Assembly (NCBI GenBank): GCA_944326465.1
Contig: CALVEB010000004.1
Location: 21,717-85,716, forward strand
Direction of reading: 5' to 3'
Source of the DNA: Candidatus Gastranaerophilales bacterium
GTDB taxonomy: Bacteria > Cyanobacteriota > Vampirovibrionia > Gastranaerophilales > Gastranaerophilaceae
Length of the DNA stretch: 64,000 bases
Part shown: positions 1-64,000 of the stretch, one piece after another
How the letters are laid out: each line of letters opens with the position of its first letter
Position numbering within the stretch: position 1 is the stretch's first letter
Notes under the pieces: generated by a model
Database searches by the model: none
What the model saw: the letters and a program-made list of their open reading frames with translations, nothing else
Told to the model about the DNA's origin: nothing
Position numbers and translations under genes: made by a program

Positions 1-193
1 ACATTAGGGAATGCCTTGTATCTTTAACGATTTTTGACAGTCCATCAATATTTTTTTTAGAAAGTCCGTCATGTAAAACATGGATATCATATTCTGTATC
101 TTTGGCGGCATTATCAATTAAACTCTGTATACTTATTGCAGCGGCAAGTATTATTCTGTTATCAAAAGTGAAAACAACAGGAATTTTAGCCAT
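1..193 (-). CDS. Glycosyltransferase family 8-like protein; only the N-terminal 64 codons are present because the gene runs off the left edge
   Basis: Not in the ORF track because no stop lies in the window. Reverse translation from ATG 193 gives MAKIPVVFTFDNRIILAAAISIQSLIDNAAKDTEYDIHVLHDGLSKKNIDGL, a typical GT8/LPS-glycosyltransferase N-terminus. The start overlaps the stop of ORF 186..1286 by 8 nt. Confidence 0.6.
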   Translation of the reverse strand, partial: MAKIPVVFTFDNRIILAAAISIQSLIDNAAKDTEYDIHVLHDGLSKKNIDGLSKIVKDTRHSLM

Positions 194-1286
194 TAATTAA
201 TCTCCTCAAATTTTCAAGGGATGTCTCATACAGATTGTCTGCAACCTTTTTAAGGCTTTTTTGCATTTCTGTATATTTATCAGAGGTCATCTTAATGCCT
301 TTTTCCATTGCCATATAATAATCTTCATCTTTATCATAAAGAATTGAATTAGTATCATCAAATTCGTTTATCGGCCCGAAACTCCGTAAAATAATACAAG
401 GCTTGCAAAAGCCGTAAACCAGTTGGAAATTGCCGCTGGTACCGGATTCGTTATATCTCACGTGGTTTTCAAGCCGCGTATCATAAGATGTCAAAAGGAA
501 ATCAGCTTTTTCAATTTCATCATACATTTTATCAAACGGCAGCCGGCCCTTTATATCAAAATACCGGTGTAATTCTTTTGGCAAACCTTTTAAAGAACCT
601 TTACCTACAACTGTAACTTTAAAATTCCGGTAGCCAAGTTCATGAAGTCTTGCAACCGCATTTATTATAAATTCACTGTTTTTCTTTTTCAGAGAAACCG
701 CACCGACTGTGATAAAATTCGTTACATCTTCATTTTTAGGTGTAATTTTGACATCACCAAAATAATGCGGGTTAACAACAATGCCTTGAGCGCCTTTATA
801 ATTCAATTTTCTTAAAATAATCAAATCGTCTCGCCATGTACCGGCATCTACCGCGTATTTTGCTTCGTGTTCCACAAAAAATAATTTCTTTTTATCTACA
901 TCCGTTGCAAAATGCGAATAACATTCATCAAAATGAATATCATCACACAACTTCCCCACCGTTGTGACCATTAGTCCAGCTGCTTCTGACAGATTAGAAG
1001 TCTTAAAATATTTATGGATAGCTTTTTGAGACATTTTATTGAGAGATATATTTGGATGTTGAAATCGTGAAAACAACCCTTCTTTTATTCTGTCCGGCGT
1101 AACCAGCACTGAGACATGATAGCCTAAATCCAGAAGGTATTTTGCATATCCCGGGACAACTTCCGAATGAGATTTGCTGCAAGGTTCCCAGACAAAAAAA
1201 GTATTGTCTTTGATTACCGGTTTAGATGCAGGAAAAATTAAATCCATAATCTTTTTCGTTAGTTGTGATATACCTTTTGACATCAA
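186..1286 (-). CDS. Putative GT-B-like glycosyltransferase of the polysaccharide cluster; paralog of the C-terminal half of 2779..4542
   Basis: 366-aa ORF. Shared blocks with 2779..4542: GYAKYLLDLGYHVSV/GYAKYFMDLGYNVDV, an identical NPHYFGDVKITPKN, and GTSGNFQLVYGFCKPCII/GTSGAFQLIYGFAKPCII. Confidence 0.55.
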   Translation of the reverse strand: MMSKGISQLTKKIMDLIFPASKPVIKDNTFFVWEPCSKSHSEVVPGYAKYLLDLGYHVSVLVTPDRIKEGLFSRFQHPNISLNKMSQKAIHKYFKTSNLSEAAGLMVTTVGKLCDDIHFDECYSHFATDVDKKKLFFVEHEAKYAVDAGTWRDDLIILRKLNYKGAQGIVVNPHYFGDVKITPKNEDVTNFITVGAVSLKKKNSEFIINAVARLHELGYRNFKVTVVGKGSLKGLPKELHRYFDIKGRLPFDKMYDEIEKADFLLTSYDTRLENHVRYNESGTSGNFQLVYGFCKPCIILRSFGPINEFDDTNSILYDKDEDYYMAMEKGIKMTSDKYTEMQKSLKKVADNLYETSLENLRRLING

Positions 1287-1387
1287 TAACCACCTTTACT
1301 ATCCTTTTACTATACTAACACAAATAATATTGAATGTTCCTTTATTTATAGAAATATTAATTTCTATCAAAAATTTAAAATAAAGAC

Positions 1388-1416
1388 TTGACAAACTGTA
1401 TGTTGTAGCATACAAT
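1388..1416 (+). promoter_or_regulatory. Sigma-70-type promoter for the orphan antidote gene
   Basis: TTGACA (1388-1393), 17-nt spacer, TACAAT (1411-1416). The spacer contains TGTTGTA, as does the promoter at 9992. Confidence 0.5.
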
Positions 1417-1438
1417 ATATAAAATTAGGGGATAAAAT

Positions 1439-1762
1439 ATGAAAATTAAAAAAGAAATTTTAGACAGATGTATAACGTTTGAAGATCATATTATGCAGGA
1501 ATTACAGGATAGCGAGATGCAGAAGGAATATCTGCGACTGAATATTGAAGAATATGTAAAAGATGGGGATTCTAAACTATTTTTCAAAGCACTTGGAAGG
1601 GTTGTCAAAGTACGGACAACAGTCAGCCAGCTTGCAAAAGATTTAGATATGAATCGTTCAAATCTTTCAAATATTTTGAAAGGTAAAGTGCAGCCAAGTT
1701 TTTATACAACAATGAAAATACTCAGAGGTTTGGGCGCTGAAATAGAGGTGAAATTCGCATAA
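1439..1762 (+). CDS. Addiction-module antidote protein (HI1420/HigA-like HTH family), with no toxin partner
   Basis: 107 aa. Paralogous to 10337..10660: EYLRLNIEEYVKDGDSKLFFKALGRVVKVR aligns with MYLDAAIQDFITEGDYDLFFQSLEQVVKAR. It has a C-terminal HTH and an RBS AGGGGA upstream. Confidence 0.75.
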   Translation: MKIKKEILDRCITFEDHIMQELQDSEMQKEYLRLNIEEYVKDGDSKLFFKALGRVVKVRTTVSQLAKDLDMNRSNLSNILKGKVQPSFYTTMKILRGLGAEIEVKFA

Positions 1763-1775
1763 ATATATCACTATT

Positions 1776-2789
1776 TTATATAATGTTAATTTTGGACTTT
1801 ATGTAATAAATCAATCTGTTTGTCATAACTTTATCATAAGATGGTTTCAAATCTTCTGTTATTAATTTGCAAACATAATCTTTATCATACTGTTTTATTA
1901 ATTTTTTAAATTCGTTTTGTATCTTTTTGCGGAAAAGTATTCTTAATGATTTATTCCTTTTAATATTAGAATAGTAATTTAAAAAAGTATTAATTTTCCA
2001 TTTCAGGAATTGTTTTTCCACCTCAGCGTATAAACCATTTGAACGTAAAAATTTTTCTACACTAACTGCAACAGGTATTATATCCAGACATTCAATATTA
2101 TTTTTGAAGCGTTCAGTAACACTCGTTGGGTGAAACATTGTGTAATTATATAAACAATCCGTACTATAGGATATTTTATCCGCAAGTAAAAAACATTTTA
2201 TATGGAAAATAACATCTTCAATTGTTAATTCTTCATCAAATTTGATATTCTTACTTTTTAAAAATGAAGTTTTATAAATTTTATTCCACGGGAAAAAATT
2301 ATGGAAGATGTAATCTTTTATATCTTTATAAGAAAAAACTGTATTCTGATTGACTTTATCCTCTAGCTCATATATTTTCATAAAGTCCTTATTTGTCACA
2401 ACGAAATTGTGAATTGTATCATAGATATTTGCATCAAAGAACAGAAAATCTGCATCATGATAAGTAATTTTGTCTAAAAGCTTCTGACAGGCAGATAACG
2501 GCAAACTGTCATCAGAATCAACAAAAAGAATATATTCACCCAGCGCTGCATCTATTCCTTTGTTACGTGCTGTTCCCTGACCGGAATTCTGTTGTGTAAT
2601 TATTTTTATACGCGAATCTTTTTGCGCATATTCTTTAAGAATTTGTGCTGATGTATCTGTTGAACCATCATCAATACAAATAATTTCAAGATTTTTGTAT
2701 GTTTGATTAATTATACTGTCGAGACAACGGCTGAGATATTTTTCTACATTATAAACAGGTATGATCACGGATATTTTTTTATTCTCCAT
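1776..2789 (-). CDS. Glycosyltransferase family 2
   Basis: N-terminus ISVIIPVYNVEKYLSRCLDSIINQTYKNLEIICIDDGSTD plus a DSDD motif, which is the classic GT2 signature. Confidence 0.9.
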   Translation of the reverse strand: MENKKISVIIPVYNVEKYLSRCLDSIINQTYKNLEIICIDDGSTDTSAQILKEYAQKDSRIKIITQQNSGQGTARNKGIDAALGEYILFVDSDDSLPLSACQKLLDKITYHDADFLFFDANIYDTIHNFVVTNKDFMKIYELEDKVNQNTVFSYKDIKDYIFHNFFPWNKIYKTSFLKSKNIKFDEELTIEDVIFHIKCFLLADKISYSTDCLYNYTMFHPTSVTERFKNNIECLDIIPVAVSVEKFLRSNGLYAEVEKQFLKWKINTFLNYYSNIKRNKSLRILFRKKIQNEFKKLIKQYDKDYVCKLITEDLKPSYDKVMTNRLIYYIKSKINII

Positions 2790-4542
2790 TTAGCAGCCCT
2801 TTCAAATTATCTAAAGATTTTCGATATAAATCTTGTGCATATTGCAATAACATCTTTTGTTTAATCTGATATTCTTCTACCGGCATATTTATTGCAGTAA
2901 TCATTGCCTGCATTAATTCGTTATTCCTATCATATAAAATACTGTTGTCATCTGTAAATCCGTGGATTTTGGCAAATTTCTTACATATTATACAAGGTTT
3001 TGCAAAACCGTAAATTAGCTGAAACGCACCTGATGTACCGGTGGTTATATATCTTTCATGGTCAGGATTTTCCGGATCAAGAAGCTGTAAAAAGAAATCA
3101 GCATTTTCCATTGCGTCAAACATATTTTCAAAATCAAGCCTGCCCTTAAAATCAATATACCTGCTTACATTTTCCGGCATATAAGAAAGATGTCCTTGAG
3201 ACCCGATTACAGTTACCTTGAAATTTGTGATGCCTTTTGTGATTAATTTTTGTACTGTATTAATGAGTAGAACATGATTTTTACGTTGTTTTTGGATATT
3301 GCCTATTACTATAAAATCGGTTATTGAAACATTTTTGGGTGTAATTTTTACATCTCCGAAATAGTGTGGATTAACAACCGCAGGTTTAGGGCTCATATTA
3401 ACCGGCAAATCTGCGAGAATAATATTTTTACTTTTTCCCAATGTTAATTCATCAATGTATTCAGGCTGATGAACTATGCTGACAAAATCTTTTTGCGGCT
3501 TTTGAATTTTACCCGTATATTTAAAGCAGCTTGAAACATTGTCCTGAAGGCAATTGACAGTGAGTTCAGAATTAAACACGATATAGTTATAAGATGATAG
3601 TTTTTTATTTTTCAGAAGATATTTTATTTCAAGTTTATTCAACTGATAGGTATGTAAGTGTTCTGATTTAAAACGTACAAACGGATCTTTCATTGAATAA
3701 GCAGGAGGGAAAACAACATCCACATTATATCCAAGATCCATAAAATATTTTGCGTATCCGGATAATGTTTCATAATGGTGCTCGTTGAGTTCTACTATAA
3801 GTACAGCTTTTCTTTTATAATTTTGTTTAAAAAATTTATTTATATTTTGTATATTTTTTAAACTTAAATATTCAAATCTGTATTTTCTCCAGAAAAAAGT
3901 CAAAGTCTTATAATTTTTTTCATTTGAAAAAGAAAATATTTTTTTGAGTAAAAATTTCCAATCTAAAGTAACTCGAAATTTTATAAAACCTAAATTGATT
4001 AAAATATTTTTCTTTTTAAAAACAGATGTATAATTTCCGGTAGAATTGAACGCATAAGAATTATCTGCCAGATTATTTTCAATCATTTGTTTAACGACTG
4101 ATTTATAAGTTTGAGCAGATGTAAATCTTAAAACAGTACGCACAGGATGCCGGTGTAAAATTTGTGTGTTATCAATAAATTCTATAAACTCATTTGTTTC
4201 ATTGATATACCAGATTAACGGTACTTTATTCTTTAAATGGTCTACAAAGCGATAAGCCGTGGTATTATTAGCTATGACAAGATTGAAACATTTAGCATAT
4301 TCAATTATTTTATCAAAATGTTTGTCGTAATCATTGTTTAAGATTTTAATGTCAAGTCTGTCAATATGTAAATGATCTTTTACAGGAAAGTCATTTACAG
4401 AAACTACTGTGCATGAATATTTTATTTCAGAAATTGCTTTAATTAGATGCAGAAGATTTGTTTCTCCTTTATCAGGCAAGAGATTATCTGTAAAAACAAG
4501 GATTTTATCTTTTTGCACATCATTGTATTTATATTGCTGCAT
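2779..4542 (-). CDS. Two-domain putative glycosyltransferase; the C-terminal half is paralogous to 186..1286
   Basis: 587-aa ORF. Overlaps the downstream GT2 start by 11 nt. Conserved blocks are listed under 186..1286. Confidence 0.55.
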   Translation of the reverse strand: MQQYKYNDVQKDKILVFTDNLLPDKGETNLLHLIKAISEIKYSCTVVSVNDFPVKDHLHIDRLDIKILNNDYDKHFDKIIEYAKCFNLVIANNTTAYRFVDHLKNKVPLIWYINETNEFIEFIDNTQILHRHPVRTVLRFTSAQTYKSVVKQMIENNLADNSYAFNSTGNYTSVFKKKNILINLGFIKFRVTLDWKFLLKKIFSFSNEKNYKTLTFFWRKYRFEYLSLKNIQNINKFFKQNYKRKAVLIVELNEHHYETLSGYAKYFMDLGYNVDVVFPPAYSMKDPFVRFKSEHLHTYQLNKLEIKYLLKNKKLSSYNYIVFNSELTVNCLQDNVSSCFKYTGKIQKPQKDFVSIVHQPEYIDELTLGKSKNIILADLPVNMSPKPAVVNPHYFGDVKITPKNVSITDFIVIGNIQKQRKNHVLLINTVQKLITKGITNFKVTVIGSQGHLSYMPENVSRYIDFKGRLDFENMFDAMENADFFLQLLDPENPDHERYITTGTSGAFQLIYGFAKPCIICKKFAKIHGFTDDNSILYDRNNELMQAMITAINMPVEEYQIKQKMLLQYAQDLYRKSLDNLKGLLNGE

Positions 4543-4573
4543 AATATACCTGATTCTAATTTAACAGTTAATA

Positions 4574-5776
4574 TTATACTTTAAATAGAATTTTTTTAAC
4601 AATTTTGCGCAGCGGATTTTTTATTTGCGGCGGCAGTATTCTGTATATAAACATAACAGGTTTCGGGTATTTGCCTGCAATAAGATATTTTTTATTTAAT
4701 TGTTTTAGGGTCTTTTTATCTTGTGATATTTCTTTTAAATACGCATTTCTTTTAGGATGCGATATTGAAGAAGAAATAATATTCTGATTATGCTTAATCG
4801 CAGCTTCTACAGGTACTTCTTTAACTAAACGCGCTTCTTTTTTGATAACTTTATTAAAATATTTCTCACCTTTAGCAGTATTCAAAAGTACTATAGATGT
4901 TCCCTTCCGGTCATTCAAGGAAGTATCAAATTCATCAACACCCCAGAAATCGCCAAGAGTTATATCTGCAACACGCGGCAGTTTATTAAATTTACAATCA
5001 ACACAACAGTCATTAATACTCATATTTGCGAGAAAAGCCTGCATATATGTATCTTCAAGTCCGGACGACGAATGCGTGGAAGCTTTAGTGTTAAGAGTTA
5101 TAATCGGTTCGGGATGCCAACCATTGATTTTATCTCGCATATTTATGCTAACAAGTTCACTTCCAAAATCATTCATACATTCTTGTTTGTACATTTCAAA
5201 AACTTTCCGCGACGGCACACCGTGACAAATTATTTCAAGAGTAAGCAGATTTTCGTAATCTTTGCCTAAGAAAAATTTTAAACCGGCTATCTGGCACGGG
5301 GTACCGGAATAAAGCACATTCCGTCCTTGTTGAAGTGCGGATTTTGCTTCTTGATATGTATTTTTAGTATCACTCTGTACATATTTAGAAATTTGCATTG
5401 GTAAAGTTTCTTCAACATTTTGTGCCATAGTGTGACAGACTTTCAGTTCCTTATCATATACCGCGCCAAACACTACGCCGTTGTTATTCACAATATAACG
5501 CGCAAGTGCCGGAAACGCGCCGCCGGATGAAGAATTAAGTCTTATTTGTTCATCATTATTTATAAAAGCATAAACCTTGGGTGATAAAGTATTATCAGAC
5601 ACATAGTGCTGAACCGGACAATTTTTTTCACATAATCCACAATTTGTACATTTATTTTTATCAATTTCAGGTTTCAAAAAACCTTTTTTATCTTCAATCA
5701 TTTTTATAGCGGAATTTGGACAGATATTTGCACAGGCTCCGCATCCGGTGCAGATTTTGAAATTGAGTTTATCCAT
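4574..5776 (-). CDS. Coenzyme F420 hydrogenase/dehydrogenase beta-subunit-like Fe-S protein (2x[4Fe-4S] ferredoxin N-terminal domain)
   Basis: CTGCGACANICP and CTNCGLCEKNCP ferredoxin motifs at the N-terminus. This family is commonly found next to polysaccharide pyruvyl transferases. Confidence 0.75.
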   Translation of the reverse strand: MDKLNFKICTGCGACANICPNSAIKMIEDKKGFLKPEIDKNKCTNCGLCEKNCPVQHYVSDNTLSPKVYAFINNDEQIRLNSSSGGAFPALARYIVNNNGVVFGAVYDKELKVCHTMAQNVEETLPMQISKYVQSDTKNTYQEAKSALQQGRNVLYSGTPCQIAGLKFFLGKDYENLLTLEIICHGVPSRKVFEMYKQECMNDFGSELVSINMRDKINGWHPEPIITLNTKASTHSSSGLEDTYMQAFLANMSINDCCVDCKFNKLPRVADITLGDFWGVDEFDTSLNDRKGTSIVLLNTAKGEKYFNKVIKKEARLVKEVPVEAAIKHNQNIISSSISHPKRNAYLKEISQDKKTLKQLNKKYLIAGKYPKPVMFIYRILPPQIKNPLRKIVKKILFKV

Positions 5777-6980
5777 TAAATTTTATCCTTATATAAGTCG
5801 CAAAATCTTGAATAACTTTAGGAAGATATTCTGATATAGGAACCCATATATACCATAACATCTTTTTAATTTGATATTTTAATGTTGCCTGTTTTTGTAA
5901 TTTTTTAACGAGAAATTCCAGATATTTAATTCTACAATTAACTTTTTGGTCAGTCACTTTTACAGGCGCATCAAGAGCTTTTTTAAGAAAATTCAACCCC
6001 TTTTGCGCTTCACGCTCAATTATCCGGTCAACATTTTCATAGTCACAGCTAAATAAACAGTCTTTTTGTAAAATTTCACTGTAAGAATTAATACATCTAT
6101 TTTCGATGCTCAGTAAAGATAAAATCGACTCAAATCTTGTATAAGCCATACCGCTATTTGCAAGGCATACAATAAAAGGCTTGTTAAACATTATAGCAAA
6201 GCTGGCGCCGTGAAAAGAATCTGTAACGAGAAATTTACAATTTTTTATTGCAGCCAGCCAGTTTTCTACAGATGTATTTGAGTTTGCAAGTTCAACAATT
6301 TTGGTGTTGTATTGTTTTTCTAAATATTTGCGTGAACTATAATATTCTTTATTCGGGTCAAGTACATAAGATACAATTTTGTTTGAATAATCAATTGTTG
6401 CATTAGTGATTAATTTATCATAATAAGATTTATCTAAAATAAAAACAGGATCAATAATCCACTCAGCTTCAATCCCCATTATATCACGGCAAATATCGAC
6501 TCCGACATTTTCTCTTACAGATACACTGTCAAATGATTGCAGTGAGTCTTTCATATTTTGGATTGTTTCGGGAGTATTTTCCTCTAAGAATTTTTCTTTA
6601 TCCACTCCAAAACTTGCTGAAAAAGCTATTTTTTTGCTGTCAGGTTTTACAAAATCAAGCAGATATTCTTTTAACTTGTGTCCTGTATAAATTGGTCTGA
6701 AAACCTGATCAGAGCCGACAATAAATTTATCAGTTTCGTTGTTTAATGAATTGACATCATTTATAAAATTCGGCGATGTATTTAAATATTTATTCCAGAA
6801 TTTAATTGAACAATTTTTGCTTTTAGATTTTTTCTTTGTCACTTGAAAAGCATTATTTACCAGTTCCGGATTGTAGTTAAGATTTTTTAAAATTTCTTGC
6901 AATGCGTAAGCTGTTAAATTTGCGCCATAATTATTTGTCGTGTGCCACAGATTAAATATAAATACTTTATTCTCTTCCAT
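5769..6980 (-). CDS. Polysaccharide pyruvyl transferase family protein
   Basis: 403 aa. N-terminus IFNLWHTTNNYGANLTAYALQ and a C-terminal TDSFHG motif are typical of WcaK/CsaB-like pyruvyl transferases. Overlaps the start of the Fe-S partner gene. Confidence 0.7.
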   Translation of the reverse strand: MEENKVFIFNLWHTTNNYGANLTAYALQEILKNLNYNPELVNNAFQVTKKKSKSKNCSIKFWNKYLNTSPNFINDVNSLNNETDKFIVGSDQVFRPIYTGHKLKEYLLDFVKPDSKKIAFSASFGVDKEKFLEENTPETIQNMKDSLQSFDSVSVRENVGVDICRDIMGIEAEWIIDPVFILDKSYYDKLITNATIDYSNKIVSYVLDPNKEYYSSRKYLEKQYNTKIVELANSNTSVENWLAAIKNCKFLVTDSFHGASFAIMFNKPFIVCLANSGMAYTRFESILSLLSIENRCINSYSEILQKDCLFSCDYENVDRIIEREAQKGLNFLKKALDAPVKVTDQKVNCRIKYLEFLVKKLQKQATLKYQIKKMLWYIWVPISEYLPKVIQDFATYIRIKFNG

Positions 6981-7002
6981 AAACTATCCTATTCATTTGT
7001 AA

Positions 7003-7389
7003 TTATGAATGAAACTCTCTTATGTAGGCTTTAAATTGTAAAAGTTCCTGAAAATATTCGCCTGAAATATTCATTAAAATTGAATTAACTTTGTCTAAAT
7101 TATATTCATGAGATATTGAATTACGTGCATTAAGCATGTCTATCCATAATTGCCCGTTAGAAATTACCTCAAAAGAAAAAGCTTCTTTTATTACTTCTTT
7201 GGGTAAATATACCTTAACGCCATTCTCGTCAAGATAATCTTTTAATACTTTCCAGGCAAGCTCAAAAGACTGTATTAAAGCCATATGTGTTAATATATTC
7301 ATACAGTTATTTTTATAAGCATTAACAGCCTCCGATAAAATTTCAAAAGCTCTGTTAAAACTCTCTATTCTTTCTTGTAGTCTTGTCAT
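7003..7389 (-). CDS. HEPN-domain protein, HI0074 family (nucleotidyltransferase substrate-binding protein); orphan
   Basis: MTRLQERIESFNRAFEILSEAV...LIQSFELAWKVLKDYL...ARNSISHEYN (RX4H HEPN motif). Start trimmed to ATG 7389, which has an AGAGG RBS. No MNT partner is adjacent. Confidence 0.75.
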   Translation of the reverse strand: MTRLQERIESFNRAFEILSEAVNAYKNNCMNILTHMALIQSFELAWKVLKDYLDENGVKVYLPKEVIKEAFSFEVISNGQLWIDMLNARNSISHEYNLDKVNSILMNISGEYFQELLQFKAYIREFHS

Positions 7390-7520
7390 CACCGACCTCT
7401 TTGTTTGTACAAAAATAGAATAACACAAAATAAGCATATTTTTAAAGTTAATGCAAAATGATTTGAACATAATACAAACACAATCGTTATATAAATGTGG
7501 AAAACAAAAGGAGAATATTT

Positions 7521-7817
7521 ATGAAAAAATTTGTTATTGGATTGTTTATGCTGGGAATTGTTAGTAATATTGCATTGCCGGTTTGTGCTGAATGTAACTG
7601 TACGGCCAAAGACATACTGTATAATTTAAAACATTCATATAGTTCAGATTTAAATGATATCTTTGAAACCATGCTTAACGGCGCATCATTTGGAGCACAG
7701 GACGCATTTGCAGGTTTAATATATGATGTAAAAGACGAAACAGAATTTAAAAATGCATTAAAATATTATATAAACAATAACTGTAGCGTCTCTGGCAATC
7801 AAATAATATGCCGATAA
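7521..7817 (+). CDS. Small secreted Cys-containing hypothetical protein
   Basis: Signal peptide MKKFVIGLFMLGIVSNIALPVCAE; RBS AAGGAG upstream of ATG 7521. Confidence 0.55.
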   Translation: MKKFVIGLFMLGIVSNIALPVCAECNCTAKDILYNLKHSYSSDLNDIFETMLNGASFGAQDAFAGLIYDVKDETEFKNALKYYINNNCSVSGNQIICR

Positions 7818-7820
7818 TAT

Positions 7821-8843
7821 TTATTCACTATTAGGCTTTATACATACAGCAAGGTTTGTGAGAAATATTCTGCTGCTTAATAGCGGATATGAAGAAAACA
7901 CTGAGTAATGGTAAGCATAGCTAAATCCCTCAGACTCTTCTTCTCGCGACCAGATTGAAAAGCTAACATCAGAATAAGGTGATTTGCTAACAAATGGTAT
8001 AATTTCCTTTTTGTTTAATTTATCAGGATTTTTATAGAAATATTTTACCAATAATTCTAATTGTTCTAATGTTGGCATTTTATTACTACCACCGCATGCT
8101 CTTACTGCTCCAGCCCATAAATCTGGCTGTAATCCACATTTTTTAATGCCAAATTGATTGTTTTCAATTGCTTGTTGGCATTCTTGAACGGTCATTGGAC
8201 TATATTCTTTTTGCGGTTCTAATATTTGAGTTATACAAATATTAGAAGCTAATTCCGGTATTAAGCATTTTGTTATACCATTTAGTTCATTAACATTAAT
8301 TTGTCTTATATCTTTACCATATACATTAGGTCCGCCATTTCCTGAAACATCATAAATAATGGATATACTTTCTCCTATAGGTGTAATTCTACTATTATAT
8401 CTTCCAATTGGAGCATTTGGGTTATACGCGATAATAGCATTTACTCCATTATCAAATTGGACTGCGACAGTTTCTGTATTCCAGTCTGGATTACCTAATT
8501 GGGTTGATGTTTTTATTTGAAATGCGTCTATTACAGGCTTTTTATCGTCCCATAAAATACTTTTGGCAAAACATTTTTCTATTTGAGTGTTTTTACAGAC
8601 ATTACTAATTTTTATATAATTTTTAAATTCATTTATAAAATCTATAGTAGATTTATATCCGGATAAATTATTATCTTGATGCATTTTCATTATTGAAAAA
8701 TGTAATTGTTCTTCAAATCCTTTAGATTTTAAATTCCAGTTCTCTTCTTGTTTTGCCTGTATAAAATTTAAAAAGACAATTATAACAATAACTACAACTA
8801 TAAAGATAATAAAATATTTAATTAAAATTGATAATTTATTCAT
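7821..8843 (-). CDS. Membrane-anchored protein (P1) with the pilin-family core and a DUF1566-like C-terminal module
   Basis: N-terminal TM segment MNKLSILIKYFIIFIVVVIVIIVF. YDVSGNGGPNVYGKDI aligns with VDVNGKKGPNRVGKDI in P2/P4. DLWAGAVRACGGSNKMPTLEQLELL aligns with NYWAGAIKACKDKDMELPTRAQLAQL. RBS GAGGAG upstream of ATG 8843. Confidence 0.65.
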   Translation of the reverse strand: MNKLSILIKYFIIFIVVVIVIIVFLNFIQAKQEENWNLKSKGFEEQLHFSIMKMHQDNNLSGYKSTIDFINEFKNYIKISNVCKNTQIEKCFAKSILWDDKKPVIDAFQIKTSTQLGNPDWNTETVAVQFDNGVNAIIAYNPNAPIGRYNSRITPIGESISIIYDVSGNGGPNVYGKDIRQINVNELNGITKCLIPELASNICITQILEPQKEYSPMTVQECQQAIENNQFGIKKCGLQPDLWAGAVRACGGSNKMPTLEQLELLVKYFYKNPDKLNKKEIIPFVSKSPYSDVSFSIWSREEESEGFSYAYHYSVFSSYPLLSSRIFLTNLAVCIKPNSE

Positions 8844-8857
8844 GACTCTCCTCTTTG

Positions 8858-9130
8858 TCAAAAAAGGAATGGTGCTTGTCGTATTTTTTGATTAAGGCGC
8901 TCTCTTTCCAAGTTATTATAAAACTGGCGCTGTTGATCCAATTGTTTCTGTTGCATGATTCGTTGTTGATTAATTGCCTGTTGTTGTAATTGAATTTGTT
9001 TTTCTTGCAATTCATTTTGCCTACACATTTGGTATTCAATTGAGTTAGGTGGTTGATAACAGAATCCAAAGCTTACCTGTGGAATAATTAAATTAATCAA
9101 AATTATTAAGACTAAACTTTTGTAATGCAT
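8858..9130 (-). CDS. Small secreted Gln-rich hypothetical protein
   Basis: Signal peptide MHYKSLVLIILINLIIPQVSFG followed by a Q-rich coiled segment. It lies immediately upstream of 7821..8843 in the same operon. Confidence 0.5.
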   Translation of the reverse strand: MHYKSLVLIILINLIIPQVSFGFCYQPPNSIEYQMCRQNELQEKQIQLQQQAINQQRIMQQKQLDQQRQFYNNLERERLNQKIRQAPFLF

Positions 9131-9140
9131 AAATACCTCA

Positions 9141-9416
9141 TTAATTTACAGCTAATACATATATTATTTGTTTTCTATTATTTGTTGAAATTTCCCCTTT
9201 ATGTTTGTTTGTAATATCTAAGTCTAACTGAAAATTATCTTTTACTAATTTTCCTAATTCAGTAACTATTTTATTTAAAATATCTTCTTCAACATCTTCA
9301 GACATACAGAGACCTATTAATTGTCCATTTAATGATATGGAAATGGGTTGTCCATAATTATGACTTAAAATTTGTTCAATCTTAAAAATGTTTTCAATTT
9401 CTTTAAAATTTGGCAT
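9141..9416 (-). CDS. Hypothetical protein (first gene of the P1 operon)
   Basis: ORF with an AAGGAG RBS before ATG 9416 (MPNFKEIENIF...). Confidence 0.5.
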   Translation of the reverse strand: MPNFKEIENIFKIEQILSHNYGQPISISLNGQLIGLCMSEDVEEDILNKIVTELGKLVKDNFQLDLDITNKHKGEISTNNRKQIIYVLAVN

Positions 9417-9454
9417 ATTTTTCTCCTTTAATTTGACCACATAATATTTTTACC

Positions 9455-9488
9455 ATGTTTAACATTAATTGTCAACATGTTTAACATT
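9455..9488. promoter_or_regulatory. Two copies of the palindromic operator-like site ATGTTTAACATT, 22 bp apart
   Basis: Copies at 9455-9466 and 9477-9488, in the divergent region between the XRE gene (9537) and the P1 operon (9416). Confidence 0.45.
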
Positions 9489-9536
9489 GTAGAACAACAA
9501 AAAATATCAAATTAAAATATACAAAAAGGTTTTTTA

Positions 9537-9866
9537 ATGGGAAAAAATTATATACAAACAAATTTAGGGCAAAAAATAAAGAAATTGAGAAAATTGAAAG
9601 GATACAGTCAAGAGGTATTTGCTGAAAAAATTGGGATTGCTACAAATTCATTGAGTAGTATTGAAACAGGTAATTCTTTTATGACATCAAATACCCTTGA
9701 TAAAATTACTAAAGAGCTAGAAATTTCATTAAATGAACTTTTTGACTTTGATGATTGCCAATCAAATAAAGATATGTACACTTTTATAATTAATAAATTG
9801 AATTATTTGAAAAATAATGAAGAAAAAATAACGTTAATTTATAAAATAGTTAAAGCGATATTTTAA
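9537..9866 (+). CDS. XRE-family HTH transcriptional regulator
   Basis: LGQKIKKLRKLKGYSQEVFAEKIGIATNSLSSIETG. Paralog of 45481..45804, including the C-terminal extension. Confidence 0.85.
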   Translation: MGKNYIQTNLGQKIKKLRKLKGYSQEVFAEKIGIATNSLSSIETGNSFMTSNTLDKITKELEISLNELFDFDDCQSNKDMYTFIINKLNYLKNNEEKITLIYKIVKAIF

Positions 9867-9991
9867 AATTGAGAATTATTTATAACTTTTTAAGTTATCG
9901 ACTGTATTATAAGGCGTCAGATAAGACTGTTTAAGAACTATATTTTCTATAATTGATACATTTACTAATACCAAGATTATAATTGTGACAG

Positions 9992-10020
9992 TTGACTTGT
10001 TGTATCTTTTTCGATACAAT
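9992..10020 (+). promoter_or_regulatory. Sigma-70-type promoter of the toxin-antidote operon; geometry implies a leaderless mRNA
   Basis: TTGACT (9992-9997), 17-nt spacer, TACAAT (10015-10020). ATG 10027 lies 7 nt after the -10 element and has no SD sequence. Confidence 0.5.
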
Positions 10021-10026
10021 ATAACT

Positions 10027-10344
10027 ATGAAAGAAATTATTTATTATAAGACTTATGATAATAAATGCCCTTATCTTGAATGGTATAATTCATTAGATAA
10101 AAGTGTCAGGTTAATAATTGACAGAAGAATAGACCGCGTAAGATTAGGGAATTTAGGCAAACATAAAAAATTTGATAATTTGACAGAAATAAAATTTATT
10201 TAAGGTGCAGGTTATCGAATTTATGCATACGAATATGATAATGTAGTAATTATATTTTTATCAGCAGGAGATAAGTCAAAACAATCAAAAGACATTGAAC
10301 TTGCGAAGAAATATTTACAAGAATTTAAAGAAAGGTATGAATAA
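10027..10344 (+). pseudogene. Addiction-module killer protein (HI1419/RelE-ParE-like) interrupted by an in-frame TAA at 10201-10203
   Basis: MKEIIYYKTYDNKCPYLEWYNSL...LTEIKFI*GAGYRIYAYEYDNVVIIFLSAGDKSKQSKDIELAKKYLQEFKERYE. The same frame continues on both sides of the stop, and the family motif G-x-GYRIY lies directly after it. Confidence 0.75.
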
Positions 10345-10660
10345 AATGGATATAGAAAAAATCAAATCAGAAAATATAACTCACGAAGAACACATGAATA
10401 ATGTTTTGCAAGATATAGAATATCAAAAAATGTATTTAGATGCAGCTATACAAGATTTTATCACTGAAGGTGATTATGATTTATTTTTTCAGTCTTTAGA
10501 ACAAGTTGTTAAGGCACGCATGAGTATAAGTGAATTTTCACAAAAAACAGGAATAACAAGAGCCGCATTATACGAAATGTTCAAGGGTGAACGTGTGCCG
10601 AGATTAGATACAATCGGCAAATTATTAAAAGAACTCGGATTTTCTTTACATGTTGCCTGA
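10337..10660 (+). CDS. Addiction-module antidote protein (HI1420/HigA-like HTH)
   Basis: MNKMDIEKIKSENITHEEHMNNVLQD...SISEFSQKTGITRAALYEMFKGERVPRLDTIGKLLKELGFSLHVA. ATG 10337 overlaps the toxin stop (ATGAATAA). Confidence 0.8.
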   Translation: MNKMDIEKIKSENITHEEHMNNVLQDIEYQKMYLDAAIQDFITEGDYDLFFQSLEQVVKARMSISEFSQKTGITRAALYEMFKGERVPRLDTIGKLLKELGFSLHVA

Positions 10661-10814
10661 TTACAGTTTCATACCCTTAGAAAGTCTATATTAGATTGTG
10701 ACTGTAAAAAAACACATAGACACTTTGTGTTGGGTAGAAACCCCAACGTACAACTATTTTGTGGAAAAATTGAGGTAGTTATACTCCAAAACTTCAGGCT
10801 ACCATTTAATTATT

Positions 10815-10850
10815 GTCGGATTAGTAAATCCGACCTACGTTACTTTTTTT
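10815..10850 (+). terminator. Hairpin plus T-run downstream of the toxin-antitoxin operon
   Basis: GTCGGATT-agta-AATCCGAC (10815-10834), followed by a T-run a few nt later. Confidence 0.4.
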
Positions 10851-10880
10851 ATTTATACAAATAAAGAGGCACATAATGTT

Positions 10881-11102
10881 TTGAAAGAAATTACATCAGC
10901 TTGTAAAAATACACGAGTTTCTGAATTTTGCGAAAAATATACTGATCCTAAAATGATAGCAATTGCAATGAATGCAAAGATAGGAGTGGCATTAGATAAA
11001 GGACTTGAAAAGCAATATAATAATGCAATTACATATGAAATTAAAAATTTATCTGAATTAGGTGAGATTGCACAAAAAATAAGAAAGGCAGACAAGAAGT
11101 AG
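10881..11102 (+). CDS. Hypothetical small protein (TTG start); uncertain
   Basis: 73-aa ORF with an AAAGAGG RBS about 11 nt upstream, followed by the hairpin GTTGGGC-tttca-GCCCAAC. I recognise no homology. Confidence 0.3.
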   Translation: MKEITSACKNTRVSEFCEKYTDPKMIAIAMNAKIGVALDKGLEKQYNNAITYEIKNLSELGEIAQKIRKADKK

Positions 11103-11167
11103 GTTGGGCTTTCAGCCCAACAATAAATTGGAGCAATAAAAAACTCCCCGTAGGGAGTCGATATTAA

Positions 11168-11244
11168 TGGGGCGTCTGATGGGATTCGAACCCATGCATA
11201 TCGGAACCACAATCCGAGGTCTTAACCGCTTGACGACAGACGCC
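11168..11244 (-). tRNA. tRNA-His (anticodon GUG), with G-1 and an encoded CCA
   Basis: The reverse complement GGCGTCTGTCGTCAAGCGGTTAAGACCTCGGATTGTGGTTCCGATATGCATGGGTTCGAATCCCATCAGACGCCCCA folds as a cloverleaf. The acceptor stem is GCGTCTG/CAGACGC, the anticodon stem is TCGGA/TCCGA with loop TTGTGGT, and the T-arm is ATGGG-TTCGAAT-CCCAT. The extra 5' G pairs with discriminator C, which is the tRNA-His hallmark. Confidence 0.9.
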
Positions 11245-11337
11245 ACTAGCTACATATTCATATTATCATAAAAAAATTTTTTGTCCATATCTCTTATAAA
11301 AAAATTCCGCCCTTTCGGACGGAATTTTTATTTATAT

Positions 11338-12087
11338 TTAACTTATCCTCTGAAACATATACCCGATACCGCGTGCCGTTAATATCAATTCCGGATTCGC
11401 AGGATCTGTCTCAAGTTTTGAACGTAATCTTGATATATGTACGTCAACAACCCTTGTATCTATTCGGTGATCAGGCGGATATGCCCATACATGCTGCAAT
11501 ATTTCGTTTCGAGAAAATGCCTGACCTGAATTGTTTACAAGCAATTCCAACAAACTGAATTCCATGCCTGTCAAACGTATCCTTTCATTCTTTCTGAATA
11601 CCTGACGACGCGCTGTATCTATCTTAATATTTCCGGTAGTTATTACGTTTTTGGTAACCTTTCCGGCAGGCGCAACCGTTTCTCTATTATTCGTACGTCT
11701 TAACACAGCTTTTACACGAGCTTCCAGTTCCTTAGGTGAAAATGGTTTGATAACATAATCATCTGCACCTAATTCTAATCCTGTTATACGTTCTGACACG
11801 TCGCCCAACGCTGTTAAAATAATTATAGGCACGTCTGATGTACGTCTTATTTCTCTTGTTACTCCGTATCCGTCCATCTTAGGCATCATTACGTCAAGAA
11901 CAACCAGATCAGGATTGTATTTGTTGAACGCATTTACAGCTTCTTCACCATCGGCTGCTGTATAAACATCGTAACCCGCCATCTTTAATCGTGTTTCGAG
12001 TATTCTTCTGATACTTGCTTCGTCGTCCGCTAATAATATGCGTTGACGATCTTCTGTTTCGTTGGCAATTTCAGTGTTTTCTGTCAT
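11338..12087 (-). CDS. OmpR-family response regulator (RpaB/Ycf27-like); orphan
   Basis: RILLADDEASIRRILETRLKMAGYDVYTAADGEEA...DLVVLDVMMPKMDGYGV...KPFSPKELEARVKAVLRR plus a winged-helix C-terminus. Start trimmed to ATG 12087. No kinase gene is adjacent. Confidence 0.9.
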   Translation of the reverse strand: MTENTEIANETEDRQRILLADDEASIRRILETRLKMAGYDVYTAADGEEAVNAFNKYNPDLVVLDVMMPKMDGYGVTREIRRTSDVPIIILTALGDVSERITGLELGADDYVIKPFSPKELEARVKAVLRRTNNRETVAPAGKVTKNVITTGNIKIDTARRQVFRKNERIRLTGMEFSLLELLVNNSGQAFSRNEILQHVWAYPPDHRIDTRVVDVHISRLRSKLETDPANPELILTARGIGYMFQRIS

Positions 12088-12267
12088 AGTTTTTTCCTTT
12101 AAATAAAATTCTTGCACCACCAAATACTTCAAAAAGCAATTATTACAAAATATTTATTTATTTTAAATTATTTGAATAATTATAACGATATATTAACCTA
12201 ATTTCGTAAAAAATGCAAGCACTTTTTTAAAAAAAATAGAAATTTTTATTAATTGTTTTTTTAAACT

Positions 12268-13005
12268 TTACGCAAATTGCGCAGCTATAATCTTTTTAAA
12301 TTTTTCCAAATCTTCTGCCGTGTCAATTCCAACCGGTGTAAAGTCTACTACAGATGTTTTTATACGCATCCCGTTTTGCAATGCCCGCAACTGTTCCAAA
12401 CTTTCTGACAATTCAAGCATTGATTGAGACAATTCTGTCATTTTAAGTAATGCAGCACGTTTATACCCGTAAATTCCCAGATGACCGTAGAATTTAGCAT
12501 GCCCCTCGTTGCGCTCAAAAGGTATTTTGGAACGTGAAAAATACAATGCATAACCATTGTTATCAATTACACATTTTACCTGATTAGGATTTTCTATTTC
12601 TTTTTTGTCTGTTAAAATCCTGATTAAGGTTGATATATCCGCGCTTTCATCATCTCTTACATTTTTGATAACCTCATCAATGCTTTCAGATTTAATCAGC
12701 GGCTCATCTCCCTGAAGATTTACTATATAATCTATTTCCGGGTGACGTTTTACAACTTCTGCAATGCGGTCGCTGCCGCTGTTATGGTGCTCGGAAGTCA
12801 TTTCGGCCTCTGCTCCGAACATAAGCGCTGTATTATAAATTTCTTCGCTATCAGTCGCAATTATAACTCTATCTGCCAGATTAGCCTTGACTGCTTTTTC
12901 AAAAACCCATTGAATAATAGGTTTTCCGTTAACTTCAATCAAAGGTTTTCCTTTTAATCTGCTGGATCCGTATCTTGCAGGTATTATAATTGCTGTTTGC
13001 CCCAT
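12268..13005 (-). CDS. kdsB: 3-deoxy-manno-octulosonate cytidylyltransferase (CMP-KDO synthetase)
   Basis: AIIIPARYGSSRLKGKPL...VNLQGDEPLI...LEQLRALQNG are family motifs. Confidence 0.9.
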   Translation of the reverse strand: MGQTAIIIPARYGSSRLKGKPLIEVNGKPIIQWVFEKAVKANLADRVIIATDSEEIYNTALMFGAEAEMTSEHHNSGSDRIAEVVKRHPEIDYIVNLQGDEPLIKSESIDEVIKNVRDDESADISTLIRILTDKKEIENPNQVKCVIDNNGYALYFSRSKIPFERNEGHAKFYGHLGIYGYKRAALLKMTELSQSMLELSESLEQLRALQNGMRIKTSVVDFTPVGIDTAEDLEKFKKIIAAQFA

Positions 13006-13014
13006 ATTTCTCTC

Positions 13015-13914
13015 CTAACTTTTTCTTACTATCAATGCAACCCACTGGTTTTGATGCATTTCTTCAACTAATTCCAACCCGTGTTTTTGTACAGCCTCTA
13101 ACACAACTTTCTTTTTTTCATCAAGTATGCCGCTTAAAACCATATATGCCCCATCTTTCATAATGTTTTTCAAATCACCCATGATATTAGCCAGAACATT
13201 ATGAAGAATATTTGCCAGTACAAAATCATATTTATCAGTAAGTTTATCTGCCGTATTTAATTCAAATACGCACTGAACATTATTTTTCACCGCATTTTCT
13301 TTAGCAACATCAATAACGGTTTCATCATTGTCGCAGCCGTAAACTGTTGCGGCTCCGAATTTTTTAGCACAAATTGCTAAAATTCCTGATCCTGTACCGA
13401 TATCTGCCACATTTGCATTCTTCTGCATATATTTTTCAATAGCTTTCATACAAAGCTGTGTTGTTGAGTGTGTTCCTGTTCCAAAAGCACATCCCGGCTC
13501 CATTCTTATGACAATTTCATCAGACACCGGACAGTATTCAAGCCAGTCCGGCACAACAACAATACGGTCAGAAACGCGTGTAATATCCCACTTTTCTTTC
13601 CATTTTTTTGACCAATCCTGATTTTGGCATGCGATAACTTTGCATTCAAAGCTGCCTATTTCAGATTCTGATAATCCGCGTTCCTGTAATATATTTTTCA
13701 TGCCTGTAACAATATCGGAAAGCGCTTCCGGCGATTTTTCGTCCCTGATAAATACCCGCAAAGTTCCTTCGGTTGTTGATATCATTTCCAGATCTTTATA
13801 AGTTTCTTCTGCAAGTACTACGCCTTCGCAGTCAAAAGTTTCAAAGCACATTTCGGAAACAACATCTTCAATTTCCGGATTAATCTTTATTTGTAACTCA
13901 AAATAGTCAGTCAT
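13015..13914 (-). CDS. prmA: Ribosomal protein L11 methyltransferase
   Basis: PGCAFGTGTHSTTQLCMKAIEKY...VADIGTGSGILAICAKKFGA...GCDNDETVIDVAKENA. Confidence 0.9.
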   Translation of the reverse strand: MTDYFELQIKINPEIEDVVSEMCFETFDCEGVVLAEETYKDLEMISTTEGTLRVFIRDEKSPEALSDIVTGMKNILQERGLSESEIGSFECKVIACQNQDWSKKWKEKWDITRVSDRIVVVPDWLEYCPVSDEIVIRMEPGCAFGTGTHSTTQLCMKAIEKYMQKNANVADIGTGSGILAICAKKFGAATVYGCDNDETVIDVAKENAVKNNVQCVFELNTADKLTDKYDFVLANILHNVLANIMGDLKNIMKDGAYMVLSGILDEKKKVVLEAVQKHGLELVEEMHQNQWVALIVRKS

Positions 13915-14867
13915 TATTCTAAAAACGCACCCATTTTTCTGAATTTTTCATAACGTTTATTCTTTAATTCTTCCACAGAATATTTGGATAATTCTTCCAA
14001 ACTGTTAAGAATAGTCTTTTTCATTTCTGCAGAAATCGCGTCATAATCCACGTGCGCCCCGCCTAAAGGTTCTTTTATTTCTCCGTCTATTATATCAAAT
14101 TTCATCAAATCCGGAGCGGTAATTTTTAACGCATCTGCTGCATCACTTGCGCGGGAAGCATCACGCCATAAAATTGACGCACAGCCTTCCGGTGAAATAA
14201 CAGTGTAATAAGCATGCTCAAGCAGAAAAACTCTGTCTGCAACAGCAAGCCCTAAAGCACCGCCGGAACAGCCTTCACCTGATACAATAGCTATAACAGG
14301 CACTTTCAATTTTGCCATATCGCGAAGGTTAACAGCAATAGCACGTCCCTGATTAGTTTCTTCAGCGCTTATTCCCGGATATGCCCCGGGCGTGTCAATA
14401 ATTGTGATAACAGGGATATTAAATTTGCTGGCATGTTTGAATAATCTTAATGCTTTTCTATACCCTTGCGGCTGCGGCATCCCGAAATTATATTCCAGAT
14501 TTTCTTTGGTAGATTTACCTTTCATTGTCCCGATAATCATGACGGGTTTTCCGTCGATTTTAGCGAGCCCGCCTATTATTGCGCGGTCATCCATGCCGTC
14601 ACGGTCACCGTGTAATTCTATAAAATCCGTACAAATTCGGTTTACATAATCCAGAAAATTCGGGCGTTCAGGATGTCTTGCTATCTGTAACTTTTGAGAT
14701 GGCTTCAGATTTGCATACAACTCTTTTTTGTAATCATCTGCCTGTTTTTCAAAAGTTTCTATTTCTTTGTTTAGATCCATGCCGGATTCCAGACTTATTT
14801 TTTTCAATTCTTCTATTTTCTCCTGAATTTCCGCAATTGGTTTTTCAAAATCCAAAACTGCTGTCAT
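13914..14867 (-). CDS. accA: Acetyl-CoA carboxylase carboxyltransferase alpha subunit
   Basis: 317 aa. QIARHPERPNFLDY...IDTPGAYPG..AEE.GQ..AIA are family motifs. Confidence 0.95.
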   Translation of the reverse strand: MTAVLDFEKPIAEIQEKIEELKKISLESGMDLNKEIETFEKQADDYKKELYANLKPSQKLQIARHPERPNFLDYVNRICTDFIELHGDRDGMDDRAIIGGLAKIDGKPVMIIGTMKGKSTKENLEYNFGMPQPQGYRKALRLFKHASKFNIPVITIIDTPGAYPGISAEETNQGRAIAVNLRDMAKLKVPVIAIVSGEGCSGGALGLAVADRVFLLEHAYYTVISPEGCASILWRDASRASDAADALKITAPDLMKFDIIDGEIKEPLGGAHVDYDAISAEMKKTILNSLEELSKYSVEELKNKRYEKFRKMGAFLE

Positions 14868-14895
14868 TATTATCTACCTCATTAAATATATCTTT

Positions 14896-15759
14896 TTATT
14901 CGTGCATAGAAAGTATGTTACCAAGAACTTTACGTAAATCTTTACGTGCAGAGACAACATCGACCTGACCGTATTTCATCAGATATTCTGCTGTCTGGAA
15001 GTCAGACGGGAGTTTTTGTCTTATAGTCTGCTCAATAACGCGTCTGCCTGCAAATCCTATTCTTGCACCTTGTTCTGCAACTATAATATCTCCGAGCATG
15101 CCAAAGCTTGCCGTAACACCGCCAAATGTAGGTTCTGTCAGTAAGTTGATGTATAAAAGGCCTTCATCATCAAGTCTTGAACATGCACAGGATGTTTTTG
15201 CCATTTGCATAAGGCTTAATGCACTTTCCTGCATTCTTGCGCCGCCGGAAGATGTGACCACAAGAACAGGAAGTCTTAATTCTATTGCTTTTTCTATTAT
15301 TCTGGTAACTTTTTCTCCGACAACGCTGCCCATAGATCCGCCCATAAAGTCAAAATCCATAACGGCTGCTGCAACTTTATGACCTTCAATTGCGCCGATG
15401 CCGGTTATTACTGCGTCATTAAGACCTGTTTTGCCCTGAGCACGTTCCAGACGTTCTTTGTAAGATTCTGTATCGACAAATTCAAGCGGGTCTGTTGGTT
15501 TTATTTCAGAGAACAATTCTTCAAAAGAGCCTTCGTCAAATAATTGCGATATGCGCTTTCTTGCGTTTATTCTAAAATGGTAGTCGCAAACAGGGCAAAC
15601 CATCATATTATCTTCCAGATCCTTTTTCAAAAGCTGCGCATCGCAATGTACACATTTTGTCCATAAATCAGGATCCATATCTACTTCAACACGTGCTTCC
15701 ATTGCGCGGCGTTGAATTTGTGCCTCCTTACGTTTTTCGAACCAATCTTGAATTGTCAT
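14896..15759 (-). CDS. accD: Acetyl-CoA carboxylase carboxyltransferase beta subunit
   Basis: N-terminal Zn ribbon CVHCDAQL...CPVCDYH followed by a carboxyltransferase domain with MDFDFMGGSMGSVVGEK. Confidence 0.95.
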   Translation of the reverse strand: MTIQDWFEKRKEAQIQRRAMEARVEVDMDPDLWTKCVHCDAQLLKKDLEDNMMVCPVCDYHFRINARKRISQLFDEGSFEELFSEIKPTDPLEFVDTESYKERLERAQGKTGLNDAVITGIGAIEGHKVAAAVMDFDFMGGSMGSVVGEKVTRIIEKAIELRLPVLVVTSSGGARMQESALSLMQMAKTSCACSRLDDEGLLYINLLTEPTFGGVTASFGMLGDIIVAEQGARIGFAGRRVIEQTIRQKLPSDFQTAEYLMKYGQVDVVSARKDLRKVLGNILSMHE

Positions 15760-15835
15760 AATTTTATATCCCTATTATAAAAATCATTTATTATACAACA
15801 GTATTATAGCGCAAAAATAAAAGTTGGCAATAATC

Positions 15836-16642
15836 CTATTCATTTTTAGGCGGGTTAACAAAGAATTTACGCATATCTTCGGAGATTTTTACGTTTTGTA
15901 AAGCCATGTGATATTTTCTGATAAGAGCTATCCTATCCTGTTCTTCGAGCAGATCTCTGGTCTGGACATTAACGCTGTTTTTGACTTTTTCAAATTCAGT
16001 CGGAGATTTTTTGTTCATTATTTTACTTATAACTTCATCGAGATCGCTGCCTCCGACATTGTATTTTGAGGCAATTTCGGATACTGTCGCCCCCTGAGGC
16101 AGACTGTACAGCCATTTGAGGGTTAATTTGTCGCCTTTTGAGATATGAATAACCCCTTTCTGGTGCGGTGTATACATAATATCAGCTTTATTATGACTGT
16201 GCCCTAAGCCTATAGCATGGCCTATTTCGTGTAAAATAGTATGATAAACTTCGTTTTCGTCCATATAATCGCTGTGTACAAGCCCCTCTGTAAGTCCGAT
16301 GGAAACTTCCGCGCCGTATAATCTGTTTGAGGCATCATAGCTGAAATAGCAATAACCGAGAGCTTTTCTTTCCACTCTTTTCCAATCAATATTAACACTG
16401 CTTTCCAGAAGAGTCTGTACTATTTGAAATTTTACTTTGCCCTCTGAAGCACGCTGCCATTCATCAAGCGCGCGTCTGACCATTTGATTATATCTATAGT
16501 CCTGTCCCTGTTTTGAATAGAATTTCATAGGCGCAATATAGACTTTTAGCGGCATAAATGTCCAGCGCATCAGGCGTCCGTTTTTTAATGATTCATTGAG
16601 ATACGTGTGCTTTTGCATATTTTTATTGTATAATAAAAACAT
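15836..16642 (-). CDS. Matrixin-like zinc metalloprotease
   Basis: HEIGHAIGLGHS zincin motif with a downstream Met-turn (IMY). The exact start is uncertain. Confidence 0.7.
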   Translation of the reverse strand: MFLLYNKNMQKHTYLNESLKNGRLMRWTFMPLKVYIAPMKFYSKQGQDYRYNQMVRRALDEWQRASEGKVKFQIVQTLLESSVNIDWKRVERKALGYCYFSYDASNRLYGAEVSIGLTEGLVHSDYMDENEVYHTILHEIGHAIGLGHSHNKADIMYTPHQKGVIHISKGDKLTLKWLYSLPQGATVSEIASKYNVGGSDLDEVISKIMNKKSPTEFEKVKNSVNVQTRDLLEEQDRIALIRKYHMALQNVKISEDMRKFFVNPPKNE

Positions 16643-16688
16643 AAGAATTTCTATATGTTAAGCATGACCGACCAGGAGGATATTGAAA

Positions 16689-17021
16689 ATGAATATTATG
16701 CAAATGATGAAACAGGCTCAAAACCTGCAAAAAAAATTAAAAGATACACAGGCAGAACTTGCAAACATTGAAATCACCGGAGAAGCTGCCGGCGGTGCCG
16801 TAAAAGTTATTTGCGACGGACAGGGCAAATTTAAATCAATAAAATTATCTCCGGAAGCAATTAATTCAGAAAATCCGTCTTCTGTTGATTCTGATTCTAT
16901 TGAAATGCTTGAGGATATCATTACATCAGCAATCCAACAGGCAAGCGAAAAAGCTACAAAACAAATGGAAGAAAAGATGAAAGCTGTAACAGGCGGACTT
17001 AATATTCCGGGATTATTCTAA
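16689..17021 (+). CDS. ybaB: Nucleoid-associated protein YbaB/EbfC
   Basis: MNIMQMMKQAQNLQKKLKDTQAELANIEITGEAAGGAVKVICDGQ. A GGAGG RBS precedes ATG 16689. It lies upstream of recR, which is the canonical arrangement. Confidence 0.9.
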   Translation: MNIMQMMKQAQNLQKKLKDTQAELANIEITGEAAGGAVKVICDGQGKFKSIKLSPEAINSENPSSVDSDSIEMLEDIITSAIQQASEKATKQMEEKMKAVTGGLNIPGLF

Positions 17022-17617
17022 TGATTTATCCAAAATCAATAGCTACATTAATAGAGCATTTTCAGAAATTCCCGTCAGTGGGGCCTAAATCTGCTCAACG
17101 TATGGCATTTTATCTTTTAAGGATGCCAATGAGTGAAGTACAAAAATTTGCTCAGAGTATTGTTGAAGCTAAGCAGAATACAAGAACCTGCGAAATATGT
17201 TTCAATTTGTCGTCAACCAGTCCGTGTGAAATTTGTCAATCAACAAGACGTGACAGAAGCACAATTTGTGTTGTTGCAGAAACCAAGGATTTAATCGCTA
17301 TTGAGAAAACCAATGAATACAAAGGATTATACCATGTACTGCAAGGTGTAATATCTCCTATGGATGGTATCGGAGCGGATGATATAAGAATAAAAGAATT
17401 ATTGAACCGTTTGACAAATGAAGATATAAAAGAAATAATTCTGGCACTAAGCCCTTCTGTAGAAGGCGAAGCCACAAGTTTATATTTAACAAAGTTAATA
17501 AAACCATTCGGAATTAAGATATCACGTATAGCCTTTGGATTACCTGTCGGGGCTGATCTTGAATATGCCGATGAAATAACTATAGCGCGTGCGATTGAAG
17601 GGCGGCGTGAACTCTAG
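17021..17617 (+). CDS. recR: Recombination protein RecR
   Basis: IEHFQKFPSVGPKSAQRMAFYLL, the C4 zinc finger CEICFNLS..CEIC, and a Toprim domain. Confidence 0.95.
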   Translation: MIYPKSIATLIEHFQKFPSVGPKSAQRMAFYLLRMPMSEVQKFAQSIVEAKQNTRTCEICFNLSSTSPCEICQSTRRDRSTICVVAETKDLIAIEKTNEYKGLYHVLQGVISPMDGIGADDIRIKELLNRLTNEDIKEIILALSPSVEGEATSLYLTKLIKPFGIKISRIAFGLPVGADLEYADEITIARAIEGRREL

Positions 17618-17648
17618 TTGTTTTGCTTGCAAACAAAAGTTTGCAGGT

Positions 17649-18821
17649 CTAAATCTCCGGATTACATCGTATTGATTTAAGCAATTCAATCATATAATTG
17701 GCAGAAACTCCGTATTGTCTTATATATTCTTTTCCGTTACGCCCTGTTACGTTAGCAACAGGGAAAAGTTTGTCAATAAACTTGATAAAATCCGTAAATT
17801 TCTTTTCATCAGTATCCAGTTCTGTTTTTACAGCAGCCGAAAATGATTTTTTATCAATAGTCTTAATAGCTTTTATAAGTTTCTTTTGCATTTGCGGCGT
17901 CAGTAAGTCGTAATATTCTCTAAAAAGTGTAAAGTCGGTTATTACAGCGACCATATCCAGATATGAATTCTGGTGCTGTGGTTTGTTTTTAGCAAAGTAA
18001 TCTATTACATTTAATCTGTTATTTTTATAATCAACCATCAAATTATTAGGATTTATAGAATCTATTTTAAAACCAGTCATAACGCTTGCCGGTGTTTTGC
18101 CTGCATTGTCAAGAATCTTTATTTGAAGAGCCAGATTATCAAAGGTTGATTGCGGCATATTCGCTATTTTTGTAACCTGATTGTAATAACGCAGGCTCTG
18201 CTGCTCGCTGACAGGCACGCCTTTTTTTATACCCGGATCCCATATTGTGGAAGACCAATTTTTTATAGAATGAGGTTCTCCGAAAACTTTTTTTAACAGC
18301 ATTATTCTAAAGTTTTGCGGATGTATCCATACAGGCTGACCTAAATTTACATTATCAGGAAACATATTTATCGGGAGTGTATCTGGATCAATATATGCCT
18401 GTGGTTTCAAAATTTTAAGTACATAGTTATCTAATACCGGTATATTGTATACAACAGAATTAGCCCCTGTGCCGCTAACATTTTCCGCCGGCGGATTATT
18501 TAAAAATTCTAAAAATCGTTCGTATTTATGATTGTAAGAAAGTTCTCCTTGTATGTTTTCCGGTAATGATTTTGCCAGCAGGGTATCCGGCAGCGGCGTA
18601 AATATATTTTTAGCAGCTTTTAAATTTTTCCTGTGTATTAAATATATTCCTGCACCGATTAGCGAAAGACCGGAGATAGCAATACCTGTTGTTTTATATA
18701 CATTTAACCGTTGCTCCGGACGCGAAACAGAAGTCTTTTCTTGATTATCGACTTTCTTAGCTGACTGCATTTGTACAGGTCTGCTGATAAAATTTATACC
18801 TCCTGCGGCGCTGATTCTCAT
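17649..18821 (-). CDS. Membrane-anchored atypical protein-kinase-like protein
   Basis: One TM segment (TTGIAISGLSLIGAGIYLI). GTGANSVVYNIPVLDNYVLKILK resembles a Gly-loop plus the VxK lysine. KIDSINPNNLMVD resembles the catalytic D..P.N loop. VIDYF resembles DFG. Confidence 0.5.
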   Translation of the reverse strand: MRISAAGGINFISRPVQMQSAKKVDNQEKTSVSRPEQRLNVYKTTGIAISGLSLIGAGIYLIHRKNLKAAKNIFTPLPDTLLAKSLPENIQGELSYNHKYERFLEFLNNPPAENVSGTGANSVVYNIPVLDNYVLKILKPQAYIDPDTLPINMFPDNVNLGQPVWIHPQNFRIMLLKKVFGEPHSIKNWSSTIWDPGIKKGVPVSEQQSLRYYNQVTKIANMPQSTFDNLALQIKILDNAGKTPASVMTGFKIDSINPNNLMVDYKNNRLNVIDYFAKNKPQHQNSYLDMVAVITDFTLFREYYDLLTPQMQKKLIKAIKTIDKKSFSAAVKTELDTDEKKFTDFIKFIDKLFPVANVTGRNGKEYIRQYGVSANYMIELLKSIRCNPEI

Positions 18822-18924
18822 TTTAACTCCTAATCATTATAATGCTGAAAACTACAAATATATTATTATTAAAATATACTAAAAAATCAAGCGTTAATAT
18901 CCGGAGTTAACGACAATCTATGTT

Positions 18925-19578
18925 CTAATAGCCAAACTGTTCACGGGAATTCAGATATTCTTTGATTGAATTCAATGATGCCTGAACAATACGTGTAACT
19001 CTTGAAGAAGAGAGACCCACCTGTTTTGCAATATCTTTAACCTGCATATTACGATAAAATCTATATTCTACAACCGTTCTTTCTTTAGGCGGCAATTTCG
19101 TAATGGCTTCCCTTATCATTCGGCCTAATTCTGTAATCTCTGCATTTTCATCCGGCATGGCATGTGTGTCTTTTATAAAATCAAACGGAGAATCATTATC
19201 GCTTGCAGCCGCAGCAAGACCGTCTATAGAAAGAATTGTTTCATAGACAGCTTCTCTGACTTTTGTTTTTTCATCGACTTCTGTTTCTTCTTCATTTTCA
19301 ACTTCGTCGTTTTTATGTTTAAGAGAGTACCATTTGTATCTTATTCTTAATTCGTTTCTGATAGCCCATCTGACAGCAGTTGCAATATATGCCGCGTTAT
19401 ATTTTTCAAGCTGTTCGGGCGATTTATTCTGAACAAGAGCCTGTATCGCAAGGATCCCGATTGATACAAGTTCTTCGTAATCAACCATATGCGAAGGTAT
19501 ACGCCTGTATTCCACACGCGCAACTTTTTGTACTATATCTATATATTCTTGTAATTTATTTTTGTCTTGCATAATCAT
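18925..19578 (-). CDS. fliA: Sigma-28-type (FliA/WhiG-like) RNA polymerase sigma factor
   Basis: 217 aa. Sigma-70 regions 2 and 4 (YEELVSIGILAIQALV...; VKDIAKQVGLSSSRVTRIVQASL). It lies directly downstream of flhB. Confidence 0.75.
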   Translation of the reverse strand: MIMQDKNKLQEYIDIVQKVARVEYRRIPSHMVDYEELVSIGILAIQALVQNKSPEQLEKYNAAYIATAVRWAIRNELRIRYKWYSLKHKNDEVENEEETEVDEKTKVREAVYETILSIDGLAAAASDNDSPFDFIKDTHAMPDENAEITELGRMIREAITKLPPKERTVVEYRFYRNMQVKDIAKQVGLSSSRVTRIVQASLNSIKEYLNSREQFGY

Positions 19579-19603
19579 GATTACTATAATAATATCATAA
19601 GTT

Positions 19604-20680
19604 CTACTTTATTCTACCTTTATTTGTAGTATTTTTCAAGTTATAAACAAAAAGCAGAATTTCTGCAACTGCTTTATAAAGCTCAGGCGGAATCATCTGA
19701 TTCAAGTCAACCATTTTAAAAAGCGCCCTCGCAACCGGCGGGTTTTCAATAACAGGTATTGCATGTTCATTTGCTATTTTAATAATTTTTTTAGCGATTA
19801 ACTCTGTACCTTTTGCAATAAGCATAGGAGAAGCCATTTCTTCAGCCTTGTATTTTAAAGCGCAGGCGATATGCGTCGGATTGGTAACAACAAAGTCAGC
19901 TTCCGGAACAGCATCCATCATACCTCTTTGCAGCATTTGCATCCTTCGTTGCCGCAGGGCAGCTTTTACATTCGGATCGCCTTCTGTGTTTTTGTATTCA
20001 TCTTTTATTTCTTTAAATGACATTTTCTGGTCTTTTAAAAACTTCCATTTTGTAACCCCGTAGTCAGCAGCAGCTATTACAAGAAAGGCTATACAGGCCT
20101 GAAAAATAAAATCAGTAATAAGTTTTCCGAACTCTATCATTACGGCAAAATTGTTATCAACAGCAGCCAGCATTAAGATGCTTTCTATGTGCTTTGTATA
20201 TACACTCCAGCCTATATACCCCAGAAGAACAACTTTAACAATATTTTTCATCAATTCAAAAATAGTTTTTATAGACATAATATTTTTAAAATATTTAGTA
20301 GGGTTAAGTTTATCGAGTTTCGGCATTAACGGCGCAGTCGCAACAAGCGGTCCCACCTGAATAAAGTCAGCCATAATAGCCACAAACCATGCCAGAAACA
20401 ATATAGGCCCTATGATTAAAAAAGTAGTCTTGAGTGTAATCGTAAGAATATAACTCATTCCTATCTCTGAAAGATGCGCGTTCGGTATTTGCTCGTACAG
20501 CAGTGTGTAAAGTTGAACTATCTGATCCCAGACAAAAGGCGCAAGTCCGACAATTGCAGAAAAAAGTATAAGTAAAGAAAGGGCTGTTGAAAAATCTTTT
20601 GATTTTACAACCTGACCTTCTTTTCTCGCTTGTTCCAATTTACGCGGCGTGGCGTCAAATTGCTTGTCTTCATCACCCAT
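19604..20680 (-). CDS. flhB: Flagellar type III export protein FlhB
   Basis: ATPRKLEQARKEGQVVKSKDF N-terminus, four TM segments, and the NPTH autocleavage site (VVTNPTHIACALKY). Confidence 0.9.
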   Translation of the reverse strand: MGDEDKQFDATPRKLEQARKEGQVVKSKDFSTALSLLILFSAIVGLAPFVWDQIVQLYTLLYEQIPNAHLSEIGMSYILTITLKTTFLIIGPILFLAWFVAIMADFIQVGPLVATAPLMPKLDKLNPTKYFKNIMSIKTIFELMKNIVKVVLLGYIGWSVYTKHIESILMLAAVDNNFAVMIEFGKLITDFIFQACIAFLVIAAADYGVTKWKFLKDQKMSFKEIKDEYKNTEGDPNVKAALRQRRMQMLQRGMMDAVPEADFVVTNPTHIACALKYKAEEMASPMLIAKGTELIAKKIIKIANEHAIPVIENPPVARALFKMVDLNQMIPPELYKAVAEILLFVYNLKNTTNKGRIK

Positions 20681-20725
20681 AAGCTTGTACTACCTTTTCC
20701 CAGTATTATATCATAAAAGCAACGG

Positions 20726-21499
20726 TTATTCTTTCTGATAAGCCCACGCTGAATGATTATGTATGCTTTCAAAAGCCTCGCATTCTACTTCAAACTCTTT
20801 CACAACTGGATTTTTACGCAATTTTACAACAACATCACGCAATACATCCTCTACGAATTTAGGGTTTGCGTATGCTTTTTCAGTGACAAATTTTTCGTCC
20901 TCACGTTTTAAAAGCGGATATACTTCGCAAGACGCACATTCTTCAATCATTTTGATTAAGTCTTCAAGCCAGATATGTTCGTTTTCGTCATAAGATACTT
21001 TTACGCTGATAAATGCACGTTGATTGTGCGCACCGTTATCAGAAATTTCTTTTGAACAAGGACATAATGTAGTTACCGGCACAACCACTCCGAGTATAAA
21101 TTTATATTCAGAGTTCTCAATCCGCCCTTCAAATGTGCATTCATAACTCATAGGAGCAATATATCCTGTTACCGGTGATTTTTTATCTATAAAATATTTG
21201 AATTTGAATTGTAATTCGCCGCTTTGCGCATTCAAGTTTTTTATAATTTTTTCAAGACAGCCTTTTATATCCACTCCAAGCAGATTTTTGTGCTGCCATT
21301 CGGTTAAAACTTCTACAAAACGCGACATGTGAGTACCTTTATAATCCCGCGGCAATGAAACACTTACCCGCGCTTTTGCGCATACAATCTGGTTCGAACT
21401 GTTTTTTCGCTGAATTATCAACGGTAATTCAAGGTGTTTTATACCGACTTTTTGGATATCCACTTCCCGCGTATCTTTTTGATTTTGAATGTCTTTCAT
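20726..21499 (-). CDS. folE2: GTP cyclohydrolase I type 2 (FolE2/GCYH-IB)
   Basis: QKVGIKHLELPL...KGTHMSRFVEVL...TLCPCSKEIS are family motifs. Confidence 0.85.
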   Translation of the reverse strand: MKDIQNQKDTREVDIQKVGIKHLELPLIIQRKNSSNQIVCAKARVSVSLPRDYKGTHMSRFVEVLTEWQHKNLLGVDIKGCLEKIIKNLNAQSGELQFKFKYFIDKKSPVTGYIAPMSYECTFEGRIENSEYKFILGVVVPVTTLCPCSKEISDNGAHNQRAFISVKVSYDENEHIWLEDLIKMIEECASCEVYPLLKREDEKFVTEKAYANPKFVEDVLRDVVVKLRKNPVVKEFEVECEAFESIHNHSAWAYQKE

Positions 21500-21645
21500 T
21501 ATTTGAAAACTCTTTCTTAATATTTCTTAATAAATAGACTCATTTTTAGCAATTTTTTCATGCCCGCTGCCTTTATATAAATATAAAGCTCTCTCTTCTT
21601 ATTTAAACGGATAGGCCTTGAATACCAAGGTCTTTTTTTTTGCCT

Positions 21646-22125
21646 TTATTTTGTAACGCAGCTTTCAGATGCGTCAAGTTTTTTTCTGATATCTAAATAT
21701 CTGTTTAATTCTGTTCTTAATTTTTTCAAATCCGTATAAATACCGTTTGTTATATGAACTCTGTTTTCATATTTCGGATCAAAGATATACAGCGTAGGCA
21801 GACTTGTTACAGCACAATCTTCTGCAAGCGCAAGATTTTCTTGCGCTTCGCCGTTAAGCATAACAAAATTATAATCATCTTTGTATAATTTGCTTATGAT
21901 TTTGAATTTTGGCATAAATTTTTTGCAGTACCCGCACCAGTCTGTGTAAAATAAAACAACAGCCGGTTTGTCAGAACGCATTGCCTCCGGATATGTAATC
22001 CCTATTTTGTATTCAGAAGGTGTCATTGTCGCCGGATTTAGCGCGCCGCTTGCAAATGTAAATCCAATTGTTGCAAATATTATTGCAAGTACTGTTCCTA
22101 ACGTAATCAATATTTTCTTTTTCAT
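21646..22125 (-). CDS. Thioredoxin-fold protein with a signal anchor
   Basis: MKKKILITLGTVLAIIFATIGF followed by VVLFYTDWCGYCKKFMP (CxxC thioredoxin motif). RBS GGAAGGAG. Confidence 0.8.
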   Translation of the reverse strand: MKKKILITLGTVLAIIFATIGFTFASGALNPATMTPSEYKIGITYPEAMRSDKPAVVLFYTDWCGYCKKFMPKFKIISKLYKDDYNFVMLNGEAQENLALAEDCAVTSLPTLYIFDPKYENRVHITNGIYTDLKKLRTELNRYLDIRKKLDASESCVTK

Positions 22126-22305
22126 TTTAGCATTCTCCTTCCTACAATATATCATAAAAATATTGCAGCGTCATCAGTTTAAATACTTCTAAATACAGAG
22201 CAATTTGTTTTTTGCATATTACTTCTTAATGCAGCAATATGTGAGTTTTACGCTTATCTGTTTTATATAAATTTTTCGAATTTGAAATAAAACTTAATAA
22301 AAGGG

Positions 22306-22334
22306 TTGACAAAATATATATTATAGTATATACT
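22306..22334 (+). promoter_or_regulatory. Sigma-70-type promoter of the rpoD-like gene
   Basis: TTGACA (22306-22311), 17-nt spacer, TATACT (22329-22334). Confidence 0.45.
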
Positions 22335-22421
22335 AAGTATATACAGAATAGTCCGAAGTATATACTTGTCCCTAAAAAATCGTGTACATCTCAAATCCAA
22401 AGAAGAGAAGGAGTTAAGTCT

Positions 22422-23333
22422 ATGAGTAAGAATGCCCCAGTAAGAATGAAAAAAGTTGAATCATCCAACCCGGCGAAATTTGAAGTATTAGAAGCATCAA
22501 CAAGTAGTGAATTAGCGGAATACATCCGTGAAATTTCCAATTATCCGCAATTAAGTCCGGCAGAAGAAAGAGAAATTGCAAAGCGTGCTAAAGAAGGTGA
22601 TGCAGAAGCTAAAAAGCAGCTCATACAATCAAATTTAAAATTAGTTATTATTATTGCCAAAAAAGCAATACACATGTCAAAGCTGCCTATGGTTGACTTA
22701 ATTCAGGAAGGCAACCTCGGATTAATGATAGCAGCGGAAAAATTTAATTACAAATTAGGCTACAAATTTGCGACTTATGCAAGCTGGTGGATTAAGCAAT
22801 CAATGTTTAAAGCAATTTCAGAGCAATCTCATTGTATGAAAATACCTGTTTATATACAGGAAACACTTTCCAAATTTTCAAAAGTAAAATCCACAATGGA
22901 AAAAGAATACAATTGTCAGGTTAAAACGCAGGATGTAGCTAAGCGTATGAATATTGAACCGGATAAAATAGAAACATTTTTATCAGCATACACAAAAACA
23001 ATTTCACTGGAAAGCGGTTTTGAGAATAGTGATGGCAAAGATATGAGTTTTGCCGATATTATAGAAGATGAAAGCGCCTCAGTAGTTGAAGCTGTTGAAT
23101 TTGAAGGCTTACGCCGTGACATTTTGAATGTCGTATCAACTTTAAAAGAGCGTGAACAGGAAGTTGTAAAAATGCGTTACGGGCTTGAGGATTCAACAAG
23201 AAGGACACTGGAAGAAATCGGGAATATTTATGGTGTGACAAAGGAATGTATCCGCCAGACCGAATTGCGTGCCCTGAAGAAGATGAGAATGTCTACACTG
23301 GGGCAAGAAGTTCTGGCCTGCTATATAGACTAG
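22422..23333 (+). CDS. RpoD-family (group 1/2-like) sigma-70 factor
   Basis: 303 aa. LIQSNLKLVIIIAKK, FATYASWWIKQSMFKAISEQSHCMKIPVY, and region 4.2 RRTLEEIGNIYGVTKECIRQTELRALKKM. Confidence 0.9.
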   Translation: MSKNAPVRMKKVESSNPAKFEVLEASTSSELAEYIREISNYPQLSPAEEREIAKRAKEGDAEAKKQLIQSNLKLVIIIAKKAIHMSKLPMVDLIQEGNLGLMIAAEKFNYKLGYKFATYASWWIKQSMFKAISEQSHCMKIPVYIQETLSKFSKVKSTMEKEYNCQVKTQDVAKRMNIEPDKIETFLSAYTKTISLESGFENSDGKDMSFADIIEDESASVVEAVEFEGLRRDILNVVSTLKEREQEVVKMRYGLEDSTRRTLEEIGNIYGVTKECIRQTELRALKKMRMSTLGQEVLACYID

Positions 23334-23339
23334 AACAAA

Positions 23340-23373
23340 GGCGGGCGCGGACTCCTTCGCCCGCTGATTTTTT
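23340..23373 (+). terminator. Rho-independent terminator
   Basis: GCGGGCG-cggactcctt-CGCCCGC followed by a T-run at 23368-23373. Confidence 0.75.
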
Positions 23374-23507
23374 ATGTATTAACCGGTAGTAAAAAGACCT
23401 TTACATAAAAGGTAAAGTGTTATTTAATTCCTTTATATTAAGAATGAAATATTATTAAGAACATTTTTGTGAATTATTCTGTGCAAAATAGAGAAAGGAG
23501 AAAATCA

Positions 23508-23663
23508 ATGGAAGAATTGACAGATAAGGAATTAAATGTACTAAAATATTTAAAACAGGGATTAGCGGTGAACGATATAGCGGAACGTTGTGAAATTAGT
23601 CGTCATACGGTAACTGCCATAATATTGCATTTACATCGAAAGGGTGCTGTAAACAATACTTAA
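23508..23663 (+). CDS. Small LuxR/GerE-type HTH protein
   Basis: MEELTDKELNVLKYLKQGLAVNDIAERCEISRHTVTAIILHLHRKG. RBS AAGGAG before ATG 23508. Confidence 0.65.
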   Translation: MEELTDKELNVLKYLKQGLAVNDIAERCEISRHTVTAIILHLHRKGAVNNT

Positions 23664-23689
23664 CAACTGCTGCATATAATTCTGTGTCC

Positions 23690-23925
23690 ACCCTCTCCAA
23701 GGGGCGAGGGGCGGACGTAGTCCGCTCTTATACACTAGACACCCGCTAGAGGCACACAAAGTGTGCTCCTACACACTGGACACCCGCAAAAGTTAACGGG
23801 CATCCAGTATATAAAAGTGGACTGTGTCCACTCGCAAGGCGCCGACTCCCGCAAATCGTAGCAAAACTGCTGCGGTATGACGGATAAAAAACATGCAACG
23901 TGGAAAATCTCACAAGCATGTTTTT
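23690..23925 (+). repeat. Array of GC-rich modules: a variable perfect hairpin plus a conserved tail
   Basis: GCGGAC-gta-GTCCGC followed by tcttatacactagacacccgc. GGCACAC-aaa-GTGTGC followed by tcctacacactggacacccgc. GTGGAC-tgt-GTCCAC followed by tcgcaaggcgccgactcccgc. Two more hairpins share the loop cgtggRRaatctcaca (23891-23921 and 23979-24010). Confidence 0.7.
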
Positions 23926-23926
23926 A

Positions 23927-23963
23927 GGGGAATAAGGGATTAAGGAAATAAGGGAATAAGTTC
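23927..23963 (+). repeat. Octamer tandem repeat with TAA every 8 nt
   Basis: GGGGAATAAGGGATTAAGGAAATAAGGGAATAAGTTC, with TAA at 23933, 23941, 23949 and 23957. Confidence 0.8.
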
Positions 23964-24034
23964 TTTACAAAAAATAAGGCAACGTGGGGAATCTCACATT
24001 GCCCTATTTTGAAATCCTCTTAATCACTTAGTCA

Positions 24035-24151
24035 CTGTCTTGGATTTGCTCCACGCTCACGGAGACTCGCCTAAGGAGCGTTGCTCCAGTCGGCTCGTTC
24101 CGTTCGCTATCCGGACTCGCTACGCTCCGTCCGTCCGCAAATCCGCTAATC
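24035..24151 (+). repeat. 117-nt GC-rich core repeat, copy A (intergenic)
   Basis: 115 of 117 nt are identical to 46215..46331 by direct comparison. The ends are complementary (GGATTTGC...GCAAATCC) and there is an internal hairpin GGAGC-gtt-GCTCC. Confidence 0.9.
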
Positions 24152-24184
24152 ACTTAATCACTTCGAACTAAGAGGCCAAGCCTC

Positions 24185-25336
24185 TTAGTTCGACACACAT
24201 ATAGCGCGGCGGTTGCTGTTGTTCTTGAAGTACCAGATATTGTCATTGCCGGTCGTGTCGGAAGTGTCGAAGTACCGGTAGTACGCGGTAAGCGCATTGC
24301 GCTCCTCACTGGACCAGTAGTGGTAGCCAAGAGTAAGGGGAGGATTATCTTTGTATTCGTCCTTTACTTTAAGACCTAATTTGTCTTCGTTTGCTCCTAT
24401 TGTTACTTCATTGCCGTTGCTGTCTACATATAAATTACTTGCCAGTTGCGCAAGTTGTGCTCTCGTAGGAAGTTCCATGTCTTTATCTTTACATGCTTTT
24501 ATCGCTCCTGCCCAATAATTGGTTGAGCATCCACTGCTTGTATAGTTCTTATCATATTCACTTGTGCCATCACATGTGTCGATAGGGGTGTTTGCGGCAA
24601 AATCTGTGCTAAAGCACATGTCGCCTATAGGGTTATCGCAAGTAGAAAACGCTACACCTGATGATAATTCAATATCTTTTCCAACTCTATTAGGGCCTTT
24701 CTTTCCGTTTACATCTACCATATATGCCATGCAGCTTACCTGACTTCCTGTATCTTCTATTGGATCAGCGTAAGGGCATTCCGGCTGATATGCCATAATG
24801 ACTGTTGTCCCGTCTGCTACTACAAAGCTCATGGTATTTGTATTAGTTTGCCATTCCTTTAATCCCATGCTGCTTGCAGAAGTGAGACCGTTTGTTTCAA
24901 TTTCTTCTAACGCATCGTTCTTACCTGTTGTGACAACTTTAGGTGAATAACATTTGTTGATGTCATCCTTGTCACAGGTTTTGATTACTTTCATGTAGTT
25001 TTTGAAAGTGTTCATGAAATCCTCTGTAGTATCGTGTCCTGTCATTACACCGTCTACGTTCATACGGCGTACGGTTTCAGTGAGTTTCTTTTCCCACAGG
25101 TCTTTTGCTGTAGACCATGCTTTTTCATTGTGGTTCTGGATGAGACCAGGAAGGGTTAACGCGGCAACGATGCCGATAACCGCGAGGGTTATTAGGACTT
25201 CAGCCAAAGTGAATGCTGCTTTAGCGTGCGCCTGAGTGTAAGAGCGGGCTTGTCCACCTTTAGCGGTTGCCCGAGCGTAAGAGCACACTTGTGTGCCTTC
25301 TGCTAACGTAAATGCGTAATTTTCTGTTCTAGTCAT
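24185..25336 (-). CDS. Type IV pilin-like protein P2 (prepilin-type N-terminus, DUF1566-like C-terminus) with a 99-nt in-frame repeat insertion in the leader
   Basis: MTRTENYAFTLAEG-[insert]-AAFTLAEVLITLAVIGIVAALTLPGLIQNHNEK...VDVNGKKGPNRVGKDI...NYWAGAIKACKDKDMELPTRAQLAQLASNLY. RBS AAGGAGG. Confidence 0.7.
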   Translation of the reverse strand: MTRTENYAFTLAEGTQVCSYARATAKGGQARSYTQAHAKAAFTLAEVLITLAVIGIVAALTLPGLIQNHNEKAWSTAKDLWEKKLTETVRRMNVDGVMTGHDTTEDFMNTFKNYMKVIKTCDKDDINKCYSPKVVTTGKNDALEEIETNGLTSASSMGLKEWQTNTNTMSFVVADGTTVIMAYQPECPYADPIEDTGSQVSCMAYMVDVNGKKGPNRVGKDIELSSGVAFSTCDNPIGDMCFSTDFAANTPIDTCDGTSEYDKNYTSSGCSTNYWAGAIKACKDKDMELPTRAQLAQLASNLYVDSNGNEVTIGANEDKLGLKVKDEYKDNPPLTLGYHYWSSEERNALTAYYRYFDTSDTTGNDNIWYFKNNSNRRAICVSN

Positions 25337-25354
25337 ATTCCCTCCTTAATTCAT

Positions 25355-25418
25355 GTTATAACATTATTATAACCTATTTACAAAAATTACTGTCATAATA
25401 GTTATAACATTGTTACAA
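25355..25418. promoter_or_regulatory. Two operator-like sites GTTATAACATT(A/G)TTA(T/C)AA, 46 bp apart
   Basis: Sites at 25355-25373 (inverted repeat GTTATAA/TTATAAC) and 25401-25418, between P2 and the divergent AbrB-like gene. Confidence 0.4.
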
Positions 25419-25438
25419 TGTTTAACCATGAAGGCTAT

Positions 25439-25588
25439 ATGATAAGAAAAATAATACAGATAGGAAACAGTTGGGGCGTTATAATTCCGCTGCCAATACT
25501 GGAACTGATTAAAATAAACCCAATAAAAGACAGAGTTGAATTTAGCGTTGAAAAAGATTGTATAATCATTAAAAAAGTTAAAGAATAA
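25439..25588 (+). CDS. AbrB/MazE/SpoVT-family small DNA-binding protein (49 aa)
   Basis: Below the ORF-track size cutoff. MIRKIIQIGNSWGVIIPLPILELIKINPIKDRVEFSVEKDCIIIKKVKE contains the IGNSxGVxIP swapped-hairpin motif. Confidence 0.6.
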   Translation: MIRKIIQIGNSWGVIIPLPILELIKINPIKDRVEFSVEKDCIIIKKVKE

Positions 25589-25608
25589 TTTTTATATGAA
25601 CAATTATT

Positions 25609-26721
25609 TTAGATATCAATATCTTTCCGGTAATATTTATGTTCCATCCGGATTTTTTCAGCATAATTTTTCAGCGCCGGAAACGGATTTTCTGAATTAG
25701 TACAAATTGAGAGCACACGCCCGCCATTTGAATATAATTTTCCATCTTTTGTCTCAACTCCGGCAAAATAAACATCAATATCCATATCTTCCGGCAATGT
25801 AATTTCATCACCTTTAACCGGCTCTTCAGGATAACCTTCTGACGCAATTGTTAAACACGCGCCAACGCCATCGTGATATTCCGGCTCTGCCCCATTCAGC
25901 AAGATATCAAGAAAATCATTTTTGAGATTAGTTAAAATCGCCTGACACTCTGGATCGCCAAGCCGCACATTATATTCTAAAACATACCAGTCCCCGCGCG
26001 TCCAGATTAATCCCGAATAAATAAAACCGTTAAAATCCGCGCCTTCAGCCAAAAGTGCTTTTTCAAGTTTTTCTAAATATATTTGTAATTTAATTTGCTG
26101 CTCATCCGTCAGATTAACCGGTGTATAAGCCCCCATACCGCCGGTATTCGGAGCATCTTTGGCTGCAGAAAGCCGCTTGAAATCTCTTGCCGGTCTGAAA
26201 TTTATCAGTCTGCCGTTATAAAGATATGACATAACAGAAATCTCTTCCCCTTCAAGATATTCCTCTATAAAATACCTCATACCTGTGAATTTTCTGGCAA
26301 AGGCATTTTTTTCATCATTGTTATATAGAACTTTTACACCTTTACCCTTGCATAGTCCGTCAAATTTTAAAACCTGCGGAAAGTCATTTGATTCTATAGG
26401 AAGTAGTTTTGCGCATTTTATGCCATGATTTACAATAAATTTTTTAGCTGTCAGTTTAGAACTTTCGAGTTGTGAGAATTTCTTATCAACCCCGATGCAT
26501 TTAATCCCGCGTGCTGTAAATTCATCAACAAGTCCGTCACAAATCGGTTGTTCGGGGCCAAATATTACTATATCCACCAATCGTGTATCAGGTATTTGTA
26601 AAAACTTGCGGCAATCATCTTCAGAGATTAATTCTACTGATTTACATAACAAAGATTTTTCACAGGCTGTTTTTATTGCCTGTTCTCTTGCTCCGTTACC
26701 TACAACCCATATATATGACAT
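25609..26721 (-). CDS. purD: Phosphoribosylamine-glycine ligase
   Basis: IWVVGNGAREQAI N-terminus and ATP-grasp blocks (NTGGMGAYTP, VLEYNVRLGDPE). Confidence 0.9.
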   Translation of the reverse strand: MSYIWVVGNGAREQAIKTACEKSLLCKSVELISEDDCRKFLQIPDTRLVDIVIFGPEQPICDGLVDEFTARGIKCIGVDKKFSQLESSKLTAKKFIVNHGIKCAKLLPIESNDFPQVLKFDGLCKGKGVKVLYNNDEKNAFARKFTGMRYFIEEYLEGEEISVMSYLYNGRLINFRPARDFKRLSAAKDAPNTGGMGAYTPVNLTDEQQIKLQIYLEKLEKALLAEGADFNGFIYSGLIWTRGDWYVLEYNVRLGDPECQAILTNLKNDFLDILLNGAEPEYHDGVGACLTIASEGYPEEPVKGDEITLPEDMDIDVYFAGVETKDGKLYSNGGRVLSICTNSENPFPALKNYAEKIRMEHKYYRKDIDI

Positions 26722-26748
26722 TTATACCTCCTATAATGATTTATTATA

Positions 26749-26820
26749 GTCGAACAAGTGTCGTTTTTCAACGATAGTGTGAGCAGGGCGCAAGCGTGTT
26801 GAAAAGGATACTTATTCGAC
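26749..26820. repeat. Long imperfect hairpin inside the purN-purD intergenic region
   Basis: GTCGAACAAGTGTCGTTTTTCAAC ... GTTGAAAAGGATACTTATTCGAC, with a GC-rich loop gtgtgagcagggcgcaagc. Confidence 0.6.
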
Positions 26821-26836
26821 AAATCCATTTTAACAA

Positions 26837-27427
26837 CTAATGACAACCGCTGCAATTTCCGGAGCACCCGCCGAGTAAATCAGAAAAATCAAACACTTCA
26901 TCTTTCAAAAGTTTTTCTATTACAATCGGATAAAGTTTGTGTTCAAGGTTATGAATTTCAGCTTCAAATTCATCGAAATGCATCAAATTTCCGATTAAAA
27001 CAGGGTATTGCGCAATAATTTTTCCGCCGTCGAGATCACTTGTAACATGATGTATAGTCACACCGCTTACCTTAACTCCTGCATCAAATGCTCTGTGTAT
27101 TGCATCTTTTCCCTTAAATGCAGGAAGCAAGGATGGGTGAATATTTATAAATTTGCCTAAATTAAGGACATCCTCCGGCAAAATTCTCATATAACCTGCA
27201 AGCACTATCAAATCAAAATTATTTACTGCAAAATAGGAACCGTTTTGTTCAAATGGCAGGTATTTGTATTTAACACCCAGATTTTTAGCGCGGGTTAATA
27301 TATATGCATTAACATCATCCGTAAGGCAGGTTATATCGACTTCCATTTCAGGTTTTTGCGCAAAATATTTTACTATTGCCTCAAAATTAGACCCGTTACC
27401 GGAGCCCATAATTGCTATCTTTTTCAT
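26837..27427 (-). CDS. purN: Phosphoribosylglycinamide formyltransferase with a Cys-rich C-terminal tail
   Basis: KIAIMGSGNGSNFEAI, HPSLLPAFKG, and the tail GGCSGNCSGCH. Confidence 0.9.
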   Translation of the reverse strand: MKKIAIMGSGNGSNFEAIVKYFAQKPEMEVDITCLTDDVNAYILTRAKNLGVKYKYLPFEQNGSYFAVNNFDLIVLAGYMRILPEDVLNLGKFINIHPSLLPAFKGKDAIHRAFDAGVKVSGVTIHHVTSDLDGGKIIAQYPVLIGNLMHFDEFEAEIHNLEHKLYPIVIEKLLKDEVFDFSDLLGGCSGNCSGCH

Positions 27428-28323
27428 TATATTATCCTCCCTAATTCAAATGCATTTTCGCAAATTTTATATATATCTTTTTGATTTTCAGGCGCGCATA
27501 TAATACAAAAACCGACTCCGCAATTAAACACATTATAAATTTCATCGCCGACAAGTTCGTGTAAACGTTGGAAAATCGGCTGTTGCGGAATATTTTGTTT
27601 AAAAAGTTCGAGTCTCTTAACCTCCACTATTCGTGACAGGTTTTCAATTAGTCCTCCGCCTGTAATATTTGCTCCTGCTTTGATTAAATTCGCATCCCAC
27701 AATTTACGGATAGTATTGTAATAAATATATGTCGGAACAAGGCAGGTTTCAAAATCTTTATCAGACAATTGACCGTCATTATATAATTTTCTGACAAGTG
27801 AAAATCCGTTTGCATGTACTCCGCTTGACGGAAGTCCGATGATAATATCACCGGTTTCAATTTTTTGTAATTCTCCGCCTCCGGCGCCAATTGCAAATCC
27901 TGCAATATCAATTACGCCGTCACGCATAATATCCGGCATTTCAGAGGTTTCGCCGCCTAACAGCCTGCAATTACATTTTTCCAAAACCTTTTTAAGTTCA
28001 ATAATTATTGAGGATATGGCGTCGCTGTCAAGTTTATTTACAGCAATGTAATCTGAAAAACCAAGAGCAACAACATCACGGGTTGCCATGTCATTAAGAT
28101 TAGCCGCAGCGACTTCCTGTGCAATATCGGCATATCGTTTGCGTTTGTATAGCGGGATAATTTTTGTACCGATACCGTCGCAGCAGTTATAAATTTTTAT
28201 TCCGTTATAATCAACAGAGCCGACAAATTCACTAATGTTTTTGTCTTTAATCTCTTTTGACAGAATATTATTTAATCTCTCTGCTTCCTTCAGGTCAACG
28301 CCTGACTGTTTATATGCGTCCAT
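27427..28323 (-). CDS. purM: Phosphoribosylformylglycinamidine cyclo-ligase (AIR synthetase)
   Basis: YKQSGVDLKEAE, CCDGIGTK, GGETSEMP. Confidence 0.9.
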   Translation of the reverse strand: MDAYKQSGVDLKEAERLNNILSKEIKDKNISEFVGSVDYNGIKIYNCCDGIGTKIIPLYKRKRYADIAQEVAAANLNDMATRDVVALGFSDYIAVNKLDSDAISSIIIELKKVLEKCNCRLLGGETSEMPDIMRDGVIDIAGFAIGAGGGELQKIETGDIIIGLPSSGVHANGFSLVRKLYNDGQLSDKDFETCLVPTYIYYNTIRKLWDANLIKAGANITGGGLIENLSRIVEVKRLELFKQNIPQQPIFQRLHELVGDEIYNVFNCGVGFCIICAPENQKDIYKICENAFELGRII

Positions 28324-28406
28324 AACCTGATTTTATAAAAAACGCGGTCAAATGGCAACATTAATATTGTGTAAAATTATATTATAAGATTAGCAATTTA
28401 TAAATT

Positions 28407-28482
28407 AATAAAATAAATTGTGTCAGGAAAACACGCTTTCGCTCTGCTTACGCTATCGTTTCCCGACACAACTTATTTTATT
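28407..28482. repeat. Long inverted repeat (about 26 bp per arm) between oadB and purM
   Basis: AATAAAATAAATTGTGTCAGGAAAAC ... CGTTTCCCGACACAACTTATTTTATT. Confidence 0.6.
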
Positions 28483-28540
28483 ATAGTATTCCTCAAAATA
28501 AAAAGAGGACGCGGTTCAAGAACTACGCCCCTTTTTTAAG

Positions 28541-29716
28541 CTAATTGCACAGTGCAAGCAGAATACCTGCTGCAACGGCTGAGCCGATTACACCTGCAAC
28601 GTTAGGCCCCATAGCGTGCATCAACAGATAATTCTGGCTGTTTGCTTCCAAACCGACTTTGTTAGAAACACGCGCGGCCATCGGGACGGCAGATACACCG
28701 GCTGACCCGATAAGCGGATTGATTTTTTCTTTAGAGAATAAATTCATAACTTTAGCAAAAATAACTCCGCCTGCTGTTGCAAATGAAAATGCAAGTACAC
28801 CTAATATCAAAATGAATAATGTCTGAGTTGTCAAAAACTGGCTTGCAGATAATTTTGAACCTACAGACAAACCTAAGAATATTGTTACTATATTAATTAG
28901 TGCGTTCTGCATTGTATCGGAAAGTCTTTCAACAACACCGCATTCTTTACATAAGTTACCGAAAGTCAATGCGCCGACTAACGGGCATGCATCCGGCAGG
29001 AATATAATGCAAAGCCCCAGAACAACAAGAGGGAAAACGATTTTTTCACGTTTAGAAACTTCTCTCAATTGTTTCATTTCAATTTTACGTTCTTCTTCTG
29101 TTGTCAAAGCTTTCATAATAGGCGGCTGGATTACAGGAACAAGCGCCATATAAGAATATGCGGCAACAGCAATAGCGCCTAATAGTTCAGGAGCAAGCTT
29201 AGAAGTTACATAAATTGATGTCGGGCCGTCCGCACCGCCGATAATCCCGATAGCGCCGGATTGCGGAAGTGTAAATCCAAAGACACACAACGCAAGCAGT
29301 AATGCGCCAAAAATACCGAATTGTGCGGCTCCGCCTAAGAGAGCTGTTTTAGGGTTTGCAATCAACGGACCGAAATCTGTCATTGCACCGACACCCATAA
29401 ATATAATTAACGGGAATAATCCCTGATGTATACCTGCTTCATAGATAATGCCTAAAAAGCCGTTCGGTTCGGCAATTCCGGCAACCGGAATGTTTGATAA
29501 CAAACCGCCGAACGCAATAGGTACTAATAAAAGCGGTTCAAATTCTTTTTTGATACCAAGCCATAATAAGAACAAACATAATACAATCATAATCGGTGAG
29601 CCGAATTGATGAAGAAATTGTTCAAATCCGCTTGTAATGGTCGGGTCAGCAGGTTGTATGAAGTTTGCAATACCTGTTGACTGCCATAATTTATATAAAC
29701 TGTCTGCTATATTCAT
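28541..29716 (-). CDS. oadB: Sodium-translocating decarboxylase (oxaloacetate decarboxylase) beta subunit
   Basis: 391-aa polytopic membrane protein of the OadB/GcdB family ([10 protein letters not shown]..., [16 protein letters not shown]). Confidence 0.9.
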
Positions 29717-29760
29717 CTTTTATTCCTTTTCTAATGTTTCCTTCAAAACAGAGGTAAAAC

Positions 29761-31545
29761 CTAACCAATAGTTACCAGTACTTCACCTGTTTTGACTTTA
29801 TTACCAACTTCAATTTCTACTGACTGTACAGTACCGGAAACCGGTGATTTAATTTCTGTTTCCATTTTCATTGCTTCAATAACTGTTATTACATCACCTT
29901 CATAAATTGTATCGCCTGTAGAAACAAGTACTTTTAATACAGTACCCGGAAGCGCTGCCTTAACCGGAGTGCCTTCACCTGCAGGAACTGCTGTTGCGTC
30001 AATTCCAGCTTTTACTTTTACGTCATACAATTTACCGTTAACTGTTGCTTTGTCGCCTTCAATTGTAACAGCATATTTTTTACCGTTAACTGAAACTGTA
30101 TAACCGCCTGTTGAATCAATTTTAGGTTCTGTTTCACCTTTTTCACATTTTCTGACACCGATTGTACCCTTGCCCTGCAAGAACAAGATTCCTTTTTCTT
30201 TACATGCAGCAGAAATAAAGATATTTTCATCAGTAATCGGCAGACCTGCTTCTTCAAGTCTTTTCTTAGCCGGTTCAATACCTTTTTCAGGATCCTTATC
30301 GTTTAAGTCAACAACTGTTTCTGTTGTAGGTTCTAAACAGAGTTGTTCAGCGGCAATTTTGATAACTTCCGCATCCGGCTCACAAGGAGTTTTACCAAAG
30401 TATCCGAGAACCATTTTACCGTAACCTTCTGCAATCTTTTTCCAGTTGCCGAACATGACATTATTAAATGCTTGCTGGAAGTAGAATTGTGAAACAGGGG
30501 TTACAGATGTTCCGAAACCGCCCTTCATAACAACTTCCTTCATTGCAGCAACAACTTCAGGGAATTTATCCATTAAGTTGTTGTCGCGAAGCATCTGGGT
30601 GTTTGCGGTTAATGCTCCGCCAGGAAGAGGTGATTGAATAATCATCGGATTAACAGCAAGTGCCTCAGGCGGTAAGAAGTAATCTTTCATGCATTCTTTG
30701 AAGATCTCTTCTGTTTCAAGAATTTTTTCAACATCAATTCCTAAATCATAATCTGTTCCTTTAACAGCATGCCACATAGAAACGATATCAGGCTGCGCAG
30801 TGCCTCCGGATACAGGTTTCATAGATAAATCAATACCATCAGCGCCGCCGTCTAAAGCTGCAATGTAGCAGGCAAGTCCTGTTCCTGCTGTTTCGTGAGA
30901 GTGGAAGCGGATATGTGCATCTTCACCCAAAATTTCTCTTGTACGTTTAATTGTTTCGTATACTTTTCTCGGGCTTGAAGTACCTGATGCATCTTTGAAT
31001 GCAAGACTGTCAAACGGAATGCCTGCATCTAAGATATTTCTCAGTACTCTTTCATAAAAATCAACATCATGCGCGCCGGTGCAGCCATAAGGAAGTTCCA
31101 TCATTGTGATTGTAACTTCATGTTTAAGACCGTTATCTCTGATGCATTGCGCTGAATAAATTAAGTTGTGTACATCGTTAAGTGCATCAAAATTTCTGAC
31201 GGTTGTAACACCGTGTTTTTTAAACATTTTTGCATGCAGGTTGATGATATCTCGCGGTTGAGAATCCAAACCTACAACATTGACACCTCTTGCAAGACTT
31301 TGAAGATTTATATCAGGCCCTACAGCGGCTCTTATTTTATCCATTGTTTCAAACGCATTTTCATTACAGTAGAAAATCGGTGATTGAAATCTTGCCCCGC
31401 CTGCAACTTCAAAATGTTTAAGACCGGCATTAACAGCAGCCTGCAGAGCAGGAATAAAATCTTCTACAAATACTCTTGCGCCATACACAGACTGAAAACC
31501 GTCCCTGAAAGAAGTATCCATTACCTTAATGAGTTTTTTCGCCAT
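29761..31545 (-). CDS. oadA: Oxaloacetate decarboxylase alpha subunit (carboxyltransferase plus biotinyl carrier domain)
   Basis: DTSFRDGFQS TIM-barrel carboxyltransferase domain and a C-terminal biotinylation motif EAMKMETEI. Confidence 0.9.
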   Translation of the reverse strand: MAKKLIKVMDTSFRDGFQSVYGARVFVEDFIPALQAAVNAGLKHFEVAGGARFQSPIFYCNENAFETMDKIRAAVGPDINLQSLARGVNVVGLDSQPRDIINLHAKMFKKHGVTTVRNFDALNDVHNLIYSAQCIRDNGLKHEVTITMMELPYGCTGAHDVDFYERVLRNILDAGIPFDSLAFKDASGTSSPRKVYETIKRTREILGEDAHIRFHSHETAGTGLACYIAALDGGADGIDLSMKPVSGGTAQPDIVSMWHAVKGTDYDLGIDVEKILETEEIFKECMKDYFLPPEALAVNPMIIQSPLPGGALTANTQMLRDNNLMDKFPEVVAAMKEVVMKGGFGTSVTPVSQFYFQQAFNNVMFGNWKKIAEGYGKMVLGYFGKTPCEPDAEVIKIAAEQLCLEPTTETVVDLNDKDPEKGIEPAKKRLEEAGLPITDENIFISAACKEKGILFLQGKGTIGVRKCEKGETEPKIDSTGGYTVSVNGKKYAVTIEGDKATVNGKLYDVKVKAGIDATAVPAGEGTPVKAALPGTVLKVLVSTGDTIYEGDVITVIEAMKMETEIKSPVSGTVQSVEIEVGNKVKTGEVLVTIG

Positions 31546-31584
31546 AATTTTTATATCCTTTCATCTTTTTATAATTTAATCTGA

Positions 31585-31818
31585 TTATTTTTTAGCCATA
31601 ACAGCGGCTATAGCAACAGCAATCGCTTCATCTTCACGTACTGCTGCAGAACGGGTGTTTTCAACAACTACAACCTTTTCCGGATAAATTTTGTTCAAAT
31701 ATGCTACAACATAAGACATTACATGCATAGCGCCTATCATTAACCACAAAAAAGCCAGAACAAACCCCATGCCTATAACCATTAAAGTCATTCCGACCGT
31801 CAATAATTCTAAATTCAT
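31585..31818 (-). CDS. oadG: Oxaloacetate decarboxylase gamma subunit
   Basis: 77 aa with a single N-terminal TM segment (LTVGMTLMVIGMGFVLAFLWLMI), located upstream of oadA and oadB. Confidence 0.8.
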   Translation of the reverse strand: MNLELLTVGMTLMVIGMGFVLAFLWLMIGAMHVMSYVVAYLNKIYPEKVVVVENTRSAAVREDEAIAVAIAAVMAKK

Positions 31819-32531
31819 AAAATATCTCCTATAGTCAATACTAAATCCTTGTTATCTTTTTCCAGTACAAGCTCGCCTTTATCTGTTATGGATTTTGCCA
31901 TGCCTGACTTTTTCTCATTAAGTATTTGCACGCAAATCTCCTTTTCCAGAAAGCCGGCATGATTTATATAATATTCTTTTATATAACTAAATCCTTCTTT
32001 TAAAAAGAGTTCATAATTTTCGAAAAAATCGTTTACGAGCATGTCTTTAAATTCTTTCAAATTAATACTTTTACCGGTTTGCAAATTAAGAGATGTGACA
32101 GGTCTGTCTATTTTTTCAAGTTCTTTTTCATCAGCGTTAAGATTTACGCCTATTCCGAGAACAAGACCCTTAAAAGCATTTCCCTGCATCACTGTTTCTG
32201 ATAAAATCCCTGCTATTTTTTTGCCGTCAACAAGCACATCATTCGGCCACTTAATTTGCGGCTGCAAATCGTATTTTTCAAGGATTTTACACAGTATTAC
32301 AGATAAGTATTGTGTTAAATTAGAATAAACTTCCTGAAAAGTTTGCGACGGTTTTAAGACAAATGTTAAAAATAAATTATCACCGCCTAAATCAACCCAG
32401 CACCTTTGCAAACGGCCGCGTCCTGCAGTTTGACGGGCTGCCTGCACAATCGTTCTGTCTTTTAACTTTTCAATATTAGATTTTGCGTATCGATTGGTTG
32501 AATCAATCTCTTCCAGAAAAATATTATTCAT
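31815..32531 (-). CDS. birA: Biotin-[acetyl-CoA-carboxylase] ligase (class I; no HTH domain)
   Basis: MNNIFLEEIDSTNRYAK...QTAGRGRLQRCW...KWPNDVLVDGKKIAGIL. Start trimmed to ATG 32531. Confidence 0.9.
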   Translation of the reverse strand: MNNIFLEEIDSTNRYAKSNIEKLKDRTIVQAARQTAGRGRLQRCWVDLGGDNLFLTFVLKPSQTFQEVYSNLTQYLSVILCKILEKYDLQPQIKWPNDVLVDGKKIAGILSETVMQGNAFKGLVLGIGVNLNADEKELEKIDRPVTSLNLQTGKSINLKEFKDMLVNDFFENYELFLKEGFSYIKEYYINHAGFLEKEICVQILNEKKSGMAKSITDKGELVLEKDNKDLVLTIGDIL

Positions 32532-32627
32532 TTGCCCTCTTTTACTATTTAATATTAACGTAAACAAAAAAAATTTGCGATTTTTATTTTTATGTATTAG
32601 AATAAGTTTTGTAAGGGAGAGAAAATT

Positions 32628-33311
32628 ATGGAACACTGGTTATATAATATGTCAATTGGCAGTCATACATTGACTTTTAACCTTGATACTATATTTACCA
32701 TGTGGTTTGCAATGATTGTACTTTTAATCTTTGCAATTGCAGCAACGAGAAAGCTTTCACTGGTTCCAAATAAATTGCAGGCATTTTGTGAAAGTATTAT
32801 GCATTTTTTCTGGAATGTCATGGGCTCAATGAATACAGCAAGACAACATGTTCCTTTAATTGCATCATTATTTCTGTTTATTTTATTCGCAAATTTAATG
32901 GGGCAGCTTCCTTTGAGAATCATCCATATTAAGTCAGGCGAACTTGCCTCTCCGACAAACGATGTTAATCTGACAGCCGCAATGGCAATTATTGTATTAA
33001 TATATTATGTAACAGCAGGAATCATGAAAAAAGGAGGCAAATTCTTTTTACATGAATTCAGTTTTACCGGAATAGTCATGGCACTTGTTGAATTGTTAGA
33101 AATGGTAACAAGACCTTTAAGTCTTGCTATCCGACTTTTTGCAAATATATTTGCCGGAGAAATACTTGTTACGATTGCATTAGGAGCATGTGCATATTTT
33201 GCGCCGCTTCCGATAATGCTTTTTGAAATACTGGTTGCATTCATTCAGGCAACAGTATTTATGATGCTGACAATAGCTTATGTATCGTCTGCAACAGGTG
33301 AAGAACACTAA
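32628..33311 (+). CDS. atpB: F0F1 ATP synthase subunit a
   Basis: LAIRLFANIFAGE motif, five to six TM segments, first gene of the atp operon. Confidence 0.9.
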   Translation: MEHWLYNMSIGSHTLTFNLDTIFTMWFAMIVLLIFAIAATRKLSLVPNKLQAFCESIMHFFWNVMGSMNTARQHVPLIASLFLFILFANLMGQLPLRIIHIKSGELASPTNDVNLTAAMAIIVLIYYVTAGIMKKGGKFFLHEFSFTGIVMALVELLEMVTRPLSLAIRLFANIFAGEILVTIALGACAYFAPLPIMLFEILVAFIQATVFMMLTIAYVSSATGEEH

Positions 33312-33346
33312 TAAAAACATATATGTAAAAGTAAAGGAGAAAAATT

Positions 33347-33568
33347 ATGGAACAATTAGCTCAATTAGGTGCAGGTATTGCAATCGGTTTCGGTGCAGTT
33401 GGTGCTGGACTTGGTATTGGTTTTGCAACAAAAGGTTTGATGGATGCTGTTTCAAGACAACCGGAAGTTGCCGGTAAAGCATTCGGGTTCTTCCTTCTTG
33501 GTGCTGCTTTATCTGAAGCATGTGCTTTGTACGCATTCGTTATCGCGTTCTTATTATTGAACAAGTAA
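33347..33568 (+). CDS. atpE: F0F1 ATP synthase subunit c
   Basis: 73-aa hairpin proteolipid with the RQPE loop and the carboxylate in LSEACALY. Confidence 0.9.
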   Translation: MEQLAQLGAGIAIGFGAVGAGLGIGFATKGLMDAVSRQPEVAGKAFGFFLLGAALSEACALYAFVIAFLLLNK

Positions 33569-33583
33569 TAATTGGAGTATGTC

Positions 33584-34003
33584 ATGGAATTTAATGCAAC
33601 ATTCATAGTTTCAGTAATAAGTTTTATAATATTTACACTCTTGATGAATGAAATCCTTTATAAACCGGTTTCAAAAATCATAGAAGAGCGTGAACATTTG
33701 ATCAACGACAATTATGAAAATGCAAAAGCTTCTAAAGATCATGCAGGTGCTATTTACGCTGACAGAGATGAAAAATTATCAAAAACTGCAGCAGATAATA
33801 AAAAACTTACAGCAGAAAGTCTGACTAAAGCGAATGCTGATGCTAAAATTAAAACAACTGAAGCAAAACAAAATTCCATAGCGCAAATAAACGCGGCAAA
33901 ATCTGATATTCAGAACAAAAGTGATGCTCTCAATAATGAAGTAAAAGGTCGAATTGATGAGCTTGCAGATAATATTTCAGCTAAAATTCTCGGAGAAGTC
34001 TGA
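33584..34003 (+). CDS. F0F1 ATP synthase subunit b'
   Basis: An N-terminal TM segment followed by a long charged helix. It is the first of two consecutive b-type genes. GGAG lies 7 nt before ATG 33584. Confidence 0.75.
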   Translation: MEFNATFIVSVISFIIFTLLMNEILYKPVSKIIEEREHLINDNYENAKASKDHAGAIYADRDEKLSKTAADNKKLTAESLTKANADAKIKTTEAKQNSIAQINAAKSDIQNKSDALNNEVKGRIDELADNISAKILGEV

Positions 34004-34499
34004 TGGAAATTTGGAATTTAATTCTTGAATCAAATACATTCAACTTTATTATACTGGTTGGTATTATTGCGTTTTTAATGCACAAGATGAAGTTCGGTTC
34101 TGTTTTAGAAAATCTTAAAGAAAATATTGTAAACAGAATAGAACTTTCAAAAAGCGAACGTGAAAAAGCTGACAAAGAATTAGCAAAAGCAAAAGATGCG
34201 GTTGCGAATCTGGATAATGAAATTAAAGAAAGTATTGAATTGACAAGAAAAAATATAGACGCTGCTGTTAAAAGCACTCTTGAAACAGCAGAGCGGCAGG
34301 CGGAAAATATTCTCGGAAATGTTAAAACCGTCATAGAAAATGAAGAAAAACAGGTTTCTTCAAGAATTTTAAAACTGACAGAAACACAGGCTGTTCAATC
34401 TGCAAAAGAAAAAATTATTGCAAAATTGAACGCTAATCCGGAACTTCATAACAAATACATTGATGAAGCTATACAAGATATTGAAAAGGCGGCATTATA

Positions 34500-34500
<1 letters not shown>
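34003..34500 (+). CDS. atpF: F0F1 ATP synthase subunit b
   Basis: An N-terminal TM segment followed by a long charged helix. Its start overlaps the stop of b' (TGATG). Confidence 0.8.
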
Positions 34501-36540
<2,040 letters not shown>

Positions 36541-36697
36541 AAGCTACTGTAGAGTTAGGCTTTCCATATAAACTATATATATGGTGGCTTGATATAGTTA
36601 CTGTAGGGTGGGCAAAGCGTATGCTAACCATACCGCGCAGGAATAAAACTGTTTGAGGTAAAGCGTGCCCACCAAATAGGATAAACAAGGAAGAAAA
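36541..36697 (+). repeat. 157-nt repeat/hairpin-bearing spacer between atpA and atpG
   Basis: Direct repeats TACTGTAG(A/G)GT. Stem GGTGGGCA...TGCCCACC encloses a segment flanked by a duplicated AAGCG. The leading TAGGGTGGGCAAAG resembles the module AGGGTGGACAAAG at 45979. Confidence 0.5.
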
Positions 36698-37624
36698 ATG
36701 ACAAACCTTAAAGATATTAAAAACCGGATACAGAGTGTTGAAAGCACAAAAAAAATAACAAGAGCAATGAAAATGGTTGCAGCTGCAAAAGTTAAAAAAG
36801 CAGAATCAACCGTTAAAGCTTCACGTCCGTTTACAACTGAATTAAATACAATGTTTGCTAAATTGCTTAATTCAGTCGGCAGTTATAGCGCAACATCTCT
36901 CAAAATTAAGCAGGCAATAGATAATTATCCTGCATTGCTCAGCACAAGAGAGATCAAATCTGTTGCGCTGCTGGTTATTACATCAAATAAAGGTCTGGCA
37001 GGGGCTTATAACGCAAACGTCGTCAGAAAAACTATCAATACAATTACTGAATACAATAAAAAAGGTGTAAAAACTTATTTGTTTGTAGTCGGTCAAAAGG
37101 GTATTTCAGCGCTCAAACGTAAATGCAAAGAATTAGGCTGTGATATAGAAAAGAATTATCTCAGTATCGCTAATAATCCGACATCAGAAGGCGCTTATAT
37201 GGTAGCCGAAGATCTTGCGGATTATTATGTTGAAGGAAAAGTAGATAAAATAGAAGTTATTACAACTCGATTTAAAAATATGATGAGCTACTTTGTGGAA
37301 AACTGGGAGGTTTTACCGCTGGATAGAACATCAGAAAAAGCAGATAAAGACAGTGTTGTAGAACCTTTAATGGAATTTGAACCCGATATGCATCATATTC
37401 TGCAAAAAGTAGTTCCGATGTATGTAACGAATATAATTTATCAGTCACTGCTTGAGGCACAGGCAAGCGAACTTGCATCCCGTATGACTGCAATGTCCGC
37501 AGCAACAACAAATGCCGAAAAAATGATAAGCGAACTGTCTATTGAATATAACAAAACCCGTCAGTTTGCAATTACTCAGGAAATTATTGAGGTTGTTTCA
37601 GGCGCAAATGCCCAGATCGGCTAA
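36698..37624 (+). CDS. atpG: F0F1 ATP synthase subunit gamma
   Basis: LKDIKNRIQSVESTKKITRAMKMVAAAK N-terminus and ITQEIIEVVSGA C-terminus. Confidence 0.95.
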   Translation: MTNLKDIKNRIQSVESTKKITRAMKMVAAAKVKKAESTVKASRPFTTELNTMFAKLLNSVGSYSATSLKIKQAIDNYPALLSTREIKSVALLVITSNKGLAGAYNANVVRKTINTITEYNKKGVKTYLFVVGQKGISALKRKCKELGCDIEKNYLSIANNPTSEGAYMVAEDLADYYVEGKVDKIEVITTRFKNMMSYFVENWEVLPLDRTSEKADKDSVVEPLMEFEPDMHHILQKVVPMYVTNIIYQSLLEAQASELASRMTAMSAATTNAEKMISELSIEYNKTRQFAITQEIIEVVSGANAQIG

Positions 37625-37651
37625 TTTAATATAGCAAATTAATAAGCAGTT

Positions 37652-37882
37652 TTAATCCTGATTGTGCAATGGTAAAAGACAGTTAAGATCAACTCCGAGA
37701 GCCAGCGCGATATTCGCAACAACAAGGATTGTCGGACAAACTTTTTCGTTTTCAATCCTGTATAAATGCTGCGGAGTAATATCAGCTTTTTCAGCAAGAT
37801 ATTCCTGTGAAAAATTTTTTCTTGCCCGTTCAACCCGTATGTTTTCTGCCAGAATTTTTACTGCATCTTCTTTCGTTAACAT
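37652..37882 (-). CDS. XRE-family HTH transcriptional regulator (76 aa)
   Basis: LAENIRVERARKNFSQEYLAEKADITPQHLYRIENEK. Divergent from pilin-like gene P3. Confidence 0.85.
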   Translation of the reverse strand: MLTKEDAVKILAENIRVERARKNFSQEYLAEKADITPQHLYRIENEKVCPTILVVANIALALGVDLNCLLPLHNQD

Positions 37883-37900
37883 AATATTATGTTAACACTC

Positions 37901-37928
37901 TTGACACAAATTTTTTAGAACATATAAT
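37901..37928 (+). promoter_or_regulatory. Sigma-70-type promoter of P3
   Basis: TTGACA (37901-37906), 16-nt spacer, TATAAT (37923-37928). The palindrome AACATATATGTT lies just downstream. Confidence 0.5.
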
Positions 37929-37989
37929 TTAATTTATGAACATATATGTTTATAAAACAAATTATAATTATGTAATTCAGGAGGGAAAT

Positions 37990-38661
37990 ATGAAAAAAGG
38001 AAACGCTTTTACTCTTGCAGAAGTTTTAATAACTATGGCAATTATAGGTGTCGTTGCAGCATTAACCATTCCGAACATTGTTCAAAACTACAAGAAAAAG
38101 GTTGCAACTGTAAGATTAAAAAAGTTTGTGTCTTCAATGCATCAAGCAATAGCACTTTCAGAACTTGAAAATGGCTCAATTACAAGCTGGAATGTAGCTG
38201 CATATATACCACCTACAGGCGATCCAAACAGTGATGAATACAAAGATGCATACAGACAGAACGCCAATAATGCACTTGCTTTTTTTAATCAATATCTTGC
38301 AAAATATATTAATCATACAAAAATCGAGGAGGCAAAAGACTACAAATCACTGGTATATTTTGCTGATGGTTCATGCATGTGGCTTTATAACGGAGGGCTT
38401 ATAGATATCAAATATGCAATTAATTGCAGCAGCGGACAGGATAAAAATGGTGTTGATGATTTTGCCTTCATCATTAATCATAAAGGCAATGACATTTATT
38501 TGGGGAACAAAAAGTTTAACGGTTATTACATTTCTCCAATAGACAGCTTAACTCGTGAGCAGGCAATTGCTAACTGTAAAAATAATGCATATAATTGTAC
38601 AGCACTTTTAGAAAAATTTGACAACTGGGAGTTCAAAGACGATTATCCCTACAAATTTTAA
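37990..38661 (+). CDS. Type IV pilin-like protein P3 (uninterrupted prepilin leader)
   Basis: MKKGNA|FTLAEVLITMAIIGVVAALTIPNIVQNYKKK. RBS AGGAGGG before ATG 37990. Confidence 0.8.
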   Translation: MKKGNAFTLAEVLITMAIIGVVAALTIPNIVQNYKKKVATVRLKKFVSSMHQAIALSELENGSITSWNVAAYIPPTGDPNSDEYKDAYRQNANNALAFFNQYLAKYINHTKIEEAKDYKSLVYFADGSCMWLYNGGLIDIKYAINCSSGQDKNGVDDFAFIINHKGNDIYLGNKKFNGYYISPIDSLTREQAIANCKNNAYNCTALLEKFDNWEFKDDYPYKF

Positions 38662-38737
38662 CCGCATGCCGAAATAATTGCCATTGACACAGCACAGTAA
38701 ATCACAAGCCATTGATATCTATCAGCTTAAGGCCGCG

Positions 38738-40474
38738 TTATGCTGCGCGGTTACCGTAAAAGTTAACCATTTTGCTTTTCAGAAATTCGTTGTTAGCCTG
38801 ACTGGTTTCAATAGGAGCAGTTGGTTGTTCTGTCATTTTTTTAGCGTTGTTGCGTTCTTCACGCTTGTTTGTCATATAGATATTCAGTCTTGGAATACCT
38901 ATACCGAGTACCAGTGCAGAGTAAGCATAACCGATTAGCTGCGCAAGGTTAAGAACATTCAGTTTGCCCCTTGTAACTTTGTCTGCTTCAGGAAGTAATT
39001 TCATCATTTTAGAGAAACTTAAAGCCTTACCGTGTTCACCAAGTGTTGAAACTTCTGCTTTTCTCAAGCCTTCAATTAATACTTCATCTTTTGTCTTTAA
39101 TGAAGAATTAATAAAGCGCTTGAATACATTTGTGCTTTTTTCCGCTGTATTTAATAAAGATTTAGACTTGTCAAGCGCCATAACTGCACCTTTGGTAACA
39201 AGGCTGCCGATAATCAGCAGGTTAAGGAATCCTAAAGTATCCTTGATAGCGGATTCTCTGAGTTCGTCCTTGTCACGTGCCGCAAAAAGTCTTGACATAA
39301 TCGTCATACCATAAACGAATTTTAACTGGTTAATTGTCGGCGTCATTCCTTTAAATTGAAGTTTTGACAGGAATTTAGACGGTTTAGTTGTGATTGTAGC
39401 AAGAGCGCCGATTCCGAGAGCCAGCCCTGTCACTACTTTCATTAATGCGAATGATTTAGAATCATCTTTCTGGCGGCCTTCAACTCCGACAAAACCATCA
39501 CTGCCTGTACGCTTTTTAGTCAAATATCTGTTGACCGGTTGTACAGACATACCGAATAACGCCGCAAATCCTAAACCGAGTGCGGAACGTTTGAGGTTAA
39601 GGGATTTAAGACCTTTTACAAATTTGTTATTAGTATGGATGTCAGTATTGATAAATTCTTCTATAACATTATCCTGAACAAATGTTTTTGAAATATTCAA
39701 AATGTTTTCAACAGTTGTTCTTAAAGTCGTAGTTGATGTTCTTACTCCGTTGTCAAGCTTAGCTGTTTCTTTGCCGCCTGTTGCTTCTGAAATCACATTG
39801 ACTATACGTTCAAGTCGTTCATTGAAAAGCTTTTTCATAAACTTTTTGTAGTAATTTTTTTGATTCTTAAAAATTTCAGCATCTTCCATGTTGTGAACGA
39901 TATCGTCAATTAACATATTTTTTGCGTCATCAGAGATGGTTTTATACCCGTTGTTGAAGGTAGAAATTCTGCTCAAAATATTGTTTGCAAAATCTTTTTT
40001 AATTTCTTTCGGCAGCACTGAATATTGTCCTGTAGAATCTTTTGTAAGTGCTCCGCCATTTGCAAGATAATTTTTCAATGAAGTATGCCATTCTGATGCC
40101 ATAATATCAATAGCATTGTTGTCAGCATAAATTCTGTGAGCCTTTATACCATACTTATTGTTAAATGCAGCAGCTAAAGCCATGCCTGCAACGGTTCCGT
40201 AGACACCAACCATAGAATGGTTGAAGGTACCGCAAGATTCACGGATAAAAGTTTCAGTTCCGGCCTGCGGTCCGCGTTTACGCATATCAGTCCAGGTTCT
40301 CGGGATAACCATAGAGCCTAAGTCAACAGCATTAGCGCCCCATGCCTGATTGGTTTCGAAAAATCTCAGACCGCCTGTCACAATGTCCATTGCGCCGGTA
40401 AATCGAGGCTGTTCATCATTGTTGTTATTATTTAGTTTTTGTTCAAATTTTGGGGTAATATATTGTACTTTCAT
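38738..40474 (-). CDS. Large uncharacterised membrane protein, paralog B
   Basis: 578 aa with an AAGGAG RBS. Shares VIPRT, FIRESCG, VQPVNRYLTKKRTGSDG and LQFKGMTP...ARDKDELRESAIKDTLGFLNLLIIGSLVTKG with 40486..42189. Confidence 0.7.
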   Translation of the reverse strand: MKVQYITPKFEQKLNNNNNDEQPRFTGAMDIVTGGLRFFETNQAWGANAVDLGSMVIPRTWTDMRKRGPQAGTETFIRESCGTFNHSMVGVYGTVAGMALAAAFNNKYGIKAHRIYADNNAIDIMASEWHTSLKNYLANGGALTKDSTGQYSVLPKEIKKDFANNILSRISTFNNGYKTISDDAKNMLIDDIVHNMEDAEIFKNQKNYYKKFMKKLFNERLERIVNVISEATGGKETAKLDNGVRTSTTTLRTTVENILNISKTFVQDNVIEEFINTDIHTNNKFVKGLKSLNLKRSALGLGFAALFGMSVQPVNRYLTKKRTGSDGFVGVEGRQKDDSKSFALMKVVTGLALGIGALATITTKPSKFLSKLQFKGMTPTINQLKFVYGMTIMSRLFAARDKDELRESAIKDTLGFLNLLIIGSLVTKGAVMALDKSKSLLNTAEKSTNVFKRFINSSLKTKDEVLIEGLRKAEVSTLGEHGKALSFSKMMKLLPEADKVTRGKLNVLNLAQLIGYAYSALVLGIGIPRLNIYMTNKREERNNAKKMTEQPTAPIETSQANNEFLKSKMVNFYGNRAA

Positions 40475-40485
40475 TATGTTTCTCC

Positions 40486-42189
40486 TTACGAATTAAATAT
40501 TGCCCGAAACGCGGGATTGTGCTTGATAGATGCTTTTACGATGTCCGATGACAACGTAGAGCCCGCGGCGGCGCCGGTCGCTGCTCCGGCTTTAGTATTC
40601 GCAAGTTCTTTTGCTTTGCGTTCTTGTTCTTTTTTGTTTGTAACTGTTCTGTTATATAACGGGATAAATACACCCAGTGCAATAAGTGAGAATGCAAGGT
40701 TACCTATCTGACAGATTGTACGTAACCGCTTGTCTTTTACAGTTGAAAGTTCATCAGTCGATTTGAGTGCGGTATGTTTTGTCCAGTGCCAGAATTTTTC
40801 AAGCGGATTTGCATTACGTTTCAAAGGTTTTAGTGTATTTATTAATTTTGCATCAGGATCTTTGTGTTCAATGTATGTTGCAATACCTTTAGCCGCAAAA
40901 TCACCTAAGAAATAGAAGCTCAGGAATGTTGCAATATCTCGGATTGTTGCTTCACGAAGATCATTAGCATCTTCTGATGCGCCCATACGGCTTGCAAATG
41001 TTGCGGTTGAAATTATTCGCGCCTGATCCATAGACGGGAATTTGCCTTTGAATTGCAGCATATTAAGTGTAGGAAGTTTCATCATAGAAAGCAGTCCGAC
41101 ACCAATCATAGAGCCGACAGAAATTATTTTTTGTTTAAATAATTGTGCTTTTTCTTCTTTAGTCGGTTCTTTATATTCCTTGCCGTTATAAATCGGCGCA
41201 CCTTTTTGTCCTGCTGATTTGTGGGTAAGCCATCTGTTAATAGGCTGCATTGATATAGCCAGCGGCAGTATTACAGCTAAACCGCCCAAACTTTTCCAGT
41301 TAACAAATTTGCTTGCTTTTTTAGCGTAAGTTTCTAACTGCGATGCGTCTGTTATATTTTCCTTTGCAACCCCTCTCAGGAATTTAACCATGTTTGAATA
41401 AATACTTTCGAGGTTGGTTGAATGGAATTTGTTTTCGCCTTTGAATTTTAAGTTTTCAGTAATATGAGTTTTAGCCGCAATTATATTAAATGCCTCTTTT
41501 GACAATTTAGAGCCATTGTGTTCATCATGTACAGCTTTTACAAGTTTTTCAAATATTTTGTCATCTTCTGAGGTCAGAATTTTGTTGAATGCTTTTTCAC
41601 TCTTGCCGTCAATACCTGATATATCGTAGGTTAAATTTTTGAAAGCGTTGAATAATTTTTCATCGCCTGACCCTTGAGCATTTTTGTAATAATGCGTAAT
41701 TTTTTCAATAGTGTTTGTATCAGCCCAGTTGCCGGCAAGATTTGATTTGTTAAACGGTTTCATCAGAGCCGGCACAAACTTGTTCAACCCGCTTGCAATA
41801 CCGTAAACGATATAGCCCGGGATAAGGCAGTTTACAATGAGTCCGGAGGATTCACGTCTAAATGCTTCCATACCGGCAAGCAGATTGATTTTATGGTGTT
41901 TGTTTTCTTTGTTTTCATCTTTTTTCGGATTTGTATCTTTTGGTACCGCAAAAGTTTCAACTAATGTACGCGGAATAATTGCTGTTGCTAGATCCAGCAC
42001 GGTTACATTTATCATCGGATGTTTTTCGCATTGCTGTACGAGCTTAATCCCGCCTTCTGCTGCTTTTTTTGCGTATGTGTGTGCCAGACGGCTTGCAGAA
42101 TCCCTGAATCCGCCAAATGATACGTCATTTTTGTCCTGACGCGGGGTATATTTGCTATTTATATCACTTAATTTAATTTCACTAATCAT
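40486..42189 (-). CDS. Large uncharacterised membrane protein, paralog A
   Basis: 567 aa. IIPRT, FRRESSG, MQPINRWLTHKSAGQKG, LQFKGKFP...SEDANDLREATIRDIATFLSFYFLGDFAAKG. It ends 11 nt upstream of paralog B. Confidence 0.7.
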   Translation of the reverse strand: MISEIKLSDINSKYTPRQDKNDVSFGGFRDSASRLAHTYAKKAAEGGIKLVQQCEKHPMINVTVLDLATAIIPRTLVETFAVPKDTNPKKDENKENKHHKINLLAGMEAFRRESSGLIVNCLIPGYIVYGIASGLNKFVPALMKPFNKSNLAGNWADTNTIEKITHYYKNAQGSGDEKLFNAFKNLTYDISGIDGKSEKAFNKILTSEDDKIFEKLVKAVHDEHNGSKLSKEAFNIIAAKTHITENLKFKGENKFHSTNLESIYSNMVKFLRGVAKENITDASQLETYAKKASKFVNWKSLGGLAVILPLAISMQPINRWLTHKSAGQKGAPIYNGKEYKEPTKEEKAQLFKQKIISVGSMIGVGLLSMMKLPTLNMLQFKGKFPSMDQARIISTATFASRMGASEDANDLREATIRDIATFLSFYFLGDFAAKGIATYIEHKDPDAKLINTLKPLKRNANPLEKFWHWTKHTALKSTDELSTVKDKRLRTICQIGNLAFSLIALGVFIPLYNRTVTNKKEQERKAKELANTKAGAATGAAAGSTLSSDIVKASIKHNPAFRAIFNS

Positions 42190-42718
42190 AAATTTATTGT
42201 CTGGTTTCTACCTAATAACTACAAGTATTATAACAAGCACACATTCATTATAAAAGCGGGGCAAAATTAAAATTGCTATTTATACACTTAATGTAAAGTT
42301 TATATTAAGAAGGTATTTTGATTTTTTTTCTAATAATAAAATTTTTTAAAACACTTTATTCATTTTTTGTGCAAAATTTATTTTGTTTATATTAAATATA
42401 CCTTAAATATGCGAATTTTTTAATACTTTTATTGTGTAAATTTTTGTAACAATTTTTCTTGAATGCTGCATTTTGGTTTTAATTTGCCCATATTTTCCGG
42501 CATGCAGGAATTACATATTATGATTAAAACTTTTACACAAAAACTTTTCTCCCTATATGTAATACTTTTTTCTGATAATCATTTTTTCATCGGGCTTTTT
42601 GCTTAGATATAATTAAGCATTTTGCGTACTTTTAAAATAACAGCAGCGTAGAATAGTTTTAACCGATGTTCACCCTTATCATATATTCAGTGCTCTTATA
42701 ATTTCGGGAGGCTTTATT

Positions 42719-43642
42719 ATGAAAAAAGCTTTTATTATATTATGTATTATACTGTCAGTAAATACCGGATATGCAGGTCAGTATACTGCTACACTGGATA
42801 AAATAGAGAATGAGATTTTCGGGTTCCAGTACGGTAATGAATCCGATGAAACCCGATTAAGCCGTATAGAAGAAAGTGTTTACGGGCAAGCCGCAGGCGG
42901 TACCACACAGGACAGAATTGCAAAATTAACAAAAGACCTTTCTGCAAATGAGATAGGAAAAGAAATAGAGCCTAAAGAAGATACTTTTATGGATGAAACA
43001 GGCGATTATGCAGATACACCATCCGTTGCGCAGGGTCCAAACGTAGATTATCCGGCTGTTAATGAATTAGAAATGCAGGTTTTTAAAACTGAATACAAAA
43101 ACAAAAATATAAATGACAGACTTGCGAATCTTGAAAAGCAAACATTTGGCAAGACATTTAATGACGATTTAAGCACGCGTGTAGACAGGCTTAAGGCTGA
43201 AATCAAACCCGCATCATTAATGGATAATCAGATAGCGCAATCTTCAAATAATTTTTATGATGATGACGTTGTTGAATTAGACAAGGATTATCACCTTGAC
43301 AGATATGAACCGCCTTCATTTGATTATGACGCATATAATGCAAGACATTCCTCTCCTGCTCCGGCTCCCAAGCGGACTAACCTTGCAAGCATTGAAAAAT
43401 CAATGTTTAAACAGACCTATAACAGTGATGATATTAATAATCGTCTTTCACGCATTGAATCCGAAATGTTTGGAACAACATTTGCGAACGACACGCAGCG
43501 CGACCGTATAAACAGAATTGCAAGTGCATATACCGCGCAAAAAAGTGCCGGAACATACGATTCAAATAAATTTTCACAAAATATGGCAACGGCAATGCAA
43601 ATAGGCACACTTATATTAATGGTACTGGCCTGTGTTTTATAA
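42719..43642 (+). CDS. Secreted, C-terminally anchored protein with a triplicated L-x-x-(I/L)-E-x-x-x-F-G module
   Basis: Signal peptide MKKAFIILCIILSVNTGYAG and a C-terminal TM segment IGTLILMVLACVL. Motifs: DKIENEIFGF/RLSRIEESVYGQ; VNELEMQVFKT/RLANLEKQTFGK; ASIEKSMFKQ/RLSRIESEMFGT. Confidence 0.7.
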   Translation: MKKAFIILCIILSVNTGYAGQYTATLDKIENEIFGFQYGNESDETRLSRIEESVYGQAAGGTTQDRIAKLTKDLSANEIGKEIEPKEDTFMDETGDYADTPSVAQGPNVDYPAVNELEMQVFKTEYKNKNINDRLANLEKQTFGKTFNDDLSTRVDRLKAEIKPASLMDNQIAQSSNNFYDDDVVELDKDYHLDRYEPPSFDYDAYNARHSSPAPAPKRTNLASIEKSMFKQTYNSDDINNRLSRIESEMFGTTFANDTQRDRINRIASAYTAQKSAGTYDSNKFSQNMATAMQIGTLILMVLACVL

Positions 43643-43695
43643 ACACTAAAAGGTCTCACCTTAAATAATGCGCGGTTAGAATAACACAATACTGG

Positions 43696-44127
43696 TTATT
43701 TGCCTTCAAGAGCGAATGCGCTTATGCCTAATTTGTAGCTGTCAATGCCAAAACCTGCAATCTGACCGATGCAGACAGGAGCAATTAATGACTTATGTCT
43801 AAAGTCTTCGCGTGAATGAATATTGGTCATGTGTACTTCCACGACTTTTGCGTTGGCTGCAGTTATAGCATCCCGTATTGCTATGCTGGTATGCGTATAT
43901 GCGCCTGCATTCAAGACGACGCCATCGTACCGTGTAATACTGGCCTGTATTTTTTCAACAATTTCACCTTCAAGATTACTGTGCCAGCAATCAAGTTCAA
44001 TATTTAATTCCTTTGCAAAACTTTTTAATATATCTTCCATTTCGCTAAGAGTAATATTCCCGTACTTTTCCGGCTCACGAATGCCCAGCATATTCATATT
44101 TACGCCATTGATAACCAGTATTTTCAT
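43696..44127 (-). CDS. aroQ: Type II 3-dehydroquinate dehydratase
   Basis: MKILVINGVNMNMLGIREPEKYG...HSNLEGEIVEKIQ...NAGAYTHTSIAIRDAI. Confidence 0.93.
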   Translation of the reverse strand: MKILVINGVNMNMLGIREPEKYGNITLSEMEDILKSFAKELNIELDCWHSNLEGEIVEKIQASITRYDGVVLNAGAYTHTSIAIRDAITAANAKVVEVHMTNIHSREDFRHKSLIAPVCIGQIAGFGIDSYKLGISAFALEGK

Positions 44128-44202
44128 GCCTTTACCTCCTAACTAATTATAATATAAAATCAAGTAATTGTAAATTTTTATTAATTTTTTGACAATGAAT
44201 GT

Positions 44203-44307
44203 AACAAAATCTTCATGCTTAGTTTATCATGCATGTACAACTATCCCCAAATCTCCTCCCAAGATTATTGTTCAAAGTCATGCTAACTTATAGCGTGGCT
44301 TTTTTTT
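44203..44307 (+). ncRNA. Candidate small RNA (plus-strand orphan terminator preceded by a C/U-rich tract)
   Basis: Stem GTCATGC/GCGTGGC (44277-44299) followed by T8 (44300-44307), with no plus-strand gene upstream. CCCCAAATCTCCTCCC (44245-44260) is complementary to SD-like GGAGG. A weak promoter is TTGTAA-N17-GACAAT (44168-44196). Confidence 0.25.
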
Positions 44308-44357
44308 ATACAAAGGCAGAAGAATATATAAGTATTCAGATATAGCGAGGCGCTGAT

Positions 44358-44609
44358 TTATTCAAAAGTTATCTTTGAAGAAACTTCAGCAACAATGCGT
44401 GCAATATCTGCGCCGCCTATTGCGACCTCAAGTATCAATGGAGAATGGATTAATACCGTTTCTCTATATTCCATCGTATCTATATCAATTATATTAAATT
44501 CAATAAAGTCATCGCCGGCATAAATAAGTTTTCCATACTCTCCCCCGGTTGCCCAACGAATAAACATGTATTGATTTTCATGTTCTTTTAGTTTTTCTAC
44601 TAATCTCAT
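44358..44609 (-). CDS. Hypothetical protein (83 aa)
   Basis: ORF only; no family recognised. Confidence 0.45.
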   Translation of the reverse strand: MRLVEKLKEHENQYMFIRWATGGEYGKLIYAGDDFIEFNIIDIDTMEYRETVLIHSPLILEVAIGGADIARIVAEVSSKITFE

Positions 44610-44681
44610 CTACTAAATACCTACATCCTATATAATTATATTTTATTCATTTTTTATTTAAAGTCAACTTTTTAGAAAAAA

Positions 44682-45329
44682 TTAAATATTGAAACTTTTT
44701 CTTGCGCCTTCTTCGTGATAGAAGCCGCCGCCGCAAATTGTTTCAACCACTTTGAGCACGAATTCACGCGGAGCATCAAGTTGATTGAGGTAAAATTCAC
44801 GATTAGTAAGGTGGCGTATTTTCATTATGGAATTCTGGTTAGTTTCTGCCGGAATGAATAAAGAGGCAACCTCATTATCCAAAAGCCTTACCATTTCTTC
44901 ATCGTGTTCTGTAACACCTTTCATTAATTCATTATAGTTGCCTTTTATAGCCATAATTCTGCCAGAGAAAAGGTGCTGACCGTTTTCTCGATAAAGCGCC
45001 TGCGGCTGAAAATTACACCGTGTTGTAAAACTCATCTTGTGCCATAAAATGTTAATAATCACAACTGATTTTTGCGCGTCAGTATCTACATAAATATTCT
45101 GTGTCGTAACCCCGCGGGAGGAAAAAGCCTCCTTTAAGGTCTCAGAAACCGCCTGAAGATTATCTATCATACGCAAAAAAATCTCATTGGTATTTACTGT
45201 TGCACGCTGATAGTCCAAAAATTGTTTATACATGTGTGCAGAAACAAGCCCTACTCTTTCTTGCAGCAGTGCTGATTTACGTGCTGATGTTTCAGAATTA
45301 TCAAAACTTTCGAAGTTGTTGTTTAACAA
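44682..45329 (-). CDS. Hypothetical protein (215 aa, TTG start)
   Basis: ORF with an AAGGAT RBS; no family recognised. Confidence 0.5.
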   Translation of the reverse strand: MLNNNFESFDNSETSARKSALLQERVGLVSAHMYKQFLDYQRATVNTNEIFLRMIDNLQAVSETLKEAFSSRGVTTQNIYVDTDAQKSVVIINILWHKMSFTTRCNFQPQALYRENGQHLFSGRIMAIKGNYNELMKGVTEHDEEMVRLLDNEVASLFIPAETNQNSIMKIRHLTNREFYLNQLDAPREFVLKVVETICGGGFYHEEGARKSFNI

Positions 45330-45480
45330 TTTAGAAATCCTTATTTGTATACCATATTCTAATAATAAACATGGTGCTATGTAAAGATTATAAAACTTTT
45401 TTTTACAAAACTGAATAGATGTATGGGTGTATTTTTTTAAAATACAAGTTCAAATTTTAAGTCACTTTTTAAATACTAAT

Positions 45481-45804
45481 TTAAAGTAAATCATTTGTAA
45501 TCTTGTATAAAAAGCGTAATTTATTTTGGTCAGTCTCAATTATTTTTATATTTTTCAGTATTTTTTCCAAATACTCCTGATTTGTGAAAAAATCCTGAAA
45601 GTTATATAAATCTTTTTCTTCTACATTCAAAGCGGCCGCTATTTTTTCAAGGTTTTCAGGTGAGGGATAATTCCTGCCGGTTTCTATTTTGCTCAAGCTT
45701 GAGATGTCAAGTCCCAGTATTTCAGAAAAATTTTCCTGCGTAATACCTTGTGATTTTCGAAGTGATTGTATGCGTTTGCCAAGTTTAATTTTTAAGTTAG
45801 TCAA
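45481..45804 (-). CDS. XRE-family HTH transcriptional regulator (TTG start)
   Basis: LGKRIQSLRKSQGITQENFSEILGLDISSLSKIETG. Paralog of 9537..9866. AAGGAG lies 6 nt before the TTG. Divergent from P4. Confidence 0.85.
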   Translation of the reverse strand: MTNLKIKLGKRIQSLRKSQGITQENFSEILGLDISSLSKIETGRNYPSPENLEKIAAALNVEEKDLYNFQDFFTNQEYLEKILKNIKIIETDQNKLRFLYKITNDLL

Positions 45805-45854
45805 AATTTGCTCCTTATTAAGATTTTAAAATATATAAAAATATTTTTAATGTA

Positions 45855-45917
45855 TTGTTAGGCAATTTTATACTTGACAATAATGCTTAATAATCATAAA
45901 ATAGTTTTGTTAAGCAA
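45855..45917 (+). promoter_or_regulatory. P4 promoter flanked by repeated TTGTTA(G/A)GCAA sites
   Basis: TTGACA (45874-45879), 17-nt spacer, TAAAAT (45897-45902). TTGTTAGGCAA lies at 45855-45865 and TTGTTAAGCAA at 45907-45917. Confidence 0.5.
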
Positions 45918-45934
45918 AATAAGGAGTCAAAAAT

Positions 45935-47380
45935 ATGTCTAATAATGCATCTACAAAGTATGCTTTCACTCTCGCGGAAGGCAGGGTGGACAAAGTCCAC
46001 TTTAATACTTGGAAAACTGCTAAAGGTGGACAAATCCAAGACATCGAACGCGAAGGCAGGCTAGCCTGCACCACCACTCAGGCGCCCGCAAAAGCGCAAC
46101 GGTGCCAATACGTCATTGCGAGCGAATGCGAAGCAATCCAGCCTATTGAAAAAGCGGGATTAGAACAACAGAATACGGGACTAATTCATGTAAAGAACTT
46201 ATTCCCTTATTTCCCTGTCTTGGATTTGCTCCACGCTCACGGAGACTCGCCTGAGGAGCGTTGCTCCAGTCGGCTCGTTCCGTTCGCTATCCGGACTCGC
46301 TTCGCTCCGTCCGTCCGCAAATCCGCTAATCCCTTATTCCCTTGTAGTAAACGCGTCGCCTTCACTCTCGCCGAGGTCCTCATCACCCTCGCGGTTATCG
46401 GCATCGTTGCAGCACTCACATTACCGGGGCTCATCCAGAACCACAATGAAAAAGCTTGGTCTACCGCGAAAGACCTCTGGGAAAAGAAACTCACAGAAAC
46501 CGTCCGCAGAATGAATGTCGACGGCGTAATGACCGGTCACGATACAACAGAAGCCTTCATGAACACTTTCAAAAACTATATGAAAGTAATCAAAACCTGT
46601 GATAACTCTGAGCTTAATAAATGTTACAGTCCGGAATTTGTGTTGACCGGTAAAAGAGATAATTTAGAGAAAAAATATATAGAAGATTTCAAAACAGCAG
46701 GTGACTTAGGAATAACAGATTGGAATACTAATACAATATCATTTGTTGTTGCAGATGGTACAACAGTTATTATGGCTTATAATCCAAAGTGTCCTTATGC
46801 AGATCCAGTTGAAGATACTGGCAGTCAAGTATCTTGTATAAGTATGATGATAGATGTAAACGGCAAAAAATCTCCTAACCGCGTTGGTAAAGATATTTTG
46901 CTCTCTAATGCAACCATTTCCACCTGCGATAATCCGATAGGAGATATGTGTTTGAGTACATCTTTAAAAATAGAAAAGATAGATACTTGTGACGGAACAA
47001 GTCCCTATGATTCGTTTTTTTCGTATGATAATGTAGGAAATGCTTGTGAAAATAATTACTGGGCAGGTGCTGTAAAAACTTGTAAAGACAATAACATGGA
47101 ACTGCCGACCGGTGCGCAATTTGCAGAAATAGCAAATAATTTATATGTAGACCGTAATGGTGACCCGATAAAATTAAAAGTAAACGGCAATAAAAGTAAT
47201 ATAAAATTTAAGGATGAATACAAAGACAATCCTCCTATTGCTCTTGGTAATTACTGGGTAAATGACGATCAGGGGTCGTTCGCAAGGATGCATTATTTTG
47301 GAGGAGAGAGTACCAGCGGAAACAGTAGTACTTCTAAACATAACAGTGCAGCCCGCAATGTTCTATGTATTTCAAATTAG
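45935..47380 (+). CDS. Type IV pilin-like protein P4 (DUF1566-like C-terminus) with a 396-nt in-frame repeat insertion splitting the prepilin leader
   Basis: MSNNASTKYAFTLAEG-[132 codons of repeat DNA]-VAFTLAEVLITLAVIGIVAALTLPGLIQNHNEK...IDVNGKKSPNRVGKDI...NYWAGAVKTCKDNNMELPTGAQFAEIANNLY. RBS AAGGAG. Confidence 0.65.
   Translation: MSNNASTKYAFTLAEGRVDKVHFNTWKTAKGGQIQDIEREGRLACTTTQAPAKAQRCQYVIASECEAIQPIEKAGLEQQNTGLIHVKNLFPYFPVLDLLHAHGDSPEERCSSRLVPFAIRTRFAPSVRKSANPLFPCSKRVAFTLAEVLITLAVIGIVAALTLPGLIQNHNEKAWSTAKDLWEKKLTETVRRMNVDGVMTGHDTTEAFMNTFKNYMKVIKTCDNSELNKCYSPEFVLTGKRDNLEKKYIEDFKTAGDLGITDWNTNTISFVVADGTTVIMAYNPKCPYADPVEDTGSQVSCISMMIDVNGKKSPNRVGKDILLSNATISTCDNPIGDMCLSTSLKIEKIDTCDGTSPYDSFFSYDNVGNACENNYWAGAVKTCKDNNMELPTGAQFAEIANNLYVDRNGDPIKLKVNGNKSNIKFKDEYKDNPPIALGNYWVNDDQGSFARMHYFGGESTSGNSSTSKHNSAARNVLCISN
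46215..46331 (+). repeat. 117-nt GC-rich core repeat, copy B (inside the P4 reading frame)
   Basis: 115 of 117 nt are identical to 24035..24151. It is flanked by reverse-orientation octamers (cttattcccttatttccc and aatcccttattccctt). Confidence 0.9.
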
Positions 47381-47407
47381 ATTAAAATAGTTTTAAATAA
47401 TTCGGGC

Positions 47408-47437
47408 TTGACCGGAGTTTTACGCTTGTACTATAAT
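47408..47437 (+). promoter_or_regulatory. Sigma-70-type promoter of radA; geometry implies a leaderless mRNA
   Basis: TTGACC (47408-47413), 18-nt spacer, TATAAT (47432-47437). ATG 47444 lies 7 nt after the -10 element with no SD sequence. Confidence 0.5.
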
Positions 47438-47443
47438 CTACTT

Positions 47444-48817
47444 ATGGCAAAAGTAAGATCTAAATGGATATGCACAGAATGCGGGTATGAATCAGCCGGT
47501 TATCTTGGCAAATGTCCTGAGTGCGGCTCCTGGGGAAGTTTTCAGGAAGAAATTCAATATGCTCAAAAGCCTGTTATTAACAATTCACCCGCTAATGAAT
47601 TTGTTAATACTGAAAAACCCGCTCTATTAAAAGATATTCATATTGGTGAAGAAGTCCGTGTAAGTACTAATATATCAGAATTTGACAGGATTTTAGGCGG
47701 CGGACTTGTGCAGGGCTCTCTTGTTCTTATTGCCGGTGATCCGGGGATTGGAAAATCAACAATACTTTTACAAACCAGCGGAGAACTGTGCAAAAGTAAC
47801 AAAAAAGTTTTATATGTATCTGCTGAAGAAAGTGCCAGCCAGCTTAAATTACGTGCTCAAAGGCTTAACATAGACTCTGATAACCTGTTCGTTTATCCGC
47901 AGACAAGTATGGAAAATATTAAAACAGAGATTGAGGATATTTTACCTGATGTGGTGGTTATTGACAGTATTCAGGCAATTTATTCCCAAGGCGTGGCAAG
48001 TTCTGCGGGCAGCGTTACTCAAATTCGGGAATGCTGTAATCTTTTGATGCATATTGCAAAAACGAAAAATATTACTGTTGTTGTTATAGGCCACGTTACA
48101 AAAGACGGGAACATTGCCGGTCCAAAAGTGCTTGAACACATGGTTGACACAGTAATTTATTTTGAAGGTGACAAATATAAATCCTACAGAATGCTGCGTG
48201 CTATGAAAAACCGTTTTGGAAACACATCAGAAGTAGGCATTTTTGAAATGCATTCCGACGGACTTAGAGAAGTTAAAAATCCTAATGAACTATTTCTAAA
48301 CGAGCGCTCACAGGTTGCAGTACCCGGCAGCGCAATAATTGTCACCAATGAGGGTACGCGGCCTTTACTTGTAGAAGTTCAGGCGCTTGTCGGCACAACG
48401 CCTTACCCGACGCCGCGTCGTGTCACAAACGGGGTCGATACTAGCAGATTACTTCAAATTCTTGCGGTACTTGAAAAAAGAGTAGGTTTAAATCTCTCTA
48501 AACAAGATGTTTATGTAAACGTTATGGGAGGTATTGACGTCGATGAACCGAGTGCGGATCTAGGAATCGCCCTTGCTGTTGCAACCTGCGCACGTGATGT
48601 TGTCGTTGACAGTCAAACTGTTATTATCGGAGAAATCGGTCTATCCGGCGAAATTCATCCGGTCAGTAATATAGAAAAAAGATTGAATGAGGCTGCTGCC
48701 TCAGGCTTTAAAAAAGCTATAATACCTTATGCTAATACAACTGATTTTGATAAAATTCAAATTGTACGCGTAAAACGTCTGATTGATGCAATTACAGCCT
48801 GCGTTACGCCGGTATAA
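47444..48817 (+). CDS. radA: DNA repair protein RadA/Sms
   Basis: Zn ribbon CTECGYES..CPECGSWG, Walker A GDPGIGKST, KNRFG motif, and a Lon-like C-terminal domain. Confidence 0.95.
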   Translation: MAKVRSKWICTECGYESAGYLGKCPECGSWGSFQEEIQYAQKPVINNSPANEFVNTEKPALLKDIHIGEEVRVSTNISEFDRILGGGLVQGSLVLIAGDPGIGKSTILLQTSGELCKSNKKVLYVSAEESASQLKLRAQRLNIDSDNLFVYPQTSMENIKTEIEDILPDVVVIDSIQAIYSQGVASSAGSVTQIRECCNLLMHIAKTKNITVVVIGHVTKDGNIAGPKVLEHMVDTVIYFEGDKYKSYRMLRAMKNRFGNTSEVGIFEMHSDGLREVKNPNELFLNERSQVAVPGSAIIVTNEGTRPLLVEVQALVGTTPYPTPRRVTNGVDTSRLLQILAVLEKRVGLNLSKQDVYVNVMGGIDVDEPSADLGIALAVATCARDVVVDSQTVIIGEIGLSGEIHPVSNIEKRLNEAAASGFKKAIIPYANTTDFDKIQIVRVKRLIDAITACVTPV

Positions 48818-48836
48818 AAGAATAAAAATCTATAGT

Positions 48837-48872
48837 AAAAACGAGATTGACTTAGCGGCCAATCTCGTTTTT
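48837..48872. terminator. Bidirectional rho-independent terminator between radA and rpsA
   Basis: An A-run, then AACGAGATTG-acttagcggc-CAATCTCGTT, then a T-run. Confidence 0.75.
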
Positions 48873-48893
48873 AAGTGATTTCTTATTATTTGG

Positions 48894-50012
48894 TTATTCT
48901 GCTGATTCTGCCTCAGGAGCCGGTTTTACTTCATCAACTTCTTGAGGTGCAGTCTCAGCTTTAATTTCGGGTTCGTTTACTGTTAATGCAATGCGCTTAT
49001 CGGTCGGATTAAATTTCAAGATATAAGTCATTACTTTATCACCGACTTTCAGGATACAAGACTGTTTGTTTTGAAGTTCTTCTACTTCGTTATGCGGAAG
49101 TAAAGCTTCTACACCAGGAAAAACTTCTACAAAAGCGCCAAAGTGCTTAATTCTTGTAATTGTACCTTCAACTTTGTCACCTTCTTTAATCTGTTTTTCA
49201 GCTTCCAGCCACGGATCAGGTTCAAGATTTTTCAAACTCAAAGAAACACGCTGCTTGTCGTGATCAACCGCAATAACCTCAACATCTATTTTATCTCCGA
49301 CTTTTAAAATATCTGTCGGGTGGTCAATCCAGCGCCAGCTTAACTGGGAGAGCGGTAACAAACCGTCAATACCGCCTAAATCAATAAATGCTCCGAAATC
49401 AGTGATTCTTACGACATCACCTTTTACAACCTGCCCCGGTTCTATTTGTGAAAAAACATTTTTTCTTGCTTCTACAGCACTGTCATCATATACTTTTTTA
49501 TTTGAAAGTATAAAGTTGTTTTGCTGTGGATCAAGAGTTAATATTTTTAATTCAATTTTGCTGCCGACTTCTAATTCTGTTTCCTTAGAACGCAGTTGAC
49601 TTGTCGGAACAAAACCTCTTACACCGGATACATCTATTAGCAAACCGCCCTTAACTATTCCGGCAATAGTTCCGAGAATTGTTTCTTCAGCATCTTTTGC
49701 TTTTTCAAGTTCTTTCCAAGCATAAGCCAGATCAACTTTTTTATGCGATAACAGGAATTTACCGTCTTCATCTTCTTCTCTGATAATCAAAAATTCGTAT
49801 TCTTGATCTTTTTTGAGCTTGTCTTCAATATTTTCACCTTTTTCTACAGCTTCACGTTCAGGCACTACAGCTATGGTTTTTGCTCCGATATCTACCATTG
49901 CTCCTGTGCTGTCATAGCCGCAGACAACCCCTTTTACTAAATCTCCTTTTTGGAATTTGTAATCATACTGTTTTAATAATTCTTCAAAATCTAATTCATT
50001 TGTTGATGCCAT
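48894..50012 (-). CDS. rpsA: 30S ribosomal protein S1 (four S1 domains)
   Basis: Repeated S1 OB-fold modules (GDLVKGVV..., GTIAGIVKGGLLIDV, GQVVKGDVVRITDFGAFIDL, GDKVEGTITRIKHFGAFVEV). Confidence 0.9.
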   Translation of the reverse strand: MASTNELDFEELLKQYDYKFQKGDLVKGVVCGYDSTGAMVDIGAKTIAVVPEREAVEKGENIEDKLKKDQEYEFLIIREEDEDGKFLLSHKKVDLAYAWKELEKAKDAEETILGTIAGIVKGGLLIDVSGVRGFVPTSQLRSKETELEVGSKIELKILTLDPQQNNFILSNKKVYDDSAVEARKNVFSQIEPGQVVKGDVVRITDFGAFIDLGGIDGLLPLSQLSWRWIDHPTDILKVGDKIDVEVIAVDHDKQRVSLSLKNLEPDPWLEAEKQIKEGDKVEGTITRIKHFGAFVEVFPGVEALLPHNEVEELQNKQSCILKVGDKVMTYILKFNPTDKRIALTVNEPEIKAETAPQEVDEVKPAPEAESAE

Positions 50013-50116
50013 ATTTTACTCCATTGCCGACTCTGTAACGACATACAATAATAATTTACATTACTATTGTAACATATATCGCAAAATTTGTAAAGTTTTT
50101 GCAAACTAACTTTACA

Positions 50117-50434
50117 TTACTTAATTACACCTTTTGCAGCATTGAAAAAATTAGTAAACATATCAAATCCAGGTTCTGTAATTTTGTTGAGTCTGTCAAG
50201 AATTTTTCCCAGTTCTTGTTTTATAAAGTCAGGGTTGCCGCTTGCTCCGCGTGCTTCAACCATTTTGCCGTCTTTCATAATAAAACAGTCCACTGAATTT
50301 TTATTCCATAAAACTTTTGCATTTGATTGGTCGTTAAGCGGTACATTCATTAATTTTTGTCCGCGTTTGGCCGCCATTTTTGCAAAATCCCAGCCAGCTT
50401 TTTGAATTCCTGTCATTTTATTCTTTCCTTTCAT
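50117..50434 (-). CDS. Hypothetical protein
   Basis: ORF only. The true start is possibly ATG 50416. Confidence 0.4.
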   Translation of the reverse strand: MKGKNKMTGIQKAGWDFAKMAAKRGQKLMNVPLNDQSNAKVLWNKNSVDCFIMKDGKMVEARGASGNPDFIKQELGKILDRLNKITEPGFDMFTNFFNAAKGVIK

Positions 50435-50454
50435 AATTAATTATCCGGTTATAC

Positions 50455-50495
50455 AAAAACAGAACATAGCTTTATTTGCGTCATGTTCTGTTTTT
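50455..50495 (-). terminator. Rho-independent terminator after valS
   Basis: AACAGAACAT...ATGTTCTGTT stem flanked by A and T runs. Confidence 0.7.
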
Positions 50496-50516
50496 AACTT
50501 TATATAACTTAATAAT

Positions 50517-53177
50517 TTAAGCTTTTAAAGATGAAATCAATTCAGAAATAGCTGCTTCCTGTATATTGATTTCAGAAATTCTTGCCTTTGTTTGTTCTAT
50601 CAACTCTTTCGGGGCATTAGCAACAAATTTCGGGTTGTTAATTCTGCCTTCAAGAGATTTCTTTTCAGCCGTAAGTTTATCGAGTTTCTTTTGCTGCCGT
50701 GCAGCTTCTGCATCTAAATCAATCAAATCCGCAAGCGGTACGATGATTTTGGATGCTGAAACAACAGCAGTTGCAGATTTCGGCGGAATTTCTGCAGCGT
50801 AATCCGCATAAGTTATTCCGTCAACTCTTGCAAGCCGCTGTACATAGGCTTCAATAGCTTCAAAAATGGCTTTTTCATCTTTATTAGCTCTTATTTCTAT
50901 ATTAACTTTCAATGAAGGTGAGATATTGAAACTCTGGCGGACATTTCTTAGAGATTTAATTGTTTCAAATACCAGATCCATTTCTTTTGCTTCCTGCGGA
51001 AATGCTAATTTTTCTTCATATTCCGGAAAATCAGCAACAATAATAGCTTTGAATTCTGATTTTTTAGGTATTAACTGCCATATATGCTCTGTAATATGCG
51101 GCATAATCGGATGCAGCATTCTCAAAGCCATATCCAGAACATATCTCAATACGCGTTGCGTATTAAGTTTCAGGCTGCTGTCTTGAAGCTGAATTTTTGC
51201 GATTTCAACATACCAGTCGCAATATGAATTCCAGAAGAAGTCATATAATTCGTGTGCAGTTTCTCCAATGCGGTATTCATTTAAATTATTGTTAATACTT
51301 TTTGCTGTATTATTTAATTTATCTAAAATCCACTTATCTGCAATAGTTAATTTTGAAAAATCAATGTCATTATTGTCAACGCCTTCAAGGTTCATCAATA
51401 CAAATCGTGAGGCATTCCAGATTTTATTTGCGAAGTTGCGGCCGTATTCAAATCTTTCATCGCTGATTTTGATATCCTGACCGCCGTAGGTGCAAAGGGA
51501 TGTCATCGTAAATCTTAAGGCATCACAGCCATATTTGTCGATAATTTTAACCGGATCAATTGTATTGCCTTTAGATTTAGACATTTTCTGACCTTTTTCA
51601 TCGCGGATAAGCCCGTGGATATAAACGGTTGAGAAAGGGGCTTTGCCTGTGAACTCAAGTCCCATTGTAATCATTCTTGCAACCCAGAAGAAAATAATAT
51701 CAAAACCTGTTACAAGAGTGCTGGTCGGATAGAATTTTTTGAAATCATCAGCATCAGTATTTGGCCAGCCCATAGTTGAGAACGGCCATAATCCTGATGA
51801 AAACCAGGTATCAAGAACATCTGTGTCCTGAACATAATTTTCAGGATCAGGATTTTCTTTGGCAACAACCATTTCACCGGTTACTTTGTGGTAGTAAGCC
51901 GGAATTTGGTGTCCCCACCACAATTGACGGGAAATACACCAGTCGCGGATATTTTCCATCCAGCCTAAATAGTTCTTTTCCCAGCGTTCCGGAACAAATT
52001 TAATCCGTCCGTCTTTAACTGCTGCAATAGCTTCTTTTGCAAGCGGTGCCATTTTTACAAACCATTGCTCTGACAAAAGCGGTTCAATAGTAGTGTTGCA
52101 GCGCTGGCATTTGCCGACATTGTGTTCGTGGTCGCGTGTTCTTAGTAAGAAATTGTTATAAGAAAGCATTCCGACTATTTTTTCTCTTGCTTCATAGCGG
52201 TCTAAGCCGTGGAATTCCTGAGGAACTTCGCCGCAAGCTTTCATTTTGCCTTCTGTATCAATTACCCAGATAGGGGTTAAGTTGTGGCGTTTGCCGACTT
52301 CGTAATCATTTGGATCGTGCGCCGGTGTTATTTTAACAGCACCGGTACCAAAGTTCTTATCAACGTATTCATCAGCGATAATAGGTATTTCGCGGCCTGA
52401 AAGCGGGATAATAACAGTTTTGCCAATCAATTCAGAGTATTTATGGTCACTCGGGTGTACTGCAATTGCAACATCACCGAACATTGTTTCCGGCCGTGTT
52501 GTTGCGACAATAATTGCTCCGTGTTCACCTTTTAGCGGGTATGAAATTTCCCACATGTGCCCCTGTTCTGTTTCGTAATCTGTTTCTACATCGGAAATTG
52601 CACTGTTGCATCGCGGACACCAGTTAACAATGTATGCGCCTTTGTATATTAATCCTTTTTCATATAGTCGTACAAAAACTTCTTTTACGGCTTCTGAACA
52701 TCCTTTGTCGAATGTAAATCTTTCTCTTGTGCGGTCAAAAGAAGCCCCTAAACGTTTACACTGGTCAAGAATTGCGGATTTATGTTCATTGGCCCATTTC
52801 CATGTTTCTTCTAGAAATTTTTCGCGGCCTAAATCATAGCGAGAAAGCCCTTGTTCCCGCAATTTCTTTTCAACAACATTTTGTGTTGCAATACCGGCAT
52901 GGTCAGTGCCCGGAACCCACAGGGTTTCATAGCCGGCCATACGGTGATACCGGATAAGTATGTCCTGTAATGTTTCGTCCAGAGCGTGTCCCATGTGAAG
53001 AACGCCTGTTACATTTGGCGGAGGAATGACTATAGAATAAGGCTTTTTCGGGCTTTTAGCGTCTGCTTTAAAGAATTCCCCGTCTTCCCAGAATTTATAT
53101 ATTTTGTCTTCAACTTCTTTTGCATCATAAACTGTAGGTAAATCTTCAATCTTAATGGATGTTTGAGTCATAATCAT
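50517..53177 (-). CDS. valS: Valyl-tRNA synthetase
   Basis: PPPNVTGVLHMGHAL (HIGH motif), KMSKSKGN (KMSKS motif), and a C-terminal coiled coil. The start may be ATG 53171. Confidence 0.97.
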   Translation of the reverse strand: MIMTQTSIKIEDLPTVYDAKEVEDKIYKFWEDGEFFKADAKSPKKPYSIVIPPPNVTGVLHMGHALDETLQDILIRYHRMAGYETLWVPGTDHAGIATQNVVEKKLREQGLSRYDLGREKFLEETWKWANEHKSAILDQCKRLGASFDRTRERFTFDKGCSEAVKEVFVRLYEKGLIYKGAYIVNWCPRCNSAISDVETDYETEQGHMWEISYPLKGEHGAIIVATTRPETMFGDVAIAVHPSDHKYSELIGKTVIIPLSGREIPIIADEYVDKNFGTGAVKITPAHDPNDYEVGKRHNLTPIWVIDTEGKMKACGEVPQEFHGLDRYEAREKIVGMLSYNNFLLRTRDHEHNVGKCQRCNTTIEPLLSEQWFVKMAPLAKEAIAAVKDGRIKFVPERWEKNYLGWMENIRDWCISRQLWWGHQIPAYYHKVTGEMVVAKENPDPENYVQDTDVLDTWFSSGLWPFSTMGWPNTDADDFKKFYPTSTLVTGFDIIFFWVARMITMGLEFTGKAPFSTVYIHGLIRDEKGQKMSKSKGNTIDPVKIIDKYGCDALRFTMTSLCTYGGQDIKISDERFEYGRNFANKIWNASRFVLMNLEGVDNNDIDFSKLTIADKWILDKLNNTAKSINNNLNEYRIGETAHELYDFFWNSYCDWYVEIAKIQLQDSSLKLNTQRVLRYVLDMALRMLHPIMPHITEHIWQLIPKKSEFKAIIVADFPEYEEKLAFPQEAKEMDLVFETIKSLRNVRQSFNISPSLKVNIEIRANKDEKAIFEAIEAYVQRLARVDGITYADYAAEIPPKSATAVVSASKIIVPLADLIDLDAEAARQQKKLDKLTAEKKSLEGRINNPKFVANAPKELIEQTKARISEINIQEAAISELISSLKA

Positions 53178-53289
53178 ATCCTTATAATTTTCTTATAATT
53201 CGTATAACTAAAAGATAACACAAAAACTTCAGACAGTGAAGTGTTAACTTTCTTTATTTTTTATTGACACATTATTTTTTTTGCCTTAG

Positions 53290-53437
53290 TCTGAGGTCAG
53301 AGGAAATGAAGTGGAGATCTTCAACTGTAGCCGCAGCCGTAAAAGTCGGAACACTCGAAGAAAAGCTTTGGTCACGTGCTTTTTGACCATAGACAAAATC
53401 TTTTTTTCAGTGTCCTCTAAGAATAGAGGATTTTTTT
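53290..53437 (+). promoter_or_regulatory. Candidate cis-regulatory RNA or sRNA ending in an SD-sequestering hairpin plus T-run
   Basis: TCCTCT (53413-53418) pairs with AGAGGA (53425-53430). That AGAGGA is the only SD-like sequence, 8 nt before ATG 53439, and it is followed by T7. A second AGAGGA at 53299-53304 could compete for the TCCTCT. Additional hairpin GGTCA...TGACC at 53370-53388. Confidence 0.35.
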
Positions 53438-53438
53438 A

Positions 53439-54137
53439 ATGTCATTTGCAGCAATACAAACGAATAGCGCAAGAGTTGGAACTTGCCCGCACGGATTACC
53501 GCTAGGAGCATGTCCGATTTGTAACGGTATGGGTGGCGGAGGCGGAATGAAGAAGGCTGATTTCTCCGCAAAACCGGGCGAAATGAGCTGGAATGAATGT
53601 GCCGCAATCGGAGCTTTCCTAAAGGCTCAACAAAATGCAAAACTCGCAAGAGAACAAGATGCCATTAATATTGCACAAAATATCAAAGCCTTTCAGCAGA
53701 CAATGACTAATGCGCATCAGCGTTTAACCTCACTTTCGCAGTTTTTTACGGCAAATACGCCTGCAATAATCGCAAAACCCGTTAATTTTGTTCTTAATAC
53801 AATTCTTGCAAATTCTATTAATATATTAAAGAACATGCCGGCTGCAATTACAACGACATTACAAAATATCTCGCAAAAACTCGCTGATATCTCCGATAAA
53901 CTAACTGCTGTATACGGTGAATTAAAAGCCGCTGTGCAGAAAAAAGTATCGGAAACGTTTAACGAACTCAAGAAAAAAGTTAAATCATTATTCGCTATAT
54001 TCAGCCCGCTGGATGCTGATAATGATGACAAGCAGATTGATGAAACTAAAAAAGCCTTTGAATTAAAGACTTTTATACATCATTTGTATAAAAAATTAAC
54101 AGGCGAGCAGAAGGAAGCAACACAAGAAAGTCGTTAA
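53439..54137 (+). CDS. Hypothetical protein with an N-terminal Cys knuckle and a Gly run, followed by helical/coiled regions
   Basis: CPHGLPLGACPICNGMGGGGG followed by low-complexity helical sequence. Its stop codon is the first TAA of an octamer TAA array. Confidence 0.55.
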   Translation: MSFAAIQTNSARVGTCPHGLPLGACPICNGMGGGGGMKKADFSAKPGEMSWNECAAIGAFLKAQQNAKLAREQDAINIAQNIKAFQQTMTNAHQRLTSLSQFFTANTPAIIAKPVNFVLNTILANSINILKNMPAAITTTLQNISQKLADISDKLTAVYGELKAAVQKKVSETFNELKKKVKSLFAIFSPLDADNDDKQIDETKKAFELKTFIHHLYKKLTGEQKEATQESR

Positions 54138-54162
54138 GACGATAAGACGTTAAGACGTTAAG
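54132..54162 (+). repeat. Octamer tandem repeat (TAAGACGx) with TAA every 8 nt
   Basis: TAA at 54135 (the gene's stop codon), 54143, 54151 and 54159. Confidence 0.8.
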
Positions 54163-54214
54163 TTCGTATCAATTAATAAAATTAACGAATTCAAATACAA
54201 AAAGGGATAAAAGG

Positions 54215-55720
54215 ATGAACATAACACCGTTTCATGATAATGAAACAGCAAGACAGCAAAGAAATTTAACAACAACGCAAAAACGCGCTAATTCTAATAC
54301 AAAAGAGGGTGTTCTTGTAAATAATTTTATAAAAGATGCAGATACCTGTGTTAATCTTGATAACACTGTTGATACACTGATTATATCAGATCGTGTCAAG
54401 CTGCCGCAAAAGCTTAATGAAGATAAAATAGTTAAAGATAAAACTCTTCTACCGATAAGCGGCGCGGCGTTAGGTGTAATGGGAGTATTTGCAGGAATCA
54501 CGGCGTTTATCAGTCATAACACAAAAATTGCCACCAATATGGCAAAGAATATGATTAAAGAAAAATGGCTGCCTACTCTGACGCGTAATATATCTATAAA
54601 CGATGAAACATCACAGGCGATATTCCAGATGGTTACAAACCCTAACCGTAAAACGATTATTGCGGGTGTTGGGGTGTTTTCGCTCACGGCGACTGCATTT
54701 ATGGGAAAAACTTTCTTTGACGGGTTCAAAGATATCTGGGTTAAAAAGCGCGAAGCGGATATTCAAAAAAACTTGCAAGAGCAGCTTATTGATGTAGAAA
54801 CCCAGTCCTTTTCAGGCAAAATCCAGATTATAAGAAACACCCTGTCTGACAAAGCAAAAGAGTTAAATAAATATATAGCGGAAGAAGATGAAGCAATCCT
54901 CCCGAATTTTGGTAAATCCACTCAAATTGCGTTTATGGGCGGTAAACAGCAATCGTATAATGAGAAAAAAGCAAGTCCGCTGGCGTTTTTTGCGCTTGGG
55001 GCGGCAACTGTTGCGGGAATTATAGGGCTTTCTTATCTGTCTTTAAAGAATTTAAGTAAAAGTAAAGGGCATTTAAGAGATTATATATCATATACTGAGG
55101 ACATCATCAGTAAAGTTGTCAAAAATTCAACAGAGCAAACAAGAAAGCAGGACAGTGAAAATCTTGCGTTTCTTTTCCAGTCAATAGACGCATCGCCTGA
55201 AACAATTAAGCGGCTTATGGAAGGTATCAAATGGGAAAAGCCGGAATTTGTGAATGATTTTATAAAAAATACTGTATCTAAAATTCAAACATCAGCGGTT
55301 AAGGTGAATTCGCACATTGGCGGTGACGGAACGCCAAAACCTGCGTTTTCATCGTTTGTTGATGATTACAGGGCGTTTTTATACAACTGGCTTTTAGATA
55401 CTGATAATGCGCAATTCCGTCAGCTATTCTTCGGAATGACCGGTGCAGCGGCTGTTTCTTATGGCGGTAAGCTTGTAGGAGATGCTATAAAAGAAGTTCA
55501 GGTCAAGAAAATCAATGCGCAAACCGAGCTTGATTTGCAAAAACGGCTTGTATCAACCGAGTTACGCAACTTTAAATCTAAAAAAGATGCGGCAATTCAG
55601 CCGCTTATGGAGGAATTCTATAAGCAGGTGCAGAACGGCAAGCCTAAAGAGCAGCTTAAAACAATGGCGGACAACATTCTGTTTGAAGTCAAAAACGGCC
55701 CGCCGTTTGTATATTCTTAG
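54215..55720 (+). CDS. Uncharacterised multi-pass membrane protein (501 aa)
   Basis: ORF with several hydrophobic segments (LLPISGAALGVMGVFAGITAFI; IIAGVGVFSLTATAFMG; LAFFALGAATVAGIIGLSYL; LFFGMTGAAAVSYGG). Confidence 0.6.
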   Translation: MNITPFHDNETARQQRNLTTTQKRANSNTKEGVLVNNFIKDADTCVNLDNTVDTLIISDRVKLPQKLNEDKIVKDKTLLPISGAALGVMGVFAGITAFISHNTKIATNMAKNMIKEKWLPTLTRNISINDETSQAIFQMVTNPNRKTIIAGVGVFSLTATAFMGKTFFDGFKDIWVKKREADIQKNLQEQLIDVETQSFSGKIQIIRNTLSDKAKELNKYIAEEDEAILPNFGKSTQIAFMGGKQQSYNEKKASPLAFFALGAATVAGIIGLSYLSLKNLSKSKGHLRDYISYTEDIISKVVKNSTEQTRKQDSENLAFLFQSIDASPETIKRLMEGIKWEKPEFVNDFIKNTVSKIQTSAVKVNSHIGGDGTPKPAFSSFVDDYRAFLYNWLLDTDNAQFRQLFFGMTGAAAVSYGGKLVGDAIKEVQVKKINAQTELDLQKRLVSTELRNFKSKKDAAIQPLMEEFYKQVQNGKPKEQLKTMADNILFEVKNGPPFVYS

Positions 55721-55752
55721 AAGGGAATAAGGGAATAAGGAAATAAGGGAAT
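55720..55752 (+). repeat. Octamer array (GGGAATAA-type); left arm of a 33-bp imperfect inverted repeat
   Basis: GAAGGGAATAAGGGAATAAGGAAATAAGGGAAT, with TAA at 55728, 55736 and 55744. It abuts ATG 55753. Confidence 0.8.
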
Positions 55753-56295
55753 ATGTGTATTCAAGCGATAAATACAACTTATAACAATCAAATCTGTCAA
55801 ATAAGAAATAGTTTCATAAATGAAACGAACTTATTCCCCTATTCACCTATTTCCTTATTCCCTTCTGATTCTTCTTCAGTCAAATATGTTACATCCACTA
55901 CATCAAACTACTGTTCCTTTAACCAGCCTAAAGTGGATTACTTTGTTAAACAAAAGGAACAGGCGCTGCCGTATTTGACAGATATTCTCCAACACTCCAA
56001 TAATGAGGCTCAAATAACAGAAACATTATATATAGTAGACAGAATGATTGAAAACGGCACTAAAGGCGTTGATAAGATGTATCCGACACTTTCCCGCTTT
56101 AATAATACTAATTCACCGTTTATACAGACATTTCTTGCCGGAATATACAGAAAAATACAGGTTCCGGACGCATTTGGCCCTCTGGTTGCCATGTTAATAC
56201 GCAATTCTCTTAACCCTCCGCAAACAAATTTCGATCCGAATGAAGAGGTCGGAGGTGCAATACTGGCCTACCTTTCAGACCGTTTTAGACATTGA
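55753..56295 (+). CDS. Hypothetical protein; the C-terminal half is weakly HEAT-like helical
   Basis: 180-aa ORF. Codons 27-38 are encoded by the reverse octamer array (NLFPYSPISLFP). The start is uncertain. Confidence 0.4.
   Translation: MCIQAINTTYNNQICQIRNSFINETNLFPYSPISLFPSDSSSVKYVTSTTSNYCSFNQPKVDYFVKQKEQALPYLTDILQHSNNEAQITETLYIVDRMIENGTKGVDKMYPTLSRFNNTNSPFIQTFLAGIYRKIQVPDAFGPLVAMLIRNSLNPPQTNFDPNEEVGGAILAYLSDRFRH
55830..55865 (+). repeat. Reverse-orientation octamer array; right arm of the inverted repeat
   Basis: CTTATTCCCCTATTCACCTATTTCCTTATTCCCTTC. Its reverse complement matches 28 of 33 positions of the left arm. Confidence 0.8.
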
Positions 56296-56343
56296 TAAAA
56301 AATATCAATTGTAACAATTTCGTAACATGATTAAAGACATGTT

Positions 56344-56371
56344 TAAAGTTTTCAAAAACATGTGCCGACAT
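56344..56371 (+). promoter_or_regulatory. Sigma-28 (FliA)-type promoter
   Basis: TAAAGTTT (56344-56351), 12-nt spacer, GCCGACAT (56364-56371). The enteric consensus is TAAAGTTT-N11-GCCGATAA and the Bacillus sigma-D consensus is TAAA-N15-GCCGATAT. It lies 43 nt upstream of ATG 56414. Confidence 0.65.

Positions 56372-64000: not shown

Follow-up and report, generated by a model that had tools for sequence, protein, structure and literature searches.

Divergent small DNA-binding genes and private candidate operators at pilin-like loci of a Gastranaerophilales genome

Pilin-like genes in this uncultured Gastranaerophilales bacterium, which lives in the gut and is related to cyanobacteria, appear, judging from the sequence of their loci, each to have a personal on/off switch. 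We put at about 0.7 the probability that each locus is a fixed chromosomal socket, in which a strong sigma-70-type promoter points at one pilin-like adhesin gene and is accompanied by a small DNA-binding dimer with one or more private operators. All four pilin-family loci of the window (the whole 64-kb stretch of DNA analysed), here P1 to P4, have the layout originally predicted: a pilin-family gene and a divergent small gene for a DNA-binding protein, which is of the XRE type (HTH_3) at three loci and AbrB/MazE-like at one. The further prediction that every pilin-family locus has its own regulator holds within the window and falls to ~79% across the genome.

Most sockets have an XRE/Cro-type HTH protein as regulator, some a member of a second Cro-like family and a few an AbrB-like protein. 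The regulators most likely bind operators over the -35, -10 or +1 positions, thereby silencing their one gene. Release of a single repressor by an inducing cue would then switch on a single pilin-like protein, which the prepilin peptidase would cleave and a type IV pilus/T2SS-like machinery would display at the surface. The cargo would combine a pilin stalk with a C-terminal Lcl/DUF1566-like binding head, the head being suggested by sub-threshold fold matches. The genome contains one Peptidase_A24 prepilin peptidase ORF (C22:18474-18869) and four PilB/T-type T2SSE ATPases, and the products of P2, P3 and P4 match PF07963 and TIGR02532, with P1 the exception.

A census of the 2.07-Mb genome, based on mechanical ORFs rather than gene-caller output and with some regulator ORFs over-extended at the 5' end, recovered 56 N_methyl ORFs and 69 HTH_3 matches (E-values down to 1e-18). 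A divergent small DNA-binding gene lies directly upstream of 44 of the ~56 assessable pilin-like genes, compared with 0.8 pairs expected by chance and a maximum of five across 5000 trials, in agreement with the one-regulator-per-pilin design that had been proposed. No same-strand small DNA-binding neighbour was found upstream of the pilin-like genes of this genome (44 divergent : 0). Mechanical ORF calling, over-extended regulator ORFs and the abundance of short repeats in AT-rich DNA could together suggest an ORF-calling artefact or chance; this explanation is effectively refuted by the E-values and pair counts, by syntenic orthologs in other species and by recurrence of the pattern in dozens of MAGs. 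Pfam coordinates alone yield 33 pairs, to which the second HTH family (~70 aa, Cro-like) adds eight and AbrB-like partners two; 34 HTH_3 members are pilin-paired genome-wide, and the P1, P3 and P4 partners score 41-57 bits against HTH_3 (cut-off 23). The HTH identity of the second family comes from fold search alone, a PDB sequence-profile search having returned spurious matches only: its AF2 model (pLDDT 90) matches the HTH folds of HipB, CI, C.Esp1396I and SinR, with a TM of 0.65 for C.Esp1396I. All eight members of pilin family B are regulator-paired. In a Gastranaerophilales-wide sample, 32 of 65 loci are paired (32 divergent : 0), and the share of loci with a regulator has its extremes in this genome, at 88%, and in G005, at 0%; a regulator is therefore not required for the pilin family. 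The sockets sit among housekeeping genes (atpG, purD, radA), no toxin or phage genes were found near them, and most of their regulators have no obvious sensor domain, which counts against the repressor view.

The P3 locus comprises:
37652..37882, minus strand: XRE regulator of 76 aa, HTH only (PF01381, E=8e-13)
37875..37950, plus strand: control region, read from the sequence
37990..38661, plus strand: family-B prepilin-like gene, 223 aa, starting MKKGNAFTLAE (N_methyl and DUF6613, with prepilin-type NCBIfam matches)

The predicted P3 pilin, XRE gene and palindrome AACATATATGTT (37939-37950) are all present; a larger palindrome, the 22-bp GTTAACATAATATTATGTTAAC (37875-37896; p~0.02 against shuffles), had been overlooked and spans the XRE start codon. 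Between the two lies a promoter with 12 of 12 consensus positions (-35 TTGACA at 37901-37906, -10 TATAAT at 37923-37928). The control region is conserved in G001 and G002, and XRE orthologs in G001, G002 and G004 are 89-93% identical.

The P4 locus comprises:
45481..45804, minus strand: XRE regulator of 107 aa with a C-terminal extension (PF01381, E=1.6e-15)
45855..45917, plus strand: control region, read from the sequence
45935..47380, plus strand: family-A prepilin-like gene whose leader, 142 aa long, is built of repeats (N_methyl at residues 142-162)

Its control region contains, in order, TTGTTAGGCAA (45855-45865), the -35 element TTGACA (45874-45879), ATGCTTAATAATCAT (45883-45897), the -10 element TAAAAT (45897-45902) and TTGTTAAGCAA (45907-45917). 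Four TTARGCA-like half-sites are found here, three of which are exact TTARGCAW and fall within 60 nt, and the spacer palindrome ATGCTTAATAATCAT is unique in the genome. The predicted pilin and XRE genes are present. The TTGTTARGCAA sites predicted to flank the promoter draw their support from conservation between species, the pair alone not being above chance (p~0.98). The region is conserved across three species, and the pair is kept in two whose XRE is only 70% identical (orthologs in G001 and G005, 70-71%).

The P2 locus comprises:
24185..25336, minus strand: family-A prepilin-like gene (N_methyl and TIGR02532 matches)
25355-25372 and 25401-25418, no strand assigned: candidate operators GTTATAACATTATTATAA and GTTATAACATTGTTACAA respectively (direct repeat, p~0.016)
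25439..25588, plus strand: AbrB/MazE/SpoVT-like partner of 49 aa (motif IGNSWGVIIP)

P2 and its partner lie at the coordinates predicted and the two sites are present, with the AbrB-like call coming from sub-threshold matches. The nine best PDB profile matches of the partner are all AbrB, Abh, MazE or 'doc partner' antidote (sub-threshold, E 0.13-0.3), and it matches TIGR02609 with E=1.3e-5 (25.5 bits, cut-off 55.9). It has no Pfam match and the AbrB family PF04014 matches nothing genome-wide, so the assignment depends on this weaker profile evidence. Its orthologs are 88-100% identical and occupy the same position beside purD. The motif GTTATAACATTRTTAYAA occurs at 25355 and 25401 (three matches observed, 0.05 expected), and both candidate sites are invariant across G001, G002 and G003. 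In translation, P2 has a 41-aa leader preceding FTLAEVLITLAVIG. Its C-terminal head has no Pfam match; the AF2 model suggests an Lcl-CTD-like domain (C-terminal part at pLDDT 85-94), with the CTDs of Bd2740 and Lcl as best Foldseek matches (E 0.06-0.09, probability 0.82-0.97, TMt 0.43-0.53).

The P1 locus comprises:
7821..8843, minus strand: family-A pilin-like gene (ORF 7821..8861; likely start ATG 8843, with the RBS GAGGAG ahead of it)
8858..9130, minus strand: 90-aa ORF, second in the operon (from the ORF list; presumed coding)
9141..9416, minus strand: 91-aa ORF, first in the operon (from the ORF list)
9447..9488, minus strand: promoter and candidate operators, read from the sequence
9537..9866, plus strand: XRE regulator of 109 aa (HTH_3 PF01381, E=1.5e-10)

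Here the predicted operon with a divergent XRE gene stands as to layout, but P1 lacks the prepilin motif and is the third gene, after the two small ORFs. Its N-terminus is a plain hydrophobic anchor without the G/A-FTLxE motif and has no N_methyl match in a Pfam search. Even so, P1 is homologous to P2 and P4 over its full length, matches P2 across the whole body (BLASTP E=3e-31), was assigned to family A by jackhmmer and probably has an Lcl/DUF1566-like C-terminal head; on these features it is a pilin homolog, not a true prepilin. The two small ORFs are without family match and single-copy in the genome, the product of 8858..9130 beginning like a signal peptide and containing a Q-rich coiled region. 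That the P1 XRE gene first faces two unrelated small ORFs, and that P1 lacks the prepilin motif, are observations that count against the repressor-socket view. On the minus strand, the promoter consists of TTGACA (-35, 9475-9470) and TAAAAA (-10, 9452-9447). As predicted, two palindromes lie 22 bp apart: copies of ATGTTTAACAT(T) at 9455-9466 and 9477-9488, the exact ATGTTTAACAT occurring at 9455 and 9477 and nowhere else in the window. One copy occupies the -35/-10 spacer and the second adjoins the -35 element. In the P1 XRE, HTH_3 is followed by a helical C-terminal extension of ~40 aa; the expected paralogy with the P4 XRE, extension included, was recovered (33% identity over 96 residues). 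Close orthologs of this XRE or its socket were not found in relatives, the nearest being 52% identical.

Promoter and palindrome statistics extend these observations to 38 sockets. The intergenic regions have promoters close to TTGACA-N17-TATAAT that face the pilin gene. In 26 of the sockets a sequence with at most two mismatches to TTGACA-N16-18-TATAAT is directed at the pilin gene, compared with 5% of random windows. Significant palindromes (p<=0.05 against shuffles) occur in 12 of the 38, with ~2 expected, and the other 26 have none exceeding shuffle level. Nine of the 12 overlap -35..+30. Candidate sites of P2, P3 and P4 are conserved in sister species. A statistic for any repeat, direct or inverted, gave p<=0.05 in nine of 38 regions and has little power in AT-rich DNA; palindromes and cross-species conservation were therefore relied on. 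An Rfam scan of the window matched only a tRNA-His and an AdoCbl riboswitch, so the intergenic regions are not explained by known RNA. The common AACAT/ATGTT-type operator that had been proposed for the four loci was not found: every significant palindrome is locus-specific and unique genome-wide. Because the operators all differ and the regulators come from different families, a shared operator is rejected, and the AACAT resemblance between loci is coincidence.

The position of these sites bears on whether the regulators repress. They might instead activate, or work like C proteins or CI as bistable switches under autoregulation, with the pilin on in a subpopulation. Some dyads lie upstream of the -35 element or over the regulator start; that of P3 is at -61..-39, a position that fits activation or XRE autoregulation, and several others are located between -96 and -59. 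The paired sites of P1 and P4, which either bracket the promoter or are separated by about two helical turns, also resemble C-box or CI operator pairs, and the second HTH family has the C.Esp1396I fold match. Such regulation is nonetheless unlikely, since most pilin promoters come close to the consensus as they stand and an activator should be unnecessary, most significant palindromes overlie the promoter and start, and the sockets lack a second, Cro-like partner gene.

Pilin loci without a regulator carry a different candidate switch, namely a G/C run of 9-13 nt upstream. This is true of all four regulator-less full-length family-A genes of this genome, and a homopolymer G/C run lies upstream of 60 of the 73 regulator-less loci sampled elsewhere. 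In the ~15 loci read, the run is situated in the leader coding region, between an ATG and the FTLAE motif, and the assembled sequence reads as OFF. Translation initiating ahead of the run would account for the need of the very long, repeat-built pilin leaders to remain in frame. Across the genus, counts for regulator only, run only, neither and both are 42, 35, 9 and 0 (Fisher p 5e-16), and order-wide 32, 29, 4 and 0 (p 2e-14); regulator and run together occur at 0 of 151 loci. A G/C run of at least 9 nt is absent from all four loci of the window and from the 29 paired family-A loci of G000 that are full-length and assessable, and the window loci were rejected as simple-sequence contingency loci on this ground. 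At sibling loci, the poly-G/C run in the leader would toggle translation through slippage, replacing the repressor's job. Such strict exclusivity is hard to account for unless the regulator substitutes for the switching of the run.

Exclusivity with the leader runs also speaks against a non-regulatory adjacency, in which the HTH genes would be orphan antitoxins, phage-immunity remnants or landing marks for pilin cassettes, acting on themselves or in trans. Regulators do persist where the cargo is swapped or lost (only a pilin remnant remains at the P3 socket of G004, and next to the P2 AbrB-like gene of G002 and G003 the leader start was found but not an intact pilin ORF), and the XREs resemble, below threshold, phage RstR-type repressors and TA antitoxins. 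However, orientation is invariably divergent both in this genome and order-wide, the candidate operators overlie the pilin promoter and are conserved along with it, and neighbouring toxin or phage genes are missing, which together make this explanation quite improbable.

The repressor sockets share features with several known systems. In phage CI/Cro/RstR modules (e.g. the rstR-ig2 region of CTX-type filamentous phage), as presumably here, a small XRE repressor is divergent from the genes it silences and operators (candidates in the present case) lie within the shared intergenic region; the repressor-operator part likewise differs strongly between elements that are otherwise almost the same (heteroimmunity), and homology breaks off sharply. 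Unlike these modules, each socket is a single gene of the chromosome, surrounded by housekeeping genes and with no phage, its cargo is one pilin-like adhesin gene, a Cro-like antagonist is absent and ~44 orthogonal copies exist within one 2-Mb genome. Slipped-strand systems (Neisseria pilC with poly-G in the signal-peptide region, Opa with CTCTT, Bordetella fim with poly-C) also involve a large family of surface or adhesin paralogs switched gene by gene, as is suggested here, and are matched by the sibling loci with 9-13 nt runs; in contrast, no run is present at P1 to P4, each of which is paired with a dedicated DNA-binding protein. A strict either/or of regulator and run within one family is, as far as we found, undescribed, and literature on pilins, XREs and phase variation in Melainabacteria/Gastranaerophilales yielded no description of a one-regulator-per-pilin arrangement. 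Fimbrial and capsule regulators (E. coli PapB/FocB; Bacteroides UpxY/UpxZ) similarly serve many alternative surface loci, each with its own regulator, but come from other protein families, share a transcript with their loci and are known to cross-regulate other loci for hierarchy; the operators here are private, with palindromes unique to each locus, and cross-regulation is not evident from sequence. R-M controller (C) proteins are likewise XRE HTH dimers of ~70-80 aa that use paired dyads about two helical turns apart over the promoter, but the present genes are divergent rather than co-transcribed and have no adjacent R-M genes. The XRE paralogs of Caulobacter reportedly act mostly via one common regulatory target and not one-to-one with adhesin genes. 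A published study describes a radiation of paralogous XRE regulators that controls adhesin development in Caulobacter, comparable to the expanded, adhesin-linked XREs described here (PMC10688885).

With ~88 genes, >4% of the 2-Mb genome, and about half of its XRE regulators serving one adhesin-like family one-to-one, surface variation would seem central to the lifestyle of these uncultured bacteria of human and animal guts. That members of the family use a slipped-strand run or a private repressor, never both, is a rare natural argument that the two are functionally interchangeable, and makes the idea of individually switched pilins directly testable. The sockets also amount to dozens of compact repressor-operator-promoter sets, presumably orthogonal, which could be used in E. 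coli tests.

Regulator and pilin evolution are decoupled, with stable sockets and a fluid pilin cargo. Paralogous pilins have a median identity of 62% (maximum 88%), and regulators of paralogous loci, which fall into three families, a median of 25% (maximum 46%). Pilin and regulator identities lack a positive correlation (Spearman -0.11), and co-duplication of the two as a unit was rejected for this reason. DNA homology of paralogous loci begins exactly at the FTLAE codons. In sister species, orthologous regulators of 70-100% identity lie opposite quite different pilins: the P2 socket gives 94% identity for the AbrB-like protein against 33% for the pilin, the P3 socket 93% for the XRE against 29% for the pilin, and the P4 XRE ortholog in G001 faces a family-B pilin. 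The sockets would be of old origin, orthogonal to one another and shared by several species, and the pilin bodies may be exchanged or homogenised by recombination, with the conserved coding sequence of the FTLAE helix as the 5' boundary.

A broader and distinctly tentative proposal is that Gastranaerophilales maintain a library of ~35 to >90 adhesin-tipped pilin genes in orthogonal repressor- or run-switched sockets, with FTLAE-anchored cargo shuffling and combinatorial variation of pilus tips. Each socket would be a miniature switch, made up of a private repressor and operator or else of a slippery G/C run within a leader that is disposable, and gene conversion, with the invariant codons of the FTLAE helix as its anchor, would shuffle pilin cargo between sockets. 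If so, cells in the gut would differ in a combinatorial pilus-tip repertoire, the system would parallel antigenic or phase variation but be based on transcription factors, and it would offer dozens of natural non-cross-reacting repressor-operator pairs.

Two alternative identities for the XRE partners were rejected. Membership of the RstR family NF041951 is contradicted by scores of 52.1 and 49.1 bits against a cut-off of 80, despite full-length alignment; phage_RstR is also the top NCBIfam match of the P1 XRE, full-length and under the cut-off, and the likeness of the extended XREs to RstR is one of working mode only. A type II toxin-antitoxin system with an XRE antitoxin does not fit partners that are divergent, secreted pilin-like proteins with no co-directional toxin operon. 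The TA-type XREs of the window, at 1439-1762 and 10295-10660, are separate genes.

All four pilin-family loci named in the original prediction are present in the window, and the layout in which each pilin-like gene faces a small, divergently transcribed DNA-binding gene is confirmed. Such a unit is here termed a socket (regulator gene, intergenic control region and promoter), with the pilin-like gene as its cargo. The cargo genes fall into two pilin-like families, A (P1, P2 and P4) and B (P3):

7821..8861, minus strand: P1, probable start ATG 8843, without prepilin motif; the N-terminus is a plain hydrophobic anchor
24185..25336, minus strand: P2, prepilin N-methylation motif (PF07963, TIGR02532)
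37990..38661, plus strand: P3, prepilin N-methylation motif (PF07963, TIGR02532)
45935..47380, plus strand: P4, prepilin N-methylation motif (PF07963, TIGR02532)

P1 is the third gene of a tight string, preceded by two small ORFs of no known family, and its whole body is homologous to P2 and P4 (jackhmmer and alignment; E=3e-31). An AlphaFold2 (AF2) model of mature P2 (mean pLDDT 73; 85-94 over the C-terminal 110 residues) consists of a long N-terminal helix followed by a C-terminal domain, for which the best PDB matches are the C-terminal domains of Bdellovibrio Bd2740 and Legionella Lcl (weak, E 0.06-0.09, probability 0.82-0.97). The alignment contains a conserved motif, YWAGA...LPT...YWSS...C, that agrees with the weak Lcl-type fold match. 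The model suggests that the cargo may be a pilin stalk bearing a head that binds ligands. The genome under study (G000) encodes a single prepilin peptidase and four ATPases of the PilB/T type.

The divergent partners of P1, P3 and P4 are genuine HTH_3 proteins. Those of P1 and P4 proved to be paralogs with a common C-terminal extension, as had been read from the sequence (33% identity over 96 residues, including the extension of ~40 residues), and twelve or more other XREs paired with pilins in G000 carry the extension too. The 49-aa partner of P2 had no match in a Pfam search. When its homolog profile was compared with solved structures, the first nine chains were all AbrB, Abh, MazE or antidote proteins; an AbrB-like identity is plausible, not proven, because these matches reach only E 0.13-0.3. 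Not every small HTH gene in the window is a socket member, since the remaining two XRE-type genes, at 1439-1762 (+) and 10295-10660 (+), are not pilin-paired; the former fits the HI1420-downstream antidote family (PF21716).

The pairing extends across the genome (2.07 Mb, 52 contigs), of which the window covers C4:21717-85716 and in which 56 N_methyl ORFs and 69 HTH_3 matches served as starting sets. By coordinates alone, a divergent HTH_3 gene lies beside 33 pilin ORFs, ending 99-606 nt from the codons of the prepilin motif FTLAE, with ORFs called mechanically and the 5' starts of some regulators over-extended. Eight other pilin ORFs face a protein of ~70 aa from a second HTH family, the AF2 model of which (pLDDT 90) matches the HTH domains of HipB, TP901-1 CI, C.Esp1396I and SinR (TM ~0.65), and two others face AbrB-like proteins. 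Once motif-less family members such as P1 had been added and contig-end ORFs taken out, 44 of ~56 assessable pilin-like genes were paired, 44 divergently and 0 co-directionally; random placement yields 0.8 expected pairs and never more than 5 in any of 5000 trials. Pilin partners make up half of all XRE genes of G000. The sockets adjoin housekeeping genes, with atpG beside P3, purD beside P2 and radA after P4. The census leaves out ~10 genes, paralogs at contig ends. Assembly breaks coincide with family-A paralogs or repeat-rich leaders (e.g. C10:43-594, C12:130-423, C22:35646-36806, C35, C38, C39 and C43), and the true copy number therefore exceeds the count, with ~10 loci not assessable. Two sockets stand back to back at C23:14832-18099, in the order pilin (-), second-family HTH (+), XRE (-), pilin (+); a mini-ORF, 'MKNNLAFTLAEGRLACTTTQG...', precedes the second pilin, with a stop between it and the main ORF.

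The control regions combine strong promoters with locus-specific dyads. In 26 of 38 normal-length intergenic regions, a promoter with at most two mismatches to TTGACA-N16-18-TATAAT points toward the pilin gene, a score attained in only 5% of random 170-nt windows, and 22 socket promoters carry an exact TTGACA. Inverted repeats longer than 95% of dinucleotide shuffles occur in 12 of the 38 regions (~2 expected), and nine of the 12 overlap -35..+30. At P1, the 64-kb window has its only two exact copies of ATGTTTAACAT, at 9455 and 9477; read on the minus strand, they occupy the spacer from TTGACA (9475-9470) to TAAAAA (9452-9447) and abut the -35 box. The P2 18-mers are confined to their own spacer (3 matches vs 0.05 expected). 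P3 has, besides AACATATATGTT, a 22-bp perfect palindrome across the XRE start codon (p~0.02), with a 12/12-consensus promoter between the two. The TTGTTARGCAA sites of P4 do not exceed chance in such AT-rich DNA (p~0.98), but their conservation between species holds. When the spacer palindrome ATGCTTAATAATCAT is read along with the pair, TTGACA-17-TAAAAT is surrounded by four TTARGCA-like half-sites, of which three, within 60 nt, are exact TTARGCAW; the full arrangement is kept in two species with XREs only 70-71% identical. An AACAT-type operator theme common to the four loci, as originally proposed, was not borne out: the regulators come from different families, and each long socket palindrome of G000 is found, genome-wide, at its own locus only. 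A private dyad over a strong promoter is the classical repression layout, and we infer that the socket regulators bind the candidate dyads and repress.

Sockets and cargo evolve separately, the sockets being old and the cargo young. Across 28 full-length loci of family A, the median identity is 62% for mature pilins (maximum 88%) and 25% for their regulators (never above 46%), with no positive correlation between the two (Spearman -0.11); the partners of pilins 84-87% identical include an XRE, a second-family HTH and an AbrB-like protein. At the FTLAE codons, nucleotide identity between such loci rises from a background of ~35-45% to 80-100%, and it drops back at the stop codon or within ~120 nt after it. 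Between species the pattern is reversed, with the regulator conserved and the cargo divergent. In the related species G001, the P3 socket has an XRE 93% identical facing a pilin 29% identical, the P2 socket beside purD has an AbrB-like protein 94% identical and a pilin 33% identical, and the P4 XRE ortholog faces a family-B pilin, not a family-A one. Both P2 18-bp sites are invariant across four species. In G004, regulator, palindrome and promoter of the P3 socket persist, and the pilin is deleted to a C-terminal remnant (…TREQALTNCKNNPYNC), with the breakpoint just after the -10 box (L052:1770-1860). We read sockets as stable expression sites, the coding cargo of which may be swapped or made uniform through recombination that has its anchor in the conserved N-terminal helix. 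Low GC content (23-31% vs 36% genome-wide) and an XRE lacking a close ortholog (52% at best in five congeners) mark the P1 module (7821-9866, comprising the XRE, P1 and both small ORFs) as a possible recent arrival or fast-evolving locus. Also seen, at L063 (G004:C11) and L026 (G001:C7), were a distant AbrB-like homolog, 43% identical, that faces a family-B-type pilin seemingly split into two ORFs, and a G001 contig with two tandem XRE-pilin sockets.

Pilin-like genes lacking a regulator tend to carry a homopolymer run instead. Regulators accompany 29/33 sampled pilin loci in G000, 6/8 in G001, 2/7 in G004, 5/20 in G002 and 0/18 in G005, the relatives' samples being best BLAST or pattern matches, not complete censuses; most regulator-less loci have a G run of at least 9 nt upstream. 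G000 has only ten G/C runs of at least 9 nt, four of which precede precisely those four full-length family-A genes that have no regulator (G on the sense strand, 331-1071 nt upstream):

C3:75934-75943
C6:44174-44186
C19:9590-9599
C24:24268-24280

At the C3 locus, a ribosome-binding site (RBS) and ATG are followed by the run and then by an in-frame stop, so that the pilin gene reads OFF in the assembly. Of the loci in the genus sample, 42 have a regulator without a run, 35 a run without a regulator and 9 neither of the two, with 0 having both (Fisher p=5e-16). The corresponding numbers are 32, 29, 4 and 0 (p=2e-14) among family-B-type loci sampled independently across the order in dozens of MAG species, where again no regulator is co-directional. 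In ~15 loci read individually, the run is part of the sequence that encodes the leader peptide, with RBS+ATG before it and FTLAE after it; most of these loci, as assembled, meet a stop just behind the run, and the pilin follows in a different frame. Such a layout is classic for slipped-strand translational phase variation, of which the poly-G of Neisseria pilC is an example. Regulator and run never coexist, which is the best available evidence that the private regulator serves the same purpose as the run, switching that one gene. Census pairing and this exclusivity, both genomic patterns, support the predicted scheme of one regulator per pilin and individually switched expression. The G005 loci L069-L088, with no regulator within 2.5 kb, share a conserved element ~300-450 nt before the FTLAE codons, made up of a promoter-like CTTGCG-N17-TATAAT, a short ORF with G11-G12 at its end and a likewise conserved hairpin, ACACAAGT...ACTTGTGT.

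The component parts of the sockets are familiar, and no description of XRE-pilin pairs or pilin phase variation was found in the literature on Melainabacteria. Closest in working mode are phage immunity modules, in which a small XRE repressor is divergently transcribed with operators in the shared spacer, and in which, as in sockets, elements that are otherwise near-identical have wholly different module sequences. Over their full length, the extended XREs align to the RstR profile, with a score below the cut-off for family membership. Socket XREs are not toxin-antitoxin antitoxins, since they face a divergent and secreted partner, nor restriction-modification controller proteins, since no restriction-modification genes lie nearby. 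Multi-locus fimbrial and capsule systems likewise have local regulators, although of other protein families and with documented cross-talk. Elsewhere in the window, an AdoCbl-II riboswitch aptamer at 53287-53364 (+; 37.3 bits vs a gathering threshold of 36.5) lies upstream of an ORF starting at 53439.

Follow-up and report, generated by a model that had tools for sequence, protein, structure and literature searches.

A genus-restricted family of REP-like hairpin repeats in the gene flanks of gut Gastranaerophilales

Introduction

REP/BIME elements and REPINs, with REP-associated tyrosine transposases (RAYTs), have been described in E. coli and Pseudomonas (PMC2817692, PMC3733652). Their hallmarks are a hairpin accompanied by an unpaired tag, subfamilies with complementary stems, an organization in inverted dimers and clusters, and a location downstream of genes (PMC3733652). 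Orphan REPs with a CGTC tag and without a transposase have also been described, and CGTC-tagged examples are dRS3 of Neisseria and RPE-4/6 of Rickettsia (PMC3733652). Nothing relevant was found in the literature on repeats or diversity-generating retroelements (DGRs) in the Gastranaerophilales or Melainabacteria, whose gut and rumen metagenome-assembled genomes contain relatives of the proteins encoded in the genome described here.

Other small repeats are of interest for comparison. The pneumococcal BOX element is modular (boxA-(boxB)n-boxC), with a variable number of tandem subunits of about 40–45 nt and fixed end modules, and is not known to have a transposase of its own. The SDR and STRR repeats of Nostoc, which belongs to a sister lineage, are very small, capable of forming hairpins, and nested in each other and in short tandem arrays of heptamers. 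In the pilin loci of Neisseria, a gene-conversion family, conserved non-coding repeats (the Sma/Cla repeat and RS elements) are found 3′ of many pilin copies.

Here we describe a family of hairpin repeats from a 64,000-nt stretch of DNA (the window; contig C4:21717-85716) of a Gastranaerophilales genome (G000) of 2.07 Mb, 36% GC and 52 contigs. A first-pass annotation of the window had reported a run of units made of a hairpin and a conserved tail, and had proposed that they form a dispersed, previously unclassified repeat family with stems under structural selection.

Results

Architecture of the spacer

The units lie in a convergent spacer of 521 nt (23664-24184), bordered on the left by a small GerE/LuxR-type HTH gene (23508-23663, plus strand) and on the other side by a pilin-like gene with a prepilin N-terminal methylation motif (24185-25336, minus strand), one of about 56 paralogs. 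A blastn depth profile shows the spacer to have a mosaic structure, in which every small repeat module is found 10–85 times genome-wide. The unit comprises 36 nt: a perfect 6-bp stem, a 3-nt loop and a conserved 21-nt tail. Unit 1 (23711-23746, plus strand) is GCGGAC-gta-GTCCGC followed by the tail TCTTATACACTAGACACCCGC, and unit 2 (23752-23787, plus strand), with GCACAC-aaa-GTGTGC and the tail TCCTACACACTGGACACCCGC, follows it at a 41-nt period. Unit 3 (23796-23831, minus strand) is inverted, so that the plus strand shows the tail ACGGGCATCCAGTATATAAAA and then GTGGAC-tgt-GTCCAC, and the minus strand reads GTGGAC-aca-GTCCAC plus the tail TTTTATATACTGGATGCCCGT. The reported hairpin-and-tail modules are thus present, as two tandem copies plus an inverted one and not as a long run. 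The tails of units 2 and 3 pair in the predicted fold, giving a long hairpin that resembles a REPIN doublet.

Several other modules surround the units. Next to unit 1, folding predicts a hairpin module, CCCTC-GCCCCTTGGA-GAGGG (23691-23710, minus strand), with a half hairpin, GTGTCCAC, ahead of it; related CCTCTCC..GGAGAGG modules flank many units, and a 257-nt block at this module is present in some strains and absent from others. Unit 3 is preceded by a CGTC-headed arm (23832-23884, minus strand; CGTCATACCGCAGCAG...GCCTTGCGA in minus-strand reading), and arm and unit are together part of a palindromic composite of about 190 nt located behind several genes that carry a DGR variable region (see below). 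This composite begins with CGTCAT, ends with ATGACG, has inverted arms of about 90 nt and often houses an inverted pair of units.

The two larger hairpins of the first-pass annotation, said to share a loop sequence, were both found and have the core CGTGGRRAATCTCAC in common. The first (23886-23925) has a 10-bp stem, AAAAACATGC/GCATGTTTTT, and a loop core GTGAGATTTTCCACG, with an A-run before it and a T-run after it, in the manner of a bidirectional terminator. The second (23970-24011, minus strand), GGCAATGTG-AGATTCCC-CACGTTGCC, belongs to the GGCAAYG...CGTTGCC family and is also terminator-like, its reading and folding giving a 9-bp stem and an 8-nt loop followed by TTATTTTTT on the minus strand. 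From these features the two hairpins are predicted to be terminators of the pilin-like gene; a simple terminator consensus scan listed neither of them.

The interval between the larger hairpins holds an octamer array of the GGGAATAA type with an 8-nt period (23924-23960, plus strand; blastn depth up to 86). A second octamer array, of the GTGATTAA type (24012-24036 / 24147-24162), is split by a GC-rich insert of 117 nt (24035-24151) with 23–36 copies genome-wide, whose empty site is represented by the uninterrupted array AAGTGATT|GAGTGACT in other variable-region flanks. A further GC-rich insert of about 85 nt is nested in this one in some copies and strains. The loci considered for the 117-nt insert include the flanks at G000:C4:92855+ and C32:20243-, as well as L043 and L044. 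Tandem 8-nt arrays (GTGATTAA, GGGAATAA, GACGTTAA and TAGTGCCT types) come after the stop-codon hairpin in many flanks; they present TAA every 8 nt, which places stops in all three frames, and they double as inverted arms of hairpin-centred elements. In the spacer, the stop-codon hairpin is a perfect 14-bp stem, TCGAACTAAGAGGC-ttg-GCCTCTTAGTTCGA (24163-24193, minus strand), placed after the DGR target site. A DGR variable region with its IMH (initiation of mutagenic homing site; 24196-24330, minus strand) makes up the 3′ end of the gene itself. The spacer therefore flanks a DGR target gene on its 3′ side, a context that the earlier reading had overlooked. Folding gave z = -5.8 for a 215-nt stretch and z = -9.0 for the whole spacer (525 nt folded), and in both cases no shuffled sequence was equally stable.

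A dispersed family with compensated stems

A degenerate pattern composed of the right arm and the tail matched 53 sites genome-wide, and the reversed control pattern none. A looser genome scan gave 70 matches, two of them false positives, leaving 68 that were used in later counts, and a covariance model found 102 units; the family size is accordingly about 70–100 units in the 2.07-Mb genome. The most frequent stem classes are GTGGAC/GTCCAC (29 copies), GCAGAC/GTCTGC (13), GCGGAC/GTCCGC (5) and GCACAC/GTGTGC (3), classes that occur together with various loops and tails, and a few stems are hybrids such as GCAGAC/GTCCAC. These are the commonest perfect GC-containing hairpins genome-wide.

The proposal that stem pairing is preserved by compensatory change was upheld. 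In 51 copies from G000, 96.4% of the stem cells are paired, and double changes occur at three of the six stem pairs (T-A/C-G, G-C/A-T and G-C/C-G; 36 cells), with a covariation score reached by none of 500 shuffles. Stems and tails deviate from the consensus to a similar extent per column (14% vs 16%), and the changes in the stems are almost solely compensated ones. In four sister species (G001-G004) the hairpin is 99% paired, with double changes at four of the six pairs. Because that alignment was made by fitting to the model, it is biased towards pairing; independent evidence comes from an additional stem class, GTAGGC/GCCTAC, which is found in the sister species and absent from the training set of the covariance model. 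An outer GCGGG/CCCGC helix enclosing hairpin and tail was also considered, and was rejected with 64.7% of its positions paired and no compensated pair.

With the covariance model, 32–50 units were found in each of four of the five sister species, and none in the fifth (G005) or in 25 other genera. A species-specific family, as the strict pattern had suggested, is thereby rejected, and the range is the genus. No Rfam family reached its gathering threshold in the region, the sole match up to E=1 being at chance level (13.9 bits). The arrays are not CRISPRs, since the 41-nt period of a 36-nt unit leaves linkers of only 5 nt and arrays contain two or three units; a tRNA-like fold and an integron attC site were dropped on sequence, as the period, the loop sizes and the missing core motifs were unsuited to them.

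A unit may stand alone, belong to a tandem array with the 41-nt period, or be joined by an inverted partner, in which case the two tails fold into a long hairpin. The same fields contain at least a dozen further small hairpin modules, among them CGTC- and GTAG-tagged palindromes, GGCAAYG..CGTTGCC hairpins, the 8-nt arrays and the 117-nt insert. The related hairpins that had been listed elsewhere in the window are of mixed nature. Those at 45981 and 46062 are degenerate units of the family, and the one at 46113 is part of the same mosaic, as a CGTC-tagged module and not the unit itself. The hairpin CTGAC-tgt-GTCAG at 57503 bears no family relation, and the GGTGGGCA...TGCCCACC hairpin of the atpA-atpG spacer (36607-36673) is of a different, GTAG-tagged class. 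The latter, GTAG-GGTGGGCA...TGCCCACC when its tag is included (36603-36673), has a 51-nt interior, and hairpins of this class with an 11-nt loop are found in several other repeat fields.

Units in the flanks of DGR target genes

The 3′-terminal ~135 nt of the pilin-like gene are present in 34 copies genome-wide, and these variable regions differ from each other only at NNC/NNT codons, in the first two positions. The template, a non-coding copy in which those codons are AAC/AAT, is located on contig C12 (G000:C12:10073-10208, minus strand; L004:6074-6209) beside a bAvd gene (L004:5488-5859, minus strand), and 361 of the 406 mismatches between targets and template fall on template adenines. The DGR reverse transcriptase, with the motif IGNLTSQ, is on contig C9 (L001:1249-2382, minus strand). 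The DGR thus appears to be split over two loci, both well inside their contigs. Among strains whose spacers are identical, the variable region differs solely at adenine sites, which indicates that the DGR has been active. At G000:C8:118+ and G000:C41:1592+ the variable region is followed by the template-type flank GTCTCGGGAG instead of GTGTGTCGAAC and the hairpin; these two may be relics of the original target, or copies that do not home.

The suggested enrichment of the repeats near pilin-like genes was confirmed: of the 68 units, 36 (53%) are found in the 2 kb downstream of one of 33 variable regions, where 3.0% would be expected by chance. This corresponds to an 18-fold enrichment, whereas the 1.2 kb upstream of variable regions contain no units. 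Eight further units are upstream of a prepilin motif, and seven of 18 others are 1.2–1.7 kb downstream of one. In G002, a species with no close homolog of the DGR reverse transcriptase, eight of 12 units are within 600 nt of a pilin-like paralog, among the matches listed. Crude ORF calls covered 25 units, 24 by spurious frames through GC-rich repeats and one being a false-positive unit match; the units are therefore intergenic. Overall, GC-rich fields occupy the spacers beside the 27–70 pilin-like paralogs of each genome, in G000 mainly the 3′ flanks behind variable regions.

The order of modules in these flanks is as follows: the variable region is followed by the IMH, the stop-codon hairpin, the 8-nt arrays and the GGCAAYG..CGTTGCC hairpin, and the units come last. 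Among 28 well-assembled variable-region flanks, the 12–14-bp stop-codon hairpin and the 8-nt tandem arrays are each found in 25, the GGCAAYG..CGTTGCC hairpin with its T-run in 20, at a median of 98 nt after the IMH, and units in 18, at a median of about 400 nt. A repeat census by 16-mers (12-mers being too permissive in an AT-rich genome) showed that such repeats make up 2.6% of the genome and occupy 61 of its 104 contig ends. The counts and contexts of units are consequently incomplete, as metagenome assemblies break at these repeats.

Since most units are downstream of genes, behind terminator-like hairpins, they could be cis-acting RNA elements of the pilin-like transcripts, serving as 3′-UTR stabilisers, processing sites or protein-binding sites under selection for RNA structure. 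The hairpin is conserved in five species, and nine of ten full inverted doublets fold 4–13 kcal/mol better on the strand that is sense to the variable-region gene, owing to G-U pairs. However, the doublets are probably copies of a single ancestor, so that the 9:1 orientation bias is not made up of independent cases. Ten of the 28 flanks have no unit at all, and where units are present they are distal to the terminator-like hairpin (about 400 nt vs 98 nt). Moreover, both orientations occur, some units are upstream of genes, strains differ in content at the same locus, and G005 has 51 paralogs and zero units. A role of this kind is considered unlikely.

Relation to the RAYT transposase

The genome encodes one RAYT (C1:37742-38059; Pfam Y1_Tnp, 44 bits; NCBIfam REP_Tyr_transpos, 133 bits against a cut-off of 80). 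It is flanked on both sides by its own GTAG-tagged REP, GTAGGTCGGCTTTACTAAGCCGAC, as are its orthologs across the order. Two copies of this REP in direct orientation flank the gene and a third, inverted copy lies inside the coding sequence (L003:1400-1433, 1709-1740, 2015-2050); the intragenic inverted copy is at a conserved position in all RAYT orthologs examined (L011-L023). No TnpB or IS200-605 partner was found in the G000 genome. Contig C49 of the same genome carries a Drt2-type defence reverse transcriptase (L002:1135-2562, minus strand; 360 bits, just below the 390-bit cut-off), beside which a 367-residue ORF, open at its 3′ end (L002:2-1102, minus strand), is transposase-like by eye; the contig is short and terminates in repeat modules.

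The distribution of units was compared with that of the RAYT, the DGR reverse transcriptase and the pilin-like genes in six species of the genus, where the lack of the reverse transcriptase means that no close homolog was found. G000 contains 102 units, one RAYT, the DGR reverse transcriptase and 56 pilin-like matches, and G003, which also has the reverse transcriptase, contains 50 units, no RAYT and 27 pilin-like matches. In the other four species the reverse transcriptase is lacking: G001 has 41 units, one RAYT and 63 pilin-like matches; G002 has 37 units, a RAYT fragment and 70 pilin-like matches; G004 has 32 units, a RAYT fragment and 49 pilin-like matches; and G005 has 0 units, six RAYT matches and 51 pilin-like matches. 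The occurrence of units thus follows the genus and the flanks of the paralogs, with no link either to the RAYT or to the DGR reverse transcriptase. As pilin-like matches are found in all six species (27–70 each) and a close homolog of the reverse transcriptase in only two (G000 and G003), the expansion of the paralogs is also independent of the DGR.

These data bear on the possibility that the units are classical REPs or REPINs mobilised in trans by the single RAYT, which would recognise the hairpin and a GTAA/GTAG-like tag on single-stranded DNA. The RAYT is a bona fide one, the inverted doublets are REPIN-like, and on the complementary strand the unit reads GT(A/G)TAAGA plus the 6-bp stem and the 3-nt loop, which resembles the GTAG-1/2 layout with a dinucleotide between tag and stem. 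At this position, two nucleotides from the stem, the tag is GTAA in 40 of 68 units and ATAA in 19, whereas the canonical GTAG is found in only four. Furthermore, the RAYT and its orthologs are flanked by another REP, GTAGGTCGGCTTTACTAAGCCGAC, G003 maintains 50 units without a RAYT, and G005 has several RAYT copies without units. Neither its flanking REP nor its phyletic pattern supports the RAYT as mobiliser, and we regard this explanation as quite improbable. The first-pass annotation had itself named a REP family with a RAYT elsewhere in the genome as the case that would make the repeats known biology; the RAYT does exist, with a different cognate REP and a distribution in the genus that does not follow the units.

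Reshuffling of repeat fields between strains

Three loci were compared among conspecific strains from other metagenome assemblies. At all three the unique flanks are invariant and the module content varies, with breakpoints at module borders. The spacer described above ranges from 488 to 997 nt in length, with two tandem units in some strains and three in others, and with deletions at short homologies. In the field that precedes a PilZ gene, strains share the promoter-proximal unit and differ in all distal content, the tail variant of the boundary unit itself being swapped. In the third locus, located behind a gene, strains part exactly at a module border. Insertion of a single unit with an empty site and a target-site duplication was not seen in this three-locus comparison. 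As regards the features of MITEs, the composite has its ~90-nt inverted arms, and the neighbouring 117-nt insert has both filled and empty sites. In G000 and some other strains an IS3-family insertion (rve transposase) parts the PilZ upstream field from a pilin-like gene (L050; G000:C24:28734-29965); strain L053 has no IS at this field, and there a variable-region gene abuts it.

The pilin-like gene also varies between strains, its C-terminal third being mosaic and its first 250 residues nearly identical, and the C-terminal third is exchanged together with the flank. It is conceivable that the fields are recombination substrates that promote gene conversion of 3′ gene ends (variable region, IMH and hairpin) between pilin-like paralogs, a role that would be comparable to that of the 3′ repeats of Neisseria pilin loci. 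If so, the fields would create and redistribute retroelement targets over 30–70 genes, as a layer of cassette exchange on top of DGR mutagenesis. The strain data show the joint exchange of gene end and flank with breakpoints in repeat modules; causation by the repeats goes beyond them, and we judge it rather doubtful.

The idea that the hairpin field serves the DGR as an accessory, in which structured DNA behind the variable regions aids cDNA homing, for instance through replication stalling or exposed single strands, agrees with the 18-fold enrichment downstream of variable regions, with the past activity of the DGR (adenine mismatches, and strain differences at those sites) and with the known requirement of DGRs for a hairpin or cruciform beside the target site, but it is very improbable, as this requirement is already satisfied by the 14-bp hairpin (24163-24193; present in 25 of 28 flanks, with the units distal and in 18 of 28), G001, G002 and G004 have 32–41 units without a close homolog of the reverse transcriptase, and the variation among unit copies is mostly C/T. 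The adenine bias that a trace of the DGR reverse transcriptase would leave among unit copies was not seen.

Discussion

On balance, we lean towards the view that the units are an orphan family of REP/BIME-like structured DNA repeats, restricted to one genus and spread mainly by recombination between the flanks of paralogs. The copy number, the range, the compensated stem, the bias towards gene flanks and the reshuffling between strains are direct observations. Spread and shuffling would take place mainly through recombination or gene conversion between paralog flanks and through slippage in the tandem arrays, with no dedicated transposase. The stem may be kept paired because the hairpin, as single-stranded DNA or as RNA, is recognised or propagated, or through correction of one arm by the other. 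The units are found in at least ten different flank contexts on either side, which would also fit an active mobile module. Any host function would be secondary, for example as a structure at the 3′ end of transcripts; such a function is possible, given that the conservation of hairpin and tail across five species exceeds a purely neutral expectation.

The first-pass annotation was right to regard the family as dispersed, but it is not of a new kind, since published REP/BIME hallmarks match it (PMC3733652). It is new as a family, and represents genomic clutter of a known sort rather than a new system. It is nevertheless relevant in several respects. For annotation, most breaks in the assembly of these metagenome-derived genomes are caused by the GC-rich fields (61 of 104 contig ends), which also generate spurious ORFs of 90–250 codons. 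For mobile DNA, the family is an abundant and structurally constrained REP-like repeat that is demonstrably untied to the RAYT of the same genus, and so bears on how orphan REPs spread. In gut Gastranaerophilales, pilin-like genes form a family of 27–70 members whose flanks are marked by the repeats. As 34 of these genes in G000 carry variable regions served by one DGR, reshuffling of the flanks also reshuffles the surface repertoire.

Comparison with known repeats

The closest resemblance is to REP/BIME elements. As in these, a short palindromic unit is accompanied by a conserved unpaired flank and is present in tens to hundreds of copies, all of them extragenic. Alternative complementary residues in the stem, inverted dimers, mosaic clusters, a bias towards the 3′ side of genes and differences between strains are also shared. 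Unlike in REP/BIME elements, the conserved flank has 21 nt instead of being a 4-nt GTAG tag, with GTAG found in 6% of units; the sole RAYT is cognate to another REP and shows no co-occurrence with the units; and the units are concentrated beside the genes of a single paralogous family. With the CGTC REPs the family has in common its orphan status and its clustered organization, and modules headed by CGTC or TGTC, with stems starting with AT and CCA tails, are found in the same fields (46111-46145; arm 23832-23884). The unit itself, in contrast, has no CGTC head, and its stem has 6 bp, compared with 8–9 bp in CGTC REPs.

The remaining systems are more distant. Like the pneumococcal BOX element, the repeats are modular, with tandem subunits in variable number, strongly folding and intergenic, and have no transposase of their own, but there is no sequence relation, and the neighbours of the unit are many different modules, whereas BOX has fixed ends. 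Nesting of the kind known from the SDR and STRR repeats of Nostoc is seen where the 117-nt insert splits an octamer array; this likeness is one of description, as the sequences and the period (octamers vs heptamers) are different. Finally, as in the Neisseria pilin loci, non-coding repeats are found here at the 3′ ends of many pilin-like copies. The paralogs described here, however, are full-length and diversified by a retroelement, instead of being silent cassettes, and the part played by their repeats in recombination would be a putative one.

Follow-up and report, generated by a model that had tools for sequence, protein, structure and literature searches.

EL1, a probable structure-defined mobile element of Gastranaerophilales, and its sites in pilin leaders and tRNA T-arm-like sequences

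The 64,000-nt stretch of Candidatus Gastranaerophilales DNA analysed here (the window) raises the question of why one sequence of little more than 100 nt should occur in it twice, almost unchanged, once between genes and once within a gene. The segments singled out by an earlier note, 24035–24151 and 46215–46331, are indeed present on the same strand with two mismatches, lie 22,180 nt apart and are far richer in GC than their surroundings (0.61–0.62 versus ~0.36 for the window). The GC skew of the window is too ambiguous for a replication-strand bias to be read from it. Homology between the segments spans 24032–24163 and 46212–46343 at 95% identity according to a repeat finder, and a 30-mer of the repeat core occurs twice in the window versus 0 times in 100 shuffles. 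Family comparison together with empty sites set the limits of the exact unit at 111 nt (TGTCTTGG...AAATCCGC), with 109 of the 111 positions identical between the copies. As the earlier note had described, one copy is intergenic and the other coding. Copy 1 lies in 520 nt of intergenic DNA, with a GerE-type regulator gene on one side and a minus-strand ORF (gene A), facing it with its 3' end, on the other; copy 2 lies within a second ORF (gene B; Table 1). Our reading is that the repeat is probably a mobile, non-coding and non-autonomous element, defined by its structure and with no gene of its own, which we call EL1.

Table 1. Features of the window that bear on EL1.
Feature	Position	Strand	Details
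tRNA-His gene with plain terminator	11168..11243	-	Empty counterpart of the tRNA-His plus element composite in locus L052 (comparison with L052)
Two hairpins (23890-23922 and 23976-24005), mosaic modules	23890..24005	+	Stems unlike, loop CGTGGRRAATCTCACA in both; 2 matches versus 0.06 expected
GGGAATAA-type octamer array with GTTCTTTACA	23928..23969	+	Inverted counterpart of 46182-46214 (repeat comparison)
Left octamer repeats, copy 1	24020..24035	+	TTAATCAC TTAGTCAC (sequence)
EL1 copy 1, 111 nt, intergenic	24036..24146	+	Model R1 128.7 bits, E 1.4e-35; orthologues in L004/L005 with a 78-nt nested insertion
Right octamer repeats, copy 1	24147..24163	+	TAATCACT TAATCACT T (sequence)
Perfect hairpin over the gene A stop codon, between gene A and copy 1	24163..24193	-	Terminator-like (sequence); not called by a consensus terminator scan
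Gene A, prepilin-type protein, 383 aa	24185..25336	-	N_methyl motif (PF07963) at aa 39-61
Promoter-like site TTGACA-17-TAAAAT, 11/12	45874..45902	+	Upstream of the gene B start codon and AAGGAG ribosome-binding site
Gene B, paralogue of gene A, 481 aa, 142-codon leader with copy 2	45935..47380	+	N_methyl motif at aa 142-162
Small GC-rich palindromic module GTCATTGCGAGCGAATGCGAAGCAATCC, another gene B leader insert	46112..46139	+	Only partly present in the homologue L130
Left octamer repeats, copy 2	46198..46215	+	CTTATTCC CTTATTTCCC; same array without the element in L008 and L130
EL1 copy 2, 111 nt, in the leader-coding part of gene B	46216..46326	+	Model R1 128.7 bits; translated VLDLLHAHGDSPEERCSSRLVPFAIRTRFAPSVRKS
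Right octamer repeats, copy 2	46327..46343	+	TAATCCC TTATTCCC TT (sequence)

A dispersed family in gut and rumen relatives

The earlier note had called for a search for further copies, and this search turned up more than 100, scattered through other assemblies. Species-representative genomes, scanned for an exact 21-mer, showed the element in two Gastranaerophilales MAGs, one copy lying within a pilin leader in the same frame and the other between genes, flanked by TAATCACT-type octamers. Metagenome contigs scanned with a 19-base probe, the 5' block TGTCTTGGATTTGCTNNNCGCT, yielded 118 loci, ~10 of which are chance matches in GC-rich DNA; true family members have the invariant blocks TGTCTTGGATTTGCTCCACGCTC, TCGCTATCCGGA and TCCGTCCGCAAATCCGC in common, with variable hairpins in between. 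A covariance model built from the family alignment (R1) recognized ~95 strong copies (roughly 75–130 bits) in 100 metagenome loci and 7 copies in 9 Gastranaerophilales loci. With filters off, the same model matched both copies in the window and nothing else there above noise, the next match scoring 11.8 bits. Lengths range from 100 to 125 nt and are a multiple of three in just 25 of 80 elements.

Searches of existing catalogues gave no match to EL1. Specifically, Rfam 15 identified only a tRNA and an AdoCbl-II riboswitch in the window at gathering thresholds, and nothing on EL1 in 20 element-bearing loci at E values up to 0.1, on which grounds a known RNA family was dropped as an explanation. 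A literature search with the EL1 terminal sequences found no match, and the reviews of MITEs and repeats that were consulted mention no small element that targets the tRNA T-loop. An origin from phages or plasmids was abandoned in the same way, as neither blastn against phages and plasmids nor an exact-pattern scan of viral contigs gave a match. EL1 is a previously uncatalogued family, and among the relatives of the window organism from gut and rumen it is common. If this is correct, an abundant and strongly structured family, of which a single 19-base probe retrieves more than 100 copies, has been missed by RNA and repeat catalogues, and its presence accounts for anomalous GC-rich islands, and for many ORF calls that are spurious or too long, in Gastranaerophilales genomes from gut and rumen. 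With the family model, EL1 can be masked or tracked in metagenome-assembled genomes.

A fold conserved through compensatory change and insertion without target duplication

The architecture of EL1 is that of a closing stem, GGATTTGC/GCAAATCC, around two branches: a long bipartite helix with a variable hairpin cap, and a second hairpin. The branches are joined by unpaired invariant blocks (TCCACGCTC, TCGCTATCC and GTCC), and the termini are fixed (5'-TGTCTTG ... CGC-3'), so placed that the 8-bp inverted repeat of the closing stem is subterminal, 6 nt from the 5' end and 2 nt from the 3' end. Invariant blocks left unpaired where helices meet could also belong to a functional RNA. Two of the pairings proposed from the window alone are real, the complementary ends being family helix P1 and the internal hairpin GGAGC-gtt-GCTCC being family helix P4. 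The third, a long-range pairing GGAGCG/CGCTCC, was rejected, given that 45% of its cells pair, the same level as in shuffled and slid controls.

The fold of EL1 is conserved through compensatory change. Across 69 distinct sequences and the five-helix structure, with column shuffles and slid partners as controls, 93.5% of cells are paired, versus 79.1% in column shuffles and 28–40% with slid partners. Covariation, on which the earlier note had staked its helices, is plentiful: 336 cells are changed on both sides versus 94 expected, compensatory changes occur in 18 of 31 pairs, and covariation is strong in four of the five helices. No variation is seen in the closing stem P1, in part an effect of the probe, by which the 5' strand of this stem was fixed.

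The earlier note had also suggested strong constraint on a structured RNA or DNA element. This covariation upholds a structural constraint, though not specifically on an RNA: the near-absence of G-T/G-U pairs on either strand and the prevalence of 3-nt loops fit DNA hairpins at least as well. Helix pairs comprise 1948 Watson-Crick, 17 G-T and 35 A-C combinations, wobble making up only ~1–2% of pairs on either strand, and the loop that caps P4 has 3 nt in 45 of 69 sequences. Such a pattern is expected where hairpins have to form in DNA, or on either strand, and would be unusual for an RNA family. The A-C mismatches outnumber G-T, a weak bias of the kind expected were the minus strand an RNA, and the fold of the minus strand is the more stable one (-50.3 kcal/mol, z -2.4, versus -38.2 kcal/mol, z -1.6, for the plus strand), which leaves some room for a minus-strand RNA.

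That the element moves was among the explanations raised for the near-identity of the window copies, and it is supported by filled and empty orthologous or paralogous sites, a nested insert, tandem copies and wide dispersal. In the leader of one pilin gene, locus L006 is without exactly the 111 nt that L002 and L008 have, and the flanks are identical save for one T-to-C change at -1. Arrays of the TTATTCCC type stand without EL1 in L008:10070 and L130, at sites homologous to the one that EL1 occupies in gene B. The copy 1 locus has orthologues in L004 and L005 that are identical to the window through flanks and element, and that carry in addition a 78-nt GC-rich insert in helix P5; this insert begins GTCTTGCTCG and represents a second family, EL2, which shares the terminus ...CAAGACA (minus strand) with EL1 and occupies EL1's junction in other loci. 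Three EL1 copies lie head-to-tail in L108. An end-to-start junction of the circle type would read ...GCAAATCCGC|TGTCTTGG....

EL1 is thus present or absent at otherwise identical sites, and it inserts without target duplication at Y|T. Among 80 distinct sites, a pyrimidine occupies position -1 in 76 and T occupies position +1 in 63, with a weaker downstream preference for T(C/G)(G/A)A(A/C)C. No duplication was seen in the empty and filled pair formed with L006, nor at T-loop sites, where TTCGA|AT is split with neither gain nor loss of a base.

Almost pure Watson-Crick helices and loops mostly of 3 nt liken EL1 to the substrates of HUH-type systems (IS200/IS605, REPIN/RAYT) or to folded att sites. 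We infer that EL1 travels in the form of a folded single strand, most probably of DNA, and that a trans-acting recombinase or transposase would recognize the folded core together with the termini. A tblastn search with one IS200 TnpA and one RAYT query, low in both sensitivity and sampling, found no HUH transposase in 797 kb of locus fragments, and no recombinase gene was found near the window copies. ORFs around atypical copies in L042 and L128, inspected as a possible autonomous parent, included nothing transposase-like, and no long element with EL1 ends was seen in the loci examined. Our confidence in any particular transposition chemistry for EL1 is low, and the family poses the question of which enzyme recognizes the branched fold and joins it at the T-loop.

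tRNA-linked copies and likeness to known systems

The commonest identifiable home of EL1 in relatives is a T-arm-like GGTTCGA|AT within a partial copy of a tRNA 3' end. About one third of the 102 copies analysed verifiably split such a partial copy, ~100 nt downstream of an intact tRNA, the flanks representing the two halves of a tRNA T-arm plus the acceptor 3' strand, divided at TTCGA|AT. Expressed as repeats, again about one third of the 102 elements have an exact 12–83 nt repeat of a tRNA 3' end 84–116 nt upstream, most with the intact tRNA beside it. The repeat that follows the element is exact over 12–23 nt and occasionally over 54–83 nt, and the intact tRNA of the same kind ends ~70–100 nt upstream of the element. 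Thirteen tRNA amino-acid types were found beside elements overall. Although these flanks resemble a split tRNA, a bacterial tRNA T-loop intron was rejected because none of the 102 copies interrupts a complete tRNA (with the element removed, ARAGORN found no tRNA across the junction) and because the intact tRNA is located upstream.

Read in the tRNA sense by sequence inspection, the tRNA-linked layout is, in order: the intact tRNA; a terminator; a decayed copy, in inverted orientation, of the T-arm and acceptor region, ending ...GAGAAC; a short stable hairpin; the T-stem 5' strand with TTCGA; the element; and the exact repeat of the tRNA 3' end. CCA follows the repeat of the working tRNA, and does not follow the displaced one, in at least four loci (L023, L052, L112 and L021). 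The tRNA-linked loci belong to relatives of the window organism. L052 is syntenic with window genes at 66–96% protein identity; its composite of tRNA-His and element has an empty counterpart in the window (Table 1).

Simple insertion of EL1 leaves this architecture unexplained, namely the duplicated tRNA 3' end, the new terminator, the inverted pseudo-T-arm and the hairpin, and so the transposing unit may be larger or the mechanism different. The composite may arrive in one event, or EL1 and EL2 may colonize a pre-existing decoy T-arm, and no described mechanism fits all features. A new mechanism behind the tRNA-linked form is a substantial possibility. The boldest reading, which we consider clearly less likely than not, would make EL1 and EL2 the folded cores at which an undescribed kind of mobile element, found in these non-photosynthetic relatives of cyanobacteria, recombines. 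Such an element would home to a tRNA T-arm, rebuild the working tRNA 3' end upstream of itself (sometimes with CCA, always with a new terminator) and leave behind the displaced 3' end, a pseudo-T-arm in inverted orientation and a stable hairpin of the GNA/GNRA type, whether by single-strand recombination or by tRNA-templated reverse transcription. The order of the parts suggests that the mechanism leaves the target tRNA whole, and T-arm homing with rebuilding of the tRNA 3' end, if true, would be a mechanism with no described counterpart.

Several known systems resemble EL1, and with each of them membership fails or stays undecided on at least one defining feature. In integrative elements at tRNA genes, the att core is the tRNA 3' end from the T-loop onwards. 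The tRNA-linked copies are alike in having an intact tRNA followed by a direct repeat of its 3' end that starts in the T-loop, with a proximal repeat that can carry CCA without a distal CCA and with imperfect similarity 5' of the T-loop. By contrast, the whole composite is only ~200–220 nt long and has no integrase, thirteen tRNA types are involved in closely related genomes, and EL1 or EL2 sits exactly inside the would-be crossover region. The boxes of integron attC sites (RYYYAAC ... GTTRRRY) are absent from EL1, whose termini are TGTCTTG ... CCGC. From a classical MITE it differs by the lack of a target-site duplication, its 8-bp inverted repeat, being subterminal, giving an ambiguous match to MITE ends, and from IS608 by the lack of two similar subterminal hairpins.

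The host lineage is sister to Cyanobacteria, which have small dispersed repeats (SDRs, the subject of Elhai et al. 2008). SDRs are 21–27 nt long, and some lie within heptamer arrays. In the case of the cyanobacterial SDR5, insertion into a short iterated motif is precise and free of duplication (PMC4390886), and STRRs are short tandem 7-nt arrays near gene starts (TAACTGA heptamers; PMC4679880). EL1 is instead 100–125 nt long with a complex fold, is found with arrays of 8-nt units and has no sequence similarity to either. Rickettsia palindromic elements, ~100–150 nt long, self-folding and dispersed in an AT-rich genome, have repeatedly inserted in frame into genes without loss of the ORF (PMC10969869). 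In-frame, ORF-preserving leader insertions of EL1, in three cases with only the host frame open, offer a functional resemblance only: there is no sequence relation, the phylum is another, coding insertions of EL1 are confined to a presumably removed leader peptide, many members occupy tRNA-like sites, and family lengths are under no constraint to be divisible by three. Nested and clustered insertions occur among REP/REPIN (RAYT) elements and IS200/IS605-derived PATEs (PMC3116915), which, like EL1, are small, non-autonomous, hairpin-defined, thought to move as single-stranded DNA and free of target duplication. Unlike a REP doublet, EL1 has a branched fold of five helices and no GTAG/CGTC tag, its target appears to be Y|T in a T-arm-like context in place of a strict 4–5 nt motif, and the search for HUH genes described above, weak as it was, found none.

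Pilin leaders, octamer arrays and competing readings

Both window copies adjoin genes of one prepilin-type family, a context that goes beyond the earlier note, which had recognized that one copy lies in a coding frame. Genes A and B are paralogous (72–77% DNA identity, in inverted orientation), and in both a methylation and cleavage motif is followed by a hydrophobic helix (AFTLAEVLITLAVIGIVAAL). PF07963 scores 22.6 bits on gene A (cut-off 21.2) and 19.6 bits, just under the cut-off, on gene B, each time at the second FTLAE; in neither gene is the motif at the N-terminus. Gene A begins MTRTENYAFTLAEG, followed by ~30 extra codons and a second AFTLAE, and the duplicated AFTLAE-coding stretches around this 30-codon insertion (25297–25315 and 25198–25216) differ at synonymous sites only. 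Gene B begins MSNNASTKYAFTLAEG, followed by ~125 extra codons that hold copy 2, with AFTLAE-coding stretches at 45962–45980 and 46358–46376. A near-consensus promoter and an AAGGAG ribosome-binding site precede its first ATG, and inspection of the sequence revealed no in-frame start codon just 5' of the second FTLAE.

A search with the gene B N-terminus retrieved more than 4000 relatives, many with a normal short leader (for example MKKLKVKAFTLAEV...) and many others with several kinds of in-frame GC-rich inserts between the start codon and the FTLAE helix, making the leader of this pilin family a hot spot for many GC-rich modules. EL1 accounts for three independent leader insertions in the same orientation and reading frame, in gene B, in L002/L008 and, as a 102-nt variant, in L098. 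In each of these leaders only the pilin frame is free of stops, which has a chance of ~0.001 in the case of gene B, whose leader is 426 nt long. A family-wide selection for coding compatibility was rejected, given that lengths are generally not multiples of three and open frames vary; the in-frame state therefore reflects a filter on leader insertions and is not a property of the element.

The leader of type IV prepilins is removed by prepilin peptidase. Copy 2, being located in the leader, would be expected to be cut off with it, and on the simplest reading the pilin leader would serve as a safe harbour, as the peptide ahead of the FTLAE helix is removed. Copy 2 would persist in gene B because it lies in this removable part, is 111 nt long (a multiple of three) and has no stop codon in the host frame, so that a ribosome that starts upstream still arrives at the true N-terminus of the pilin. 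This reading presupposes that a prepilin leader as long as 142 residues can be processed, which is a point against it. Copy 1 would be a neutral intergenic insertion. If this is correct, the cleavable prepilin leader and the decoy tRNA T-arm both appear to tolerate selfish DNA.

Octamer direct repeats bracket both window copies and differ between them, of the TAATCACT type at 24.0 kb and of the TTATTCCC type at 46.2 kb, as the earlier note had observed. This holds for the entire window subfamily, every copy of which lies within an 8-nt direct-repeat array of TAATCACT/TAGTCACC or TTATTCCC types; in L098 the array is of the TAGTGCCC/TACTGCC type. In L129, an element and pilin gene identical to those of gene B stand behind a different upstream mosaic that has no start codon, and some such pilin genes may for this reason be silent.

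Three other accounts of the pair start from this shared setting or from its local oddity. The repeats and octamer arrays could form a domesticated switch of pilin expression, in which recombination or slippage of modules swaps or inactivates pilin 5' ends (phase or antigenic variation). The adjacency of both copies to paralogous pilin-type genes agrees with this, as do the inverted module pairs that link the 24 kb and 46 kb loci, the hot-spot character of the leader, the altered mosaic of L129 and the frameshift that a changed number of 8-nt units in a coding leader would cause. We nevertheless consider a switch quite unlikely, since many family members are unrelated to pilins and lie beside tRNA genes, arrays have only 2–4 units, homologues show no variation in unit number, and no recombinase gene was found nearby. 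A segmental duplication or gene conversion from which both the paralogous pilin genes and the two copies stem, with no independent insertions, is very improbable. Each copy does lie within 250 nt of one of the two paralogues; yet the genes are only 72–77% identical versus 98% for the element, the element lies 3' of gene A in antisense and 5' of gene B in sense, octamers of different types flank the copies, and gene B homologues without the element exist (L008:10070 and L130). Gene conversion, which the earlier note had entertained, fails for the pair because of the same divergence of the neighbouring genes and the same difference in side and orientation. An assembly artefact or chimeric join in one copy, likewise raised there and to which the high local GC content might point, is scarcely credible: the same junctions occur in independent assemblies, those of copy 1 in L004 and L005 and those of copy 2 in L129 (100% identity). 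The duplication and artefact readings are thus already contradicted, by empty sites and by shared junctions.

A broader alternative casts EL1 first and foremost as a structured RNA with a function (for instance as a small RNA, ribozyme, processing signal or tRNA-mimic partner), with dispersal secondary and the tRNA-linked copies transcribed with or just after the tRNA. Compensatory changes in the helices and invariant nucleotides at the junctions speak for it, together with the better fold of the minus strand, the identity of that strand with the tRNA-sense strand in most tRNA-linked copies and the excess of A-C over G-T on the plus strand. We regard it as unlikely all the same. Wobble pairs are scarce on either strand, copies occur in both orientations relative to tRNA fragments and genes, inside ORFs, in tandem and with another element inside helix P5, some sites have the element and otherwise identical ones do not, and no Rfam family matches.

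Octamer arrays also occur without an element, at 23928–23969 and as an inverted pair at 55.7 kb. Arrays, conserved-loop hairpins and small palindromes together make up mosaics that differ between strains, and mini-hairpins of the GCGAAGC type are found in the neighbouring modules.

Duplicated leader segments in the pilin-type genes

The leader insertions of genes A and B, two paralogous prepilin-type genes, are each bracketed by a duplicated stretch of 18-19 nt encoding AFTLAE. The two gene A copies of this stretch differ by four mismatches, synonymous in every case, and an empty/filled pair is available at the protein level among homologues, P0103 being without the insertion and P0089 with it. 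The AFTLAE duplication looks like a long target duplication that would be maintained by protein-level constraint.

In the contig L129, the upstream mosaic (L129:1750-2000) is wholly unlike window 45800-46197, although the element of the folded mobile family EL1 and pilin gene B are identical. This mosaic contains a truncated EL1 3' end together with a conserved-loop hairpin, and the M...FTLAEG start is absent from it. The 5' region of gene B is rearranged between strains. The leader of another pilin-type gene carries a 16-nt tandem duplication, TTTGGAAGCTTGGAGG x2, directly 3' of the start codon (L098:230-265, minus strand).

Features located in the window and in related loci
Feature	Location	Strand	Description
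AFTLAE-coding stretch, gene A	window 25198-25216 and 25297-25315		two copies
AFTLAE-coding stretch, gene B	window 45962-45980 and 46358-46376		two copies
EL2	L004:11191-11379, L070, L128, L020		~78-95 nt; reads GTCTTGCTCG...CGTTAAACGG...
Hairpins	window 23890-23922 and 23976-24005		unrelated stems, identical 16-nt loop CGTGGRRAATCTCACA
Small GC-rich palindromes	window 46112-46139; L042:2270-2310		GTCATTGCGAGCGAATGCGAAGCAATCC and GTCATTCTGAGGCACAAAGTGCCGAAGAATCC
Octamer arrays	window 55715-55764 and 55821-55866		inverted pair, GGGAATAA-type
AdoCbl-II (cobalamin) riboswitch aptamer	window 53287-53364	+	37.3 bits, slightly over Rfam gathering score

A second element family and the tRNA-linked composites

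The second family, EL2, has in common with EL1 both the ...CAAGACA terminus and the T-loop junction that it uses, and EL1 can itself receive an EL2 insertion. In four of the tRNA-linked composites (L023, L052, L112 and L021), CCA lies 3' of the tRNA 3'-end repeat belonging to the intact tRNA, and the displaced downstream repeat is without it; this distribution hints at a CCA-bearing source for the rebuilt tRNA end.

Small modules and octamer arrays

Hairpins and terminators with a common loop may constitute a further class of small module; the terminators of the tRNA-linked loci likewise have a common loop, ATGACATTTGTTAT, on covarying stems. Both tabulated small palindromes contain a GCGAAGC mini-hairpin, and palindromes of this kind give rise to spurious peptides such as VIASECEAIQ.

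The arms of the inverted array pair at 55.7 kb are 84% complementary and are separated by an AT-rich spacer of 72 nt, with no EL1 element present. Elsewhere, a called gene of 226 codons (L008:376-1056) is made up of repeat modules throughout: arrays of octamers, one copy of EL1 and runs of G. It is probably a spurious ORF arising from stop-poor GC-rich repeats.

Follow-up and report, generated by a model that had tools for sequence, protein, structure and literature searches.

To our knowledge, the RPEs of Rickettsia are nearly the only well-known case in which repeats have colonised genes in-frame. In the opa genes of Neisseria, CTCTT pentamer repeats lie in the part coding for the signal peptide, and the majority of copies are OFF; integrative elements, e.g., those that use att sites in tRNA genes, restore the end of the gene that they target; and in T4 gene 60 and in the mitochondrial byp elements, the ribosome bypasses a coding gap. 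The small dispersed repeats (SDRs) and MITEs of cyanobacteria form a further class for comparison. Prepilin leaders, in turn, are textbook-short, i.e., 5-30 aa ending in Gly.

RPEs are small palindromic repeats found in-frame within Rickettsia protein-coding genes (reviewed in PMC10969869), and the extragenic palindromes of the REP/BIME and REPIN type are another comparison class (PMC3116915). The leader of class III signal peptides lies in the cytoplasm and is cut off by PilD, and the proteins carrying such signal peptides are type IV pilins, among them modular ones with bulky C-terminal domains, and pseudopilins (PMC6497953). The Gly at -1 is conserved, appears in the published pattern (PMC8578077) and has been called crucial for PilD processing (PMC6497953), and a prepilin leader of 26 aa has already been termed unusually long (PMC12448462). 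Gastranaerophilales encode pilA, pilB, pilC, pilD, and pilT (PMC5877343).

We have analysed a pilin-like gene, P2, together with its paralog P4, in a stretch of 64,000 nt of a Candidatus Gastranaerophilales genome (hereafter, the window). The features of interest are collected in Table 1, where a slash marks the predicted cleavage point; P3 was used as the internal "empty" reference.

Table 1. Coordinates of the P2 locus and of the related features in the window.
Feature	Positions	Strand	Basis and remarks
P2 pilin-like gene	24185..25336	minus	ORF and translation; class III signal peptide; 383 aa
P2 Shine-Dalgarno (SD) AAGGAGGG	25340..25347	minus	sequence; 3 nt ahead of ATG 25336-25334
P2 original short leader MTRTENY and putative relic AFTLAE	25297..25336	minus	no hydrophobic helix after it
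P2 repeat unit 1	25258..25296	minus	hairpin GCACACaaGTGTGC (25296-25283) and 25-nt tail TCTTACGCTCGGGCAACCGCTAAAG (25282-25258)
P2 repeat unit 2	25217..25257	minus	degenerate hairpin GTGGACaaGCCCGC (25257-25244), tail TCTTACACTCAGGCGCACGCTAAAG (25243-25219), and ca linker
Predicted functional A/FTLAE (25216-25198) and alpha1N segment FTLAEVLITLAVIGIVAALTLPGLI	25139..25216	minus	HMM, invariance, hydropathy, AF2
Intergenic repeat field 3' of P2	23664..24184	.	units 23710-23790, ggaataag repeats, TIR element
P3, DUF6613-type pilin-like gene	37990..38661	plus	ordinary short leader MKKGNA/FTLAEVL
P4 paralog	45935..47380	plus	141-aa leader; sequence, repeat finder, HMM

The translation of the P2 ORF opens with MTRTENYAFTLAEGTQVCSYARATAKGGQARSYTQAHAKAAFTLAEVLITLAV and follows the order MTRTENY-AFTLAE-(27 aa)-AFTLAE-VLITLAV, so that a 40-aa leader containing repeats is followed by the alpha1N hydrophobic helix and by a mature part of ~340 aa. 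The protein has more than 3,000 homologs. Its C-terminal domain is modelled confidently by AF2 (pLDDT 80-90) and shows a weak, suggestive resemblance to the C-terminal domains of Lcl/Bd2740; a fold search with the P2 model gave no match at E<=0.001, AF2 on residues 1-232 was uninformative (pLDDT <50, shallow alignment), and the sequence matches of P2 in the PDB were limited to the alpha1N helix of other pilins. A search of the P2 gene against Rfam at E<=1 returned nothing but a sub-threshold CRISPR-DR chance match outside the insert, and promoter-like sites were not more numerous than in the shuffled expectation. The P2 leader is present in five strain variants, in which it is fixed apart from SNPs, and the exact P4 protein is found on at least 10 independent contigs, so that an assembly artefact was rejected.

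The preliminary description of this DNA had placed two FTLAE-coding 19-mers of P2 at a distance of 99 nt, and from start to start this is correct to the base: copy 1 is gcatttacgttagcagaag (25315-25297) and copy 2 is gcattcactttggctgaag (25216-25198). Both copies differ at 4 of 19 positions, all of them synonymous, when a random single-base change in these codons would be synonymous in only ~25% of cases. PF07963 and TIGR02532 match the second FTLAE only, in P2 as in P4. In P2 both models exceed their cut-offs (PF07963, 22.6 bits against 21.2, residues 39-61; TIGR02532, 21.2 bits against 16.3, residues 40-62), confirming that the protein is pilin-like, and in P4 TIGR02532 reaches 17.4 bits (residues 143-163) and PF07963 19.6 bits, just under the cut-off. 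The second copy of P2 provides F41 to E45 followed by VLITLAVIGIVAALTLPGLI, i.e., a Phe at +1, a Glu at +5 and a hydrophobic stretch, with a Kyte-Doolittle (KD) value of 2.47 over 19 aa for alpha1N, and in the AF2 model residues 1-40 form a coil (pLDDT 24-28) and the helix starts at residue 44. The second AFTLAE (or GFTLAE) is retained without exception, in 118 of 118 homologs. The upstream copy decays: it is degenerate in 11 of the 32 homologs having one, copy 1 of P2 reads YVFTLAE or HAFTLAE in close strains, and both changes that the P2 leader shows within the species alter the amino acid, one of them being A-1V in copy 1. Judged from these sequence comparisons, the first AFTLAE of P2 is a displaced relic and the second is the sole functional one. 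It is thus better to describe the insert as lying inside the leader peptide, 5' of the only A/FTLAE predicted to function, and not within the mature pilin.

Residue -1 is Ala in P2, in P4 and in 116 of 118 homologs, and Gly in 2 only, so that the conserved Gly of class III signal peptides is missing here. Since Ala replaces the canonical Gly, cleavage by a prepilin peptidase is a prediction, supported by the published finding of pilD in the order (PMC5877343), and in P2 it would presumably occur between A40 and F41; no prepilin peptidase gene was located for the source genome. Like class III prepilins, P2 has a hydrophilic, net-positive leader (+3 in P2, +6 in P4), F+1, E+5 and ~21 hydrophobic residues, and like the S. 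sanguinis PilB and PilC proteins it has a large mature part with a C-terminal lectin-like module. In contrast to class III prepilins (8-30 aa, Gly -1), the leaders are of 40 aa (P2), 141 aa (P4) or up to 244 aa and end in Ala, lying outside the typical range of 5-30 aa, and the P2 leader is made up of repeat DNA and includes an additional FTLAE as a relic.

The 99-nt insert of P2 is composed of two hairpin+tail units. Unit 1, whose tail ends in CGCTAAAG, is homologous to a P4 unit (45993-46033) and to an intergenic unit (23751-23790), and the repeat finder paired 25250-25290 with 45993-46033 at 73% over 41 nt; the tail of unit 2 fits the consensus of the other tails. The proposal that the insert consists of module types seen in the intergenic field near 23.7 kb proved right, since the same type of unit is found at 23710-23790, on the plus strand, as GCGGACgtaGTCCGC plus tail and GCACACaaaGTGTGC plus tail. 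Also as described previously, gctaaaggtggacaa is common to the inserts of P2 and P4; it is exact, and is accompanied by a colinear 21-mer at 90%. In the DNA examined, 55 hairpin units have a perfect 6-bp stem, and a perfect stem of at least 6 bp occurs in 35% of the tail-anchored sites against 1.2% in shuffled controls; the spacing of the hairpin-tail units is fixed at 24-25 nt and there are at least five arm types. Of the module DNA examined, 43% belongs to pilin leaders and 52% to intergenic DNA, with almost none falling within other real genes, the sole possible module-bearing non-pilin ORF being the window ORF 55753..56295. A search with leaders alone retrieved pilin-like proteins of three mature families and repeat-only ORFs, and nothing else.

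The leader of P4 is built from the same material. Its two AFTLAE copies (first, 45962-45980; predicted functional, 46358-46376) are 396 nt apart, and the intervening repeat mosaic (45981-46357) contains hairpin units at 45985 and 46055 and a TIR element (46212-46343), with only the reading frame open (0 stops against 4 and 7 in the other frames). The intergenic field harbors another TIR element of 132 nt (24032-24163) and the ggaataag repeats, of 8-nt period, at 23920-23969. The TIR element (122-132 nt) has the ends GGATTTGC…GCAAATCC, its two copies in the window are 95-97.5% identical, and more copies occur in many leaders; being small, with terminal inverted repeats, without transposase and with multiple near-identical copies, it is MITE-like in these respects. 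When the intergenic field is compared with that of a ~99% identical strain, three clean insertions/deletions of 78, ~115, and ~256 nt appear, the 78-nt element being nested in the TIR element, and this polymorphism between nearly identical strains shows that the modules are mobile. The flanks of these three insertions gave no unambiguous target-site duplication (TSD), and that of the TIR element is not readable because its flanks are short tandem repeats.

P2 and P4 belong to a family of more than 40 paralogs in Candidatus Gastranaerophilales, in which the distance from the SD-ATG to the A/FTLAE predicted to function ranges from 4 to 244 aa (median, 76 aa; maximum, 235 aa for the homolog proteins and 244 aa for the DNA loci). 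The family leaders are mosaics of lineage-specific repeat modules, with recurring repeat-encoded peptides, and the mature part is conserved. Long leaders are kept in 40 of 47 copies, and members with leaders of 4-10 aa coexist with them. None of 107 leaders has a TM-like segment, 100 of 120 are net positive, and 45 of the 47 leaders have an SD before the upstream ATG. The lengths of 40-240 aa far exceed those of characterised prepilin leaders (8-30 aa), which counts against the explanation that we propose below. The presence of long leaders in nearly all paralogs, and of the exact P4 leader on at least 10 contigs, could mean that they have a function.

The preliminary description had noted that the lengths of both inserts are multiples of 3. 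By itself, the open frame of the 99-nt insert of P2 is weak evidence for selection, because two of its three frames are stop-free. At the level of the family the preservation of the frame is real and selective and not due to chance: the leaders of all 47 DNA loci are stop-free in frame over 4,939 codons, when the remaining frames have 325 stops in one case and 427 in the other, and only 2 among the best 120 homologs are frame-broken, by indels inside leader modules. Out-of-frame leaders therefore do not reach a frequency similar to that of in-frame ones, which the preliminary description had named as a sign of neutral MITE-like insertion. We have also considered that the modules might be in-frame by construction, and rejected it: the units are of ~40 nt and the TIR element is of 122 nt, neither being a multiple of 3, and the latter is read in either of its two open frames but not once in the one that has stops. 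This means that the frame results from filtering and is not intrinsic. An exception to these lengths is the nested 78-nt element, which is intrinsically of 26 codons.

As for the origin of the double FTLAE, the initial view that P2 and P4 represent two independent insertions is not supported, since the first unit of P2 is colinear with that of P4 and homologous to it, and L031, which is the positional ortholog of P2 in another species, likewise starts with a first FTLAE plus unit, in a leader of 209 aa. Nor is insertion at one codon supported, given that about three quarters of the family have repeat-built leaders without an upstream FTLAE copy, and the units have other 5' neighbours as well (…GATGAGGG, …CACCAAG, …ACG or …CCG) and are also found in intergenic arrays. 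The junction FTLAE/G-hairpin is nevertheless recurrent, as had been proposed: an upstream FTLAE-like copy is present in 50 of 216 family members and a hairpin unit comes directly after every one of them. It recurs with many synonymous versions of copy 1, which hints at a site-specific process and which passive tolerance by itself does not explain. The filled/empty pair L023/L017, whose mature regions are themselves mosaic, reveals that the unit plus the second AFTLAE is a block common to five paralogs. A simple target-site duplication was rejected, since identical flanking copies were never found and L023/L017 represents block exchange; no clean TSD or donor/recipient pair proving the recombination route was found either. 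Where the preliminary description had set targeting or selection against random insertion, selection for the frame is supported and site-specific targeting is unlikely.

The explanation that best accounts for these data overall, to which we assign a probability of about 0.6, is that the P2 leader has been lengthened by repeats that are tolerated before cleavage and are filtered for frame by selection. P2 would be a type IV pilin-like protein whose n-region was extended by two in-frame copies, each of ~40 nt, of a GC-rich hairpin+tail repeat, and its translation would proceed from the SD-ATG at 25336 through the old leader, the relic AFTLAE and the two units into the functional A/FTLAE helix. 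The leader would remain in the cytoplasm and would presumably be removed by the prepilin peptidase at A40/F41, so that its sequence and length would be nearly free to vary, provided only that the frame stays open without a stop codon, that no membrane-like segment arises and that the net charge is positive. Mobile, recombining repeat modules may have used that freedom across the more than 40 paralogs, with leader lengths between 4 and 244 aa as the outcome. The double FTLAE would result from the joining of a block (hairpin unit … AFTLAE plus mature N-terminus) behind the FTLAE of a recipient gene, probably through recombination that takes the highly conserved sequence coding for the mature N-terminus as its anchor; the joint would be illegitimate, made possible by the likeness of GCNGA(A/G)G (…AE) to the end of the unit tail, GCTAAAG. 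After the joining, the upstream FTLAE copy would decay. The outcome, and not the mechanism, can be compared with that of att-type elements: the gene stays intact, a replacement segment comes in and a duplicated, diverging copy is left at the other end, but an integrase, a defined att core and an identical core duplication were not found.

Alternatively, the hairpin unit could be a mobile element that homes to FTLAE-coding DNA and inserts after the Glu5 codon, duplicating ~19-20 bp, P2 and P4 being independent hits and GCNTTYACNYTNGCNGAR the expected flank preference. The constant association of the upstream FTLAE-like copies with a hairpin unit would agree with such homing, as would the fact that about half of the units in leaders come right after FTLAE, the many synonymous variants of copy 1 behind unrelated native leaders, as if N-termini had been captured repeatedly, and a possible nested insertion in P4 that has an imperfect repeat of ~12 bp, cgcg(g)aaggcagg, on either side. 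However, the flanking copies are never identical (4/19 mismatches in P2 and 3/19 in P4), in L023/L017 the second copy belongs to another sequence lineage, common to four other paralogs, and the colinear first units, the units behind non-FTLAE sequences and in intergenic arrays, and the many leaders lacking an upstream copy do not fit either, making this homing unlikely.

It is also conceivable, if quite unlikely, that the long leaders are functional and not merely tolerated, serving as homology handles, in the tuning of translation or of PilD processing, or as the cytoplasmic tail of an uncleaved bitopic membrane protein. As handles, their shared homology would shuffle promoters and leaders with adhesin-type mature cassettes among the more than 40 paralogs. 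Such a role would be in line with the persistence of long leaders in 40 of 47 copies, although bacterial genomes are usually biased towards deletion, the exact conservation of the P4 leader on at least 10 contigs, the extensive mosaicism and block sharing among paralogs, and the presence of the same modules ahead of three different mature pilin-like families, and the Ala at -1 leaves non-cleavage possible. Against it, the leaders show no amino-acid conservation across the family, they range from 4 to 244 aa with leaders of 4-10 aa coexisting, they are predicted to be disordered (AF2), and the within-species changes are non-synonymous. A structured RNA or riboswitch in the P2 insert was likewise rejected, since the 161-nt 5' region does not fold better than shuffled sequence (z = 0.10) and Rfam gives no match.

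Phase variation, in which the gain or loss of modules whose length is not a multiple of 3 would switch paralogs ON and OFF, is very unlikely. The lengths of the units (~40 nt) and of the TIR element (122 nt) would permit it, two natural alleles are frame-broken by indels in leader modules, and some leaders hold short tandem repeats with an 8-9-nt period. Nevertheless, a contingency system should show many OFF copies, and the frame is ON in all 47 loci and in 118 of the 120 best homologs. TRF detected no tandem or simple-sequence repeat in the leader of P2 and, in that of P4, no more than two tiny arrays of 8-9 nt, and the P2 leader is fixed, bar SNPs, in its five strain variants. The family resembles opa in having repetitive DNA at the 5' leader-coding end of a multi-copy surface-protein family in which the frame decides expression, and differs from it in its complex modules, the lack of a simple tract in P2 and ~99% of copies being ON.

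That the insert is no part of the protein, either because the true start lies just 5' of the second FTLAE or because ribosomes bypass from the first GAA to the second, is hardly credible: the take-off and landing contexts are identical (GAA-G), a hairpin directly follows the first, and in ~10 paralogs of another genome the module provides an ATG three codons ahead of AFTLAE, yet P2 lacks a further ATG after codon 1 and ahead of the mature start, its single in-frame GTG lies within a hairpin stem, a strong SD precedes the upstream ATG, no stop follows the take-off codon, and skipping gives no reason for a gap that is open in frame family-wide, in 47 of 47 leaders, against 752 stops in the other frames.

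With the lengthened, frame-filtered leader as the preferred reading, the P2 family is a new variant of the RPE-type phenomenon. As with RPEs, a dispersed family of short palindromic repeats is translated within host ORFs, with the frame kept and free of stops, and has non-coding copies too. The RPEs are single insertions of ~100-150 bp in unrelated housekeeping genes that stay in the mature protein, whereas the P2 family combines ~40-nt units with other modules in multi-module mosaics confined to the leaders of three pilin-like families, in a different phylum, and the two are likened by description. The hairpins also resemble REP/BIME and REPIN sequences in being short and GC-rich, with several arm variants, in variable intergenic mosaics or clusters that are strain-polymorphic; those sequences are extragenic almost by definition, in contrast with the 43% of the examined module DNA that lies here in coding leaders. 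In the limited library of literature that we have consulted, prepilin leaders that are giant or built from repeats are not described, and neither is this Gastranaerophilales family; such an absence is weak evidence.

A further reading, possible but doubtful, is that the 5' ends coding for the leaders are a dedicated zone of docking and exchange for the lineage-specific modules, in which the joint behind the Glu5 codon forms repeatedly because the FTLAE end mimics the repeat tail, and that the giant leaders serve the cell, be it as homology handles in the shuffling of adhesin cassettes and expression signals or in gating the processing by the prepilin peptidase. If true, it would represent a new way to diversify or regulate type IV filament subunits, and it would imply a prepilin peptidase that takes substrates with Ala-1 and with leaders tenfold longer than normal.

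For the annotation of these genomes, gene callers will give widely differing N-termini, truncated starts and spurious repeat-only ORFs for the family. An Ala-1 family with leaders of 40-240 aa made from mobile repeats would stretch the accepted range of prepilin peptidase substrates, and the class III leader would be a "safe harbour" in which selfish repeats reside inside a coding region at little cost. The family also draws attention to the large, fast-recombining set of pilin-type surface proteins, lectin-like in character, that uncultured gut Melainabacteria possess.

The preliminary description of the pilin-like gene P2 had placed two AFTLAE-coding 19-mers 99 nt apart, and we found them at exactly the same coordinates (see the table). 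The two copies differ at 4 of 19 positions, every difference being synonymous. The window contains five AFTLAE-coding copies (two in P2, two in P4, a long-leader paralog, and one in P3, a short-leader pilin-like gene), and whichever two of them are compared, they differ by synonymous changes alone, against an expectation of about 25% synonymous for random changes to the codons concerned. The 99 nt between the starts of the P2 copies correspond to two GC-rich hairpin-and-tail units, then 'ca', and then the second AFTLAE. Units of this type are present in the intergenic field at 23710-23790, and the 15-mer gctaaaggtggacaa is common to P2 and P4, in agreement with the earlier proposals that the insert is built from modules of that nearby field and shares sequence with the P4 insert. 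Since two of the three frames of these 99 nt are stop-free, the open frame of P2 alone is weak evidence; in the 396 nt of P4, the reading frame is the only open one (0 stops versus 4 and 7 in the other frames).

Features of P2, terminal inverted repeat (TIR) elements, and modules of the family leaders
Feature	Position	Strand	Description
P2 ORF	24185..25336	minus	383 aa, N-terminus MTRTENYAFTLAEGTQVCSYARATAKGGQARSYTQAHAKAAFTLAEVLITLAVIGIVAA…
Shine-Dalgarno (SD) AAGGAGGG of P2	25347-25340	minus	3 nt upstream of ATG
First AFTLAE-coding 19-mer of P2	25315-25297	minus	sequence
Second AFTLAE-coding 19-mer of P2	25216-25198	minus	sequence
P2 unit 1			hairpin GCACACaaGTGTGC + 25-nt tail with end CGCTAAAG
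P2 unit 2			slightly degenerate hairpin GTGGACaaGCCCGC + tail similar to that of unit 1
TIR element, intergenic, downstream of P2	24032-24163		ends GGATTTGC…GCAAATCC
TIR element, inside P4 leader	46212-46343		95-97.5% identical to intergenic copy
Leader module, hairpin+tail unit			peptide G-RLAC-TTTQVAAK
Leader module, 122-132-nt element with terminal inverted repeats			peptide LDLLHAHGDSPKERCSS…
Other leader modules			peptides PLGEGGRRPDEG, ECEAIQPIEK, HLITQSLSHLITS

The prepilin-type N-terminal cleavage/methylation domain (PF07963 in Pfam, TIGR02532 in NCBIfam) scores above the curated cut-offs in P2, and both matches fall on the second FTLAE only, the copy followed by a hydrophobic stretch. 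In the AlphaFold model, residues 1-40 are unstructured (pLDDT 24-28), an N-terminal helix begins at residue 44, and confidence is restricted to the C-terminal ~140 residues (pLDDT 80-90; window 24185-24900). This C-terminal domain weakly resembles the C-terminal lectin-like domains of Bdellovibrio Bd2740 and Legionella Lcl (Foldseek probability 0.96 and 0.60; E ≈ 0.1), a C-type-lectin-like similarity that is suggestive only. It is also the part that varies most among P2 paralogs, consistent with an adhesin repertoire.

The MAG BRZ_E__bin153 alone contains about 40 dispersed P2 paralogs. Among the 120 best homologs (71-95% identity), the mature part is nearly invariant from AFTLAEVLITLAVIGIVAALTLPGLIQNHNEKAW on, and the leader, i.e., the stretch ahead of the membrane-proximal FTLAE, runs from 4 aa (MKYG-FTLAEVL) to 235 aa (median 76 aa). 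The leaders are mosaics put together from a few recurring peptides that DNA repeats encode. The upstream region was complete in 47 genes (P2, P4, and 45 fetched loci); in every one of them an ATG opens a frame that continues into the mature part, and in 45 this ATG is preceded by an SD. Their 4,939 leader codons contain 0 in-frame stops versus 325 and 427 in the other two frames, and stops occur in both alternative frames of every leader that reaches 40 aa or more (n = 40); an unselected frame would be expected to stay open for only ~12-15 codons (6-9% stops per codon). Real frame-broken alleles account for 2 of the 120 top homologs, one (L057) having its SD-ATG ORF off register by 1 nt and the other (L058) being shifted by an internal deletion within a module. 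The frame preservation proposed in the preliminary description is thus borne out, out-of-frame copies being clearly not as frequent as in-frame ones. Because the unit measures ~40 nt and the TIR element 122 nt, and the latter is translated in each of the two frames free of stops and never in the third, which has stops, the leader frame is filtered, not intrinsic. Membrane-like segments above KD 1.6 were found in 0 of 107 leaders (leader maximum 1.37 versus 2.47 for the true helix), and 100 of 120 leaders are net positive; such hydrophilic, positive leaders are as expected for a cytoplasmic n-region.

Of 97 distinct sites anchored on the tail end alone, 35% have a perfect stem (6 bp or longer) upstream, versus 1.2% of shuffled controls; the stem invariably ends 24-25 nt ahead of the AAAG end. 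Its arms are drawn from at least five sequences (GCAGGC, GCAGAC, GCGGAC, GCACAC, and GTGGAC), and therefore they co-vary. Units are present both in leaders and in intergenic DNA; in about 370 kb, pilin leaders account for 43% of module sequence, intergenic DNA for 52%, and 'other ORFs', nearly all of them spurious and repeat-only, for 5%. When the 64-kb window was scanned for repeats without bias, genuine dispersed ones were confined to P2, P4, the field next to P2, and a patch at 55.7 kb. A leader-only protein query returned 60 proteins of 5.8 billion, namely, pilin-like proteins of three different mature families with modules ahead of AFTLAEVLITLA, and short repeat-only ORFs. L055, a ~99% identical strain that shares the purM-purN-purD…GerE-sigma70 neighbourhood, differs from the window in the intergenic field past P2 by three clean indels, one of 78 nt nested within the TIR element and two of ~115 nt and ~256 nt, and thus the modules are mobile or recombining at present.

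The 78-nt insertion lies in the intergenic TIR copy of L055 (~4700-4900) and is translated as the peptide VLLAGVKRVCNAAAFASPFRPLPARA in leaders of some homologs. At 55715-55866 of the window, a non-pilin ORF (55753..56295, plus strand) has its start flanked by an 8-nt-period repeat, 'gggaataa/cttattcc', in inverted copies; the second copy is in frame within the ORF and encodes NLFPYSPISLFP, a module of the P0033 and P0047 pilin leaders, the sole case seen of a leader-type module in another real-looking gene. A short tandem 'gacgttaa'-type repeat (54127-54167), directly past the stop of ORF 53439..54137, matches the module for NVLTSYRLNVLTSS of pilin leaders.

Repeat finding and direct alignment showed that P2, P4, L031, and other paralogs are colinear, with an ATG, a short native leader, the FTLAE 19-mer, a GG-hairpin, a tail, and GCTAAAG. 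In P2, P4, and L031, GGTGGACAA follows, and the colinear genes diverge only past this common part. L031 is the cross-species positional ortholog of P2 (purD 85% identical); it starts colinearly despite a leader of 209 aa versus 40 aa, and therefore the arrangement is older than the species split and the array length was altered later. One genome offers a natural filled/empty pair, L023 (…HLITSQKA-AFTLAE-unit-AFTLAEVL) and L017 (…HLITSQKA-AFTLAEVL), identical over 70 nt upstream, in which the first copy of L023 is close to the native FTLAE of L017 (2 of 19 differences). The L023 block (unit, second copy, and GTATTAATCACC) is identical in L011, L013, L024, and L042, and mature regions of paralogs are also mosaic. 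The double FTLAE of this pair is a block exchange among paralogs and no fresh target-site duplication. The colinearity, the block sharing, and the mosaic mature regions all speak against the two independent insertions that had been postulated for P2 and P4.

An upstream FTLAE copy is found in 50 of 216 family members, which bears on the earlier question of how many genes carry an insert and of what length: the spacing between copies is most commonly 20 codons (one unit), 33 in P2, and at most 202. A hairpin unit follows that copy in 50 of 50, so that the FTLAE-G-hairpin joint is strikingly recurrent, and where the first copy is intact, it exists in numerous synonymous variants preceded by native leaders that are unrelated; we infer that the joint formed repeatedly and then decayed. 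Recombination anchored in the conserved mature N-terminus would be the likely route to the double FTLAE, and the illegitimate joint may have arisen where GCNGA(A/G)G resembles the unit tail end GCTAAAG (6-7 of 8 bases). Recurrent site-directed joining and/or functional giant leaders appear unlikely, as does true targeting, in which insertion would bring a long target duplication.

The two copies have had different fates. The membrane-proximal one reads AFTLAE in 116 of 118 homologs and GFTLAE in 2, whereas 11 of 32 recognisable upstream copies are degenerate (ALTIAE, AFTFAE, VFTLAE, TFTLAE, and AFTLLA), with further decayed ones seen by eye (AFSHVE, FAFSNTE, and TFVLAE). Between the window and L055, the P2 leader has two SNPs, both non-synonymous, one turning the first copy into YVFTLAE, and changes in the nearby mature N-terminus are synonymous. 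This decay, together with the change in L055, indicates that the first copy is a relic and not a second processing site.

Two short ORFs (P0127 and P0128) combine a native leader with AFILAE (a degenerate FTLAE), a hairpin unit, and other modules; they contain no mature pilin part and look like 5' remnants of pilin-like genes in repeat fields. In ten loci (position ~2990 in L002, L004, L007, L008, L015, L021, L028, L043, L044, and L048), a module ending in …cgcaaggggcgaggaATGcgcgcc provides an in-frame ATG three codons ahead of AFTLAE (…GRGMRA-AFTLAE), with purine-rich sequence before it; these paralogs might also start there, yielding a normal short leader.

Translational bypass or a downstream start would leave the observed frame maintenance without a reason. 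An opa-like phase switch is unlikely, because no simple-sequence tract was found in the P2 leader and about 99% of family copies are ON. An assembly artefact is excluded, since the sequences recur in many independent assemblies. No Rfam family was found for the P2 leader region, and the RNA fold of the P2 5' region is no more stable than shuffled sequence.

A divergent small HTH_3/XRE-type regulator gene lies immediately upstream in at least 11 of the loci L001-L052, and upstream of P4 (45481-45804, minus strand), which suggests that regulator and pilin-like gene form a repeated cassette. Divergent from P2, a 56-aa ORF (25418-25588, plus strand) containing …IGNSWGVIIP… shows 100% conservation in both L055 and L056 and 86% in L031; it may resemble AbrB/MazE-type DNA-binding folds. 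Contig CALVSV010000160.1 (L046; 2.6 kb), assigned to 'uncultured Bacilli' by binning, encodes a fragment of this Gastranaerophilales pilin-like family with 95% identity and is probably mis-binned.

Among known phenomena, the nearest is that of the Rickettsia palindromic elements, which colonise genes in frame (PMC10969869); here, by contrast, the repeats are confined to, and accumulate in, the disposable leaders of a large family of pilin-like proteins. Their intergenic behaviour is like that of REP/BIME or REPIN mosaics (PMC3116915). The literature searched yielded no account of prepilin leaders built from repeats. The DNA comes from a Candidatus Gastranaerophilales bacterium (Melainabacteria), and published genomes of this order contain pilA, pilB, pilC, pilT, and the prepilin peptidase gene pilD (PMC5877343). 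The segment before A-FTLAE is, from its sequence, a predicted cleaved leader, with two weak points: residue -1 is Ala instead of the canonical Gly, which has been termed crucial for PilD processing (PMC6497953), and its great length, since a leader of 26 aa has already been termed unusually long (PMC12448462) and leaders as long as those of this family are without precedent. If the protein were uncleaved, the repeat-encoded segment would be a cytoplasmic tail before the membrane helix; the label 'leader' would fall, and the argument for tolerance would stand.
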